Below, piece by piece: positions 1-53,499 of a DNA stretch of 53,499 bases (its first letter is position 1; the number at the start of each line of letters is the position of its first letter). The DNA is taken from positions 1-53,499 of the forward strand of contig CAZHPZ010000003.1 in NCBI GenBank assembly GCA_964534905.1. Reading direction: 5' to 3'. The stretch is from an uncultured Lachnospiraceae bacterium. Its GTDB lineage: Bacteria > Bacillota > Clostridia > Oscillospirales > CAG-272. The translations under genes and the position numbers were made by a program. A model generated the notes under the pieces. The model was not told the origin of the DNA, did not search any database, and saw nothing but the letters and a program-made list of their open reading frames with translations.

Positions 1-167
1 TGGTATCCTGCGGAATTGTAGATCCCACTAAGGTAACACGTTCTGCTCTTCAGAATGCCGCTTCCATTGCAAGCGTTATCCTTACCACAGAAAGCGTTGT
101 TTCCGACAAGAAAGAAGAAAATCCCGCTCCGGCACCTGCAGCAGGCGGAATGGGCGGAATGTATTAA
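1..167 (+). CDS. groEL: Chaperonin GroEL, C-terminal fragment (5' part lies outside the window)
   Basis: Frame 3 reads ...[51 protein letters not shown], then TAA at 165-167. The [15 protein letters not shown] block and the GGM tail are GroEL hallmarks. Confidence 0.93.
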
Positions 168-185
168 TCCAAACAAATAATTTAA

Positions 186-216
186 GGACCGAGCACATTG
201 TGCTCGGTCCTCTTTT
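186..216. terminator. Bidirectional intrinsic terminator between convergent groEL and the ABC ATPase gene
   Basis: Perfect 11-bp stem GGACCGAGCAC (186-196) / GTGCTCGGTCC (200-210) with a 3-nt loop, followed by CTTTT on the plus strand. Confidence 0.8.
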
Positions 217-220
217 AATT

Positions 221-2107
221 TTATACGATAATAATATCTATCGTTCTGTCCTTAACGGTAAGCGCATCGCAATCAAGTATCATAGATACCTGCTCTCCTA
301 CTCTTCCGTCGTGTGCAACGATTATACTCTCCTCACCGACCGATACTCTCGAATACTTTGCAACACCGTAATCAAGAACCTCGGTCACTGTGCCGGAAAT
401 CGTTATATTTGCGTGCTGCGCGTCAACAACGTGAATGTCGTGAGCATCAAATACGTACTCAAGATCGGTATGGAATATCTTCGTTCCCTTGCACGCGAAG
501 AGCTTCTGACAAAGCTCGGGCGTGGGACGAACCTTATGTCCCGCAAATTCCATATAGAAGTTAAATGACTTCTTATCGTCGGGCTTTCTTTCTTTTGAGA
601 AAGAGCCTGCAAGAGAATTTTCTCTCTTAAGGGGTTCAATACCGCATGCCTCAACAGTAATATATCGAGTATCGATATTGAAGTTAACCACGTCGCCTAT
701 GCTGTGTGTAGGCTCACCGTTCTCAAGCGCAAAGAGAGTGAGATCCTCGACCTTAAGGAAGTAAAGCGTCTTACCCTCAAAATGCTCGATCCACTGTACG
801 GTAGCCCTTCCCTCTCCGCTTCCGAGCTTAAGTGCGGAAACGGGCATTGAAAGCTCTGCACCCTTAGCAGTCTTGTCCGCAAGTGCCGCAGGCAATGTAA
901 TGCTTTCGCCGTTAAAGGAGATCTTACCGTTGACGATATCGCAGTTAATGATATTGCCCTCGGGGATTCTCTTTCTGAGGCTGACCTCTGTCTCCTTATC
1001 AAATACATGGAATTTAACCTTACTGATAGCAATATCGATGATATCTCCGCGCTGGCAGAAGAAATCGGGCTCCGCCTTAATAACGATAGAGCCGTTCTTA
1101 GCATCGGGAGTATCTGTATTAAGGTTAGCATATACCAATGTTTCTCCGCCGAGTATTTCTACAACGCTGACAACAGCCTTTGTCTTTTCCCACTCCTTGG
1201 GATCAAGGTCGGGAGAATCCACCTTAACGGCATCCGGACGGATACCGAATACAACGGGATATTTGCCGTCCATATACTTTGTGAGTATCTTGTCGGCTTG
1301 AATATACTTCATATTGATCTTTGCGCCGCAGTCAAGATCAAAGCGAACGTCGTCACCGTTCTTTGTGATGGTAGCGTCAAAGAAATTCATCTGTGGAGTA
1401 CCGATAAATCCGGCAACGAACATATTACCGGGGTATTTGTAAAGGTTTATGGGAGTATCGATCTGCTGAACGAAGCCGAGCTTCATAACAACTATTCTCG
1501 ATCCCATAGTCATAGCCTCCACCTGGTCGTGCGTAACGTAAATAAACGTGGTACCGAGTCTCTGATGAAGTCTCGAAATCTCGGATCTCATTGCTGCACG
1601 AAGCTTAGCGTCAAGGTTTGAAAGAGGCTCGTCAAGCAAGAATACCTTGGGATTACGAACGATAGCACGTCCAAGAGCAACACGCTGACGCTGACCGCCC
1701 GAAAGAGCCTTAGGCTTACGCTGAAGATACTCTGTAATTCCGAGAATCTCCGCAGCCTCCGTAACCTTTTTGTGAATAACGTCCTTAGGCATGTGCGCCG
1801 TTTTAAGAGCAAACGCCATATTATCATAGACGCTCATATGAGGATAGAGAGCGTAGTTCTGGAAAACCATCGCAATATTTCTATCCTTTGGCTCGAAATC
1901 ATTTACGATTTCGTTATCAATGCGAAGCTCACCTGCCGTAATATCCTCAAGTCCCGCAATCATACGCAGGGTAGTTGATTTACCGCATCCCGATGGACCG
2001 ACAAAAACTATAAATTCCTTGTCCTCGATTTCCATAGAGAAATCGTTTACAGCCTTAACTCCGCCGTCATATACTTTATAAATATGTTTTAATGACAAGC
2101 TTGCCAT
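221..2107 (-). CDS. msmK: MalK/MsmK-type sugar ABC transporter ATPase with an unusually long C-terminal extension (628 aa)
   Basis: Walker A GPSGCGKST, signature LSGGQRQRV, Walker B FLLDEPLSNLD and H-loop VTHDQ are present. A normal MalK regulatory domain ends near ...KVKFHVFDKETEVSL (about aa 375), followed by about 250 further residues. ATG at 2105-2107 is preceded by AAGGAGGA. Confidence 0.93.
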   Translation of the reverse strand: MASLSLKHIYKVYDGGVKAVNDFSMEIEDKEFIVFVGPSGCGKSTTLRMIAGLEDITAGELRIDNEIVNDFEPKDRNIAMVFQNYALYPHMSVYDNMAFALKTAHMPKDVIHKKVTEAAEILGITEYLQRKPKALSGGQRQRVALGRAIVRNPKVFLLDEPLSNLDAKLRAAMRSEISRLHQRLGTTFIYVTHDQVEAMTMGSRIVVMKLGFVQQIDTPINLYKYPGNMFVAGFIGTPQMNFFDATITKNGDDVRFDLDCGAKINMKYIQADKILTKYMDGKYPVVFGIRPDAVKVDSPDLDPKEWEKTKAVVSVVEILGGETLVYANLNTDTPDAKNGSIVIKAEPDFFCQRGDIIDIAISKVKFHVFDKETEVSLRKRIPEGNIINCDIVNGKISFNGESITLPAALADKTAKGAELSMPVSALKLGSGEGRATVQWIEHFEGKTLYFLKVEDLTLFALENGEPTHSIGDVVNFNIDTRYITVEACGIEPLKRENSLAGSFSKERKPDDKKSFNFYMEFAGHKVRPTPELCQKLFACKGTKIFHTDLEYVFDAHDIHVVDAQHANITISGTVTEVLDYGVAKYSRVSVGEESIIVAHDGRVGEQVSMILDCDALTVKDRTIDIIIV

Positions 2108-2137
2108 AATATCCTCCTTGTGTTTTACATTGAAGAA

Positions 2138-3745
2138 TCACTTCAAAATTACTATTGAGTACGCGGGAAGCGTGAGTGTACCGTCACTTCCCCACTCAGC
2201 CTTATCGGAGCTGTTAATATAAAGCTCTCCGACTATCTCACCTGCTCCGAGCGTTGCTCGGTCAAGAGTTATCTTCTGTTCGAATGAATCAAGATTCATA
2301 ACAATGATTATACTCTCGTCCTCGTAAGTCTTACGAAGAATTGTAAGATAGTTATTCGATCCGTCGTTCAGATTTTCTATCTCACCGCGTGCGATGGACG
2401 GAAATCTGTTTCGGAGTTGCATAGCGGTCTTATAGTAATTAAGAATACTGTTCGGATCCTCAAGCTGCTCCTCAACGGAGGGATAATAATAGCTTGACGA
2501 ATCAACCTTGGTGTTTTCGGGAGGCAGGTAGCAGCAGCCCTCGTAAATGTTCTTAGCCTGCCACTTCATAGCAATTCTCTTAGCGGGATCGGAATTATTT
2601 CCGCCCTTGCTTATCATACCGATCTCCTCACCGTAATAAACGAATGTGCTTCCGTTCATCATCGAAAGGACTCCGGCTGCCATTTTTACATTATCTATTC
2701 CGGGCATAAAGCTACCGGGACGCATAGTATCATGGTTGCCGAGGAAGGGTGCGAGAATACCGTTTGTATACGTGCTTTGAAGCGTCATCATCCACTCACC
2801 GATCTTTTTTCCACTCTGTTGCTTTACAAGGCTTGCTATCTGACCATCAGCCTGAGCACCTGTGAAAAGGAAGAAGCTATCAACTCCGCTTTCATAATAG
2901 CGGTTGATAAGATAATCACTTGTTTCCCAAGCCTCTCCGACTATATAGCAATCCGATTTGATTTTCTTGGCCTCGGTGTTAAGCCAGGAAAGAAATTCAA
3001 TATTTTTGTCAACCTTGCCTTTATAATAACTCGTTACAGCATCGAGTCTGAAGCCATCGACATTATGTTCTGTAAGCCAGTAATCCATAATATCCACGAT
3101 CTCGTCTCTCACCTTAGAAGAATCAAGGTTCAAGTCGGGCATTCCCGACCAGAAGTTTGCCTCGTAATAATAATTTGTTCCCGTAACGGATGAATAAGCG
3201 CTGTTATTCTGTTGACCCGTGAGGAAATTATAATACTCACCGTATTCTCCGCCGGGCTCTCCGTTTTTACGGATATAATCACAAGCCTCCTTGAAATAGG
3301 GATGCTCGCTGCTTGTGTGGTTAATTACAAGGTCGATAATTACGTTTATACCTCTCTTGTGAGCCTCAGTAACAAGGTTATCGAAGTCCTCAAGTGTGCC
3401 GTACTGCTCGTCGATGGCATAATAATCCTTAACATCATACTTGTGATATGTAGGCGAGGGGTGTATAGGCATAAGCCAGATACCGTTAAAGCCCATCTCC
3501 TGAATATAATCAAGCTTTTGTGTTACGCCGTTAAGGTCGCCTATACCGTCATTATCGCTGTCATAAAAGCTGTATACGAATATTTCGTACCAATTTCGGT
3601 TGTTGTCATCAATAATGTTAAGCTCGATATCCGTATTGGGATTGTCCTCTCTGCCGAATATGAGATCAAGAATCTCACACGAGGTAAGAGCAATGGGCGA
3701 AAGAACCATTAAAAGTACAAGGAACAATGATAATAATTTTCTCAT
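2138..3745 (-). CDS. GH13 alpha-amylase / alpha-glucosidase family lipoprotein
   Basis: Signal peptide plus lipobox (...IALTSC). GH13 conserved regions DLVINHTS, GFRLDAVTS, VGEAW and FLGNHD are present. ATG is preceded by GGAGGT. Confidence 0.9.
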   Translation of the reverse strand: MRKLLSLFLVLLMVLSPIALTSCEILDLIFGREDNPNTDIELNIIDDNNRNWYEIFVYSFYDSDNDGIGDLNGVTQKLDYIQEMGFNGIWLMPIHPSPTYHKYDVKDYYAIDEQYGTLEDFDNLVTEAHKRGINVIIDLVINHTSSEHPYFKEACDYIRKNGEPGGEYGEYYNFLTGQQNNSAYSSVTGTNYYYEANFWSGMPDLNLDSSKVRDEIVDIMDYWLTEHNVDGFRLDAVTSYYKGKVDKNIEFLSWLNTEAKKIKSDCYIVGEAWETSDYLINRYYESGVDSFFLFTGAQADGQIASLVKQQSGKKIGEWMMTLQSTYTNGILAPFLGNHDTMRPGSFMPGIDNVKMAAGVLSMMNGSTFVYYGEEIGMISKGGNNSDPAKRIAMKWQAKNIYEGCCYLPPENTKVDSSSYYYPSVEEQLEDPNSILNYYKTAMQLRNRFPSIARGEIENLNDGSNNYLTILRKTYEDESIIIVMNLDSFEQKITLDRATLGAGEIVGELYINSSDKAEWGSDGTLTLPAYSIVILK

Positions 3746-3756
3746 TTTTACCTCCG

Positions 3757-4752
3757 TTAACCCTTAACAGCTCCGCCCGTTACGCCCTCAACATAGTACT
3801 TCTGCAAGAACATAAAGAGGATGGTAATAGGTGTGGCAACGACAACAGCCGCTGCGCAGAACGTTGTGAAATACTGCTGTATCTGCTCACGCTCAAGCCA
3901 CTTATACATACCGAGAGAAACGGTGTACATACCCGTATCCGGAACGCCGGACATAATGTATGATACGAATATATAGTCACACCAAGGCGAAATAAAGCTC
4001 GTGAGTATCGTGTAAATAACGATAGATTTACTGAGAGGAAGAATTATCTTCCAGAATACCTGACTTCTTGTCGCGCCGTCTATACGCGCAGCCTCGTCAA
4101 GAGAATACGGAACGGTGTCAAAGAAGCCCTTTGCAATATAATAGCTCATAGCCGCACCGGCCGAATATACTATTATAAGACTGAGATGTGACTGATAATT
4201 ATCGGGAAGCAGTATCTTAAGCAAGAAGAATACCGCAGACATACTCATAAATCCGGGGAACATACCGAGTATGAGCATAACGTTCATCATCGGCTTACGA
4301 GCCTTAAATTTAATACGGCTGAATACATAAGCCACGGAAAGAACGAAAAGCGTTGTGATTATGCAGCTGCACACGGCGATGAGCAATGTGTTTCCGTACC
4401 ACTGAAGGAATTTTGTTCCTCCCTGCTCCTCGGGCGTAAACAGTCTGATATAGTTATCGAGAGTCCACTCCTTCGGGAAGAATGTCGAGCTCCAAGCGCC
4501 CGGCTCCTTTCTGAATGACTGAACGAAAAGGTAAATCAGAGGAAGCACCCAGATAAACGACAAAACAGTTAAGAATATCTGTCCTACCGTATTTCCGAAG
4601 ACTCTCTTTACCTTCATACCAAAGCGTTTCTGCTTTTTAGGCATCTCAATCTCGGCTTCAAGTCTATCAATGTCAGCCCAACGCTCGGCGTCGGTCTTTT
4701 CTCCGTAATTGAGAGCGCCAATTTCTGTATTAACATTTTCATTATCGATCAT
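3757..4752 (-). CDS. malG: Maltodextrin/sugar ABC transporter permease, MalG-type
   Basis: Multi-TM protein with EAA loop SLDEAARIDGATRSQVFWKIILP. Its ATG overlaps the malF stop (ATGA at 4749-4752). Confidence 0.9.
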   Translation of the reverse strand: MIDNENVNTEIGALNYGEKTDAERWADIDRLEAEIEMPKKQKRFGMKVKRVFGNTVGQIFLTVLSFIWVLPLIYLFVQSFRKEPGAWSSTFFPKEWTLDNYIRLFTPEEQGGTKFLQWYGNTLLIAVCSCIITTLFVLSVAYVFSRIKFKARKPMMNVMLILGMFPGFMSMSAVFFLLKILLPDNYQSHLSLIIVYSAGAAMSYYIAKGFFDTVPYSLDEAARIDGATRSQVFWKIILPLSKSIVIYTILTSFISPWCDYIFVSYIMSGVPDTGMYTVSLGMYKWLEREQIQQYFTTFCAAAVVVATPITILFMFLQKYYVEGVTGGAVKG

Positions 4753-6290
4753 TGGAAATTGTCCTCCCCTTTTACTGCTGATGATTTATTGTAAACAAGA
4801 AGTGAGAATGTTGCGGAAATTATAAACACGAGAATACCGATAACAGACGCAAGCTTGTAGTTTCTGTCCGTACCGAGTGAAAGCTTGTAGAGCCATGTAA
4901 CAAGCAGGTCGGTTCCCTTTGCGCCGTCGGTGTACTGAAGAAGATCTCCGGGGCCACCGCCGCTGAGAAGATAAATAACGTTGAAGTTATTTATGTTACC
5001 TATAAACTGTGTAATAAGATGGGGACCTGTAACAAAAAGCATATAAGGAAGCGTTATCTTAAAGAACTGACGAACGGGGCTGGCACCGTCGATTCTGGCG
5101 GACTCATAGAGATCCGCGGGAATGTTCATAAGAATACCGCTACACATAAGCATCGAGTAAGGAACACCAATCCACATATTTACAATAATAATGCATATTC
5201 TTGTTTGAGTGATATCAAGACCGAACTGAAGATGAAAATTAAATATCTTTTCAATAAATTCGGTGATGATACCGCCGCCTCCTCCGAGCGCACCCGAGCC
5301 TGCGTCAAGCATCTTTGACATAATAAGCAAAGAAACGAACTGCGGAACGGCAATGGTTGCGACGAAAAGAGTTCTGTAAAGCTTCTTCAGTCTGATTCCC
5401 TTTTTGTTTATAAGCATTGCAAGAAGCATACCGAAGAAATAGCTTGTAAAGGTAGCAAAAACAGCCCAGATAAGAGTCCACGAAAGAACCTTACCGAACG
5501 TGCTTCCGAGCTTGGATCCCGAAGAAAAGAGATCCTTAAAGTTGTCAAATCCGACCCAATCAAAGAGATATTTCGGCACCTCATGGCTTGCGTCGTAGTT
5601 TGTAAAGGCTATCAGTATCATCGTAACGAGAGGAACGATAGTAAACATAAACAAGCCGACCATCGGAAGCGACAAAAGAGTTATATGGAACTTGCCGTCC
5701 GAGAAGCGTGCTATATCCTGTCTGAACGAATCGGGCTTGCGGTTTATCGAAGCACCCTCTTCAAGCTCACGGCTCTCTTTTACGGAAGTTATGTAAAAGA
5801 TACAGAAGAATGCGATAATAAACAGCGAAAGAATTGCGTAAAGAATGATATGGAACGAGTTATCGCCGATTACAACGGGATACTCGCCGAGATCGGGGTC
5901 CCACTCGCCTATATGAGTTTCATTATCACCGATAGGACCGCCTGTAAAGAAATTGGCGAAGAACATTCGAAGATAGTTTCCGCCGAAGAAACCGAGATAT
6001 AAGCCAAAGGCAATCTCGAGAAGCAAATAAAAGATACCGCGAACAATCTGACCTCTGAAAATATGTCCGCTTCCCATAATGAAATAGGAAATCTTAGTCA
6101 GAGCGTCGCCGCGCCAAAAGCCTAATGCGAATTTTTTAACGCCTGTAACAATGCCGGCAAAGAAGCCGTATATAGCCCTTGCAAGATTAACCCAGAATGC
6201 GCAAAATCCCTTGCCGAAGCCCTTAAAGAACTTTTTCACATTATAAAGGATTTTCTCCGGAAATGACAGACAATAGTAATCTAAATCCAT
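4749..6290 (-). CDS. malF: Maltodextrin/sugar ABC transporter permease, MalF-type
   Basis: Multi-TM protein with EAA loop DLYESARIDGASPVRQFFKITLP. The ORF-track start at 6317 is a TTG. ATG at 6288-6290 (MDLDYY...) sits 6 nt after GGAGGTG and is preferred. Confidence 0.88.
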   Translation of the reverse strand: MDLDYYCLSFPEKILYNVKKFFKGFGKGFCAFWVNLARAIYGFFAGIVTGVKKFALGFWRGDALTKISYFIMGSGHIFRGQIVRGIFYLLLEIAFGLYLGFFGGNYLRMFFANFFTGGPIGDNETHIGEWDPDLGEYPVVIGDNSFHIILYAILSLFIIAFFCIFYITSVKESRELEEGASINRKPDSFRQDIARFSDGKFHITLLSLPMVGLFMFTIVPLVTMILIAFTNYDASHEVPKYLFDWVGFDNFKDLFSSGSKLGSTFGKVLSWTLIWAVFATFTSYFFGMLLAMLINKKGIRLKKLYRTLFVATIAVPQFVSLLIMSKMLDAGSGALGGGGGIITEFIEKIFNFHLQFGLDITQTRICIIIVNMWIGVPYSMLMCSGILMNIPADLYESARIDGASPVRQFFKITLPYMLFVTGPHLITQFIGNINNFNVIYLLSGGGPGDLLQYTDGAKGTDLLVTWLYKLSLGTDRNYKLASVIGILVFIISATFSLLVYNKSSAVKGEDNFQ

Positions 6291-6319
6291 AGATTCACCT
6301 CCGTTATCAAAGTGCAATT

Positions 6320-6340
6320 GGGCAAGGAAAACCCTTGCCC
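6320..6340 (-). promoter_or_regulatory. Intercistronic stem-loop between malE and malF
   Basis: GGGCAAGG (6320-6327) pairs with CCTTGCCC (6333-6340). It lies in the 42-nt malE-malF spacer and has no good U-tract. Confidence 0.5.
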
Positions 6341-6359
6341 AAAAGCTATAAGAGCTGTC

Positions 6360-7637
6360 TTATTTAGCGATCTGTTGAACGAGAGAATCGAGAAGCTCCT
6401 GAAGAGTTGCGTCAGCGGTTACTGTACCTGCAGCTGCGTCTGTAACGATACCTGTAACAAGGTCGCCCATAGGAGTCCAGTAAGCAGCGGGAACGCCCTT
6501 CTGTGTTCTCATATACTGAGCCTGCTCAAGTACAACTGAGAGAACGGGGTCGCTTACGATCTTTTCGTTAGTAACGAGGTTCTTGTTTGTGGGACCGAAG
6601 CCTCTTGTCTCATATCTGAGCATCTGGTTCTGCTCATTTGTGAGCCACTGAGCAAGCTTATGAGCCTCACCCTTGTTCTGGCTGTAGCCGTTTACACCGA
6701 TGAGCTTGTAGCCCATGTAGCCGGAAAGCTGAACCTGCTCGCCGCCGATGTTAGCTGTGGGAAGCTTGCAAACGCCCATATTCTCGCCGAGAACTGCCTC
6801 GATAGCAGTCTTGTTCCAGATACCGGAGATAGCTGCTGCGCAGGTACCGTCTGTAAATCCGGAAACGATCTTGGAGTCGTCTGTGTTAACTACAAAGCCG
6901 TCTGTGTGGTTGATATAAGATGTGATGGACTTAAGAGTTGTAAGTCCTCTTTCATTGTTAAAGTTGATAGAAACAGCTGTCTCTGTAAGCTTTTCGTCAT
7001 AAGTTACGTTGTACTTAAGCTCGGAACTTGCAAAGAAGAAGCTGGAGAGATACCAACCGTCTGTAAGCTTGAAATGAACTGACTTGCCTGCTGCTTCTGC
7101 AGTGCTGATCATAGTGTCAAGAGAAGCGAGAGCGGATGCATCTGTGTAAACTCTCTTGTCATAGTATACGAAATAGCAGTTGTCGCCCGTGCTGGGGTAA
7201 GCGTAAAGCTGATCCTCGCCGTTGATAGTAAGAGTAGCGGCACCAATGGAATCTGCTGTATTGTTAGCGATAACGTCCTGTTCGATCTCACCGCCGAGAC
7301 GTGCAAGAGCACCGCCTGCGAAGAGCTTGTTGATCTGGTCGGAGGGGAAGCTGAATACGTCGGGACCTGATGTTACGTCGTTAAGGATCTTATCAGCCGC
7401 GTCGTTTTCGCCCTGAACACCGAAGAGGAACTTGTACTCATTTTCGGGATGTGCCTTAGCGTAAGCTGCGCACATTTCTTTAAGCATAGCTTGGTCTTCC
7501 TGAGAGCCCCAAACGGTAAGCGTGTACTTTGTCTTTTCGCCACCATCAACGGGGGTATCGTCGTCACAAGCAACCATAACTGTCAAAGCCATAACGGCAA
7601 TGAGGAGCAAGGACATAATTCTTACAAATTTTTTCAT
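6360..7637 (-). CDS. malE: Extracellular solute-binding lipoprotein (family 1, MalE-like maltodextrin-binding)
   Basis: MKKFVRIMSLLLIAVMALTVMVAC gives a signal peptide plus lipobox. SBP-family sequence; position immediately upstream of malF/malG. ATG at 7635-7637 follows GGAGAAAA. The upstream part of ORF 6360..7703 is a hairpin, not coding. Confidence 0.88.
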   Translation of the reverse strand: MKKFVRIMSLLLIAVMALTVMVACDDDTPVDGGEKTKYTLTVWGSQEDQAMLKEMCAAYAKAHPENEYKFLFGVQGENDAADKILNDVTSGPDVFSFPSDQINKLFAGGALARLGGEIEQDVIANNTADSIGAATLTINGEDQLYAYPSTGDNCYFVYYDKRVYTDASALASLDTMISTAEAAGKSVHFKLTDGWYLSSFFFASSELKYNVTYDEKLTETAVSINFNNERGLTTLKSITSYINHTDGFVVNTDDSKIVSGFTDGTCAAAISGIWNKTAIEAVLGENMGVCKLPTANIGGEQVQLSGYMGYKLIGVNGYSQNKGEAHKLAQWLTNEQNQMLRYETRGFGPTNKNLVTNEKIVSDPVLSVVLEQAQYMRTQKGVPAAYWTPMGDLVTGIVTDAAAGTVTADATLQELLDSLVQQIAK

Positions 7638-7644
7638 ATCATTT

Positions 7645-7691
7645 TCTCCATTTGAAAAAATAAAATATTTCAAATGAGGGAGCAAGAGCTC
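7645..7691 (-). terminator. Perfect 26-nt palindromic hairpin plus U-rich tail between the 873-aa lipoprotein gene and malE (terminator/attenuator)
   Basis: GAGGGAGCAAGAG|CTCTTGCTCCCTC at 7666-7691. On the minus strand it is followed by ATTTGAAATATTTTATTTTTT. Confidence 0.65.
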
Positions 7692-7728
7692 TTGCTCCCT
7701 CAAATTTGACTTAAATCGTGGCTAAATA

Positions 7729-10350
7729 TTAGCCCTCAACAACTACCTCGATTTTGAAGATAGGATTGTTGTTTACGGAGTTTCCAACATAGTATGTTCC
7801 TGCTTCAACTGTCTGGAACTCATAGTAATAAGGATCATTCTTTACGTTGTCTTTAGGATCATTTTCTTCAAGTATATTGCCTTCTGCATCGTAAAGAGTA
7901 ACAGGACGTTTACCATCTTCACCGGACTGATACCAAATCTTTACTGTTGTTTTGCCTGTTGTTGTGAAAGAAATGCACTGCTTTGTCTCACCGGGCTTTA
8001 TTTGTGTCTTACCGCCAAAGTTGAATCTCAAGGAAGTTTTGTATCCATCGGAGTATTCTTTCTTTGATCCGTCAAGCTTACTATTTGCACTCCAGTGGAT
8101 TGTAAAGAAGTCGTTTACAACCTCTGTTGTGTAATCAGCCTTTGCGCCTTTATCAAATTTTTCAAATGTTGCAGCGTCAAGGACATATGTTGTCTTTGTT
8201 GTTTCAACGGGTGTGTCGGGAGTAACAGGCTCCTGATACTCAACAACAGTAACTTCGCCTGTAGTAGCATTGAATGTTACCTTGTACTTACCTGCTGTTT
8301 CGATCTTGAAGTTGCCGGCGTCTGTGGGATTAGCAATTTCGATACCGCCGTCATTGCTTATCCAATTGCCGTTTGTGATCTTGAATTCAGTATTTGCGGG
8401 AACATCAAGATAGTCGCTCTCGAAAATTCCGTCATTGTTCTTGCTCAATGCGATACCATTTTCGTTACTCCAACTATTGAAGTTTCCTACAAGTACCCAA
8501 TTTGCATTTGTAGCATCACCTACAACAATGTTTTTAAATCCATGCTCGCCGAGGTTTACGATCTGCTGACCGCTTGTATATGCAAATGTTCCGTTAGGAC
8601 CTGTTTCGTTTTTCCAAGCGTGTCCGTTCGCAACAGATGCGTTAAGCAATATTTTGTATTCGTTGCTCTCTCCGAATTCTTTATCGGTAATTACATACCA
8701 AACATTTGTGCCCTCAAGATGTGTGAACTTCTGAGCGCCCTTTGCACACCAGTCAGCCCAGTTGCCCCAAGCAGAACCTGTGATATAGGGTACTGCATAA
8801 GAGGGGATCTCTTCGGAGTCGGACTTAAGTGTGAAGTAAAGTGTTACCTTTCCGTCCTCTGTGGGAACGTTGGGTGTTTCGGGCTTAGGATCGGGTGTAG
8901 GATCGGGAGTAGGATCAGTAGCCTCTGTAAATGTTACTGTCTTTGCCTCGAGATCAAATGTTACTGTATATGTGCCTGCTGCAAGGTAGAAGTTATCGTC
9001 GTTATTAGCTGCGTCCTTATACCATTCGTCGATTGCAAGAGATGAACCGTATACTACTGCTACTGCCATTACGCCGGGCTTGCCCTGATCTGCAATCCAT
9101 GAGAAGTTGCTGTTGCTTGTTACGTCTGTAACTGTAAGTGTTCCTACATACTTGCCATCTACAAGTGTAAGCTTAGGTGTTACGCCGTCCTTAACTGCAA
9201 AGTTAACTACGCCGTCACCGTCAAGGAATGTTCCTACAAGATAGTATCCAAGTGCTTCGTATGTGAAGCTGTTTGTTTCTGTGTCATACTTGAATGCGTA
9301 TGTACCTGCTGCAAGTTTAAGGTTATCACCGTTGTAGCCGATCCAATCGCTGTTTACTGTGTTATATACCTTAAGCTGTACTTCTTCTGCAAATGTAAAG
9401 ATACCTGTGTAGGATGTCTTTGTATCGTTTGCTGCAAGCTTCCACTCATCTGTAAGATCGTCGGGAGCCCAGTTATTGAAGCTACCGATGAGGTACATCT
9501 GATGTGTTTCGCTCATAGGTTCGATCTTTTCAACAAGCTCCCACTCAAGTGTGTTATACTGCATTGAGTCGGGGTATGTTGTGAATGTGAATGTGTATAC
9601 GCCGTCCTGTCCGTCTGCAAGCCAGATGTTCCATACGTCGTAGCTCTTGTTATACTCATCGGAGCCTGTGAATACTACGTTTCCGTCTGCGTCAAGAACC
9701 TGTGCTACCTTCTTATCAGCTGCTGTGTACTCTGTCTTATCGTAAGCGTTTATACCGTCACAGTACTCTGCGCCTACCATATAACCGATACCCATCTGTC
9801 CGTCCCAGCCGCCTGTATAGCAGATCTGGAACTTATCGCCTGCGTACATTTTGATTGTAAGCTTATATACGTTTGCGCCTTCTACTTCCTGCTTTTCCAT
9901 AAACAGTGTCTCTGTCTTATGGTTCCAGTTGGAAGCTGCCATATCACCTGCGCCTGCGCCGATGAAATAGTACTCATTTGTGTCTTCCACGTGAGCGTTA
10001 GACTTAAATGCCGCAAATATGTCTGTATCTTCCTCTATGGCCTTTGTAAAGTCAAACTCTTCTGTCAAGCTTGCCTCTGCAAACCAGCCCTGGAATTCCT
10101 TATCCGCTATCTCAGGTGTCCAAGATTCAAGTATTGTGCCTTTTTCAACCTTTTCTGTCTTGAGCTCCTTTGCTCCGTGATACCATGTTACCGTGACTGT
10201 ATTGTCATCCGGTGTAGGTTCGGGATTAGGATTCGGAATGATTCCGCCAAGAATGTCCTTGATGTTGTCTACCAATGCGCATCCTGTAAATACTGAAAGC
10301 ATCATTGCTATTACCATCGTCAAGGAGAGTATTCTTAATGTCTTTTTCAT
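7729..10350 (-). CDS. Multi-module cell-surface lipoprotein, putative alpha-glucan-binding protein, paralog A (873 aa)
   Basis: Lipobox ...SVFTGC. Listeria/Bacteroides-repeat-like segment TVTVTWYHGAKEL...FQGWF. At least five beta-sandwich-type modules begin (Y/W)xL(I/V)G.FN.W and end AGTYxxTF.....T(V/F)T.E. PT-rich linker TDPTPDPTPDPKPETP. Function is inferred from locus context only. Confidence 0.85.
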   Translation of the reverse strand: MKKTLRILSLTMVIAMMLSVFTGCALVDNIKDILGGIIPNPNPEPTPDDNTVTVTWYHGAKELKTEKVEKGTILESWTPEIADKEFQGWFAEASLTEEFDFTKAIEEDTDIFAAFKSNAHVEDTNEYYFIGAGAGDMAASNWNHKTETLFMEKQEVEGANVYKLTIKMYAGDKFQICYTGGWDGQMGIGYMVGAEYCDGINAYDKTEYTAADKKVAQVLDADGNVVFTGSDEYNKSYDVWNIWLADGQDGVYTFTFTTYPDSMQYNTLEWELVEKIEPMSETHQMYLIGSFNNWAPDDLTDEWKLAANDTKTSYTGIFTFAEEVQLKVYNTVNSDWIGYNGDNLKLAAGTYAFKYDTETNSFTYEALGYYLVGTFLDGDGVVNFAVKDGVTPKLTLVDGKYVGTLTVTDVTSNSNFSWIADQGKPGVMAVAVVYGSSLAIDEWYKDAANNDDNFYLAAGTYTVTFDLEAKTVTFTEATDPTPDPTPDPKPETPNVPTEDGKVTLYFTLKSDSEEIPSYAVPYITGSAWGNWADWCAKGAQKFTHLEGTNVWYVITDKEFGESNEYKILLNASVANGHAWKNETGPNGTFAYTSGQQIVNLGEHGFKNIVVGDATNANWVLVGNFNSWSNENGIALSKNNDGIFESDYLDVPANTEFKITNGNWISNDGGIEIANPTDAGNFKIETAGKYKVTFNATTGEVTVVEYQEPVTPDTPVETTKTTYVLDAATFEKFDKGAKADYTTEVVNDFFTIHWSANSKLDGSKKEYSDGYKTSLRFNFGGKTQIKPGETKQCISFTTTGKTTVKIWYQSGEDGKRPVTLYDAEGNILEENDPKDNVKNDPYYYEFQTVEAGTYYVGNSVNNNPIFKIEVVVEG

Positions 10351-10378
10351 TGATAAATCTCCTTCCAGATTTTCAAAT
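8777..10378 (-). repeat. Direct repeat copy A (1,602 bp), apparently identical to 11989-13590
   Basis: Offset is exactly 3,212 bp. All sequence lines I compared match, and translations are identical in several frames of the ORF track (9919..10296 = 13131..13508). It covers 28 nt of 5' UTR plus codons 1-~525 (identity ends inside codon 525; the proteins stay identical to codon 527). Confidence 0.9.
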
Positions 10379-10448
10379 TATTAATTAGTTAATAAATTCT
10401 CGGGGGAGCCAAAAGGCATGACTACCCTTATAATTTACTACATATGTA

Positions 10449-10477
10449 ATTATAATACTTTACTAACAATATGTCAA
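10449..10477 (-). promoter_or_regulatory. Consensus sigma-A promoter of lipoprotein paralog A
   Basis: Minus strand reads TTGACA (10477-10472), a 17-nt spacer, then TATAAT (10454-10449). The 5' UTR is about 95 nt. Confidence 0.7.
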
Positions 10478-10646
10478 GTTTTTTACCCTCTGACTGTTCA
10501 AATTCGATTATTTGCACATTTTCCAATGCCAAATTTTGTGCATTTTGATAGTTCCCTTTCGCACCCGCCTTTTTATATCATTTTGTTGCATAAATGAACC
10601 TCCCTCAGACTACACAAAACACAAAATTTATCAATTCTCGTCCATA

Positions 10647-10677
10647 TAAAAAACTCCCTCACCCGAGGGTGAGGGAG
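10647..10677 (-). terminator. Intrinsic terminator of lipoprotein paralog B
   Basis: CTCCCTCACCC / GGGTGAGGGAG stem (10654-10677) followed on the minus strand by TTTTTT. Confidence 0.85.
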
Positions 10678-10694
10678 AAAATTTATTTGAGTTA

Positions 10695-13562
10695 TTAACC
10701 TACAAATACGTCGATAGAATCCATTCTTACCTGTGCGCCAAGAGTAGCAATTTCAAACGAATTCTGTGCTGTTTCAAACTCAACAGTTACTGCACTACCA
10801 TTTGTTGTAACTGTGCAACCAGTAAAGCCATTCAAAGATGAAGCAAGAGCAGTTGCATATTTAGCAGAATTACAATTAAATACTATCTTAGTCATGCCTT
10901 CGCATGCAACAATCAACTGTGAACTCTGATAAAAACGTGCAGGTCCTGTATAGTCTGCTACATCGTTTGAAGACGAAGCCTTATTATTAGTAACAGTAAT
11001 TCCGTTTGCAGACCATACCTGAGAATTCGCGTCAAAACTCGTTCTATTACTTGCACTTGCAAAACTAAGCGTCTTCTGGTTATCCTCAACTACAGGATCT
11101 TCATGACCTGTAATTTCAGCCGTACCACCTGCTGCGAGCTGCTTAGAATCATTGTAAGAACCGATAACACCGGTGATAGTTACGATATCACCAACTTCAA
11201 CCTTAGTTGCAAGTCTGTAAATATAGAACTCGTTTTCACCGTCGGAAATGGTAACCGTTATATTGTTAAACTGTGTGCTCCAAGCTGTAACGATCTTAAT
11301 AACCTTACCCTTAAGAATAACCTTTGTTCCATCAGGAAGCTCTGCAGCTTCTTTAAGGGATACTTCAAAGGTGTAGTCGGGATCAAGCTCGCCACAGTCG
11401 CACTTACCGTTTGTGTAGCTGTGCTCATGAGGCTTTTCAACAACAGTAACTTCGCAAGTTGTGGGATTGAATGTTACCTTGTACTTACCTGCTGTCTCGA
11501 TCTTGAAGTTGCCGGCGTTTGCGGGATTAGTAATCTCGATACCGCCATCGCTGCTCATCCAACCACCGTTTGTAATCTTAAATTCTGTATTTGCGGAAAC
11601 TTCGATGTATTCGCTCTCGAAGATACCGTCATCATTCTTTGTCATTGCAAAAGCATTATCAAGGTTCCAGTCCTTAATACCTACAATGCTCCAAGTTGCA
11701 TTTGCAGGATCAGCAACGTTGATATTTGCAAATCCATGCTCACCGAGGTTTATAATCTGCTGACCTTCTGTAAACGTATAGTCAGCATTTCCGTCTCCGC
11801 CTATTTCAGCATGAACAACGGAGGGGTTCTTCCAACCGTGTCCGTTAGCTATATCTGCGTTAAGAAGAATCTTATATTGACCACTTGCTGTAACCTTATC
11901 TGTGATTACATACCAAACGTTTGTGCCCTCAAGATGTGTGAACTTCTGAGCACCCTTTACGCACCAGTCAGACCAGCCCCATGCACCGCCTGTGATATAG
12001 GGTACTGCATAAGAGGGGATCTCTTCGGAGTCGGACTTAAGTGTGAAGTAAAGTGTTACCTTTCCGTCCTCTGTGGGAACGTTGGGTGTTTCGGGCTTAG
12101 GATCGGGTGTAGGATCGGGAGTAGGATCAGTAGCCTCTGTAAATGTTACTGTCTTTGCCTCGAGATCAAATGTTACTGTATATGTGCCTGCTGCAAGGTA
12201 GAAGTTATCGTCGTTATTAGCTGCGTCCTTATACCATTCGTCGATTGCAAGAGATGAACCGTATACTACTGCTACTGCCATTACGCCGGGCTTGCCCTGA
12301 TCTGCAATCCATGAGAAGTTGCTGTTGCTTGTTACGTCTGTAACTGTAAGTGTTCCTACATACTTGCCATCTACAAGTGTAAGCTTAGGTGTTACGCCGT
12401 CCTTAACTGCAAAGTTAACTACGCCGTCACCGTCAAGGAATGTTCCTACAAGATAGTATCCAAGTGCTTCGTATGTGAAGCTGTTTGTTTCTGTGTCATA
12501 CTTGAATGCGTATGTACCTGCTGCAAGTTTAAGGTTATCACCGTTGTAGCCGATCCAATCGCTGTTTACTGTGTTATATACCTTAAGCTGTACTTCTTCT
12601 GCAAATGTAAAGATACCTGTGTAGGATGTCTTTGTATCGTTTGCTGCAAGCTTCCACTCATCTGTAAGATCGTCGGGAGCCCAGTTATTGAAGCTACCGA
12701 TGAGGTACATCTGATGTGTTTCGCTCATAGGTTCGATCTTTTCAACAAGCTCCCACTCAAGTGTGTTATACTGCATTGAGTCGGGGTATGTTGTGAATGT
12801 GAATGTGTATACGCCGTCCTGTCCGTCTGCAAGCCAGATGTTCCATACGTCGTAGCTCTTGTTATACTCATCGGAGCCTGTGAATACTACGTTTCCGTCT
12901 GCGTCAAGAACCTGTGCTACCTTCTTATCAGCTGCTGTGTACTCTGTCTTATCGTAAGCGTTTATACCGTCACAGTACTCTGCGCCTACCATATAACCGA
13001 TACCCATCTGTCCGTCCCAGCCGCCTGTATAGCAGATCTGGAACTTATCGCCTGCGTACATTTTGATTGTAAGCTTATATACGTTTGCGCCTTCTACTTC
13101 CTGCTTTTCCATAAACAGTGTCTCTGTCTTATGGTTCCAGTTGGAAGCTGCCATATCACCTGCGCCTGCGCCGATGAAATAGTACTCATTTGTGTCTTCC
13201 ACGTGAGCGTTAGACTTAAATGCCGCAAATATGTCTGTATCTTCCTCTATGGCCTTTGTAAAGTCAAACTCTTCTGTCAAGCTTGCCTCTGCAAACCAGC
13301 CCTGGAATTCCTTATCCGCTATCTCAGGTGTCCAAGATTCAAGTATTGTGCCTTTTTCAACCTTTTCTGTCTTGAGCTCCTTTGCTCCGTGATACCATGT
13401 TACCGTGACTGTATTGTCATCCGGTGTAGGTTCGGGATTAGGATTCGGAATGATTCCGCCAAGAATGTCCTTGATGTTGTCTACCAATGCGCATCCTGTA
13501 AATACTGAAAGCATCATTGCTATTACCATCGTCAAGGAGAGTATTCTTAATGTCTTTTTCAT
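10695..13562 (-). CDS. Multi-module cell-surface lipoprotein, putative alpha-glucan-binding protein, paralog B (955 aa), with a distinct OB-fold-like C-terminal region
   Basis: The first 527 aa are identical to paralog A. The next ~185 aa are diverged homologues. The unique 246-aa tail has a HEHSYTNGKCDCG motif, an OB-fold-like segment (KVILKGKVIKI...FYIYRL...VGDIVTITGVIGSYNDSKQL) and an unassigned terminal domain. Confidence 0.85.
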   Translation of the reverse strand: MKKTLRILSLTMVIAMMLSVFTGCALVDNIKDILGGIIPNPNPEPTPDDNTVTVTWYHGAKELKTEKVEKGTILESWTPEIADKEFQGWFAEASLTEEFDFTKAIEEDTDIFAAFKSNAHVEDTNEYYFIGAGAGDMAASNWNHKTETLFMEKQEVEGANVYKLTIKMYAGDKFQICYTGGWDGQMGIGYMVGAEYCDGINAYDKTEYTAADKKVAQVLDADGNVVFTGSDEYNKSYDVWNIWLADGQDGVYTFTFTTYPDSMQYNTLEWELVEKIEPMSETHQMYLIGSFNNWAPDDLTDEWKLAANDTKTSYTGIFTFAEEVQLKVYNTVNSDWIGYNGDNLKLAAGTYAFKYDTETNSFTYEALGYYLVGTFLDGDGVVNFAVKDGVTPKLTLVDGKYVGTLTVTDVTSNSNFSWIADQGKPGVMAVAVVYGSSLAIDEWYKDAANNDDNFYLAAGTYTVTFDLEAKTVTFTEATDPTPDPTPDPKPETPNVPTEDGKVTLYFTLKSDSEEIPSYAVPYITGGAWGWSDWCVKGAQKFTHLEGTNVWYVITDKVTASGQYKILLNADIANGHGWKNPSVVHAEIGGDGNADYTFTEGQQIINLGEHGFANINVADPANATWSIVGIKDWNLDNAFAMTKNDDGIFESEYIEVSANTEFKITNGGWMSSDGGIEITNPANAGNFKIETAGKYKVTFNPTTCEVTVVEKPHEHSYTNGKCDCGELDPDYTFEVSLKEAAELPDGTKVILKGKVIKIVTAWSTQFNNITVTISDGENEFYIYRLATKVEVGDIVTITGVIGSYNDSKQLAAGGTAEITGHEDPVVEDNQKTLSFASASNRTSFDANSQVWSANGITVTNNKASSSNDVADYTGPARFYQSSQLIVACEGMTKIVFNCNSAKYATALASSLNGFTGCTVTTNGSAVTVEFETAQNSFEIATLGAQVRMDSIDVFVG

Positions 13563-13590
13563 TGATAAATCTCCTTCCAGATTTTCAAAT
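11989..13590 (-). repeat. Direct repeat copy B (1,602 bp), apparently identical to 8777-10378
   Basis: See copy A. Identity breaks at 11988/8776 (GCACCGCC vs GCAGAACC) and at 13591/10379. Confidence 0.9.
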
Positions 13591-13661
13591 ATAGTTTTTA
13601 GTTAACAGATCTGCGAGCGGTTAAAAAGGCGTTTTTCGCCCACAGCGTCTATTACTCATTT

Positions 13662-13690
13662 ATTGTAAACCCATTTGACAAAATTGTCAA
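13662..13690 (-). promoter_or_regulatory. Sigma-A promoter of lipoprotein paralog B
   Basis: Minus strand reads TTGACA (13690-13685), a 17-nt spacer, then TACAAT (13667-13662). The -35 lies inside the palindrome TTGACAAAATTGTCAA. Confidence 0.65.
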
Positions 13691-13783
13691 GTCATTAACG
13701 ATTTATTAATAAAAGTTCGACTTTTTGCACAAAATAGATTTAGCAATTTTATCTAATTTGCAAGTTGAAAACTTCTCGGCAAT

Positions 13784-13817
13784 AAAAAGCGAGGCACGCA
13801 CCCCGAGGGTGCGTGCC
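13784..13817 (-). terminator. Intrinsic terminator of the malQ-pulA unit
   Basis: GGCACGCACCC (13793-13803) / GGGTGCGTGCC (13807-13817) stem followed on the minus strand by a T-run. Confidence 0.85.
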
Positions 13818-13826
13818 GAATATGCT

Positions 13827-16544
13827 TTAATTTACGTATACTCTTACGGAGCATGCGCCGACAGTCACTGTGCCGCTCTCTGTTGCAAGAGTTGCAGAGC
13901 CTGCTCTCGTTCCGTCCGCAACAAGCTTCCATTCGCCCTTGAGCGTATAGGAATCGCTGCCTGTTGTGGGGTTGATGAGAACGATTGCCTTGCCGCCCTT
14001 ATGGTCGTCATAGGAAACCGCCATTCCGCCACCGGAAAGGTTTGTGAATGTGATTGCAGTGTTGCTTGTTGTGAATATTGAGAATGCCTTTCTCATCTGC
14101 GCAAGTCCTGCGTAGTATTTCATCATCTCATATTCATTTGAGCCCTCTGCGAGTGCATCCCATCTGATGTTATTTGTAGCATCGCAGGATTTATAGCTGT
14201 TTTCGTCATATTTGGGATTGCCGTTCTCGTCGTATACGGGGTTACCGTTAGAGTCGTACTTAGGCTTTGAACGGAGCATTTCCTCGCCCGCCTGTACAAA
14301 CGGTGTTCCCTTCGAAATGAAGAGGATTGCCGCACCAAGACGGTTCATAGCAAGTCTTTCCTCAACAGTTGCATCGGGTCTCGACATAGAAAGCTTATCC
14401 CAAAGGGTGTTGTTATCGTGCGCGCTCATATAGTTAATTACCATGCTGTTCTTAACTGTCCAAGATGCGCCCGTTCCCGTACCGCCTCTGATTCCGAACT
14501 TGACCTGATCAGCCATACCCTTATAGTTACCGCTGATATAGCCTGTGGATGCGCTTGAGAACACGCTTCCCTTAAGTCCGTCACGAATTGCGTCGTTGAA
14601 TACCGCTACGCTGCCGATAGCTCCGCTTGTAGCTTCAATCTTGCTGATGTTCGACTGGTTCGCCTGAGCTGTGCCGTCGATTGTGGAGCCCATTGTCCAG
14701 CCCTCACCGTAAATAATTGCCTTAGGATCGATAGCGTGTACTGCTGCCTCAACCTCCTTGATAGTTTCAAGGTCATGAAGTCCCATAAGGTCAAAGCGGA
14801 ATCCGTCAAGGTCGTATTCCTCAAGCCAATACGTTACGCTCTCTACCATAAACTTACCGAACATATAACGCTCGGAAGCAGTATCGTTACCGCATCCCGA
14901 TGCGCTGGAGTTTGCACCGGTGTCGGTATATCTGTAATAGTAATAAGGAACGATTCTGTTGAATGAGCTGTTCTTATCATAGGTATGGTTATAAACAACG
15001 TCCATAATTACGCCGATTCCCGCATTATGGAGTGCCTGTACCATCTGCTTGAACTCTGTGATTCTTACCTCACCGTTATAGGGATCGGTGCTGTAGCTTC
15101 CCTCGGGAACATTATAGTTCTTAGGGTCATATCCCCAGTTGAACTGCTCGTCGGGCTTTGTTTCGTCTACTGTCGCAAAGTCGTAAACGGGGTTGAGGTG
15201 AACGTGTGTAACGCCAAGCTCAACAAGGTAATCGATACCTACGGAAATTCCGTTTTCGTTTACAAGTCCGTTTTCGGTGAACGCAAGATACTTGCCCTTA
15301 TACTGTGAGCTTTCGATAAGATTACTGAAGTCACGAACGTGTACTTCCCAAATGAAAGCATCGGAATAAGAATTGATATCGGATGTAAATGTTGTATCCC
15401 AATCTGCGGGATCTGTCTTATCAAGGTCAACAACCATCGTTCTGTCGCCGTTTACACCCGCTGCCTTACCGTAGGGGTCGGTTGCAATCTGTGTTCCGAC
15501 GCTTGTGGTTACGGTGTAGGTATAGTACGTGCCGTGACCTACGCCCTCGGCGGTATATTCCCAAACGCCCTTTTCACCGCGTGTCATTTCAACATTATCG
15601 TATGCGTCAACGCCGTTACCCTTTGTGTAAAGGTTAAGAACTACCTTTGACGCCGTGGGTGCCCATACCTTAAAGGTTGTAGCTGTTCCGTGAATATAGG
15701 AACCGAGATCGTCTCCGTCGTAATGATAGAGTGCAGCAAATTCCTTGCTGTCGAAAATATCGGTAGGAACTATTGCCTTTCTGCCGAATCCCTCTATCTC
15801 AAGCTCATATGTCTTGCTGAGGTCGAGTGTCTCCTCAACCTTGATCTTACCTGTTGTCGTTTCCTTACCCATAGAGCTTACCTCAAGAACAGTAAGAAGC
15901 TCGTCGCCGTCCCAAACCTTGATCTGTTTGTAGGATGTAAGCTTCATCTTGGGTGTAATGCTGTATTCGATAGTATGGAAATCAACCATAGCAGCAAGTC
16001 TGAAATCTTTAATCATTTCCAAAGTTTTACCACCGTCTTTACTTGTGTATTGCGCTTCTTCACCTGATTTAAGCCAGATGTAAGTGTCGGTTCCGGTCAG
16101 AATTGCTTCACGGTCTCCGTCAAAGTCCTTGGTTGCTGTGCCCCAAGATGAGCCGCCGGGCTCGTCGCAATTCGTACGAACGATAAATCCGACCTTATCT
16201 ATTCCTTCGGGAACGTTTACGGTAGCCTTAGCACCGTATTCGCACTCGTGCATAAGATAGCCCGAGCCTTCCTTGCCGTCCCACCATACCCACAGGTCGC
16301 AATCCTCGATTACGCCCGGATATGACCAATAGAATGTGATCTGATTATAGCCTTCTTCTCTTTCAAGCTTCCACTCGTCCTCCGGAGGAGTCCATGTGGT
16401 GCCATCTCCGTTCGTTGTTGTATCGGAGGGAGTTGTTGTCGTCGTGCCATCTGGGAAAAGCCACTGGCACGATGTTCCGAACATACCGAACATCATAGCT
16501 ACAAGCAAGAAAAGGGATAAATGCTTGATCAATGTTTTTTTCAT
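13827..16544 (-). CDS. pulA: Type I pullulanase (GH13 with CBM48-type N-terminal modules), lipoprotein
   Basis: Lipobox ...FGTSC. GH13 regions DVVYNHT, GFRFDLMGL, YGEGW and YMSAHDN are present. TTFKVWAPTASKVVLNLY is a pullulanase-type CBM48 segment. Confidence 0.93.
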   Translation of the reverse strand: MKKTLIKHLSLFLLVAMMFGMFGTSCQWLFPDGTTTTTPSDTTTNGDGTTWTPPEDEWKLEREEGYNQITFYWSYPGVIEDCDLWVWWDGKEGSGYLMHECEYGAKATVNVPEGIDKVGFIVRTNCDEPGGSSWGTATKDFDGDREAILTGTDTYIWLKSGEEAQYTSKDGGKTLEMIKDFRLAAMVDFHTIEYSITPKMKLTSYKQIKVWDGDELLTVLEVSSMGKETTTGKIKVEETLDLSKTYELEIEGFGRKAIVPTDIFDSKEFAALYHYDGDDLGSYIHGTATTFKVWAPTASKVVLNLYTKGNGVDAYDNVEMTRGEKGVWEYTAEGVGHGTYYTYTVTTSVGTQIATDPYGKAAGVNGDRTMVVDLDKTDPADWDTTFTSDINSYSDAFIWEVHVRDFSNLIESSQYKGKYLAFTENGLVNENGISVGIDYLVELGVTHVHLNPVYDFATVDETKPDEQFNWGYDPKNYNVPEGSYSTDPYNGEVRITEFKQMVQALHNAGIGVIMDVVYNHTYDKNSSFNRIVPYYYYRYTDTGANSSASGCGNDTASERYMFGKFMVESVTYWLEEYDLDGFRFDLMGLHDLETIKEVEAAVHAIDPKAIIYGEGWTMGSTIDGTAQANQSNISKIEATSGAIGSVAVFNDAIRDGLKGSVFSSASTGYISGNYKGMADQVKFGIRGGTGTGASWTVKNSMVINYMSAHDNNTLWDKLSMSRPDATVEERLAMNRLGAAILFISKGTPFVQAGEEMLRSKPKYDSNGNPVYDENGNPKYDENSYKSCDATNNIRWDALAEGSNEYEMMKYYAGLAQMRKAFSIFTTSNTAITFTNLSGGGMAVSYDDHKGGKAIVLINPTTGSDSYTLKGEWKLVADGTRAGSATLATESGTVTVGACSVRVYVN

Positions 16545-16592
16545 AACAAATTCCTTTCTTACATTTATATTATTTTGTTATTGAACGATAAT

Positions 16593-18095
16593 TTATGCGT
16601 TTGCGCGTCCTGTTCTTACGGTAAGGTCAAGTATCTTTGATTTTACCTCATCACTTGCGTAATCGGGGCGTACACGCCACGTCCAGTTGCCCTCGGCAAC
16701 CGCGGGAGTGTTTATTCTTCCCTCACTGTTGGGAAGCTCAAGATAATCCTGAAGCGGAACCATCGCAAGGTCTGCTATGCTGTTCATAGCAAATTCGATA
16801 AGAGCCTCAACCGGACTCTGACCGTCGCGAATCGGGCATTCTGCTTCAAATCTTGCAATCGCTTCCTTATTTTCCTTGAGATTTTCGTACCATGTATATG
16901 TACAATCGCTGTCGTGAGAAGCGGAATAAACAATGCAATTCGAATTCGGATAATTTCTCGGGAGATACTCGCTCTCGTCGTCATAGAATGCGAAATGAAG
17001 CATTTTCATTCCCGGGAAGCCTGTATTCTTGAGAAGCTCCACAACGTCGGGAGTGATAAATCCGAGATCCTCGGCTATAATCTTGGAATCCGGCAATGCT
17101 CTGTCTATTGCCTCGAAAAGATCAAGCCCGGGACCTATCTCCCATGTACCGAAGCGTGCGGTATCGTGATGTGCAGGAATAGCATAATAGCTTGCAAATC
17201 CTCGGAAGTGGTCGATTCTGATGATATCGTAAAGATCAAAATTAGCTCTTGCTCTGTTTACCCACCAAGAGAAGCCCTGCTCCTTCATAAGCGCATAATT
17301 GTAAATGGGATTGCCCCAAAGCTGACCGTCAACGGAAAATCCGTCGGGAGGGCAGCCCGCAACTATCGTCGGATTGTAATTTTGGTCAAGCAAAAACTGC
17401 TCGGGTGCGCTCCAAACATCCACGCTGTCGTGTGCAACATAAATGGGCATATCTCCGATTACAGTAATATTTTTGGAGTGAGCGTATTCAAGCACGCTTC
17501 TCCATTCCTTCATAAATTCAAACTGAATCCATTTCCAAAAGCTCATCTCGGATTCGAATTCATCTCTGTGAGCACGTGCGGTCACGATATTCTTATGCTC
17601 GTCCGCCCAAAGCGTCCACTGACAGTAATTATAATGCACCTTAAGAGCCATAAAGAGTGCATAATCGTCAAGCCACGATGATGTTCTCTCGCAGAATTCG
17701 TTGTATGCGGCGTGCGGCTTAAAGCGTGAAAATGCTTTTCTGAGCATAACATATCTTGTGTTAAAGAGCCAGCCGTAATCCGCTCTTCCCTGCTCATGCT
17801 CAAACTCCGCAAGCTCGTCGGAGGTAAGCAAGCCCTGCTCGCAAAGAAGCTCGGGGGCAATGAAATAAGGATTTCCCGCACAAGCCGCAGGCGACTGATA
17901 GGGGCTGTCTCCGTACGATGTGGGGTTAAGCGGCAACACCTGCCAGCAGGTCTGCTTTGTATCACTCAAAAAATCCACAAAATCAAAAGCACATTTACCG
18001 AAATCTCCGATACCGTATTTTGACGGCAAGGAGCTTACCGGCATAAGTATTCCGCTTTTATGTTTAAATCCGAAGTTATTTTTCGTATTATTCAA
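16593..18095 (-). CDS. malQ: 4-alpha-glucanotransferase (amylomaltase, GH77)
   Basis: SGILMPVSSLPSKYGIGDFG, GDSPYQSPAACAGNPYFI, IRIDHFRGF and IIAEDLGFIT are GH77 hallmarks. The ORF-track start (TTG at 18131) lies 3 nt from the -10 box, so it is upstream of the likely TSS. TTG at 18095 follows GAAAGGA by 8 nt. The start is uncertain by a few codons. Confidence 0.9.
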   Translation of the reverse strand: MNNTKNNFGFKHKSGILMPVSSLPSKYGIGDFGKCAFDFVDFLSDTKQTCWQVLPLNPTSYGDSPYQSPAACAGNPYFIAPELLCEQGLLTSDELAEFEHEQGRADYGWLFNTRYVMLRKAFSRFKPHAAYNEFCERTSSWLDDYALFMALKVHYNYCQWTLWADEHKNIVTARAHRDEFESEMSFWKWIQFEFMKEWRSVLEYAHSKNITVIGDMPIYVAHDSVDVWSAPEQFLLDQNYNPTIVAGCPPDGFSVDGQLWGNPIYNYALMKEQGFSWWVNRARANFDLYDIIRIDHFRGFASYYAIPAHHDTARFGTWEIGPGLDLFEAIDRALPDSKIIAEDLGFITPDVVELLKNTGFPGMKMLHFAFYDDESEYLPRNYPNSNCIVYSASHDSDCTYTWYENLKENKEAIARFEAECPIRDGQSPVEALIEFAMNSIADLAMVPLQDYLELPNSEGRINTPAVAEGNWTWRVRPDYASDEVKSKILDLTVRTGRANA

Positions 18096-18133
18096 AACGA
18101 TTGTCCTTTCAAAAAGAAATATTTCCGTCAATT

Positions 18134-18162
18134 ATTATAACATTTAGACTAATAATTGTCAA
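18134..18162 (-). promoter_or_regulatory. Consensus sigma-A promoter of malQ-pulA
   Basis: Minus strand reads TTGACA (18162-18157), a 17-nt spacer, then TATAAT (18139-18134). Confidence 0.7.
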
Positions 18163-18197
18163 TCGTCAATATCGGTTTTTATCGTGAAATAATATAC

Positions 18198-18226
18198 AAA
18201 AAGCACCGTTTTTTTTCGGTGCTTTT
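18198..18226 (-). terminator. Intrinsic terminator of the XRE-membrane regulator gene
   Basis: AAAAGCACCG / CGGTGCTTTT stem with a T-rich loop. A/T runs on both sides make it usable in both directions. Confidence 0.8.
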
Positions 18227-18232
18227 AACGAA

Positions 18233-19216
18233 TTATCCGTTTGACTGTTTGTTTTTTCTGTGCTTTGCTATTATATTATCGAATGCCTCGGCAATGGGAT
18301 AATACGCCGCAACCGTTATAAAAATAATCCATGTAGGATGCCAAATTCCGTGATAAAGTCCGATATAAAGATATATAAATGCAGTCAATATCGGATATGA
18401 AAACTTACAAAAGCTTTTATGCTGTATGGCATCAACCAAGGAATACCAGATGGGTATTGTCAAAAAGATTATCCACGAATATGCCCATCCGCCGCACACA
18501 CCGTAGCATCCGAATATCAGGTAAGCGATGATGCAAAGTATTGTATATGGCGTGTTAAGCACAATCGTCAGAGCAATGCCCTTGTCATTTTCTTCATCAT
18601 TCTCATCATCTTCATCGTCATAGTCATCGTCATCGAAATTCTTTCCGTGCTTGTTTTTGCTTTTTTGCCTTATTTTGATCCCGTCAAAGCCAAGCCTTAC
18701 CGTATCTCCATCCTCGGACTCAACGGTAATTCCCTTGTTGTGTATAATAGCGTCCTTTATTGCGTTTTTAAGTGCTTTATTCACATCATCATCCGAATCG
18801 ATATCGTCGCTCAAATTTGCGCTATTCTCAGCGGAATCGGAGGAACCTTGCTTTATTTTAACTCCGTCGTCTCCGACATTTATCGTAACTCGGTTACCGT
18901 TCTTATCGTTCACGGTTATAAACGCAGCACCGTTTTTGTCTGTCTCAGAAGAGTCAGCTCCGTCAGCTGTACTCTCATCATTTTCATTATCCGATTCATT
19001 ATCAGTCGATTCTTCTGTTCCGTATATAAGCTGATCAAGAGTAAGACCGTATATTTTCGCCAAAGCTATAAGGTTATCCGTATCGGGAGACGCCTCGCTT
19101 CTTTCCCATTTTGATACCGCCTGGCGTGAAACACCGAGCTTCTCCGCAAGCTCCTCCTGAGAAAGTCCCTGTTTCTTTCTTAATTTCAACAATCTGTTTG
19201 CCGTTTCAATAGTCAT
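18233..19216 (-). CDS. XRE-family HTH protein with acidic linker and C-terminal multi-pass membrane domain
   Basis: N-terminus LRKKQGLSQEELAEKLGVSRQAVSKWERSEASPDTDNL is an HTH_3 motif. D/E/N/S-rich region includes DDDDYDDEDDENDEEND. Two related segments are ITVNDKNGNRVTINVGDDGVKIKQ and ITVESEDGDTVRLGFDGIKIRQ. The last ~115 aa are hydrophobic TM helices. Confidence 0.85.
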   Translation of the reverse strand: MTIETANRLLKLRKKQGLSQEELAEKLGVSRQAVSKWERSEASPDTDNLIALAKIYGLTLDQLIYGTEESTDNESDNENDESTADGADSSETDKNGAAFITVNDKNGNRVTINVGDDGVKIKQGSSDSAENSANLSDDIDSDDDVNKALKNAIKDAIIHNKGITVESEDGDTVRLGFDGIKIRQKSKNKHGKNFDDDDYDDEDDENDEENDKGIALTIVLNTPYTILCIIAYLIFGCYGVCGGWAYSWIIFLTIPIWYSLVDAIQHKSFCKFSYPILTAFIYLYIGLYHGIWHPTWIIFITVAAYYPIAEAFDNIIAKHRKNKQSNG

Positions 19217-19322
19217 TTACAAGCAATTCCTTTCATTGGTTATATTAGAATTATATCAAAAATAACCCGTATTTACCATACATTTTAGCGTTCAAATAAG
19301 GCAACTTTAGGTTGCAATCTAA

Positions 19323-19351
19323 ATTATACACTATTTTTACGTTGTTTTCAA
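19323..19351 (-). promoter_or_regulatory. Sigma-A promoter (extended -10) of the XRE-membrane regulator gene
   Basis: Minus strand reads TTGAAA (19351-19346), a 17-nt spacer ending in TG, then TATAAT (19328-19323). Confidence 0.6.
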
Positions 19352-19372
19352 GTTGATTTTCTGATTATATAT

Positions 19373-19396
19373 AAAAAACGCAGGCAATGCCTGCGT
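19373..19396 (-). terminator. Intrinsic terminator of the antiporter gene
   Basis: ACGCAGGCA / TGCCTGCGT stem followed on the minus strand by TTTTTT. Confidence 0.8.
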
Positions 19397-19410
19397 TATT
19401 ATATTTTTAT

Positions 19411-20745
19411 TTAAGCAGCCTCGCCGTTTTTGCGTCTGCGAGTATGTCCCTCGGGCTTGGGCGTAATATCTCCCGCCTTTGTAAGAGCCCATTTTGTAAG
19501 AACGGGGCCTACTATCTCATAAACAAGAACGCTGAAAAGAACAACAAATCTCACTACGCTTGCTATATCCGTGCCTCCGAGCGTTGTATCGCCGGAAACC
19601 GTGCTAACCATTCCGAGTGCAACTCCCGCCTGAGGCAAAAGAGTTATACCGAGATACTTTACCGTACTGTGCTCGCACCCCATAGCCGCAGACGACCATC
19701 TCGCTCCGAAATATTTGCCTGCGGAACGGAAGATAATATATACCACTCCTATGAGCACGCACCATGGATTGAGGAAAACTCCGAGGTCAAGCTCGGCACC
19801 GCTTACAACAAAGAACAAAATAAGCAAGGGCTTTGTCCATCCGTCCGCTCTTTGCATCATCTCGTCGGAGCATTCGCACACATTGCAGAAGACTGTTCCG
19901 CACATCATACAGGTAAGAAGCGAAGAAAATCCGATATGAACTTCTCCGATATGTATATTCTTCAGAGCGGTAATAGCTACTGTAATAAATACGAACGAAA
20001 TAACAAGAGAAAGTCTGTTACTGTTGGAATGGAACAATCTTTCAAGCTGCGAAAGCAAAAATCCGAGAAGAGCGCCTATCACAAGAGAAGCCACAATTTC
20101 GATAAGAGGCTCCACAACGATTGAAACAACATCAAGATTACCTCCGCCTATCGCCTTTGCAACACCCATAAGAACCGCGAAAATCATAAGTCCGACGGCG
20201 TCATCAAGCGCAACAATGGGAAGAAGCATATCCGTAAGAGGTCCCTTAGCCTTATACTGGCGGACGACCATGAGCGTTGCGGCGGGAGCCGTCGCAGATG
20301 CTATCGCACCGAGAATAAGAGCCGCAGGCAGAGGAAGAATATCCTCGCCCGTAATACCTAAAAGCACGTAATGAAGTCCTACAAGGCTTACGCATACTAT
20401 GAGCGAAGCAACTATTGCCTGAACACATCCTACAACGGCTACTTTTTTTCCCGTATGCTTAAGCTCCTCCATTTTAAATTCACTTCCTATCGAAAAAGCG
20501 ATAAATCCGAGTGCAACGTCGGAAAGTATTCCTATTGCCTCAACGTCGGAGAAATCCTTTGACGCAAATCCGAGGTGATATCCTCCCGGAAGCGTTATAT
20601 TTCCGAGGCAAAAGCAGCCTACAATTACGCCGGCTATAAGATATCCCGTAACCGCAGGAAGCTTCAGAAGCTTACAAATTCTCGACATCAAAAGTCCTGC
20701 CATTACACAAACAGATATAGATAACAATATTTGTGTGGTGTCCAT
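19411..20745 (-). CDS. Monovalent cation:proton antiporter (CPA2 / Na_H_exchanger family)
   Basis: 444-aa polytopic membrane protein. The N-terminus ...LKLPAVTGYLIAGVIVG is typical of Kef/NapA-type exchangers. ATG is preceded by AAGAAGG. Confidence 0.85.
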   Translation of the reverse strand: MDTTQILLSISVCVMAGLLMSRICKLLKLPAVTGYLIAGVIVGCFCLGNITLPGGYHLGFASKDFSDVEAIGILSDVALGFIAFSIGSEFKMEELKHTGKKVAVVGCVQAIVASLIVCVSLVGLHYVLLGITGEDILPLPAALILGAIASATAPAATLMVVRQYKAKGPLTDMLLPIVALDDAVGLMIFAVLMGVAKAIGGGNLDVVSIVVEPLIEIVASLVIGALLGFLLSQLERLFHSNSNRLSLVISFVFITVAITALKNIHIGEVHIGFSSLLTCMMCGTVFCNVCECSDEMMQRADGWTKPLLILFFVVSGAELDLGVFLNPWCVLIGVVYIIFRSAGKYFGARWSSAAMGCEHSTVKYLGITLLPQAGVALGMVSTVSGDTTLGGTDIASVVRFVVLFSVLVYEIVGPVLTKWALTKAGDITPKPEGHTRRRKNGEAA

Positions 20746-20830
20746 AAATAAACCTTCTTTTTATCATAAATTTATCCTCCGATGACTCGGAGGACATTAA
20801 AAATCACAAAGTATTTTTCAAACCTGAAAT

Positions 20831-20859
20831 ATTATAGTACCAAAGTGCTTTTTTGTCAA
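20831..20859 (-). promoter_or_regulatory. Consensus sigma-A promoter of the antiporter gene
   Basis: Minus strand reads TTGACA (20859-20854), a 17-nt spacer, then TATAAT (20836-20831). The leader is about 80 nt. Confidence 0.65.
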
Positions 20860-20892
20860 GAGAAAAGCCCAAATAATTAAAAAAATATTTTT

Positions 20893-20919
20893 AACGGCAA
20901 GCCGAAACGACTTGCCGTT
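20893..20919 (-). terminator. Stem-loop after the clpC-like gene (possible terminator)
   Basis: AACGGCAAG / CTTGCCGTT stem with a 9-nt loop. The minus-strand tail is AAAAATATTTTTTT, which is not an ideal U-tract. Confidence 0.45.
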
Positions 20920-20925
20920 ATTTTA

Positions 20926-23241
20926 TCATATACATCTAATTTCGATTTTACCGTCGTGAACATCCAAGGCAACACCGATTATAGAATGATTATAATCAGC
21001 AATCACCTTCTCGGCAATCTCGTCCTCAATATGAGTCTGTATAAATCTTCTCATATTTCTCGCACCGAATTTTGCCGAATAGGACTTTTCTGCCACATAA
21101 TGAGGAACGGAATCCGTATATGAAAGCGTAATTCCGTGCTCCGAAAGAGCCTCGCGAAGCTCGCCGAGCATTATCTGTGCAATGCCCGCAAAATCCTTTT
21201 CCGTAAGCGAATTAAATGTGATTATCTCATCAACACGGTTTATAAACTCGGGGCGTAAAAATCCCTCAAGCGCTTTCATAGTTCTCGCTTCTTCGACAGA
21301 AGCACTGTCCGTTGAAAATCCCGCTCTGCCCGACGAATTGGTCGATCCCGCATTGGTAGTCATAACAAGCACCGTATTTTCGAAATTTACGGTTCTTCCC
21401 TGCGCATCGGTAACTCTGCCGTCATCAAGTATCTGAAGCAAAATATTAAGAACATCCGGATGTGCCTTTTCAATTTCATCGAAAAGTATTACCGAATACG
21501 GTCTGCGACGAATCTTTTCAGTAAGCTGACCCGCCTCCTCATATCCGACATATCCGGGAGGCGCTCCTATTATCTTGGAAACGGAATGCTTCTCCATAAA
21601 TTCGGACATATCAAGACGAATGAGCGTTTCGGGAGAATGGAACAGATCATTTGCGAGCTGCTTTACAAGCTCCGTCTTGCCGACTCCCGTAGGTCCTGCG
21701 AATATAAACGATACGGGCTTTCTCTTATACGATATTCCCGCTCTGTTTCTTTTTATCGCTCTGCATATAGCGTCAACCGCCTTATCCTGACCTATAATAT
21801 GAGATTTAAGTCTCTTATCCAACTTATCTATCTGTTCGAACTCATTTGCGCTGACGGTAAGTGCGGGCACTCCCGTCCACACCTCGACAACATCCGCAAG
21901 CTCCGACACGGAAAGAGTTATAGACTCATTCTCGCCTTCAAGCTCGGAAAGCTCGCTCGAAAGCTTTATTTCATTTGACTTAAGCTTTGCTATTCTCTCG
22001 TATGCCTCGGCATTGTCGGGAGAATCGGGCGGTGTTACCTCAAGTTCCTCTCTCTCCTTTTTAATGGTAAGCAACTGCTCTCTTATCTCAAGGCTTCTGC
22101 CTATACCTGCGCTTTTCAGAGAGAGATTTGCCGCCGCCTCGTCAAGAAGGTCTATCGCCTTATCGGGCAGATATCTGTCAGTAATATATCTTTCCGATAG
22201 AGTCACCGCACTTTTAAGTATCTCATCCGGAATTTTTACCGAATGAAACTCTTCATAGTAATGCTTTATTCCCTTAAGCATTTCAAGAGTCTCGTCAACC
22301 GAGGGTTCCTCCACTCTTACGGGCTGAAATCTGCGTTCAAGAGCCGAATCCTTTTCTATATATTTACGGTATTCGTTAAGAGTGGTAGCTCCGATAACCT
22401 GAATTTCTCCTCGTGAAAGTGCCGGTTTAAGCATATTTGCCGTGCTTACGCTTCCCTCACTGTTTCCGGCTCCGACGATATTATGAACCTCGTCTATGAC
22501 AAGAATAATATTTCCGGCATCCTTAACCTCCTTAAGAAGTCCGAGTAATCTGCTTTCGTACTGACCTCTGAACTGCGTTCCCGCAACAAGCGCCGTCAAA
22601 TCAAGCAAATGAAGCTCCTTGTCCTTAAGCTTATATGGCACGTCACCCTTTACTATCCTTTGTGCAAGCGCCTCCGCTATTGCGGTCTTACCGACTCCGG
22701 GCTCACCTATCAAGCAAGGATTGTTCTTCTGTCTGCGACAAAGTATCTGAATAACTCTCGCAAGCTCACGATCTCTTCCGACTATTGCGTCAAGCTTGTT
22801 TTCTCTTGCCTCACGCGTAAGATCCTTACAGTAAGCATCAAGGAATTTTCTCTTTTTATCCTTTGATTTTTCCTCATTTCTCTGCTTCATCCCATCAACG
22901 TTGGGATCGCTTTTCTGCTTTTCCAATCCTCCGAAAAGCTTATGCAAATCTATAGCCGGCGCGGTAGCGGAATCGTCGGGGTCGGACGCTTCGTCATCTG
23001 TAACGGACGGAAGATTCATTTCTCCATCTTCCATCATTTTCGCCATTTCGTCTTCCATGCCCTCAAGCTCATCGCTCGATATGCCGAGCTGACCTATCAC
23101 ATTTCCGAGAATATTATCAAGAGGAAGTCCGAGCTCCTTAGCACAGGTTATGCACACTCCCTCGTTCTTTTTTTCTCCGTTTTCAAGCTTGGTAATAAAA
23201 ACCATTGCCATTCTTTTATGGCATCTTGAACACATTATCAT
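20926..23241 (-). CDS. ClpC/ClpA-class double-AAA+ unfoldase with an N-terminal CxxC...CxxC zinc-ribbon-like segment instead of Clp_N repeats
   Basis: Walker A motifs [12 protein letters not shown] and [12 protein letters not shown]. Walker B motifs ILVIDEVH and [11 protein letters not shown]. Coiled-coil middle region. N-terminus MIMCSRCHK...[14 protein letters not shown] lies 7 nt after GGAGGTG. Confidence 0.9.
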
Positions 23242-23270
23242 CTATCTCACCTCCGATACCTGTTTTTATA

Positions 23271-23939
23271 TCAATGAGTAAACAGTCCTATTTTATAAAT
23301 AATTTTTGTTATAAATGTTCCCTCTACCGTATCAACTCCGAGTACAAATGTGCAAAGGCACACGGCAATACTGAGAAAAGCATAAGCATACGACGCTCCG
23401 AGAAGCAATCCCATAACCTTATTTACGGTTTTAAGCACGGGAAGCTTGAAAAGTCCGTCAAGCAAAATTATCGCAACGCTGCACACTATAAACGAAATAA
23501 GAAATACCGCGATATACGATATAATCTTAGATACTGTATCCGTCAGCGCGTTCTCTGTTTTTTCACCGATCTCACGTGCAAGCTCAACGCCCTCCGCACC
23601 GCTTTCGGCAAAATAATCATTTATCATTTCCGATGAAATAATATTCTTTACCGCATCGGGAAGACTATTGTGGACGTTCTCTGCGGAAAATTTTTCTTCA
23701 CCGCTTTGTGACATCTCAACCAGCACGGATGAGATTTTTCCGTCAAATATATCCGCAACGAATGCATCGGCAAATACATCTGCAAGGCAAGCTCCTATCA
23801 GAACGGTAACAAGAAGCACTATTATCATTTTCATACTCTTAAAGAAAGACTTAACAAATCCCTTCTTGACAGTAACAAATATTATAAGTGCTGCCGCACA
23901 GACCATCAAAGCATCCATAATAATTTGAGTTGCGTTCAT
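23271..23939 (-). CDS. cvpA: CvpA-family membrane protein
   Basis: Four or more TM segments, with a LPVLKTVNKVMGLLLG motif typical of the family. ATG at 23937-23939 follows GGAGGTAAAT. The ORF-track extension to 24035 would overlap truA. Confidence 0.6.
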   Translation of the reverse strand: MNATQIIMDALMVCAAALIIFVTVKKGFVKSFFKSMKMIIVLLVTVLIGACLADVFADAFVADIFDGKISSVLVEMSQSGEEKFSAENVHNSLPDAVKNIISSEMINDYFAESGAEGVELAREIGEKTENALTDTVSKIISYIAVFLISFIVCSVAIILLDGLFKLPVLKTVNKVMGLLLGASYAYAFLSIAVCLCTFVLGVDTVEGTFITKIIYKIGLFTH

Positions 23940-23979
23940 ATTTACCTCCGATTTTTCAGCGTATTCGTAAAGTAATATC

Positions 23980-24738
23980 TCAATAAACCACCTTATTGAG
24001 ATACAGTCCGCAGGCACAAGCCGTGGCACCCGCATTCTTTCTGTCCCCGCTCTCTATTATTTTGTCTATATCGCAGGGTTGTATTCTTCCGTATCCGACA
24101 GACATCAACGTTCCGCACATTATTCTCACCATATTGTAGAGAAATCCGTCGGCTGCCACCTTGAAAACAACATAATCTCCGTCCTTATAAACGCTTGCGT
24201 ATTTCACTTGTCGAACGGTATCCTTTATCTTTGAGCCCTGAGCCATAAATGCCGCAAAATCGTGCGTTCCGCAAAATGCTTGCGCCGCAGCGTTCATTCT
24301 CTCAATTGCCTCATCGGACAGCGTTCTCGGTATACTGTACGCTCTGTCGGAGCAAAACGGATTTTTTACGGAAGAATTCCATATCTTATATATATATTCT
24401 TTATACTTGACATCATATCTCGGATGGAAGTCTCCGTCGACCATTTCGGCAGAGATCACCGCAATATCGTCCGGCAACACCGAATTAAATGCCGCAGGCA
24501 CGCTACTCATAGGTATGGAGCATTCGAGAGCATTCTCCCCTCGCTTTGATACGCACACAAAAAATTCATTTGCATGCACTCCGCTGTCCGTTCTGCTGCA
24601 TCCCACTATATCGCATTCAAATCCGAATATTCTTGCCGAAGCCTCGTTCATCGCCCCCTGCACCGTGGGCTTTGACGGTTGAACCTGATATCCGTTATAT
24701 TTTGTTCCGAGAAAGCTTATTTTAAGCAATAATTTCAT
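23980..24738 (-). CDS. truA: tRNA pseudouridine(38-40) synthase TruA
   Basis: KISFLGTKYNGYQVQP and GCSRTDSGVHA (catalytic Asp motif). ATG at 24738 is preferred over GTG at 24744. Confidence 0.9.
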   Translation of the reverse strand: MKLLLKISFLGTKYNGYQVQPSKPTVQGAMNEASARIFGFECDIVGCSRTDSGVHANEFFVCVSKRGENALECSIPMSSVPAAFNSVLPDDIAVISAEMVDGDFHPRYDVKYKEYIYKIWNSSVKNPFCSDRAYSIPRTLSDEAIERMNAAAQAFCGTHDFAAFMAQGSKIKDTVRQVKYASVYKDGDYVVFKVAADGFLYNMVRIMCGTLMSVGYGRIQPCDIDKIIESGDRKNAGATACACGLYLNKVVY

Positions 24739-24748
24739 TTTCACACCG

Positions 24749-25573
24749 TTAAATTGTAAGCAAAGGAGCCACGAAAATATTTACGCCGACAATAACTGCA
24801 CCGAACAGTGCAAGCGACGTAAGCGCCAATATATCCGACGGCTTAAATCTCAGCACCTTCATTCGTGTTCTTCCCTCTCCGCCCTTATAGCATCGGCACT
24901 CCATTGCAGTTGCAAGATCGAGTGCGTGACGTATCGACGACGAAAACAGAGGAATAAGTATCGGAATAAGCGCCTTTGCACGTTGGAATATGCTTCCGCT
25001 CGTGAAATCCGCTCCCCTTGCCTTTTGAGCGCTCATTATCTTTTCCGCCTCTTCCATAAGAGTGGGAATAAAGCGAAGTGCAATCGTCATTATCATTGCG
25101 AAATCGTGCACGGGAAGTCCTATTTTTTTCAGCGGATACAGAAGTCTTTCTATTCCGTCCGTAAGCGCTATAGGAGTTGTTGTATAGGTCAAAAATATAC
25201 TTGTGCCTATTACAAGAACAAAAATTCTCGCAACAAGCAAAATCGCATTTATAATACCCTCTTTATAAACATTGATTATCCAGAATGATATAAGAGGCTC
25301 TCCCTCTCCCGTTGACCAGAAAAGATTAATGAGCGCGGTAAACGCGATAATAAAAATTATCGGTCTGACAGACCTCAAAACTATTTTAATCGGTATATTC
25401 GATATTTTTATCAAAGCAAATGCCGATATAAGCAAAAGCGTCATCGAGACAAGATTTGAGCAAAGAAACACTATGACTATATACAGTACGGCAAGCACAA
25501 TCTTCATTCTCGGGTCGAGCCTGTGTATCGGCGACGGGACAGAATAATACTGTCCAAGTGTTATATTTTTCAT
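24749..25573 (-). CDS. ecfT: ECF transporter transmembrane (T) component
   Basis: Polytopic protein with the EcfT coupling-helix motif AQKARGADF. It immediately follows ecfA1-ecfA2 (TAATG overlap at 25571-25575). Confidence 0.9.
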   Translation of the reverse strand: MKNITLGQYYSVPSPIHRLDPRMKIVLAVLYIVIVFLCSNLVSMTLLLISAFALIKISNIPIKIVLRSVRPIIFIIAFTALINLFWSTGEGEPLISFWIINVYKEGIINAILLVARIFVLVIGTSIFLTYTTTPIALTDGIERLLYPLKKIGLPVHDFAMIMTIALRFIPTLMEEAEKIMSAQKARGADFTSGSIFQRAKALIPILIPLFSSSIRHALDLATAMECRCYKGGEGRTRMKVLRFKPSDILALTSLALFGAVIVGVNIFVAPLLTI

Positions 25574-26427
25574 TATTTACCTCTGATCAGCCTTGCAATC
25601 TCCTGCACTGCCGCCTCTTGTGTATAAATTCCGTTATCTACCTTAATTCCGCGTGCGTTAAGCTCGTGCATCAAAAGCGTTATTTGCGGAACCGCAAGTC
25701 CTATATGTTCAAGCATTTCGGACTCGCAGAACACCTCGTCACGTGTACCCTGAAGCACGACCTCTCCGTTTGAGAGCACTATTATATCGTCGCACAGTCT
25801 CGCCATATCCTCCATACTGTGGCTGACTATTATAACGGTAGCACCCGTTTTTTCACGGTATTTGAAAACTCCGTCAAGTATTACGTCTCTGCCCTGAGGG
25901 TCAAGACCTGCGGCAGGCTCATCAAGGACAAGCACCTCGGGACGCATAGCTATAACTCCCGCAATGGCTACTCTGCGCTTCTGTCCGCCGGAAAGGTCAA
26001 AGGGATTCTTTGCGAGAATATCCTTATCAAGTCCGACAAAGTCTATCGCATCCATTACTCTTTTTGATATTTCAGTCTCATCAAGTCCCATATTTTTCGG
26101 TCCGAAGGCAATATCACGCTCCACACTCTCCTCAAAAAGCTGATATTCGGGATACTGCATAACGAGTCCGACACGGAAACGCACCTTGCCGATATCCTTG
26201 GGATTTTCCCATATATCCGTACCGTCAAGAAGCACCCTGCCCTCATCGGGCGTCGCAAGTCCGTTAAGAAGCTGAAGCATCGTGCTCTTGCCTGAGCCTG
26301 TGTGCCCGATAATACCGGTTATGGATCCGCTCTCTATCTTAATATTTATATTTTTCAGCGCTTCTTTACAATATGCTGTTCCCTTACCGTAAAGAAACGA
26401 CACATTTTGAAGTTCTATTTTAGACAT
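25573..26427 (-). CDS. ecfA2: ECF transporter ATPase component A2
   Basis: Walker A GHTGSGKST, signature LSGGQKRRV, Walker B LVLDEPAAGLD. ATG at 26425-27 (MSKIELQNVSF) overlaps the ecfA1 stop by 8 nt. The ORF-track extension to 26526 is rejected. Confidence 0.9.
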   Translation of the reverse strand: MSKIELQNVSFLYGKGTAYCKEALKNINIKIESGSITGIIGHTGSGKSTMLQLLNGLATPDEGRVLLDGTDIWENPKDIGKVRFRVGLVMQYPEYQLFEESVERDIAFGPKNMGLDETEISKRVMDAIDFVGLDKDILAKNPFDLSGGQKRRVAIAGVIAMRPEVLVLDEPAAGLDPQGRDVILDGVFKYREKTGATVIIVSHSMEDMARLCDDIIVLSNGEVVLQGTRDEVFCESEMLEHIGLAVPQITLLMHELNARGIKVDNGIYTQEAAVQEIARLIRGK

Positions 26428-27292
26428 TTTTATTTTCAAGCACCCTCTGTATAGCGTCCGCACAAAGCGACGGCGTGTGGTACTCCCCCTTAATTTTAAT
26501 TCCTTGCTTTTTAAGCGAATGAACAAGTGCTACACACTGCGGAACATCAAGTCCGCAGGCGGTAAGCTTATCCGGATTTGCAAATATCTGTGCCGGAGTT
26601 CCGTCCATAAGTATGTTACCGTCATCAAGAACAACTATTCTGTTTGCTCTTGCCGCCTCATCCATATAATGCGTGATCATTATTATCGTAATACCGTGCT
26701 CGCGGTTAAGCTTTTCGACGGTATTCATAATATCACGTCTTCCTATCGGGTCAAGCATAGCCGTTGATTCATCAAAGATTATGCAATCGGGCTTCATAGC
26801 AAGTATTCCGGCGATTGCTATCCTTTGCTTTTGACCGCCTGAGAGCCTTGCGGGCTCTCCCTTAACATAGCTGCTCATTCCGACTATCGAAAGAGCCTCG
26901 TCAACTCGCTTTCTTATCTCCCTCGGCTCGATTCCGAGGTTTTCGGGTCCGAATGCAACGTCATCCTCTACTATTGTAGCCACAAGCTGATTATCGGGAT
27001 TTTGGAATACCATTCCTACTTTTTTCCTAAGCTCGAAAACGTCATCCTCCGTCATATCGGGATCCGTGATATCTTTACCGTCAACGTATATTTTCCCCTC
27101 GCTCGGCTCAAGTATCATATTTATAAGCTTTGCAAGCGTGCTCTTGCCCGAGCCGTTATGACCGAGCACGGCAAGATACTCCCCTTTTTTTATATCAAGG
27201 GAAATATTTTTGAGAACCGTAAGCTTACCGCCGTCGTCTTCCTCGTATGCACAGCTTAAATTTTCTATTTTGATATAAGAATCAGAATTCAC
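26420..27292 (-). CDS. ecfA1: ECF transporter ATPase component A1
   Basis: Walker A GHNGSGKST, signature LSGGQKQRI, Walker B IIFDESTAMLD. GTG at 27290-92 follows GAGAGAGGAAAG. The alternative GTG at 27334 would overlap the upstream gene. Confidence 0.88.
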   Translation of the reverse strand: MNSDSYIKIENLSCAYEEDDGGKLTVLKNISLDIKKGEYLAVLGHNGSGKSTLAKLINMILEPSEGKIYVDGKDITDPDMTEDDVFELRKKVGMVFQNPDNQLVATIVEDDVAFGPENLGIEPREIRKRVDEALSIVGMSSYVKGEPARLSGGQKQRIAIAGILAMKPDCIIFDESTAMLDPIGRRDIMNTVEKLNREHGITIIMITHYMDEAARANRIVVLDDGNILMDGTPAQIFANPDKLTACGLDVPQCVALVHSLKKQGIKIKGEYHTPSLCADAIQRVLENKNV

Positions 27293-27311
27293 TCTGCTTT
27301 CCTCTCTCTGA

Positions 27312-28175
27312 TCAATTCTCCTGCCATCTCGCACTTGCGCCGCAGGGCATATATCCTCCCGTATGCTTTACGGGAAGCGCTATCTCGCTTGCCTCGCATT
27401 TTCCGCCGTGTACCTTGGATATGCGAAGATCGACAATATAACTCATTGTAAGGGGGGACAGCCCCGTTGTATACGAATTTATAAGGAAGAACAGCGGTTT
27501 ATCCGACAAAACCTGTGCGGTAAGCGCGACAAGGTCATCAATATTATCCTCTATCTTCCAGACCTCGCCCGACGGGCCCCTGCCGTAAGAGGGGGGATCC
27601 ATTATCACCGCGTCATATTTGTTTCCGCGTCTTATTTCACGCTCGACGAATTTTTTGCAGTCGTCGACAATATATCTTATCGGCGCATTCTCAAGTCCCG
27701 AAAGGCGCGCGTTTTCCTTTGCCTGAGCAACCATTCCCTTTGCCGCGTCAACATGGCACACGGATGCACCCGCCTTTGCCGCGGCGACCGTCGCACCGCC
27801 TGTATATGCAAAGAGATTGAGCACCTTTATCGGTCTTCCCGCTTTTTTTATAAGATCCGAGAACCAATCCCAGTTTGCCGCCTGCTCGGGAAAAAGTCCC
27901 GTATGCTTAAATCCCATAGGACGAAGCACAAATCCGAGAGATCCGTAAGAAATATTCCATTCCTCGGGAAGATTCTTTTTCACCCATTTTCCGCCGCCCG
28001 TGCTTGAACGGCGATATATTCCGTCCGCTCTCTTCCATTCGGGAGCATTACGTTCTCCGTGCCAGATTATCTGAGGATCGGGACGAATAAGTATATACTT
28101 ACCCCATCTTTCGAGACGTTCTCCGTCGGATGCGTCTATAAGCTGATAGTCTTTCCAATTGTCTGCACTCCACAT
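27312..28175 (-). CDS. Class I SAM-dependent methyltransferase (RlmI/RlmK-like, PF10672 type)
   Basis: SAM-binding motif NLFAYTGGATVAAAKAG and motif IV VIMDPPSYG. ATG at 28173-75 (MWSADNW) follows GGAAAGG and abuts the ruvC stop. Confidence 0.8.
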   Translation of the reverse strand: MWSADNWKDYQLIDASDGERLERWGKYILIRPDPQIIWHGERNAPEWKRADGIYRRSSTGGGKWVKKNLPEEWNISYGSLGFVLRPMGFKHTGLFPEQAANWDWFSDLIKKAGRPIKVLNLFAYTGGATVAAAKAGASVCHVDAAKGMVAQAKENARLSGLENAPIRYIVDDCKKFVEREIRRGNKYDAVIMDPPSYGRGPSGEVWKIEDNIDDLVALTAQVLSDKPLFFLINSYTTGLSPLTMSYIVDLRISKVHGGKCEASEIALPVKHTGGYMPCGASARWQEN

Positions 28176-28176
28176 A

Positions 28177-28698
28177 TCAATAAACCTTTCCGTAAGTTTG
28201 CTTTTTATTATAATACTGCGATATACGCGAGCTTTTTGCATGTGCGTGACATATAGCTATCGCCAATGCGTCGGCTGCGTCATCGGGACGAATTTTTTCT
28301 TTGATATTCAAAAACATCTGCACCATCGTGATGACCTGATTTTTTTCGGCTCTGCCGTATCCCACGACGCTTTGCTTTACCTGAAGCGGTGTATATTCGA
28401 ATATTTCAACTCCGAGCAGCTCGGCGCAAAGAAGAATTACTCCTCTCGCCTCGGCAACGGATATACCTGTCTTTTGGTTTGTATTCCAAAAAAGCTCCTC
28501 GACCGCCATAGCGTCCGGACGGTATTTTTCGATAATATCCTTAAGCTCACGGTAAATGGAAGCCAATCGCTTTTCCGTATCGGTGTGCGCAGGCGTCCTT
28601 ATTACTCCGTAATCAAGAGTTTTAAACCTCGAGCCGTTATATTCAATTACACCGTAACCCACTATCGCAACTCCGGGGTCGATACCGAGAATTATCAC
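28177..28698 (-). CDS. ruvC: Holliday junction resolvase RuvC
   Basis: VIILGIDPGVAIVGYG (catalytic Asp) and ...DAADALAIAICH. GTG at 28696-98 follows GGAGGA. The ORF-track extension to 28815 covers the promoter. Confidence 0.9.
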   Translation of the reverse strand: MIILGIDPGVAIVGYGVIEYNGSRFKTLDYGVIRTPAHTDTEKRLASIYRELKDIIEKYRPDAMAVEELFWNTNQKTGISVAEARGVILLCAELLGVEIFEYTPLQVKQSVVGYGRAEKNQVITMVQMFLNIKEKIRPDDAADALAIAICHAHAKSSRISQYYNKKQTYGKVY

Positions 28699-28734
28699 AA
28701 GCTTCCTCCAAAGAACATATTCTATCAATTTATC

Positions 28735-28763
28735 ATTATAACACAAATACACTGCAAAGTCAA
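28735..28763 (-). promoter_or_regulatory. Sigma-A promoter of the ruvC-methyltransferase-ecf-truA-cvpA-clpC gene string
   Basis: Minus strand reads TTGACT (28763-28758), a 17-nt spacer, then TATAAT (28740-28735). Confidence 0.6.
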
Positions 28764-28909
28764 ATATTTTTAATGAACGCTTCTTTAATATTTTAAATAC
28801 GGAGCGCAAAAACACCCTTCTTCAAATATATTTAATCAGAGATTTTTTAAATTAGCATATTTAAGCGCAAAAAAAGAATCATACTCAAGGGTTTATTTTC
28901 ACAGTCCTA

Positions 28910-28938
28910 TTGACACCGCTATTTTTATTTTGTAAAAT
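28910..28938 (+). promoter_or_regulatory. Sigma-A promoter of the GH3 gene
   Basis: TTGACA (28910-15), a 17-nt spacer, then TAAAAT (28933-38). The imperfect palindrome TGTAAGTAAATTTACA (28946-61) lies at about the TSS. Confidence 0.6.
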
Positions 28939-29022
28939 AATGATGTGTAAGTAAATTTACAATATAGCAATGGCTTTTGATATAGGTTTATTAGCACTTA
29001 ACTGATTTAAGGAGAATTTTTT

Positions 29023-30984
29023 ATGAAAATCGACGTTTCAAAATTGCCGATTGACCGGCGAGTACGCCTGACCATGGGTGTCGATATTTGGTCTAACTAC
29101 GACATTGACGGACAATTATACAAATTTAAGCTATCTGATGCCACCATAGGTATGCGCACCTTCGATTTGACCAACAAAAACGATTCGCATCCTATACCTG
29201 CTGTTGCATTTCCCGCATCGCAGACCGTCGCCAATACATGGAATTTGCCGCTTGTTAGGAAAATGGGTAATGCCATAGCAAACGAAGCTATCGAGGCCGG
29301 TGTCGACGTGGTTTTGGGTCCCGGCTTAAATATTAAGCGTTTACCGACAAACGGTAGAAATTTTGAATATTTTTCGGAAGATCCGTATTTGGCAGGTATG
29401 CTCGGTAAATCTTATATAGAGGGTGTTCAAGAAAAGCACGTAGGCACTTGTATGAAACACTATTGCTGTAACAATAGCGAATTTAGTCGTCTATGGGCAA
29501 GCATGGAGGTTGATGAACGCACATTGAGAGAAATCTATCTTGAAGTGTTCCGCATTGCCGCCCAAGCAAAGCCATGGAGTGTAATGTGCGCCTATAATCT
29601 CGTAAACGGCAGAAGAATGTCGGAAAACGGTAAGCTTTTCGGTATATTGCGTGACGAATTCGGTTTTGATGGATTGATAATGTCCGATTGGGGAGCAGTC
29701 AAGGATGCAAAAGCCACCATTGAACAAGGTCTTGCTTTGACAATGCCTTTTGAAGAGCATCTCCAAAAAGAACTTCTCGAATATGCACGTAAAGGTGAAC
29801 TCGATGAATCTGCACTCAACAAGTGCGCACAAGAGGTTGTAGATTTTGCCGAAAAGCTGGAAGCCGAAAGCAAGCTCAGAAAAATAGATTTGAGCAAGGA
29901 AGAGCGTAGAGCAATAGCTTTGGAAATAGCTCGTGAGGGTATTGTTTTGCTCAAAAACGAAGACGTATTGCCGCTTAGCAAGGACAAGACCGTTTTTGTT
30001 ACCGGTGCGCCGTCTTTCAGATATTACTTCGGCGGCGGATCATCTGAGGTTACTCCCGATGTTCCCTTCTTACCTTTGGTAGATGCCATGAAAGAAGAGG
30101 GCTACAATGCCGAATGGTATGAGTCGGTATGGGAATCACACGGTCATCAGTGCCATGTAGGTAATATGCCCGAGGCGCTTAAGCGCGCGGCAATGGCTGA
30201 TGTAACGATATTGACCGTAGGCAATCCCAATAGCTGTGAATATGAAAGTGCCGACCGTCAAACGATCAAATTATCCAAAGAAGAAGAATTTGTCATTAAA
30301 GACTTTGCGAGAGTTGCAAACAAGCTTGTTGTGGCTGTATATGCAGGTGCTGCAATAGATATGCATGAATGGATCAAATATGTCGATTCTGTAATTTGGG
30401 TTGGCTATGCCGGTCAACACGGTCATAAAGCACTTGCCGAGATCATTTCGGGCAAGGTCAATCCGAGCGGAAGACTTAGTGAAACATTTCCGTTAGAATT
30501 GTCAGACGTACCTGCCGAAAATGCATATCGTGATTCTACCGTTATGAAATATGCAGAGGGCTTGAACGTCGGTTATCGTCACTTCTCAACCTTTGGAAAA
30601 CCCGTATTGTTCCCGTTTGGATACGGTTTAAGCTATTCGAAATTTGATTACGATAATCTTGAGGTTGTGACTGCCGGAGACGGATTCGATGTGTCATTTG
30701 ACGTCATCAACATATCCGACACAGATGGCTACGACGTCCCTCAGATTTATATTTCCGAGGTAATTGCTAAGGTATATCGTCCCGAATTAGAGCTTAAAGG
30801 CTTTACTAAGGTGTTCGTCAAGTCCGGAGAAACCGAAAGGGTTACGATACATCTTGATCGTCACGCATTCGAATACTATTCTGTTGCCGATAGCGAGTGG
30901 GTTGTACATAACACCGGATTCAATGTTGTAGTAGCCGCCAATGCAGAGAAGCCTGTGCTTCATCAATCCGTGAGATTTAAATAG
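29023..30984 (+). CDS. GH3 beta-glucosidase-family glycoside hydrolase, cytoplasmic (no signal peptide)
   Basis: GH3 nucleophile motif GFDGLIMSDWGAV, KHYCCNNSE, and a C-terminal FnIII-like region (...ELKGFTKVFVKSGETERVTIHLD). ATG follows AAGGAGA. Confidence 0.9.
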   Translation: MKIDVSKLPIDRRVRLTMGVDIWSNYDIDGQLYKFKLSDATIGMRTFDLTNKNDSHPIPAVAFPASQTVANTWNLPLVRKMGNAIANEAIEAGVDVVLGPGLNIKRLPTNGRNFEYFSEDPYLAGMLGKSYIEGVQEKHVGTCMKHYCCNNSEFSRLWASMEVDERTLREIYLEVFRIAAQAKPWSVMCAYNLVNGRRMSENGKLFGILRDEFGFDGLIMSDWGAVKDAKATIEQGLALTMPFEEHLQKELLEYARKGELDESALNKCAQEVVDFAEKLEAESKLRKIDLSKEERRAIALEIAREGIVLLKNEDVLPLSKDKTVFVTGAPSFRYYFGGGSSEVTPDVPFLPLVDAMKEEGYNAEWYESVWESHGHQCHVGNMPEALKRAAMADVTILTVGNPNSCEYESADRQTIKLSKEEEFVIKDFARVANKLVVAVYAGAAIDMHEWIKYVDSVIWVGYAGQHGHKALAEIISGKVNPSGRLSETFPLELSDVPAENAYRDSTVMKYAEGLNVGYRHFSTFGKPVLFPFGYGLSYSKFDYDNLEVVTAGDGFDVSFDVINISDTDGYDVPQIYISEVIAKVYRPELELKGFTKVFVKSGETERVTIHLDRHAFEYYSVADSEWVVHNTGFNVVVAANAEKPVLHQSVRFK

Positions 30985-31025
30985 AAAACTTATGAGGCTC
31001 TTTAAATAAAGATAATCGAAATTAA

Positions 31026-31060
31026 AAGGTATAGCCGTGACTTGGCTATACCTTATTTTT
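31026..31060. terminator. Bidirectional intrinsic terminator between convergent GH3 and thiT genes
   Basis: AAGGTATAGCC / GGCTATACCTT 11-bp stem, with ATTTTT on the plus side and TTTT on the minus side. Confidence 0.85.
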
Positions 31061-31107
31061 CGGAATTAAAAATTCCTATTCGCACCCTCTTCGGATGATA
31101 TTATGTG

Positions 31108-31770
31108 TTAAAGTGCTTTTTCGCAAGTCTTTATTTGCGGAATACGTACTGTTATCAAAGCAACAAGTGCCGTAATAATTATTTCGGGAATCATATACAG
31201 TCCGTTATACACAACAGAATAAATAATCGAAAGCTCAAATCCCGAGAATGTATCGACTATTACCTGTCCCCAAGCGGGAAAGCCGTCCTGCGTAAAGAAC
31301 CACTCTGCCCAGGTGCCGAAGAATACGGCACCGGAAACGATATGTGCGACGTAACGCAACGTAAGTGCCAAAATACTTCCGAGACAAAGTGCTTTTCCCT
31401 TTGAATATTTTTCGCGGAAAACTCCGCCAAAGCCCAGCACGGTATATGCAATTACATAATCTATAATGCACACAAGTATCGCACGCCACCAAACCATCTG
31501 GCTGTCACCCGGAAGAAAGAATGCGCTCACTGTACCGAAGCCGAGCAATAATTGCACGAATGAATAAGCAAATGCGGTAAGCAGTCCCCAACGTGTGCCA
31601 TACATATATGCCACTATAACTATCGGCAACATACTTGCAACGGTAAATCCGCCGCCAAACGGAAGATTAAGAAACGGCATAGCCGAGCAAACGGCAGATA
31701 TCGCAACCGAAAATGCGATCATAACAGCGCTAAGCGTTATAGCTTGCGCTCTTGTTTTGTTTTCTCTCAT
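31108..31770 (-). CDS. thiT: ECF transporter substrate-specific (S) component, thiamine-type (ThiT-like)
   Basis: 220-aa, six-TM small membrane protein directly downstream of a TPP riboswitch. ATG follows GGAGGT. Substrate is assigned from the riboswitch. Confidence 0.8.
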   Translation of the reverse strand: MRENKTRAQAITLSAVMIAFSVAISAVCSAMPFLNLPFGGGFTVASMLPIVIVAYMYGTRWGLLTAFAYSFVQLLLGFGTVSAFFLPGDSQMVWWRAILVCIIDYVIAYTVLGFGGVFREKYSKGKALCLGSILALTLRYVAHIVSGAVFFGTWAEWFFTQDGFPAWGQVIVDTFSGFELSIIYSVVYNGLYMIPEIIITALVALITVRIPQIKTCEKAL

Positions 31771-31784
31771 AGGAAAACCTCCGA

Positions 31785-31831
31785 ATAAATAAAATTCAAC
31801 CGCACGAAAAGTCCGTGCGGTTGAATTTTTT
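31785..31831 (-). terminator. Expression-platform terminator of the TPP riboswitch
   Basis: Minus strand reads AATTCAACCGCACG-gacuuuu-CGTGCGGTTGAATT followed by TTATTTATT. Confidence 0.8.
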
Positions 31832-31844
31832 CAGAGACAACTCT

Positions 31845-31935
31845 GTAGTTCTACCTACGACGGCATTATCCGTATCAGGTTAAAGGGTTCAAGGCAAAAT
31901 CCGCCTCATCTCAGCAAAAAGCACCCCTGACTTTA
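31845..31935 (-). promoter_or_regulatory. TPP (THI-box) riboswitch aptamer
   Basis: Minus strand reads AGGGGTGC..GCTGAGA...ACCCTTTAACCTGATACGGATAATGCCGTCGTAGG. This matches the conserved GGGGUGC / CUGAGA / ACCC..AACCUGAU..GGAUAAUGCC..CG.AGG cores of RF00059. Confidence 0.9.
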
Positions 31936-31952
31936 TATGCGATTGTAAGATA

Positions 31953-31981
31953 AATATATCACATATCATCACCGTTGTCAA
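31953..31981 (-). promoter_or_regulatory. Sigma-A promoter of the riboswitch-thiT unit
   Basis: Minus strand reads TTGACA (31981-31976), a 17-nt spacer, then TATATT (31958-31953). It begins 10 nt after the mfd stop. Confidence 0.6.
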
Positions 31982-31990
31982 TAGATTTTT

Positions 31991-34900
31991 TTATTTTTGC
32001 GATGCAATCGAAATATAAAATTCAAGAACCTTATTGAGCGACTGCAGAGGATATGCGTTTTTGGCAAGTCTTATACTGATATACGGCTTTGAGGAAAGGA
32101 CTATTTTCATTTTTCCGTCAAATCTCTCCTCCACGTCCGACCAAATATCAATATCTATATGCTCGGGCACGATTCGGTATTCGCTTCCATCCTGTGTTAC
32201 GGATACGATGCCGCACTTTATTGCATTAGCCCTGATAAGAGCTATCATAAGAAGATTTTCTACCGATTTCGGCATATCACCGTATCGGTCTATAAGCTCG
32301 TCTGATATATCTATTCTGTCATACTCATCCTCTATGAGAGCTATTCTCTTATAAAGTCCCATTCTCTGCGAGGAATACGGAACATATTTATCGGGGATAA
32401 ACGCACTGTAAGCAAGAGTAACGGTGCATTCGGGCTTCTCCTCGGGCTTTTCGCCCTTTTCCTCAAGCACAGCCTCATTAAGAAGCTTTATATAGAGATC
32501 GTAGCCCACAGCGTCAAGATGTCCGTGCTGCTGTGCACCGAGCATATTTCCGGCACCTCTAAGTTCAAGATCTCGCATAGCGATCTTAAATCCGGCTCCG
32601 AATTCGGCATATTCTCTTATCGCCTCAAGTCGTTTCTGTGCGATTTCCGTCAGTGCCATATCTCTCGGATAAGTAAAATATGCATATGCACGGCGTGATG
32701 AGCGTCCGACTCTTCCTCTTATCTGATGAAGCTGAGAAAGTCCGAGTCTGTGCGCATTATCCACAATAAGGGTATTGGCGTTAGGAATATCTATTCCCGT
32801 TTCTATTATCGTAGTACTTACAAGGATATCTATCTCACCTATGAGCATTGAATTCCATATATCCTCAAGCTCCTCCTTCTCCATCTTACCGTGAGCCACT
32901 GTTATTCTTGCATCGGGAAAAGCCTTTGAAAGCCTTGCTGCTACGGAATATATGCTTTCAACGAAATTATGCATATAGAATACCTGTCCGCCTCGGCGAA
33001 GCTCACGCCTTATCGCCTCGTTTATGATGAGATCATCCTCCTCAAGCACATACGTCTGTATCGGAATTCTGTCGATCGGCGCCTCATCAAGCACCGATAT
33101 ATCGCGCAGTCCGCCCATTGCCATATTAAGAGTTCTGGGAATGGGTGTCGCCGAAAGGCTGAGTACGTCTATATTTCCGGCTATCCTTTTGAGTTTTTCC
33201 TTTTGGGCAACGCCGAATCTTTGTTCCTCATCTACGATAAGCAAGCCGAGATTATTAAATTCTATATCATTTGAAATAATTCTATGCGTTCCTATCAGTA
33301 TGTCTATCTCGCCACGCTTCAGACGTCTTTTGGTCTGTGCCTGCTGCTTTGCCGTTTTAAAGCGGGAAAGCATATCCACATTAACTCCGAAAGAACGGAA
33401 ACGGCTCAGTGCGGTTTGATAATGCTGAAGTGCCAAAATTGTGGTCGGAACAAGTATAGCTACCTGCTTTCCGCCGAGAACAGCCTTATATGCCGCACGG
33501 AATGCAACCTCGGTTTTCCCGAATCCGACATCTCCGCAGAGCAATCTTTCCATAGGCATTGATTGCATCATATCGCTCTTTATATCGTTTATTGCTTCAA
33601 GCTGAGCATCGGTCTCGTCATACTCGAATGCCGCCTCGAAATCACGCTGAAGCTCATCGTCTTTCGGAAAAGCAAATCCCTCCGTTCTCATTCTTCTTGC
33701 GTAAAGGTCTATAAGATCCTTTGCCATATCCTTTACCGCAGCCTTTGCCTTTGCCTTTGCGCGTCCCCATTCGGCACCGCCGAATTTAGAAAGCTTTATA
33801 AGTCCGTCGTCGGAATGTGCACCGACGTACTTTGAAACGGCGTCAAGCTTTTCAACGGGCAAAAACAGCTTATCGCTTCCGGCATACTGTATAGTTATAT
33901 AATCGTGAGCAACGCCCTCCTGCACGAGGTTTTCAATTCCCATATATCTTCCTATTCCGTAAGCCTCATGAACCACGAGGTCACCGACCTCCAGATCGTT
34001 ATAGGAAAATATAGCCTGCGTGTTACTTCTTTTCTTTTTTTTGCGCATAGCACGGGAAACAGAGTTTATTCCGCTTCTTCCCGCAGAATCGGTGGAAAGC
34101 ACCGCCACACGCGGAGTGCTTAGCTCATATCCCTTAAATTGAGAGCCGAAGCAAAGCACAACCTCGCCATCTCCGACATTGAATTCGTCCGTATTCTCTA
34201 CGGATGCGGATATTCCCTTTTCGTTCAATGTACCGCAAAGATTTTTTGCAAAGATCTCGTTTTCACACAAGACGACAGTTTTAAATCCCGAGGCGATATA
34301 TTGCTCAAGATCATCGATAAGCAGATCGGTTCTTCCCTCATACGACACTGTCTGCTTTGTTTTAAAATGAAACACTCCGCTTGTGCTCTTACCTGAAAGT
34401 CCCTGCACTATCGAATCGGTATGAACGGTGACGTTTCTGTCGCAAAAAAGCTCAAGTCCCGTGGCAGGCTTGGAATAATCCGTATATTTCGGAGCTATCG
34501 TTCCGCCCTCCAAAAGCTCCTCGATAACTTGATTTTGGTGCCATTGGGATCCCTTGATTCTTTCCGCAATCGCATTTGTACCCTTAATAAGAACACAGGT
34601 ACGCTCTCCGAAATAATCAAGCAGAGATGCACGCTCGGGATAAATAAGCGTGATGTATTTATCGATGAATTTAACGGATCCCGCCTCGCCGCAAAGGCCG
34701 TCAATAGCTGTAAGCTCTCCCGTCATTTCTATAACGGCATCGGCATTTTTGCTTCCGTCTATTTGTGTCGAAATAGCCGCACGAACCTTGGCAAGCACTT
34801 CTGCATCGGTTATTATTTCTCTTGCGGGAGCGATCTCGATAAGCTCAATGCTCTCCTGCATTCTCTGCGTTTCAACAGAAAACACTCCCATTCTGTCAAT

Positions 34901-35557
34901 CTCGTCTCCGAAAAATTCGATTCTGACCGGAAGAGATGCATCTACTCGTTCACCGTTTTCATTAATGTAAAATCCGCCCGGAGCGAATATATCAACTATT
35001 CCTCCCCTGACGGCATACTGACCCACACCGTCAATCATATCCACGCATGTATATCCGGAAAGAGTCAAGCTTTTAGCAAGCTCTCTCGGGGAGCAAACCG
35101 TATCAGTCCCTATCCTTATGAGGCTTTTTTTGAGCCTTTCCTCGGGGACGGTATACGAAAGTGCCGCATCGGGCGTAGTAACCACTGCGTCAAGCTCGCG
35201 GTTAACTATTCCGAGCAAGACCTTAAGCCTCTCATGCTCATACTCATGGGAGGCTGTTATATTATAAAAATTCAAATCGCGGTTCAGATAAAACGCCGCT
35301 CGCTTTCCGCATACGGAAAGCATTTGAGTAATTCTCAGGCACTCCTTTTCCTCGGGACAGAGAATAAATAGCGGCATTCCGTTTCGCTGCGTCTCCGTGT
35401 CGGATATGAGTGACACGTAAGCGGCATCGGACGCACCGTCGGAAAGTCCGCTCACCGCTATCGGATACGGCTTATGAGCACGAAACTCCTTTTTTACAGT
35501 CTCACCGAGCTGCAGATATTCTCCGTCAAGCCTTATTGCATCGGTAATAAAATTCAT
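31991..35557 (-). CDS. mfd: Transcription-repair coupling factor Mfd
   Basis: 1188 aa with a UvrB-homology N-terminus. RNAP-interaction/CarD-like segment LEVGDLVVHEAYGIGRY. SF2 helicase motifs GDVGFGKTEVA, DEEQRFGV and ATPIPRTL. Confidence 0.95.
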   Translation of the reverse strand: MNFITDAIRLDGEYLQLGETVKKEFRAHKPYPIAVSGLSDGASDAAYVSLISDTETQRNGMPLFILCPEEKECLRITQMLSVCGKRAAFYLNRDLNFYNITASHEYEHERLKVLLGIVNRELDAVVTTPDAALSYTVPEERLKKSLIRIGTDTVCSPRELAKSLTLSGYTCVDMIDGVGQYAVRGGIVDIFAPGGFYINENGERVDASLPVRIEFFGDEIDRMGVFSVETQRMQESIELIEIAPAREIITDAEVLAKVRAAISTQIDGSKNADAVIEMTGELTAIDGLCGEAGSVKFIDKYITLIYPERASLLDYFGERTCVLIKGTNAIAERIKGSQWHQNQVIEELLEGGTIAPKYTDYSKPATGLELFCDRNVTVHTDSIVQGLSGKSTSGVFHFKTKQTVSYEGRTDLLIDDLEQYIASGFKTVVLCENEIFAKNLCGTLNEKGISASVENTDEFNVGDGEVVLCFGSQFKGYELSTPRVAVLSTDSAGRSGINSVSRAMRKKKKRSNTQAIFSYNDLEVGDLVVHEAYGIGRYMGIENLVQEGVAHDYITIQYAGSDKLFLPVEKLDAVSKYVGAHSDDGLIKLSKFGGAEWGRAKAKAKAAVKDMAKDLIDLYARRMRTEGFAFPKDDELQRDFEAAFEYDETDAQLEAINDIKSDMMQSMPMERLLCGDVGFGKTEVAFRAAYKAVLGGKQVAILVPTTILALQHYQTALSRFRSFGVNVDMLSRFKTAKQQAQTKRRLKRGEIDILIGTHRIISNDIEFNNLGLLIVDEEQRFGVAQKEKLKRIAGNIDVLSLSATPIPRTLNMAMGGLRDISVLDEAPIDRIPIQTYVLEEDDLIINEAIRRELRRGGQVFYMHNFVESIYSVAARLSKAFPDARITVAHGKMEKEELEDIWNSMLIGEIDILVSTTIIETGIDIPNANTLIVDNAHRLGLSQLHQIRGRVGRSSRRAYAYFTYPRDMALTEIAQKRLEAIREYAEFGAGFKIAMRDLELRGAGNMLGAQQHGHLDAVGYDLYIKLLNEAVLEEKGEKPEEKPECTVTLAYSAFIPDKYVPYSSQRMGLYKRIALIEDEYDRIDISDELIDRYGDMPKSVENLLMIALIRANAIKCGIVSVTQDGSEYRIVPEHIDIDIWSDVEERFDGKMKIVLSSKPYISIRLAKNAYPLQSLNKVLEFYISIASQK

Positions 35558-35572
35558 TATTCTCTCCTAATA

Positions 35573-36205
35573 TCAGGCTTTTTTATTACATATCTGCATA
35601 GCGTCATCTATGCTTGAGCCGAGTATTTTTTCAAGTCCCTCATATGCCGTGGGAAGTGCAGAGGTCAGATTTTTATAATCCTCCGATGAAAACTCGGAAA
35701 GCACCCAAGAGGCAAGATCGTAATCGGGGTGCGGCTTTTCGCCGACGCCGATTTTAATGCGCGCAAAGGTCTGAGTACCGATATTGGCGATTATGCTCTT
35801 TATACCATTGTGTCCGCCGGCACTTCCGTCGCGTCGAACACGCAGTCTGCCCGTAGGCAGACTGATGTCGTCGTATATTACAATAAGCTTATCCGCTCCG
35901 AGCTTGTAATAATCAAGCACGGCGCGCACACATTCGCCCGAAAGGTTCATAAACGTCTGGGGCTTCACCAAAAGTACTCTTTTTCCCGCAATCTTAGCCT
36001 CGCCCACAAGTCCCTTGTGCGCCGCCCTTGTAACATGGGCACCGCATCTATCACAAATATAATCTATTGCGATAAATCCGGCGTTATGCCTTGTACGCGT
36101 ATATTCCGCGCCGGGATTTCCGAGCCCCACGATAACGTACGATATCGGCTCGCGAGAGGTATCCTCTGTTGATATTTTTTTAAAAAGTTCAAATATGTCA
36201 GTCAT
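35573..36205 (-). CDS. pth: Peptidyl-tRNA hydrolase
   Basis: VIVGLGNPGAEYTRTRHNAGF and GGHNGIKS motifs. Confidence 0.93.
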   Translation of the reverse strand: MTDIFELFKKISTEDTSREPISYVIVGLGNPGAEYTRTRHNAGFIAIDYICDRCGAHVTRAAHKGLVGEAKIAGKRVLLVKPQTFMNLSGECVRAVLDYYKLGADKLIVIYDDISLPTGRLRVRRDGSAGGHNGIKSIIANIGTQTFARIKIGVGEKPHPDYDLASWVLSEFSSEDYKNLTSALPTAYEGLEKILGSSIDDAMQICNKKA

Positions 36206-36214
36206 TTTTACTCC

Positions 36215-39200
36215 TTAGAAGAAAGACATCTGATCTGTGTCGGACAGTCCGTCAAGAACGCCGTTTTTACGAAGAATGTCTATTACCGAGCCCGAAAGCT
36301 TCGCTCTTATCTGAAGATCCTCGATAGAAAAGAACGGCTCGTCGTTTCTTGCTTCTATTATATTCTGTGCGGCATTTTCACCAAGTCCGCCGAGCGATGA
36401 GAAAGGAAGTCTTATAGCTCCGTTTTCGGGCAGAAATGCCTTATGGTCGGATTTTTGCAGACTTATCGGCAAAAATTTTATGCCGCGTGCGTACGCCTCG
36501 TTAACAAGCTGAAGTCCCGCAACGGATGCCTGCTCCTTTTGAGATGCGTCCTTGCCGAGCTTCTCGATTCTCTCGATCTCGGCACGAACTCCTCCCTTTC
36601 CCCTCATAACTATCTCCGCGTCAAGTCCGACGTTTGAAACGGTAAACATAGCGGCATAGAATGCAACCGGCATATGCACCTTATACCATCCGACACGTAT
36701 TGCGGACATAACGTATGCCGATGCATGTGCCTTGGGAAACATATATTTTATCTTTTTACACGAGCCTATGTACCAATCAGGCACGCCAGCTTCTATCATC
36801 GCCTTTTCCCAATCGGGCTTAAGTCCGCGTCCCTTTCTTACGCTCTCCATTATCTGGAACGAAAGCGCACTGTCAACGCCGTAAGCGATAAGGTCGTTCA
36901 TAATATTATCTCGACATCCTATAACATGGGAAATATCACATATTCCGTCATTGATAAGATCCTGAGCGTTACCTGTCCAAACGTCGGTGCCGTGTGAAAG
37001 TCCCGATATCTGAAGCAGGTCGGCAAACGAGCGAGGCTTTGCCTCCTCAACCATCTTCATTACAAACCTTGTTCCGAATTCAGGCAAGCCGTACGTACCT
37101 ATTTTTGCTCCTCCGATATCCTCCGGGGTTATTCCGAGAGAATCTGTGGACAAGAACAGCTCGTAAACGCTCTTGTCATTCATCGGAACGTCCATAACGC
37201 TTGTATTGGAAAATCTCTCTATCCATTTATATTTGGTCGGCATATCGTGACCGAGCTCATCAAGCTTCAAGAGCGTATCGTGAAGATACTCAAAAGTAAA
37301 ATGAGTTGTAACGATATTGGAATTGACATCCTCCGCAGGGTGCTGAACGGGGCAGAAATCGTATATCTCCATTTCCTTTGGAACAACAACGATTCCACCG
37401 GGATGCTGTCCCGTTGTTCTCTTAACTCCCACGCATTTGGATACAAGTCTGTTCATTTCCGCTCTCGGCAGGCTTATTCCCTTTTCTTCAAGATATTTAA
37501 GCACAAAGCCGTAAGCAGTTTTTTCCGCAACGCCTCCGATTGTTCCCGCACGGAACACGTTCTCTGCTCCGAAAAGCTCCTCGGTATATTTATGTACCTT
37601 TCCCTGTACCTCTCCCGAGAAGTTAAGGTCGATATCGGGAGATTTTTCACCGTAAAAGCCGAGGAAGGTCTCAAAGGGTATATCATGTCCGTCGGCACGG
37701 TATTTTGTTCCGCAAACGGGACAGTTTTTGTCGGGAAGGTCAAACCCCGATCCGACTTCGCCGTTTACAAAAAACTCACTGTGCTTACAATTCGGGCAGT
37801 AATAGTGCGGCTTAAGCGGATTAACCTCGGATATACCCGCACAGGACGCAACAAACGATGATCCTACCGAGCCTCTCGATCCTACGAGATATCCGTTATC
37901 CTCACTGTATTTTACAAGCTTCTGTGCGATTATATACAAAACGGCAAATCCGTTTTTGATAATCGAAGAAAGCTCCTTATCAAGTCTGTTTTTTACAATA
38001 TCGGGAAGGGGTGAACCGTATTTGCTCTCCGCATTTTCATAGCATATTCTCTGAAGGTCTTCCTCTGCACCGTCTATCTTGGGCGTAAAAGTTCCCTTGG
38101 GGAACGGTCTGATTCCGTCCTCTATCATATCCGCTATGAGATTTGTATTCTTTACAACGACTTCATATGCCTTTTTCTCACCGAGATAGGAAAATTCCTC
38201 AAGCATCTCCTCCGTTGTTCTCAGATAGAGCGGACAATCCTTGTCGGCATCCTTAAAGCGCATTCCAGAAAGAAGCACCTTTCTTCCGATCTCGTCGTCG
38301 GGATTAAGATAGTGAACGTCACATGTTGCCACGACGGGCTTTTTATATCTTTCACCCAGCTCCACTATCTGACGGTTGATATCGCGAAGATCATCGTCCG
38401 ACGCCACCGTTCCCTCTTCAACAAGGAAGCGGTTATTGGATATGGGCTGAATTTCAAGATAATCATAGAAGTTGACGATATCTCTGATATCGTCCTCAGA
38501 TTTCTTTTCAAGCACCGCTCTGAACAGCTCGCCCGCCTCGCAGGCAGAACCGATTATAAGTCCCTCTCTGTGCTTTTCAAGCTCACTTTTGGGAATTCTC
38601 GGCGTCCTCTTGTAATATTTAAGATAACTGTACGAAACGAGCTTATAAAGGTTTTTAAGTCCTGTGGGATTTTTAACGAGTATTACCTGGTGATATGGCT
38701 TTATATTAAGCGGATTGGCGTTCTCGTTCATATCCTTTTGCAGATCCGCAAAGGTATTTATATCTAAGCGGCTCATCTTATCGACCATTGAGAAGAAGAT
38801 ATTAGCCAGCATCTCCGCGTCATCCGACGCTCTGTGATGGTTGAAATTACCGAGGTCATAATACTTGGCGATAACATCAAGCTTATGAGATTTAAGCTCG
38901 GGATTTATAAATCTCGAAAGCACCACGGTATCAAGATACGGATTTGAAAACTTAAGTCCGCATTCACGTGACGCTTTTCTTATAAACGAAACGTCAAAAT
39001 TCGCATTATGAGCTATAAGAAGCTTATTTCCTATAAAATCCAAGAATCTTGGCAAAACAACGCCTATTCCGTCCGCATCGGCAACCATAGAATCGTCGAT
39101 TCCGGTGAGCTCTACTATATTCTGCGGAATGGAAAATCCGGGATTTACAAATTCGTCGAAGCGCTCAAGTACCTCTCCATTCTTTATTCTTACCGCACCT

Positions 39201-40618
39201 ATTTCTATTATCTGTGAGGTGAGAACGGAAAGTCCCGTTGTCTCAATATCGAAAACTATAAATTCATCCGCAAATGTTCCCTTATATTCTCCGGTTACCG
39301 CGCTCGTTTTATCGTTTACAAAATATGCCTCCATACCGTAAAGGACCTTCATTCCGAGCTTTTCGGCTGCAAGCATAGCCATTTGATACCCCTGAACGTT
39401 TCCGTGATCCGTTATGGCAACCGCTCTGTGTCCCCATTCATATGCGGTTTTGACAGCAACATCGGGCGGAAGAAGAGCGTCCATAGCCGACATCTGAGTA
39501 TGCAGATGCAGCTCTACTCTCTTTTCATCTGCATTATCCATTCGCTTTATTTCATTGATTTTTGCAATATGCTTAAAGGAAAATACAAGGTCTCTGTCAA
39601 ACGTTCCGTCCTTCTTCTTCTCGTGCTTTGCGTCACCATACAGAGCATAGCTTCCGCCGTTTTTTACAGCCTCAGCTATCATACGTCCATCATCCTCGGA
39701 ATCGTATGAACGGATTTCAAGCGATGTATCTCCGTCGTAAATAAAGAATGTCGTAGCGGTTTTGTTACCTCTGCGAGTAGGCTCCTGAGCAAAGCCGAAA
39801 ACCTCGCCTATAACGCACACTCCCCTCGATGAACCCTCAAGAGAAGCAATACCCACGGGAGTTAAATCAAACTCTTCGCCGATCACATATTCGGGAGAGC
39901 CGATATCGAATTTCTTCGCTCCGATAGATACAATATCTCCGTCTCTTTCTATGGTCGCACTGTACAGTGAAGCAACACGGGGCAACGCGGCTCCGGGAGC
40001 CTCTGCTTCGGCACTCTTCGATCCGTCCGCTCCGTAAGACGCTGATGTATCGTATCTTTTGCTCTGCTCGGTAAGCCTTTTATCAAGCTCCGTCATCTCG
40101 CTCTTGCGCTTCTCTCTTGATGAAGAGGTCATATGCGTATCGTGTATGATTTTAACATTATACTTTTTTCCGAACTCGGAGAAAATTATATTTTCGATTA
40201 TTTTATGAGTGTCGGCATTCATTAAAAGTGTAACGCCGCCCTCCTCAAACGGGATAGTCACGGTTATCTCATTGTCGGCAATGCTCCAATCACAAGCCGA
40301 GAAAAATCCTCTTGCGACAACGCCCACTCTCTCAGCTTCCTTAAGTATCTGAGCAAAGTAAATGCCGTCAAATAGATCCTCGGGATATTTAGGCAAGATT
40401 CTCATAGCATTGAGCTTGTACGCTTCTTTTATTCCGTCTTCGATTCGGTAGAGCATATCCTTGTCCACTATCGAATCGAAATGCACCTCTGCTTCAAGTA
40501 TTCTCCTTACCTTATCCGCACGCACGGAAACGTCTCCTGCGCAAGAAAGGACGGCAGCTATATCTCTGCCATCCGGACTGTATTTATTAAATATTTCGAG
40601 AAACGCCTTTTGCGACAT
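36215..40618 (-). CDS. polC: DNA polymerase III alpha subunit, PolC type
   Basis: 1467 aa. PHP domain HLHTQMSAMDA, inserted 3'-5' exonuclease FIVFDIETTGLS...HNANFDVSF...HRASDDA, a zinc-finger CPNC...CPVCG, and the polymerase core. Confidence 0.96.
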   Translation of the reverse strand: MSQKAFLEIFNKYSPDGRDIAAVLSCAGDVSVRADKVRRILEAEVHFDSIVDKDMLYRIEDGIKEAYKLNAMRILPKYPEDLFDGIYFAQILKEAERVGVVARGFFSACDWSIADNEITVTIPFEEGGVTLLMNADTHKIIENIIFSEFGKKYNVKIIHDTHMTSSSREKRKSEMTELDKRLTEQSKRYDTSASYGADGSKSAEAEAPGAALPRVASLYSATIERDGDIVSIGAKKFDIGSPEYVIGEEFDLTPVGIASLEGSSRGVCVIGEVFGFAQEPTRRGNKTATTFFIYDGDTSLEIRSYDSEDDGRMIAEAVKNGGSYALYGDAKHEKKKDGTFDRDLVFSFKHIAKINEIKRMDNADEKRVELHLHTQMSAMDALLPPDVAVKTAYEWGHRAVAITDHGNVQGYQMAMLAAEKLGMKVLYGMEAYFVNDKTSAVTGEYKGTFADEFIVFDIETTGLSVLTSQIIEIGAVRIKNGEVLERFDEFVNPGFSIPQNIVELTGIDDSMVADADGIGVVLPRFLDFIGNKLLIAHNANFDVSFIRKASRECGLKFSNPYLDTVVLSRFINPELKSHKLDVIAKYYDLGNFNHHRASDDAEMLANIFFSMVDKMSRLDINTFADLQKDMNENANPLNIKPYHQVILVKNPTGLKNLYKLVSYSYLKYYKRTPRIPKSELEKHREGLIIGSACEAGELFRAVLEKKSEDDIRDIVNFYDYLEIQPISNNRFLVEEGTVASDDDLRDINRQIVELGERYKKPVVATCDVHYLNPDDEIGRKVLLSGMRFKDADKDCPLYLRTTEEMLEEFSYLGEKKAYEVVVKNTNLIADMIEDGIRPFPKGTFTPKIDGAEEDLQRICYENAESKYGSPLPDIVKNRLDKELSSIIKNGFAVLYIIAQKLVKYSEDNGYLVGSRGSVGSSFVASCAGISEVNPLKPHYYCPNCKHSEFFVNGEVGSGFDLPDKNCPVCGTKYRADGHDIPFETFLGFYGEKSPDIDLNFSGEVQGKVHKYTEELFGAENVFRAGTIGGVAEKTAYGFVLKYLEEKGISLPRAEMNRLVSKCVGVKRTTGQHPGGIVVVPKEMEIYDFCPVQHPAEDVNSNIVTTHFTFEYLHDTLLKLDELGHDMPTKYKWIERFSNTSVMDVPMNDKSVYELFLSTDSLGITPEDIGGAKIGTYGLPEFGTRFVMKMVEEAKPRSFADLLQISGLSHGTDVWTGNAQDLINDGICDISHVIGCRDNIMNDLIAYGVDSALSFQIMESVRKGRGLKPDWEKAMIEAGVPDWYIGSCKKIKYMFPKAHASAYVMSAIRVGWYKVHMPVAFYAAMFTVSNVGLDAEIVMRGKGGVRAEIERIEKLGKDASQKEQASVAGLQLVNEAYARGIKFLPISLQKSDHKAFLPENGAIRLPFSSLGGLGENAAQNIIEARNDEPFFSIEDLQIRAKLSGSVIDILRKNGVLDGLSDTDQMSFF

Positions 40619-40625
40619 ATCTACC

Positions 40626-41708
40626 TCAAGCTTTCATTTCCTTAATCTTATCTATAAGAGTGTCTATAATTCTATCCTCGGGAACCTTGCCTATTATCTC
40701 TCCGTGTGAGAAAAGCAATCCCTCACCTATTCCTCCGGCAATGCCGATATCAGCCTCACGAGCCTCTCCGGGACCGTTTACGGCACATCCCATAACCGCT
40801 ACCTTTATCGGCATATCGCCGAGCTTCTCTCTTGCGACAGCCTCCTCAAACTGATGAACGAGGCGTATAAGATCTATCCTTGTTCTTCCACATGTCGGAC
40901 AGCTTACTATCTTCATTCCGCTCTGCCCCTCAATCTCAACTGCGGAGAGTATATTCTTCGCCGCCGCTATTTCAAGCGTGGGATCGGCAGTCAACGAAAC
41001 CCTAATAGTATCTCCGATACCGTCGCAAAGGAGAGAGCCGATGCCGATAGCGCTCTTCATAGTGCCCGATTGCTCGCTTCCCGCCTCGGTCACGCCAAGG
41101 TGAATATTATATGGGCAGGACTCGGCAAGCAGTCTGTTTGCGCTTATCATCGACGGCACGTTCGACGCCTTTATGGAAACTACGATATCCTCAAAATCAT
41201 ATTTTTCAAGCAAGCGTATATGTCTGAGCGCACTTTCGCAAAGTGCTTCCGGCGTCGGAGAGCCGTACCTTTCAAGAATATCCCTTTGTAAGGATCCGGA
41301 ATTTATTCCTATCCTTATCGGTATTCCTCTTGCTCGGCACGCATCCGCCACTGCACGAACTCTGTCATCGCTTCCGATATTACCGGGATTGATTCTGATT
41401 TTATCCACTCCGAGCTCCGCGCATCGCAGGGCTATTCTGTAATCGAAATGTATATCGGCAACAATGGGAATCCTCACACCGTTCTCCTTGAGGTAAGGAA
41501 TAGTATCTGCCGCCTCAAGAGTCGGAACGGTTATTCTGACGATATCGCAGCCCGCGTCCTGAAGCGCAGTTATCTGCTTCAGAGTTGCTGTCTTATCGCA
41601 GGTATCGGTATTTGTCATTGACTGAATGGCAATCGGAGAATCACCGCCGATATATACGTTTCCTATCCTTATTTTTTTCGTCTTTCTTCTTATGTCGTTA
41701 TACTTCAT
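40626..41708 (-). CDS. ispG: 4-hydroxy-3-methylbut-2-en-1-yl diphosphate synthase (flavodoxin)
   Basis: GcpE family: IAIQSMTNT, RINPGNIG, and the Fe-S cysteines VSCPTCGRT...MGCAVNGPGE. Confidence 0.94.
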   Translation of the reverse strand: MKYNDIRRKTKKIRIGNVYIGGDSPIAIQSMTNTDTCDKTATLKQITALQDAGCDIVRITVPTLEAADTIPYLKENGVRIPIVADIHFDYRIALRCAELGVDKIRINPGNIGSDDRVRAVADACRARGIPIRIGINSGSLQRDILERYGSPTPEALCESALRHIRLLEKYDFEDIVVSIKASNVPSMISANRLLAESCPYNIHLGVTEAGSEQSGTMKSAIGIGSLLCDGIGDTIRVSLTADPTLEIAAAKNILSAVEIEGQSGMKIVSCPTCGRTRIDLIRLVHQFEEAVAREKLGDMPIKVAVMGCAVNGPGEAREADIGIAGGIGEGLLFSHGEIIGKVPEDRIIDTLIDKIKEMKA

Positions 41709-41715
41709 TTAAGCC

Positions 41716-42756
41716 TCAAAAAAGATTTACAATATCCTTAACGGAGATAAGGAACATAAACACAATCAAAATTATCATCGTAATGCCGGTTATTGTTTCC
41801 TCTACCTCTTTTTTTATTACCTTTTTACCCGCGATTCCGTCTATAAGATGGAAAAGTATTCTTCCGCCGTCAAGTGCGGGAATGGGCAGAAGATTAAATA
41901 TTCCGAGATTCATGCTTATAAGAACAACAAGGTTGACAAGCGATGATATACTTATCTGTGCCACCTGTCCGACAGTATCTATTATTCCGATAGGACCGGA
42001 AACGGCATCCATACCGAATCTTCCGGTTATCATTCCTATAAGAGAATCAAACACCATCTTTACCATATTGCACGATCTGTAAAAAGCCTGATAAAGATAA
42101 TCCAATATAGTAACGTCCTCAAGCGAATTAAGGGAATAGAGCCTAAAATCTATATCTCCGAGCAGAGTACCCTGCTCCTCTACCGTATTAAACACAACAT
42201 TATCAAGCACGATAACCTCGCCGCCGCGATTTACGGTAATATCTAACGCCTCATATCCCTGCATCATTATCTCATAAACGACTTCCTCGCCGGTATGAAC
42301 CTTAACGTTGCCTACCTTAAGGATCTCGTCCCCTATCTGAAGCACCTGATCGCTCACCGCGCCGTCATTGAACTGCCCTATTGTAGTAGATCCGAGCGTG
42401 GGCGTACTGATAACAAGAGCGAGCATAACAATAATCGCAAAAATAATATTTACCGCAGGACCTGCCGCAGTCACGATTATCTTTTTCCAAGGGCTGAGAT
42501 TATTGTAAGCCATCGGATTTTCACTTGTTCCCTCTTCACCCTCCATACTGACAAACCCTCCGATGGGGAATGCACGGAGCGCATATTTTGTTCCCGTTTT
42601 TCCCTCCCAGGAGTATATTTTAGGTCCCATTCCTATTGCAAATTCAAGCACGGGAACCTTAAACAAGCGGGCAAAAAAGAAATGTCCGAATTCGTGAATA
42701 AAGGTCAAAAATCCTATAATAAGCACAGTTATCAGCGCATATAAAATAAAACTCAA
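41716..42756 (-). CDS. rseP: RIP site-2 metalloprotease RseP/RasP (M50)
   Basis: HEFGHF zinc motif, a PDZ-like middle region, and NLLPIPALDGG. No ATG lies upstream of HEFGH. TTG at 42754-56 sits 6 nt after AAGGAGA. The ORF-track TTG at 42774 overlaps that RBS. Confidence 0.9.
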   Translation of the reverse strand: MSFILYALITVLIIGFLTFIHEFGHFFFARLFKVPVLEFAIGMGPKIYSWEGKTGTKYALRAFPIGGFVSMEGEEGTSENPMAYNNLSPWKKIIVTAAGPAVNIIFAIIVMLALVISTPTLGSTTIGQFNDGAVSDQVLQIGDEILKVGNVKVHTGEEVVYEIMMQGYEALDITVNRGGEVIVLDNVVFNTVEEQGTLLGDIDFRLYSLNSLEDVTILDYLYQAFYRSCNMVKMVFDSLIGMITGRFGMDAVSGPIGIIDTVGQVAQISISSLVNLVVLISMNLGIFNLLPIPALDGGRILFHLIDGIAGKKVIKKEVEETITGITMIILIVFMFLISVKDIVNLF

Positions 42757-42775
42757 ATCAATTCTCCTTAACAAA

Positions 42776-43957
42776 TCATATTTTCAAATACGATGCGGTT
42801 ATCTCCCGTGCCTCAATATCGGCACCGAGGATTCCGTCAAGCGTTCTTATATTTTTAGCATTACTCATTGTATAAACGGTATTGCAAACAGCGTCGGATA
42901 TCTGACCGAAGCGTATCCTCTCATTCAAATACGCTGCAACCGCAACCTCGTTCGCCGCATTAAGCACAGCACAGCTCGCTCCACCCTCTCCGAGAGCATA
43001 AAGCGCAAGATCAAGCAACGGAAACGCCTCTCTGTCGGGGCGCGCGAATGTCAGAGTCGATATTTTAGCAAGATCAAGCGGCTCTATAACGCCATCTGTT
43101 CTGCTCGCTCTGTCAAGCGCATACTGCACGCAATGACGCATATCCGGTACGGAAAGCTGAGCGATAACGCTATTATCTATATATTCGACCATTGAATGAA
43201 TTATACTTTCCCTATGAACGAGAACGTCTATCTTATCGGGCGTCATTCCGAACAAATGCGCCGCCTCGATTATCTCAAAGCCCTTATTCATCAAAGTAGC
43301 GCTGTCAATGGTTATTTTCTTACCCATTTTCCAAGTCGGATGTGCGAGTGCACGGCAGAGAGGAACATTTTCTATATCATCCTTACTCATACCGAAAAAC
43401 GGACCTCCGCTCGCGGTAAGTATTATTTTTTTAACCTCTTCGTGCTTTCCGGCACGCAAGCATTGATGTATAGCGCAATGCTCGCTGTCAACGGGCAATA
43501 TATCGATGTGATGCTCTCCCGCAAGATTCATAACAATATCTCCCGCAACAACAAGGCTCTCCTTGTTGGCAAGAGCAAGTCTGATATTTGCCTCAAGTGT
43601 GGCAAGCGTAGGACGAAGTCCTGCTTGACCTATTATAGAATTCACCGCAAAGGTAGCACCGCTCTGCGATATCATCTCGCATATTCCCTCAACGCCGGAA
43701 AATATTTTTATATCCGTATCCAAAAGCTCCTCACGAAGCTTTTTTGCGGCATTTTCATCACTCATAGCGGCAAATCTGACATTATGCCGTCTTGCCTGCT
43801 CAGCCACACGGACATAATTTTTATTTGCGCATATTCCGAGCACCGATGTGTCGGTTTTTTCGGCAACGTCAAGCGCCTGCTCGCCGATAGATCCCGTTGA
43901 GCCGAGCACGAGCATTGTTTCCTTATTTGCCGTATTTACTGTTTTATCCGTATTCAT
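42776..43957 (-). CDS. dxr: 1-deoxy-D-xylulose 5-phosphate reductoisomerase
   Basis: LVLGSTGSIG NADPH motif, and LANKESLV, DSEH, ...HPTWKMG. ATG at 43955-57 avoids overlap with cdsA. An alternative ATG lies at 43915. Confidence 0.92.
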   Translation of the reverse strand: MNTDKTVNTANKETMLVLGSTGSIGEQALDVAEKTDTSVLGICANKNYVRVAEQARRHNVRFAAMSDENAAKKLREELLDTDIKIFSGVEGICEMISQSGATFAVNSIIGQAGLRPTLATLEANIRLALANKESLVVAGDIVMNLAGEHHIDILPVDSEHCAIHQCLRAGKHEEVKKIILTASGGPFFGMSKDDIENVPLCRALAHPTWKMGKKITIDSATLMNKGFEIIEAAHLFGMTPDKIDVLVHRESIIHSMVEYIDNSVIAQLSVPDMRHCVQYALDRASRTDGVIEPLDLAKISTLTFARPDREAFPLLDLALYALGEGGASCAVLNAANEVAVAAYLNERIRFGQISDAVCNTVYTMSNAKNIRTLDGILGADIEAREITASYLKI

Positions 43958-43964
43958 AATGAAA

Positions 43965-44783
43965 TCATACCAAGAAAAGAGCAAGGACGATCGAAACCGC
44001 AAGAATGGAATCGAATCTGTCAAGAACTCCGCCGTGACCGGGGAAAATCTTGCCGTAATCCTTTATTCCGTACGTTCTCTTGATTACCGACATTGAAAGA
44101 TCTCCTATCTGTGATACGATCGAGCAAACAAGTCCGATAAGAGCAACCAGAACAAGGCTTATTTCACTTTCAGTAAAGTGATTTATAATCGCCGCATACG
44201 TAACAAAGAGAATAACGCAAAATGCCATTCCGCCGATGCTTCCCTCAACCGTCTTTTTCGGGCTTGTTTTGGGCATAAGCTTATGCTTTCCGAAAAGTCT
44301 TCCGGTAAAATAAGCAAACGTATCGGTTACCCAAGCGCCTATGAATACAAAATACCAATAATATTCTCCGTGATTAGCGTCACGTATCATAATTATTGAC
44401 GAAAAAGCTCCGATTATGTAAAGGCTTACAAGCGCACTTGTAAGATATATATTCATATCCACCTGCGGATCCTTCTCATAGGATATTATCCAAACAGCAA
44501 GAAGATACAAGCCGTAGGCAAGCAATATCAGCGCCACCGCTGACGGTTTTTTAAGCAGAGTGCTGTCAAAATATCTCGTTGCAAACGGCATAGCAAGCGC
44601 CATTACATAGAGCGGAACGGAGATAAAATAATTTTTTCTCGTTTTCATACATCCGAGAAGCTCATAAACTCCAACAACTCCCAAAAAAGCCATTGCTATC
44701 GGGAATGCCACAGTGTTAGATAAAATACAAATCGGGATAGCCACTATAACAAGTACAATCGCCGTAATAACTCTCTGTTTCAT
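43965..44783 (-). CDS. cdsA: Phosphatidate cytidylyltransferase
   Basis: CDS signature GDLSMSVIKRTYGIKDYGKIFPGHGGVLDRFDS. ATG at 44781-83 follows GGAGGA. Confidence 0.92.
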   Translation of the reverse strand: MKQRVITAIVLVIVAIPICILSNTVAFPIAMAFLGVVGVYELLGCMKTRKNYFISVPLYVMALAMPFATRYFDSTLLKKPSAVALILLAYGLYLLAVWIISYEKDPQVDMNIYLTSALVSLYIIGAFSSIIMIRDANHGEYYWYFVFIGAWVTDTFAYFTGRLFGKHKLMPKTSPKKTVEGSIGGMAFCVILFVTYAAIINHFTESEISLVLVALIGLVCSIVSQIGDLSMSVIKRTYGIKDYGKIFPGHGGVLDRFDSILAVSIVLALFLV

Positions 44784-44795
44784 ACAATCCTCCAA

Positions 44796-45491
44796 TTAAA
44801 GACCGCCGTATCTTCGACGTCTCGAATAAAAATCGTTTATTGCCGCATTGAGGTCATCTCTTGTAAAGTCGGGCCAAAGGGTATCCGTAAAATAAAGCTC
44901 GGAATACGATGCCTGCCACAAAAGGAAATTAGAAAGTCTTTTTTCTCCCGCAGTACGGATTATCATATCCGGATCTATTCCTCCCTCTGTATAAAGAGCC
45001 CTCGAAAAGCTCTCTGAGGTTATCTCCTCACCGCTGTCCGCAAGCCTTTTGCAGGCGTGAAGTATTTCATCACGTCCGCCGTAATTTATTGCCACATTGA
45101 GCACTCTGTCAAATTGCTCCGTCTTTTTTTCAAGTTTCTCTATCTTAACTCTGAGATTTTCGTCAAGACCGCTCTTGTCGCCTATAACGCGCAGGCGTAT
45201 CTTCTTTTTTACAAGATCTCTGCCGTTCTTGTCAAGATACAGCGAAAGCAGGCTCATAATGGTTTTTACTTCCTCGGGCGGGCGCTTCCAATTTTCCGTC
45301 GAAAACGCATAAAACGTCACGGCGTCAAGTCCAAGCTCAAAGCAATCGTAAGCAATACGCTCGAACACCTTGACTCCCGCCTTGTGTCCCTCGGTGCGCT
45401 CCATTCCGCGTGCTCTTGCCCATCTGCCGTTTCCGTCCATTATAAAGGCAATATGCCTTAAATTTTCATCAATTTTTAAGCTTTTATCCAT
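44796..45491 (-). CDS. uppS: Isoprenyl transferase (undecaprenyl diphosphate synthase)
   Basis: HIAFIMDGNGRWA, ERTEGHKAG and RLSNFLLWQASYSELYF. The start is either ATG at 45491 or TTG at 45500. Confidence 0.92.
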   Translation of the reverse strand: MDKSLKIDENLRHIAFIMDGNGRWARARGMERTEGHKAGVKVFERIAYDCFELGLDAVTFYAFSTENWKRPPEEVKTIMSLLSLYLDKNGRDLVKKKIRLRVIGDKSGLDENLRVKIEKLEKKTEQFDRVLNVAINYGGRDEILHACKRLADSGEEITSESFSRALYTEGGIDPDMIIRTAGEKRLSNFLLWQASYSELYFTDTLWPDFTRDDLNAAINDFYSRRRRYGGL

Positions 45492-45515
45492 CAAAATCAA
45501 ATACCTCTAAACTCC

Positions 45516-45541
45516 CAAAAAGGCGGGAATTTCGCCCGCCT
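45516..45541 (-). terminator. Intrinsic terminator/attenuator between frr and uppS
   Basis: AGGCGGG / CCCGCCT stem (45521-45541) followed on the minus strand by TTTTTGGG. Confidence 0.7.
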
Positions 45542-45554
45542 CAGTAGTCATATT

Positions 45555-46109
45555 TCAGATAGCCATTACTTCCTTTTCCTTCTTTGCGGAAACAGCGTCT
45601 ACCTCTTTTACGTATTTATCCGTAAGGTCCTGAACATTCTTCTCGGCGCTCTTAACGTCGTCCTCCGTAAGTATTCCGTCCTTTTTCTGCTTCTTGATAG
45701 CATCGTTTGCGTCGCGTCTGATATTTCTGATTGCGACCTTTGTTTCCTCGCCCATCTTCTGTATCTGCTTTGTAAGCTCCTTACGTCTTTCCTCCGTTAC
45801 CTGAGGGAAAACAAGGCGGATCATCTTTCCGTCGTTTGAGGGATTGATTCCGATGTCGCTCGTAAGGATAGCCTTTTCGATAGCCTTAAGAGTTGTGGCG
45901 TCGTAAGGGGTAATAGTAAGCGTTCTCGAATCGACCATTCTGATATCTGCCATTGTATTAACAGGTGTGGGAGAGCCGTAGTATTCAAACGTCACTCTGT
46001 TAAGCACACCGGCATTGGCCTGACCTGCACGAATGGTAGCGAGATTATACTCATACGCTCCGATGGTTTTCTTCATCTTTTCTTCATAATCCTTGATATT
46101 GAATGCCAT
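45555..46109 (-). CDS. frr: Ribosome recycling factor
   Basis: 184 aa with ...TIRAGQANAGVLNRV...INPSNDGKMIRLVFPQVTEERRKELTK..., typical of RRF. Confidence 0.94.
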   Translation of the reverse strand: MAFNIKDYEEKMKKTIGAYEYNLATIRAGQANAGVLNRVTFEYYGSPTPVNTMADIRMVDSRTLTITPYDATTLKAIEKAILTSDIGINPSNDGKMIRLVFPQVTEERRKELTKQIQKMGEETKVAIRNIRRDANDAIKKQKKDGILTEDDVKSAEKNVQDLTDKYVKEVDAVSAKKEKEVMAI

Positions 46110-46136
46110 ATTGTTTACCTCTATTCTTTCCTCATT

Positions 46137-46853
46137 TTATTTGTGTAATTCAGTACCTATTTTTTCGCCCATAACAGCTCTGTAAATATTCATAGGATCC
46201 TTAAGCTCGAACGCATAGCACTTGATATCGTTTTCCATACAAAAAGCGCTTGCTGTTGTATCAAGAGCCTTAAGGTCTCTGTCAAGAACCTCCGAGTACG
46301 TTATCTCGTCGAATCTCGTTGCCGTGGAATCTATATGCGGATCGGCGGAATATATTCCGTCGATATTCTTCGCCATAAGTATAACATCGGCTCCGATCTC
46401 GGCTGCACGTATTGCAGCGCCCGTATCGGTTGAGAAGAACGGCATACCCGTTCCGCCGCCGATAATAACAACCTCTCCGTCATCAAGATGCGCTCTTGCG
46501 TCTCTGATGCTGTAATGATCCGCAAATGAGCTTATCTCCATAACAGTCATTGCTCTCGCACGCAGTCCGCACGAATTAAATGTCTCCTCAAGAGCAAGTG
46601 CGTTTATGGCGGTTGCAAGCATTCCCATCTGGTCTGCCTTGGTCCTGTCCATACTGCCGCTCTGTCTGCCGCGCCAGATATTACCTGCACCGACGACTAT
46701 TGCAATCTGCACTCCCTCCGAAACGCATTTTTTCAAAACCTCGGCTATCCCTTCGATATATTCGAAATTCAGAATGCCGGAGCAATCTCTCGAAAGTGCT
46801 TCTCCAGAAAGCTTAAGCAAAACTCTTTTATATTTCGGTCGTTTGATTTCCAT
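46137..46853 (-). CDS. pyrH: UMP kinase
   Basis: KRVLLKLSGEAL and GGGTGMPFFSTDTGAAIRA. ATG at 46851-53 follows GGAGGA. The ORF-track GTG at 46865 overlaps the RBS. Confidence 0.93.
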   Translation of the reverse strand: MEIKRPKYKRVLLKLSGEALSRDCSGILNFEYIEGIAEVLKKCVSEGVQIAIVVGAGNIWRGRQSGSMDRTKADQMGMLATAINALALEETFNSCGLRARAMTVMEISSFADHYSIRDARAHLDDGEVVIIGGGTGMPFFSTDTGAAIRAAEIGADVILMAKNIDGIYSADPHIDSTATRFDEITYSEVLDRDLKALDTTASAFCMENDIKCYAFELKDPMNIYRAVMGEKIGTELHK

Positions 46854-46960
46854 TGCTTCCTCCACGGATTGTTATTATACCACTATATATAATACCTTTT
46901 TTTTTGCAATTTGTAAAGAGCTTTTTCACATTTTTTTATCAAAAAGCGAATTTATTTAAC

Positions 46961-46985
46961 AAAAAAAGCGCGTTATGCGCTTTTT
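46961..46985 (-). terminator. Intrinsic terminator after rlmH
   Basis: AAAAAAAGCGC-gttat-GCGCTTTTT, a short GC stem with A and T runs on either side. Confidence 0.65.
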
Positions 46986-46986
46986 C

Positions 46987-47466
46987 CTACTTATGATATC
47001 TTCCGCCATGAGAGATAGAAAGACATCTATATAAGATTTCCAGCAGCCAAACGCGCATCATTTGATGGGTAAGAGTCATTTTAGAAACGGACATACGCAT
47101 ATCGCACGCATCCTTAAGCTTATCGGAAAGCCCGTAAGAGCTTCCGATTATTATCGCAAGCTCACCGTGAGATCGGGATATATCCTCCAGCTTTTCGGCG
47201 AATTCCTCACTCGAAAGCTGTTTTCCCTCAACGCACATCGCTATCTTGTAAGCACGTGCTCCGATATCGGAAAGTATTCTGTCGCCCTCGGCGGAAAGCG
47301 CCTGTTCTATTTGCTTTTGCGACGGATCATCGGGAAGCTTATATTCTTTATATTCCACGATTTCCAGCTTGCAATATGCACCGAGACGCTTTTTATATTC
47401 GGCAAGAGCATCTCTGTAATACGGCTCCTTAAGAGTACCCGTAACATATATTTTTATATTCAGCAT
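46987..47466 (-). CDS. rlmH: 23S rRNA (pseudouridine1915-N3)-methyltransferase RlmH
   Basis: 159-aa SPOUT protein: IIIGSSYGLS...MTLTHQMMRVWLLEILYR...GGRYHK. Confidence 0.92.
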   Translation of the reverse strand: MLNIKIYVTGTLKEPYYRDALAEYKKRLGAYCKLEIVEYKEYKLPDDPSQKQIEQALSAEGDRILSDIGARAYKIAMCVEGKQLSSEEFAEKLEDISRSHGELAIIIGSSYGLSDKLKDACDMRMSVSKMTLTHQMMRVWLLEILYRCLSISHGGRYHK

Positions 47467-47475
47467 TTAAGCACC

Positions 47476-48261
47476 TCAAATCAGTCTGACGCTCTCGCAC
47501 GGAGATGCGACCGTAAGTCGCACGTCATAATCGCATATTGCCGATAAAACCTCATCGTAGGCAAGCGACGGCTCATTATTCTCCTCACTGAGATGAGCGA
47601 GAAGTATGTTTTTTGTCCCGCCCGAGCAAAGATAATTGGCAAACGAGGCACATTCGGAATTTGAAAGATGTCCTCTGCGTGACATTATTCTCTCCTTAAG
47701 CTCATACGGATACGGTCCGCGGCGAAGCATATCGAGATCGTGATTAGACTCGATTACGACACTCTCGCATCCGTAAAGACCGCTCATCATTTCAGCCGTC
47801 ACCTCGCCCGTATCGGTTGCATATCCGACGCACACCCTGTCATCTCCGTCGCCTATTTCAATACGGTATCCGACGCTGAAATTGCTGTCGTGAGGCGTAG
47901 GAAAGCTTGTTATTGTCATATTACCAACCGTAACGCTGTATATCGGCTCATGATTATGGAGCATATTGCCGAAAAAACGTTCATCACGCAAAAGCGCTCT
48001 TTCGGTTGAGGCAGATACAGCGTGCACCGGGATATCCCTCTTTTTAAGAAGAACTGGCAGTGCCGATATATGATCCGTATGCTCATGAGTAATAAATATA
48101 GCGTCAATTTCTTCCGCTTTAACACCGAGAGCCGCAAGCGCCGATGTAAGAGCACGTGCGCTCCTTCCCGCGTCGATAAGAATTTTCGTATTCTCACTGC
48201 AGATCAGTGTAGAATTTCCGCGCGAGCCCGAATAAAGGGAGATTATCGAATATTTCGGCAT
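47476..48261 (-). CDS. MBL-fold metallo-hydrolase (YycJ/WalJ-like)
   Basis: The HxHxDH motif ITHEHTDHISAL. The position upstream of rlmH matches the Bacillus yycJ-rlmH arrangement. Confidence 0.85.
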   Translation of the reverse strand: MPKYSIISLYSGSRGNSTLICSENTKILIDAGRSARALTSALAALGVKAEEIDAIFITHEHTDHISALPVLLKKRDIPVHAVSASTERALLRDERFFGNMLHNHEPIYSVTVGNMTITSFPTPHDSNFSVGYRIEIGDGDDRVCVGYATDTGEVTAEMMSGLYGCESVVIESNHDLDMLRRGPYPYELKERIMSRRGHLSNSECASFANYLCSGGTKNILLAHLSEENNEPSLAYDEVLSAICDYDVRLTVASPCESVRLI

Positions 48262-49547
48262 CAGATATTGACCTTTACCGCACCCTCTGCTCTTACTCTA
48301 AGCGTAAGGCAGGCGCCCTCTCCGAATACACTGTCCATAAGAGTCGCAAAATCCTTTGCGTCCTCCTCCTTGACATAAGCTTGAACCGTTCCGGCAAATC
48401 CGCCGCCGTGTACTCTGAACGCTCCCTCTCTGCCCTTCATAAAGCTCTCTGCAAGGCAAAGTGCGAGGCTGAGTCCCTGTTCTCTTACATTTGCGGTGGT
48501 ATAAACATTCTGCAAATAGCAGAATGACGAGCGTCCGGAGCTGAGCACACCGTTAAAATAAGAATCGATATTATCGGATTTAAGCGCATTCTTCATCAGG
48601 TCAACACGCTCGTTCTCGTTAAAGAAATGGATAGCGCGAAGCAATGCACGGTCTCCGAGCTTCTCACGTATTTCGGCTGCATTGGCTATAATCTCGGAAA
48701 GAGAGCATTCTCTGAGCACCTCTTTACCGAAAAAATGCGCAACGCTCTTCATTTCCGCAGGAACTGCGGCGTAATCCGCCGTGAGATCCGCATGATTTCC
48801 GCCTGTATTTACTATACAAAGATTGTATCCGTGTCCCGAGAGGTCAAAATCTATTTTCTCGATTATGGGGTTGCTCTCGCTTTCGAAATCTATGCTCACA
48901 ATACCGCCAAGGGCACATGCGACCTGATCCATAAGACCGCAGGGCTTTCCGAAAAATTTATTTTCCGCATACTGCGCAAGCATTGATATCTTGACGTTGC
49001 TGACATTTCCGTTATTAAACTCATAGCTCAGAATATTTCCGATCATATCCTCGAACGCCGCACTCGACGAAAGTCCAGAGCCCTTAAGAACACTCGACGT
49101 AAGATAAGCATCAAATCCACCCGTTGCATATCCGTTGTCCGAAAATCCTCTGCACATACCGGCAATGAGGCTTGCGCTCGTTCCGAACATATCCTCACGC
49201 GGCTCGGTGTAGCTTGCGATATCAACGCATATCTCGTCAAAGCCCTCGCTCTTAAGATTTATTTTATCGGTTCCGTTCTGTGCAACGACCGCTATAATAT
49301 CAAGGTTCACGGAAGCCGCGATAACACGTCCTCTGTTGTGATCCGTATGATTTCCCGCAAGCTCGCTTCTTCCCGAAACGGAATACAGATTTATTTCCCT
49401 GTCCTTGCCGTAAAGAGAAGCAAATTCATCTATGGCACCGAGATATCTTTCTCTCTGCTCCATAACTGCGGCAGGCGAATAAAGAGACGCAAGTCTTGAG
49501 TTAAGTCCACCGTTCAGTATATTATTTTTAATTTCCGAAATTTTCAT
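48261..49547 (-). CDS. Galactokinase-family GHMP sugar kinase
   Basis: GRSELAGNHTDHNRGRV (a diverged galactokinase signature) and the GHMP ATP motif GSGLSSSAAF. ATG at 49545-47 follows AGGAGA. The ORF-track extension to 49637 overlaps wecB. Confidence 0.8.
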   Translation of the reverse strand: MKISEIKNNILNGGLNSRLASLYSPAAVMEQRERYLGAIDEFASLYGKDREINLYSVSGRSELAGNHTDHNRGRVIAASVNLDIIAVVAQNGTDKINLKSEGFDEICVDIASYTEPREDMFGTSASLIAGMCRGFSDNGYATGGFDAYLTSSVLKGSGLSSSAAFEDMIGNILSYEFNNGNVSNVKISMLAQYAENKFFGKPCGLMDQVACALGGIVSIDFESESNPIIEKIDFDLSGHGYNLCIVNTGGNHADLTADYAAVPAEMKSVAHFFGKEVLRECSLSEIIANAAEIREKLGDRALLRAIHFFNENERVDLMKNALKSDNIDSYFNGVLSSGRSSFCYLQNVYTTANVREQGLSLALCLAESFMKGREGAFRVHGGGFAGTVQAYVKEEDAKDFATLMDSVFGEGACLTLRVRAEGAVKVNI

Positions 49548-49597
49548 ATATGTATCTCCTGACGAAATTATTATATTTGTTTCATTATAACATCTTT

Positions 49598-50686
49598 TCA
49601 GACGAAAGACAATAGTATTTTCGCAATTTTGTTGCAAGATCCATATTTTCCGAATGCAAGACTGACCTTTTTCATTTCTGCATATGCGTAAGTATCGTCT
49701 GCTACGCTTAAAAAGCCGCGCTTTATTTTCTCCCTGTCCGTTCCGAGTATTCTTATATTTCCTGTGCGAACACCCTCTCGGCGTTCGGTCGTATCTCTCA
49801 AGAGAAACACCGGCACTCCGAGATACGATGCCTCCTCCTGTATACCTCCGCTATCGGTCAAGGTTGCAAACGAACGCGAAAGTATATTGTGAAAATCATA
49901 CGGTGAAAACGGTTCGCAAAGCTCGGCGTTCTTGACATTCGAAAGAGCACGCGTTGCCCGCTCGCGAACCTTTGGATTAGGATGCATCGGTATCACGCCG
50001 AAGAAATCCTCTCTTTCACCGAGAATATCGGCAACAGCGCCGAATATATTATCCATTTTATCACCGATGCTCTCACGTCGGTGTGCGGTAACAAGCAATA
50101 TTTTTCTTCCCGCCGCCTTATCTGTAATTTCCGATCTGTAATCCTGAGTCAGAGTATATCCGAGGGCATCTATAACGGTATTCCCGACGACGTATATATT
50201 TTCTCTGCCCTCTCTTTTTAAGTTTAGTGCAGACTCAGCCGTTGGTGCAAAATGAATATAGGAAAGTGCGTCAACGGCGACACGGTTAAATTCTTCCGGA
50301 AAGGGAGACTGCATATTATATGTACGAAGCCCGGATTCAATATGCGCTACACGAATACCGTGATAGAACGCCGTGAGAGAAGCACAAAGAGCCGTGGTCG
50401 TATCTCCGTGAGTCATAATAATGTCAAATTGTTCATTCTTAAAAAGGCGATCGAAGCACAGCATAAGCCTCTCGCTAAGGCTTACCAAATCCGAAGCTCC
50501 CACGGAGCACTTAAACGAAAAATCCGCCTCAACATCAAAATATTTCATAATAGGCTCAACAAGATCCCCGTGCTGACCGCTGTTGCAAACAGATATATCA
50601 AATTCCGAATATCGCTTCAACTCGCGGGCAAGCGGAAGCATCTTTATCGCCTCCGGACGAGTGCCCATAACAATTAAAATACGCAT
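49598..50686 (-). CDS. wecB: UDP-N-acetylglucosamine 2-epimerase (non-hydrolysing)
   Basis: RILIVMGTRPEAIKMLPL, HGDTTT and SGGIQEEASYLGVPV are family hallmarks. Confidence 0.9.
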   Translation of the reverse strand: MRILIVMGTRPEAIKMLPLARELKRYSEFDISVCNSGQHGDLVEPIMKYFDVEADFSFKCSVGASDLVSLSERLMLCFDRLFKNEQFDIIMTHGDTTTALCASLTAFYHGIRVAHIESGLRTYNMQSPFPEEFNRVAVDALSYIHFAPTAESALNLKREGRENIYVVGNTVIDALGYTLTQDYRSEITDKAAGRKILLVTAHRRESIGDKMDNIFGAVADILGEREDFFGVIPMHPNPKVRERATRALSNVKNAELCEPFSPYDFHNILSRSFATLTDSGGIQEEASYLGVPVFLLRDTTERREGVRTGNIRILGTDREKIKRGFLSVADDTYAYAEMKKVSLAFGKYGSCNKIAKILLSFV

Positions 50687-50728
50687 AGCAATACCTCTTC
50701 GGATTATGCTATGCGTAATTTTCTTTAT

Positions 50729-51241
50729 TTATTCCGCAGCGGACTCGACTTCAAATACCTCTATCGTAAAGTGAGTTTTTTCCGCCTGCGCGCCTCTTAT
50801 CTCAACGATATAATCAAGCTCGATTTTTCCGTCATCAAGCAGATTGTTTCTAACTTCCTTCGTGTAAACGCAAATTTCAAACGGCATATACTCCGTCTGA
50901 TAGGTGCAGATATGACGCTTGCCCTCCTCGAAAACAAGAATGGTATTTACCGTTCCGCTTCTCATCATCGTTACAAGCTCAGGGGAGCTTCTTTCAAATC
51001 TGACCTGAGTTGTAGAGCCCTCCATTCCGGTAAGCTCGCTCTCGTCATAGGCGATTATTACCCGCTCATCGGTTATGTATATCTCTCCCTCGGAGAACAT
51101 TTCTATCGGTCCGTTCTCCTCCTCAACCGAAACGTCATCATCCGCATCGTCTGCAGGTGCTCCGAGCATTTCGTCGAAAAAGCTCTCGTTTGAAGCTTCT
51201 CTCTCCGAGGTAAGCTTTATTTTTATCGATTTTTTTATCAT
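50729..51241 (-). CDS. DUF1934 (YwiB-like) beta-barrel protein
   Basis: 170 aa with an acidic N-terminal part and alternating beta pattern ending ...DYIVEIRGAQAEKTHFTIEV. ATG at 51239-41 follows GAGGT. The ORF-track N-terminus overlaps tRNA-His and is rejected. Confidence 0.6.
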   Translation of the reverse strand: MIKKSIKIKLTSEREASNESFFDEMLGAPADDADDDVSVEEENGPIEMFSEGEIYITDERVIIAYDESELTGMEGSTTQVRFERSSPELVTMMRSGTVNTILVFEEGKRHICTYQTEYMPFEICVYTKEVRNNLLDDGKIELDYIVEIRGAQAEKTHFTIEVFEVESAAE

Positions 51242-51256
51242 AACAGATACCTCACG

Positions 51257-51295
51257 TAAAAAAATAAAACCACACTCGCTGTTGCAAATGTGGTT
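51257..51295 (-). terminator. Putative terminator after the tRNA cluster
   Basis: AACCACA / TGTGGTT stem with a long loop, followed on the minus strand by TTTTATTTTTTT. Confidence 0.5.
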
Positions 51296-51300
51296 CAATG

Positions 51301-51378
51301 TGGGGTGAGTGATGGGATTCGAACCCACGGCCTCCAGGGCCACAACCTGGCGCTATAACCAACTTAGCTACACCCACC
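51301..51378 (-). tRNA. tRNA-His (GTG), CCA encoded, with the extra 5' G(-1)
   Basis: Reverse complement is GGTGGGTGTAGCTAAGTTGGTTATAGCGCCAGGTTGTGGCCCTGGAGGCCGTGGGTTCGAATCCCATCACTCACCCCA. It folds as a cloverleaf with anticodon loop TTGTGGC and an 8-bp acceptor stem. Confidence 0.93.
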
Positions 51379-51403
51379 ATAACCAAAGGGTATTCCCTTC
51401 GGC

Positions 51404-51480
51404 TGGCGTGCCTTGAGGGATTCGAACCCCCGACCTACTGCTTAGAAGGCAGTTGCTCTATCCGACTGAGCTAAAGGCAC
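51404..51480 (-). tRNA. tRNA-Arg (TCT), CCA encoded
   Basis: Reverse complement is GTGCCTTTAGCTCAGTCGGATAGAGCAACTGCCTTCTAAGCAGTAGGTCGGGGGTTCGAATCCCTCAAGGCACGCCA. The anticodon loop is CTTCTAA. Confidence 0.93.
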
Positions 51481-51505
51481 ATAATAAGCCGACTTAACGT
51501 CGGCT

Positions 51506-51579
<74 letters not shown>

Positions 51580-51607
51580 GAACGTATTTCTTAAATAACG
51601 CTTTATT

Positions 51608-51636
51608 ATATTAGCACAACTTTTCCCCGTTGTCAA
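51608..51636 (-). promoter_or_regulatory. Sigma-A promoter of the tRNA Gly-Arg-His operon
   Basis: Minus strand reads TTGACA (51636-31), a 17-nt spacer, then TAATAT (51613-08). A long A/T-rich UP-like tract precedes it. Confidence 0.65.
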
Positions 51637-51684
51637 GAGTTTTTTAATAATTTTTTATATTTTTTTATTTTTTTTGAAAAAGCA

Positions 51685-51713
51685 TTGAAAACACACGCAA
51701 AATTTGATATTAT
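51685..51713 (+). promoter_or_regulatory. Sigma-A promoter of yqeG-pepP (divergent from the tRNA promoter)
   Basis: TTGAAA (51685-90), a 17-nt spacer, then TATTAT (51708-13). Confidence 0.55.
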
Positions 51714-51765
51714 ATTTATGTATTGCTGTTTGCAATATTATCACTATGCTTTGAAAGGCGTTATT

Positions 51766-52275
51766 ATGTTAGATAAATTTTACCCGAACTATTATTTTAA
51801 TACGTTCGAAGAAATCACGCCCGATTTTCTTGCTGAGAAAAATATAAAAACACTTATGATAGACGTAGACAATACGATTGCTCCCTACGATATGCCGGAG
51901 CCCGACGAACGAATTATGAATTGGTTTGAGGCTTTGAATCGCGGCGGTGTTAAATACGCATTCATATCAAACAATACCAGCTCTCACAGGATCAAAAGAT
52001 TCAACAAAAAGATCGGCGCACCCGCGTTTGACAACAGCAAAAAGCCGTTTGCCAAGCGAAACATCGACTCCGCAATGAAAACGCTCGGCGGAGATAAATC
52101 CACGACCGCATTTATCGGAGATCAGATTTTCACAGACGTTTGCGCGGGAAAGATATACGGAATAAGAACAATTCTCGTTCCGCCCATTAAGGACAAAACA
52201 AATCTCTTCTTCAGATTCAAGAGATTTCTCGAAAAGCCCATTATAGACAGCTATTTTAAAAAGCAACACACATAA
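51766..52275 (+). CDS. yqeG: YqeG-family HAD-IIIA phosphatase
   Basis: HAD motif I LMIDVDNTIAPY, motif II FISNN, and FIGDQIFTDV. ATG at 51766 (MLDKFYPNYY) follows GAAAGG. Confidence 0.85.
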   Translation: MLDKFYPNYYFNTFEEITPDFLAEKNIKTLMIDVDNTIAPYDMPEPDERIMNWFEALNRGGVKYAFISNNTSSHRIKRFNKKIGAPAFDNSKKPFAKRNIDSAMKTLGGDKSTTAFIGDQIFTDVCAGKIYGIRTILVPPIKDKTNLFFRFKRFLEKPIIDSYFKKQHT

Positions 52276-52296
52276 TTTATATAAAGGAGATTTTTT

Positions 52297-53382
52297 ATGA
52301 CACAGCTCAAAAGATTGCAAAAAATTATGAACGAGCGAGGCATTGAGGGCATACTTCTCTCCTCCTCTCTCAATCAAAGATACATCTCGGACTTTGCATA
52401 TGACGATGGATACGTTGTTGTATTCGGGGATGCGGCTTATCTGCTCACCGACTTCAGATATACCGAGGCAGCCGAGGCACAGGTAAACAAGGACGATTTT
52501 GAAATTCTCGCTCCCGGCACATCTCTTGTAAAGCTCATACCCACGCTTGCGAAAAAGCACGGAGTCGGAACAATACTTGTTGAGGAAAGCGAGCTTTCTC
52601 TTGAGGGACTTTCGATATTCGAAAAAGCCGCAGAGGGTGCGGTATCATACATCGGCGGAGCTTCGGCAACTCTCACGGAAATGAGAACCGTAAAAACAGA
52701 TGCGGAGCTTGAAAAAATGGCAAGAGCACAAGAGATTACAGACCGTGCATTTTTGCACATCATAGATTTTATCACCCCCGATATGACAGAGCAGGACGTT
52801 GCTCTTGAAATAGAATTTTTCATGCGCAAGATCGGAGCGGAAAGAACATCCTTTGACACTATCGCCGTTTCCGGAAGCGCATCATCCATGCCTCACGGTG
52901 TTCCGAGAAGATGCAAGCTTGAAAGAGGTTTTTTGACGATGGACTTCGGATGTGTTGTCGACGGATATTGCTCGGATATGACAAGAACCGTATCGCTCGG
53001 TAAGGCGGACGACGAAATGAAGCGCCTTTACAACACGGTTTTGCGTGCGCAGACCGAGGCTCTTGCGGCAGCACAGGCAGGTGAAAGAAGCGGATTCAAG
53101 CTTGACAAGATTGCTCGTGATATAATCAACGGAGAGGGATATGTCGGCAGATTCGGCCACTCTCTCGGTCACGGTGTCGGAATGTACATCCACGAATCTC
53201 CCCGTCTTGCACCCGGAGTCGATCCAAATGCACTTCTCGTTCCCGGAAATGTCGTAACATTTGAGCCCGGAATCTATATTCCCGGCGTTTACGGCTGCAG
53301 AATCGAGGATATGGCGGCAATAACCGAGAACGGAATACACAACTTCACACACAGTAAAAAGGAGCTTATCGAGCTCTTCTGA
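52297..53382 (+). CDS. pepP: Xaa-Pro aminopeptidase / M24B family peptidase
   Basis: Metal ligand motifs MDFGCVVDGYCSDMTRT, HSLGHGVGMYIHESP, FEPGIY and RIEDM. ATG follows AAAGGAGA. Confidence 0.9.
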   Translation: MTQLKRLQKIMNERGIEGILLSSSLNQRYISDFAYDDGYVVVFGDAAYLLTDFRYTEAAEAQVNKDDFEILAPGTSLVKLIPTLAKKHGVGTILVEESELSLEGLSIFEKAAEGAVSYIGGASATLTEMRTVKTDAELEKMARAQEITDRAFLHIIDFITPDMTEQDVALEIEFFMRKIGAERTSFDTIAVSGSASSMPHGVPRRCKLERGFLTMDFGCVVDGYCSDMTRTVSLGKADDEMKRLYNTVLRAQTEALAAAQAGERSGFKLDKIARDIINGEGYVGRFGHSLGHGVGMYIHESPRLAPGVDPNALLVPGNVVTFEPGIYIPGVYGCRIEDMAAITENGIHNFTHSKKELIELF

Positions 53383-53387
53383 CAGAT

Positions 53388-53418
53388 AAGCGGCACAAAA
53401 ATTGTGCCGCTTTTATAT
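53388..53418 (+). terminator. Intrinsic terminator after pepP
   Basis: AAGCGGCAC / GTGCCGCTT stem with a 7-nt loop, followed by TTATATT. Confidence 0.75.
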
Positions 53419-53499
53419 TGTGCCTTTAGGCGGGTTGAGCACGCAGTGCGAAACAGACAACCACCCGCTATGCGGGTGGGCAACAAAGGTTATACCAAA

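Follow-up and report, generated by a model that had tools for sequence, protein, structure and literature searches.

The stretch of DNA analyzed here (the window) is a whole contig of 53,499 bp from an uncultured member of the Clostridia. It contains two adjacent lipoprotein genes, A and B, on the minus strand. They are flanked upstream by genes for a pullulanase (GH13/CBM48/PUD) and a GH77 protein, and downstream by genes for a solute-binding protein (SBP), two permeases, a GH13 amylase, and a MalK-like ATPase (a maltodextrin-type ABC transporter). By this gene content, A and B are predicted to belong to a starch/maltodextrin utilization operon and to encode cell-surface lipoproteins. The features of the locus, with their positions in the window, are:

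7729-10350, minus strand: gene A, lipoprotein of 873 aa with a signal peptide ending in …VFTG-C24
7729-8238, minus strand: head A, aa 705-873 (169 codons), for which Pfam gives a weak PPC-like match and the structure model is poor
8239-8776, minus strand: gene A middle region, codons 526-704, an apparent old paralogue of the B middle region
8777-10378, minus strand: identical block, gene A copy, comprising 28 nt of leader with the RBS GGAAGGAG, codons 1-524, and two bases of codon 525
10449-10477, minus strand: promoter-like site of gene A, TTGACA-17-TATAAT (12/12), outside the identical block
10503-10518, minus strand: 16-nt box TGTGCAAATAATCGAA, lying ~25 nt upstream of promoter A's -35 hexamer
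10654-10677, minus strand: intrinsic terminator after gene B, CTCCCTCACCCTCGGGTGAGGGAG plus a T-run, kept after the B-like gene of the nearest relative (L049)
10695-13562, minus strand: gene B, lipoprotein of 955 aa, with residues 1-525 the same as in A, middle modules at aa 526-709, and head B
10695-11435, minus strand: head B, aa 710-955 (246 codons), a Cys-containing linker, an OB fold, and a C-terminal alpha/beta module
11436-11988, minus strand: gene B middle region, codons 526-709, the diverged counterpart of the A middle region
11989-13590, minus strand: identical block, gene B copy
13662-13690, minus strand: promoter-like site of gene B, TTGACA-17-TACAAT (11/12), outside the identical block
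13716-13731, minus strand: 16-nt box TGTGCAAAAAGTCGAA, at the corresponding place upstream of promoter B
13793-13817, minus strand: intrinsic terminator following the pullulanase gene and preceding the gene B promoter

The two copies of the block are identical at 1602/1602 positions. Their spacing is exactly 3,212 bp, and at this offset the longest run without a mismatch is precisely 8777-10378, in agreement with the sharp-ended 1,602-bp repeat described in the original prediction. The block makes up the 5' 60% of gene A and 56% of gene B, and 1,610 bp lie between its copies. No inverted repeat and no other repeat was found in a scan of the 53.5-kb window. The 28 nt of 5' UTR in both copies reads …CTGGAAGGAGATTTATCAATG; farther 5', A and B share only TTAACTAA, followed by ~55% identity and no long homology. 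On the 3' side, the first mismatch is a synonymous difference in codon 525 (GGT/GGC), and directly after it come an S/G replacement and a 1-codon deletion between A and B. At the 75.6% identity of the neighboring sequence, the chance of 1,602 identical nucleotides is about 0.756^1602, which is effectively zero. No base-composition anomaly was found, and the block has no Rfam match above thresholds that would indicate an RNA element.

Bacterial lipoproteins carry a signal peptide with a lipobox ending in an invariant cysteine, and A and B are predicted to be lipoproteins on this basis: their N-terminus has the sequence MKKTLRILSLTMVIAMMLSVFTG-C24, and C24 is invariant in alignments of 22 and of 56 homologues. 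In gene A, the signal peptide is followed by a B-repeat (aa ~50-117), three SusF/X25-like beta-sandwiches (aa ~125-478), and a Pro/Thr linker, and then by two more modules (aa ~500-704) and head A. The AF2 model has pLDDT >90 for the shared base (aa 50-478). With Foldseek, the top PDB match of the base was SusF (4fe9_A; E 1.9e-7, probability 1.00, 428 columns, sequence identity 15%), followed by the X25-2 module of Ruminococcus bromii Sca5 (7rpy_A; E 4.4e-4, probability 1.00) and then by the InlB B-repeat. The shared part is thus modeled as an InlB-type B-repeat, three SusF/X25-like beta-sandwiches, a linker, and the start of the next module. Sequence searches against PDB and NCBIfam gave nothing meaningful, and Pfam and NCBIfam gave no above-threshold family for the base apart from a weak Flg_new match. 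The Pfam family SusF_SusE (PF16411) had no match on the base, and its match on the second middle module was sub-threshold (19.1 bits against a cut-off of 27.5, E 0.0017). Although the proteins fall outside PF16411 by sequence, the proposed functional analogy with SusE/SusF stands on fold and gene context.

The original prediction pictured a constant stalk carrying alternative heads. The distal heads are indeed unrelated, but the modeled fold and the gene context suggest that the constant part is probably the main starch-binding body rather than a passive stalk. Like SusE/SusF of Bacteroides thetaiotaomicron (PDB 4fe9), A and B are adjacent paralogous surface lipoproteins built of tandem beta-sandwich modules (starch-binding in Sus, and predicted by fold to be so in A and B), and their genes lie in a starch locus beside those for the transporter and for the surface amylase or pullulanase. 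Unlike the Sus system, the host is Gram-positive, an ABC importer takes the place of SusC/D, and A and B have an N-terminal InlB-type B-repeat and extra heads (an OB fold and a weakly PPC-like domain); SusE and SusF also lack a shared identical block. A second likeness is to the X25 modules of the R. bromii amylosome proteins Sca5/Sas20, which are non-catalytic proteins for adherence to starch, built of tandem beta-sandwiches, from gut Clostridia (PDB 7rpy; PMC9112005). Sca5/Sas20 are attached by cohesin-dockerin pairs, whereas A and B would have lipid anchors, and A and B have no detectable sequence similarity to the Sca5/Sas20 X25 modules. The uncharacterized Gram-positive lipoprotein family of ~485 aa to which this body corresponds (B-repeat plus three SusF/X25-like modules) is widespread in metagenome-assembled genomes (MAGs) of animal-gut Clostridia and always encoded beside a maltodextrin-type ABC transporter. 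Its members are likely functional analogues of SusE/SusF.

Heads A and B have the lengths given in the original prediction (169 and 246 codons) and, as it held, are unrelated to each other. A shallow alignment makes the AF2 model of gene A poor over the middle modules and head A, and fold hints for these parts come from weak Pfam matches only. Searching for homologues of middle region A together with head A gave only two matches, which were uninformative. Head A is joined directly to the base in several relatives (P0003-P0007, L001, L003, and L004). In head B, the OB fold (aa ~733-820) is RPA/YgiW-like, and the C-terminal alpha/beta module (~125 aa) had no structural match, the top 50 matches all being OB folds. 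Both modules of head B recur widely, as mobile units, in extracellular proteins of gut Clostridia.

A and B each have a promoter of their own, and a separate terminator lies upstream of each gene. The stop codon of gene A is 25 nt from the start of the SBP gene. Gene A is predicted to be co-transcribed with the ABC transporter genes, and gene B to be monocistronic. Promoters and leaders had been described as differing between the two genes; the upstream regions do differ, but they keep some resemblance, with a consensus sigma-70 promoter in each, a common 16-nt box that is possibly an operator, and patches of similarity.

Synonymous sites separate the block sharply from the sequence next to it. 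Over 183 aligned codons (549 aligned nt), the middle regions of A and B have 75.6% nucleotide identity, with dS≈0.78, dN~0.21, and dN/dS≈0.27, while the block directly upstream has 0 differences at ~338 synonymous sites. Purifying selection as the source of the block's identity was ruled out, since synonymous sites are identical too. The ~185 codons after the block are diverged, as had been noted, although they contain several indels (1, 1, 6+2, and 1 codons) rather than one. Just beyond the 3' boundary of the block, identical runs of 30-32 nt remain, which are long enough for recombination to resolve there. A recent simple tandem duplication would leave the whole 3,212-bp unit identical; this unit is non-identical in part, and a fresh duplication of that kind was therefore ruled out.

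A two-step history would be a recent whole-gene tandem duplication, after which the 3' two-fifths of one copy (middle modules, head, terminator, and promoter) were swapped for incoming DNA of another strain or species. In its favor, both heads are mobile modules that many different proteins carry, and the middle regions have diverged to about the between-species level. It requires two events, however, with the ends of the import falling exactly in homologous sequence, and the pair of genes with distinct heads and separate promoters is older than this genome. The middle regions of A and B are also mutually closest, with 71-75% protein identity to each other and only 40% to the nearest relative, P0002 (the base has 78% amino acid and 80% nucleotide identity to P0002). 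We consider this history very unlikely.

Recent segmental gene conversion between old tandem paralogues is the probable explanation for this pattern. Gene conversion is recognized by a tract whose identity is far above that of its flanks, including at synonymous sites, by diverged homology past the tract ends, and by a duplication older than the tract, with copies in relatives diverged and paralogues grouping by genome inside the tract only. Here the tract has 0 differences in 1602 positions, the diverged homology on the 3' side spans the 549 aligned nucleotides of the middle regions, and that on the 5' side is weak (~55%, with shared boxes). Genes A and B would be old tandem paralogues in a starch operon of an uncultured gut Clostridia bacterium, in which homologous recombination recently let one copy overwrite the 5' 1,602 bp of the other. 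The tract would have resolved at one end in a short conserved "anchor" of leader, RBS, and signal peptide, and at the other in a patch of the first middle module that is conserved. This would explain why identity sets in 28 nt ahead of the ATG and breaks off within a domain. A block end in mid-domain needs no special explanation, since homologous recombination yields such ends. There is no long homology upstream of the block, and the 5' resolution point consequently depends on an ancestral anchor, a conserved leader/RBS that we infer from the relatives L049 and L044. The resulting genes would differ in their diverged middle modules, unrelated C-terminal heads, and expression context. The original prediction of an old duplication whose 5' part was recently homogenized is supported by the contrast at synonymous sites.

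A scan of GTDB genomes with a single protein found no relatives, and a profile scan gave 45 loci. The protein cluster of A and B has no third member, both being from one NCBI contig; an exact-protein look-up with gene A found no further contig, and JGI metagenomes, scanned for exact 31-mers of the shared leader, gave no match. Two relatives (L001 and L004) have the same gene order as here, with a regulator, GH77, the pullulanase, an OB-head lipoprotein, a base-plus-head-A lipoprotein, SBP, two permeases, amylase, and MalK. A gene pair that differs in its heads and has a promoter for each gene appears to be ancestral and to predate this genome. In the nearest relative, L049, from an independent sample, a B-like gene is followed by the terminator found here, an A-type promoter with 85% identity, and an unchanged RBS/ATG. 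The contig of L049 begins and ends with the same 30-mer, and its two genes have no common 31-mer beyond the ~30-nt anchor (the second gene was not recovered). Because L049 has the same tandem layout and shares only ~30 nt between its genes, the 1.6-kb homogenization looks like a lineage-specific recent event rather than a maintained state. The distant relative L044 has an adjacent lipoprotein gene pair with an aligned 5' block of 535 nt that is 94.8% identical overall. That block begins ~100 nt ahead of the ATG (at 11103, the start being at 11204), identity is perfect from ~29 nt before the ATG, and the 3' parts of the pair are unrelated. Long shared blocks occur in only 2 of ~50 loci.

These relatives also bear on whether the tandem itself is real. 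Strain mixtures are common in metagenomic material, and two strains carrying one gene each, A-type or B-type, could have been stitched together through the shared block. Against this, positions 10379-10694, from the gene B terminator to promoter A, are continuous unique sequence joining gene B to the second block copy. L049 has the same order of B-like gene, terminator, A-type promoter, and RBS, and L001 and L004 carry an OB-head gene and then a base-plus-head-A gene between the pullulanase and SBP genes. A false tandem is extremely improbable.

Metagenome assembly could also have inflated the identity of the block. The tandem genes would then be real and their 5' halves very similar, and the two copies would come from one collapsed graph path or have been homogenized by polishing; the real copies would then differ slightly, or the unit would be present in some number other than two. 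A 1.6-kb exact repeat exceeds typical short-read inserts, and assemblers that resolve loops write the repeat edge twice. Traversal of a loop in a de Bruijn graph would hide true divergence of up to ~1-2% between the block copies. All protein relatives of this contig come from uncultured metagenome-assembled genomes, and the contigs of several (L028, L030, L041/L048, L042, and L043) break inside this lipoprotein gene; the two copies in L044, held apart by the assembler, are 94.8% rather than 100% identical. On the other hand, the four junctions, joining promoter B with the block, the block with middle B, the gene B terminator with promoter A, and the block with middle A, are unique sequence, with no other shared seeds in the window, and the junction from terminator through promoter A to RBS is seen independently in L049. 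We judge assembly inflation to be unlikely. Under it, the block would still diverge by at most a few per cent, compared with 24% in the adjacent sequence, and the conclusion of gene conversion would survive. In MAGs, contigs are likely to break, and copy numbers to be misjudged, at a perfect repeat of 1.6 kb, so gene content at this locus is untrustworthy without long reads.

Recombination between direct repeats predicts deletion or amplification between the copies of a 1.6-kb repeat. Future deletion or amplification may accordingly be expected here, and the block and the conserved 5' anchor could serve head switching or amplification, giving regulated heterogeneity in surface binding. Such events would include a deletion leaving gene A under promoter B, or amplification of the unit of middle B, head B, and promoter A. 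The distant relative L044 also has perfect identity from ~28-30 nt before the ATG, and the unit between the block copies matches a known recombination unit. In the tandem lipoprotein-like (lpl) cluster of Staphylococcus aureus, a highly conserved intragenic segment is the site of homologous recombination, and the unit that moves or persists consists of the 3' variable part of one ORF, the intergenic region, as well as the 5' part of the next ORF (Tsuru and Kobayashi, 2008; PMC2568036). A and B are likewise tandem paralogous lipoprotein genes, and the 1,610 bp between their block copies are exactly such a unit. The lpl segment, however, is central and occurs in many copies, with the evidence drawn from more than 10 genomes, while the A/B segment is 5', 100% identical, and present in two copies in one genome; lpl lies on a genomic island linked to host interaction, whereas A and B lie in a core-chromosome carbohydrate operon.

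Programmed phase or antigenic variation (by invertase, shufflon, silent-cassette, or DGR systems) is marked by inverted repeats or silent cassettes beside the variable gene, or by a recombinase or reverse transcriptase dedicated to it, and the window ORFs of at least 150 aa were scanned. They included no recombinase, site-specific or other, no IS element, reverse transcriptase, invertible element, or silent cassette. By Pfam they are housekeeping genes only, with RuvC the sole recombination protein, and a mobile element, invertase, or DGR system was rejected. Deletion would also be irreversible, long shared blocks are rare among the related loci, and the two genes of the nearest relative share only their anchor. 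Programmed variation at this locus is highly doubtful. As a broader proposal, Gram-positive starch-locus lipoprotein genes may form a cassette system in which RecA-mediated exchange, deletion, and amplification, acting through the anchor and through extended identical 5' blocks, routinely join one starch-binding body to varying heads and promoters. We consider this rather improbable. If it were true, a commensal population would gain standing heterogeneity in surface binding, which would resemble adhesin variation in pathogens but serve nutrient capture.

Interlocus gene conversion in surface-protein genes is established in Helicobacter pylori, where it is RecA-dependent at babA/babB and sabA/sabB, makes chimeras, and alters display. 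The bab paralogues have near-identical end segments and divergent ligand-binding parts, as do A and B. They differ from A and B in being dispersed loci, whereas A and B are in tandem, and they encode Gram-negative outer-membrane adhesins under immune selection. Conversion has been demonstrated experimentally for bab, and for A and B it is inferred from one sequence. Recent overwriting of one surface-protein gene by another is a familiar kind of event in bacteria. Most described cases of segmental conversion concern pathogen adhesins, while the probable conversion of A and B would be a clean, datable case in a nutrient-acquisition locus of an uncultured gut commensal. The middle regions may themselves have undergone several conversion events of differing ages, which is weakly indicated by a mosaic test for older tracts that was marginal (permutation P 0.02, third-position heterogeneity P 0.046).

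The neighbouring minus-strand lipoprotein genes A and B share a 5′ block that is equal at 1,602 of 1,602 positions at an offset of exactly 3,212 bp, which is far beyond chance. In a self-comparison of the window, the longest identical run ends exactly at the block limits, in agreement with the original description of a two-copy block with sharp ends. No second long repeat and no inverted repeats turned up when the entire 53.5-kb window was scanned.

7729-10350, minus strand: gene A, ORF of 873 aa
10695-13562, minus strand: gene B, ORF of 955 aa
8777-10378, minus strand: block copy in gene A, identity at the 3,212-bp offset
11989-13590, minus strand: block copy in gene B, identity at the 3,212-bp offset

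Each copy comprises a 28-nt leader (…CTGGAAGGAGATTTATCAATG), codons 1-524, and two bases of codon 525, where the first difference between A and B (a synonymous one) occurs, followed directly by an S/G difference and a 1-codon deletion. Partial conservation of the next ~180 codons was confirmed (75.6% nucleotide and 71-75% amino acid identity), but with several indels rather than the single 1-codon indel originally described. As anticipated, the C-terminal 169 (A) and 246 (B) codons, referred to here as heads, are unrelated in the alignment of A with B.

Proteins A and B have an N-terminal lipoprotein signal peptide, and Cys 24 is invariant in every aligned homologue. Pfam, NCBIfam, and PDB sequence searches returned nothing that explains either protein except a weak Flg_new (InlB B-repeat) match. 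Homologues are numerous, come solely from MAGs of uncultured animal-gut Clostridia, and are mostly ~485 aa long, equivalent to residues 1-480 (the base). In an AlphaFold2 model of protein A built from a 56-sequence alignment, residues 50-478 have pLDDT >90 and form three beta-sandwiches and one small domain. Against the PDB, Foldseek ranks Bacteroides thetaiotaomicron SusF first (4fe9_A, E 1.9e-7, over 428 aligned columns), ahead of the Ruminococcus bromii Sca5 starch-binding module X25-2 (7rpy_A) and the InlB B-repeat. The shared part had been described as a constant stalk carrying alternative heads; it is constant, but, on these structural matches, it is most likely the body with which a Gram-positive SusE/SusF analogue binds starch. 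The base is followed by a Pro/Thr linker and two middle modules (aa ~500-705), found elsewhere only in the homologue P0002; the second has a relative among the base modules and a sub-threshold SusF_SusE match. Head A has a weak PPC-like Pfam match and a poor structure model, and in relatives (e.g., P0003-P0007) it is fused straight to the base. Head B (pLDDT 90) consists of an OB fold and a ~125-aa module for which no structural match was found; both occur, often repeated, on many unrelated extracellular proteins. Neighbouring lipoproteins in relatives, the longest of 1,737 aa in total, contain extended arrays of ~35-aa Cys-rich repeats (…CTxxGLTEGKHCSVCGEVL…), whose short CxxC motif is also found flanking the OB folds of head B and P0002.

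L001 7451-9679: Cys-rich repeat lipoprotein
L004 5439-7679: Cys-rich repeat lipoprotein
L044 1370-6583 and 6918-9314: Cys-rich repeat lipoproteins

Pfam domain scans place A and B in a starch/maltodextrin operon whose genes all lie on the minus strand, with the order HTH regulator, GH77 4-alpha-glucanotransferase, GH13 pullulanase (with CBM48 and PUD domains), B, A, ABC solute-binding protein (SBP), two permeases, GH13 amylase, and MalK-like ATPase. The ATPase (221-2107, minus strand) has 628 aa, roughly 250 aa above a typical MalK; its C-terminal extension has no Pfam match, and the same form occurs in the related loci L001, L003, and L004. Genes A and B each have their own consensus promoter, and an intrinsic terminator lies upstream of each.

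10477-10449, minus strand: promoter-like site of gene A, TTGACA-17-TATAAT
13690-13662, minus strand: promoter-like site of gene B, TTGACA-17-TACAAT
~10395-10420 and ~13608-13640, minus strand: leader hairpin and T-run (sequence; the leader on the related contig L049 has one too)

Since the SBP gene starts only 25 nt from the stop codon of A, gene A is probably co-transcribed with the transporter; gene B is probably monocistronic. A 16-nt box, TGTGCAAAWARTCGAA, lies ~25 nt 5′ of both -35 hexamers (10503-10518 and 13716-13731, minus strand) and occurs at no other place in the window, where chance alone would give 0.25 matches. The HTH_3-type regulator of the locus (18233-19216) may use it as an operator, and it is kept upstream of the second gene on L049 (~3350-3365). 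The ~90-100-nt 5′ leaders of A and B, outside the block, contain a short GC hairpin and then a T-run (…GCCTTTT…), which could be an attenuator or processing signal. The remaining window is core chromosome (PolC, Mfd, Pth, IspG, Dxr, UppS, Frr, PyrH, RuvC, and tRNAs, including a three-tRNA cluster at 51304-51579, minus strand). A TPP riboswitch (31835-31938, minus strand, 62.5 bits) precedes a YuaJ-type thiamine transporter gene (31108-31770).

None of the ~338 synonymous sites of the block differs between the copies, and the adjoining middle region has dS≈0.78, dN≈0.21, and omega≈0.27. Protein-level selection was rejected as the cause of identity because synonymous sites are identical too, and a fresh tandem duplication was rejected because it would leave the entire 3,212-bp unit identical. 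Together these observations indicate that the paralogues had long diverged by the time their 5′ parts were homogenised. Loci L001 and L004 contain, in this order, a pullulanase gene, an OB-head lipoprotein gene (its N-terminal region Cys-rich and different from the base), a ~320-nt spacer, a base plus head-A gene, and an SBP gene; sequence comparison thus points to the two-gene arrangement being ancestral. The nearest relative, P0002, is encoded on L049 (Logan SRR14160744 contig, 3,544 nt), from an independent sequencing run; at the nucleotide level its base and that of the window are 80% identical, and it is B-like (base, linker, middle modules, OB fold, and tail). Its stop codon is followed by the terminator seen after gene B, by a promoter-A region 85% identical to that of the window, and by an unchanged RBS and ATGAAAAAGACATTAA. 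This continuity indicates that the order B, terminator, promoter A, second gene is real and older than the genome of the window. Both ends of L049 carry one 30-mer, AAGGAGATTTATCAATGAAAAAGACATTAA, as expected from a k=31 graph if two genes share just 30 nt, suggesting that the assembly graph branches at a segment common to two successive genes. The L049 pair thus appears not to be homogenised. Conversion had been called recent or ongoing: the absence of differences in the block argues for recent, but with ~30 nt shared in L049 an ongoing process is not demonstrable, and the 1.6-kb identity reads as a recent, lineage-specific event and not demonstrably a maintained state.

The window is the entire contig of an NCBI record, the protein cluster of A and B has these two members alone, and no conspecific sequence was found in the collections searched. 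A tandem falsely joined from two strains is very unlikely, given that all four block junctions are unique sequence and that L049 corroborates the tandem junction. The assembler may have written both copies from one collapsed path, hiding low-level differences or another copy number; even so, the contrast with the adjoining 24% divergence stands. Contigs of several relatives end within the base gene (L041 end, L048 start, L042, L043, L028, and L030). The L041 end and L048 start, which belong to one MAG (JAZSIL01), have a ~230-nt overlap that is only 94.8% identical; this MAG therefore holds a pair of similar base sequences, from paralogues or from strains. In L042 and L043, which come from separate MAGs, the break is at residue ~201 each time. 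Relative RGIG6331 has a ~309-bp tandem repeat with 98% identity upstream of the locus (L009 564-1413). The feature itself is real, and a recent segmental gene conversion between old, tandem, paralogous genes for predicted SusE/F-like starch-binding lipoproteins accounts for it best. Its significance lies mainly in the uncharacterised protein family and in the caution that it advises for MAG assemblies.

If the direct repeats recombined, 3,212 bp would be lost, placing gene A under promoter B and removing head B, or else the unit made up of middle B, head B, terminator, and promoter A would be amplified. In the Staphylococcus aureus lpl lipoprotein cluster, the evolutionary unit is the 3′ part of an ORF, the intergenic DNA, plus the 5′ part of the next ORF (PMC2568036), and the unit predicted here is alike. 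There is no indication of a programmed switch: the window ORFs of at least 150 aa that were scanned include no transposase, site-specific recombinase, reverse transcriptase, or cassettes, deletion is irreversible, and just 2 of about 50 loci have long shared blocks.

L044, a distant relative, provides an independent analogue of the shared 5′ block: here two adjacent lipoprotein genes (719 and 359 aa) have their own diverged promoters. Their 5′ block (11103-11635 vs. 13647-14174) is 94.8% identical over 535 nt, with ~360 nt perfect (about -29 to about +335), and their 3′ parts are unrelated. Perfect identity starts 28-30 nt 5′ of the ATG, at …TTGGAAGGAG. A conserved leader, RBS, and signal peptide could serve as an anchor providing 5′ homology for exchanges, which would explain why identity in the window starts 28 nt upstream of the genes although A and B are only ~55% similar beyond it. 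At its 3′ end the block stops within the first middle module, in a patch that retains runs of 30-32 identical nt; such an end is usual for homologous recombination and calls for no domain logic.
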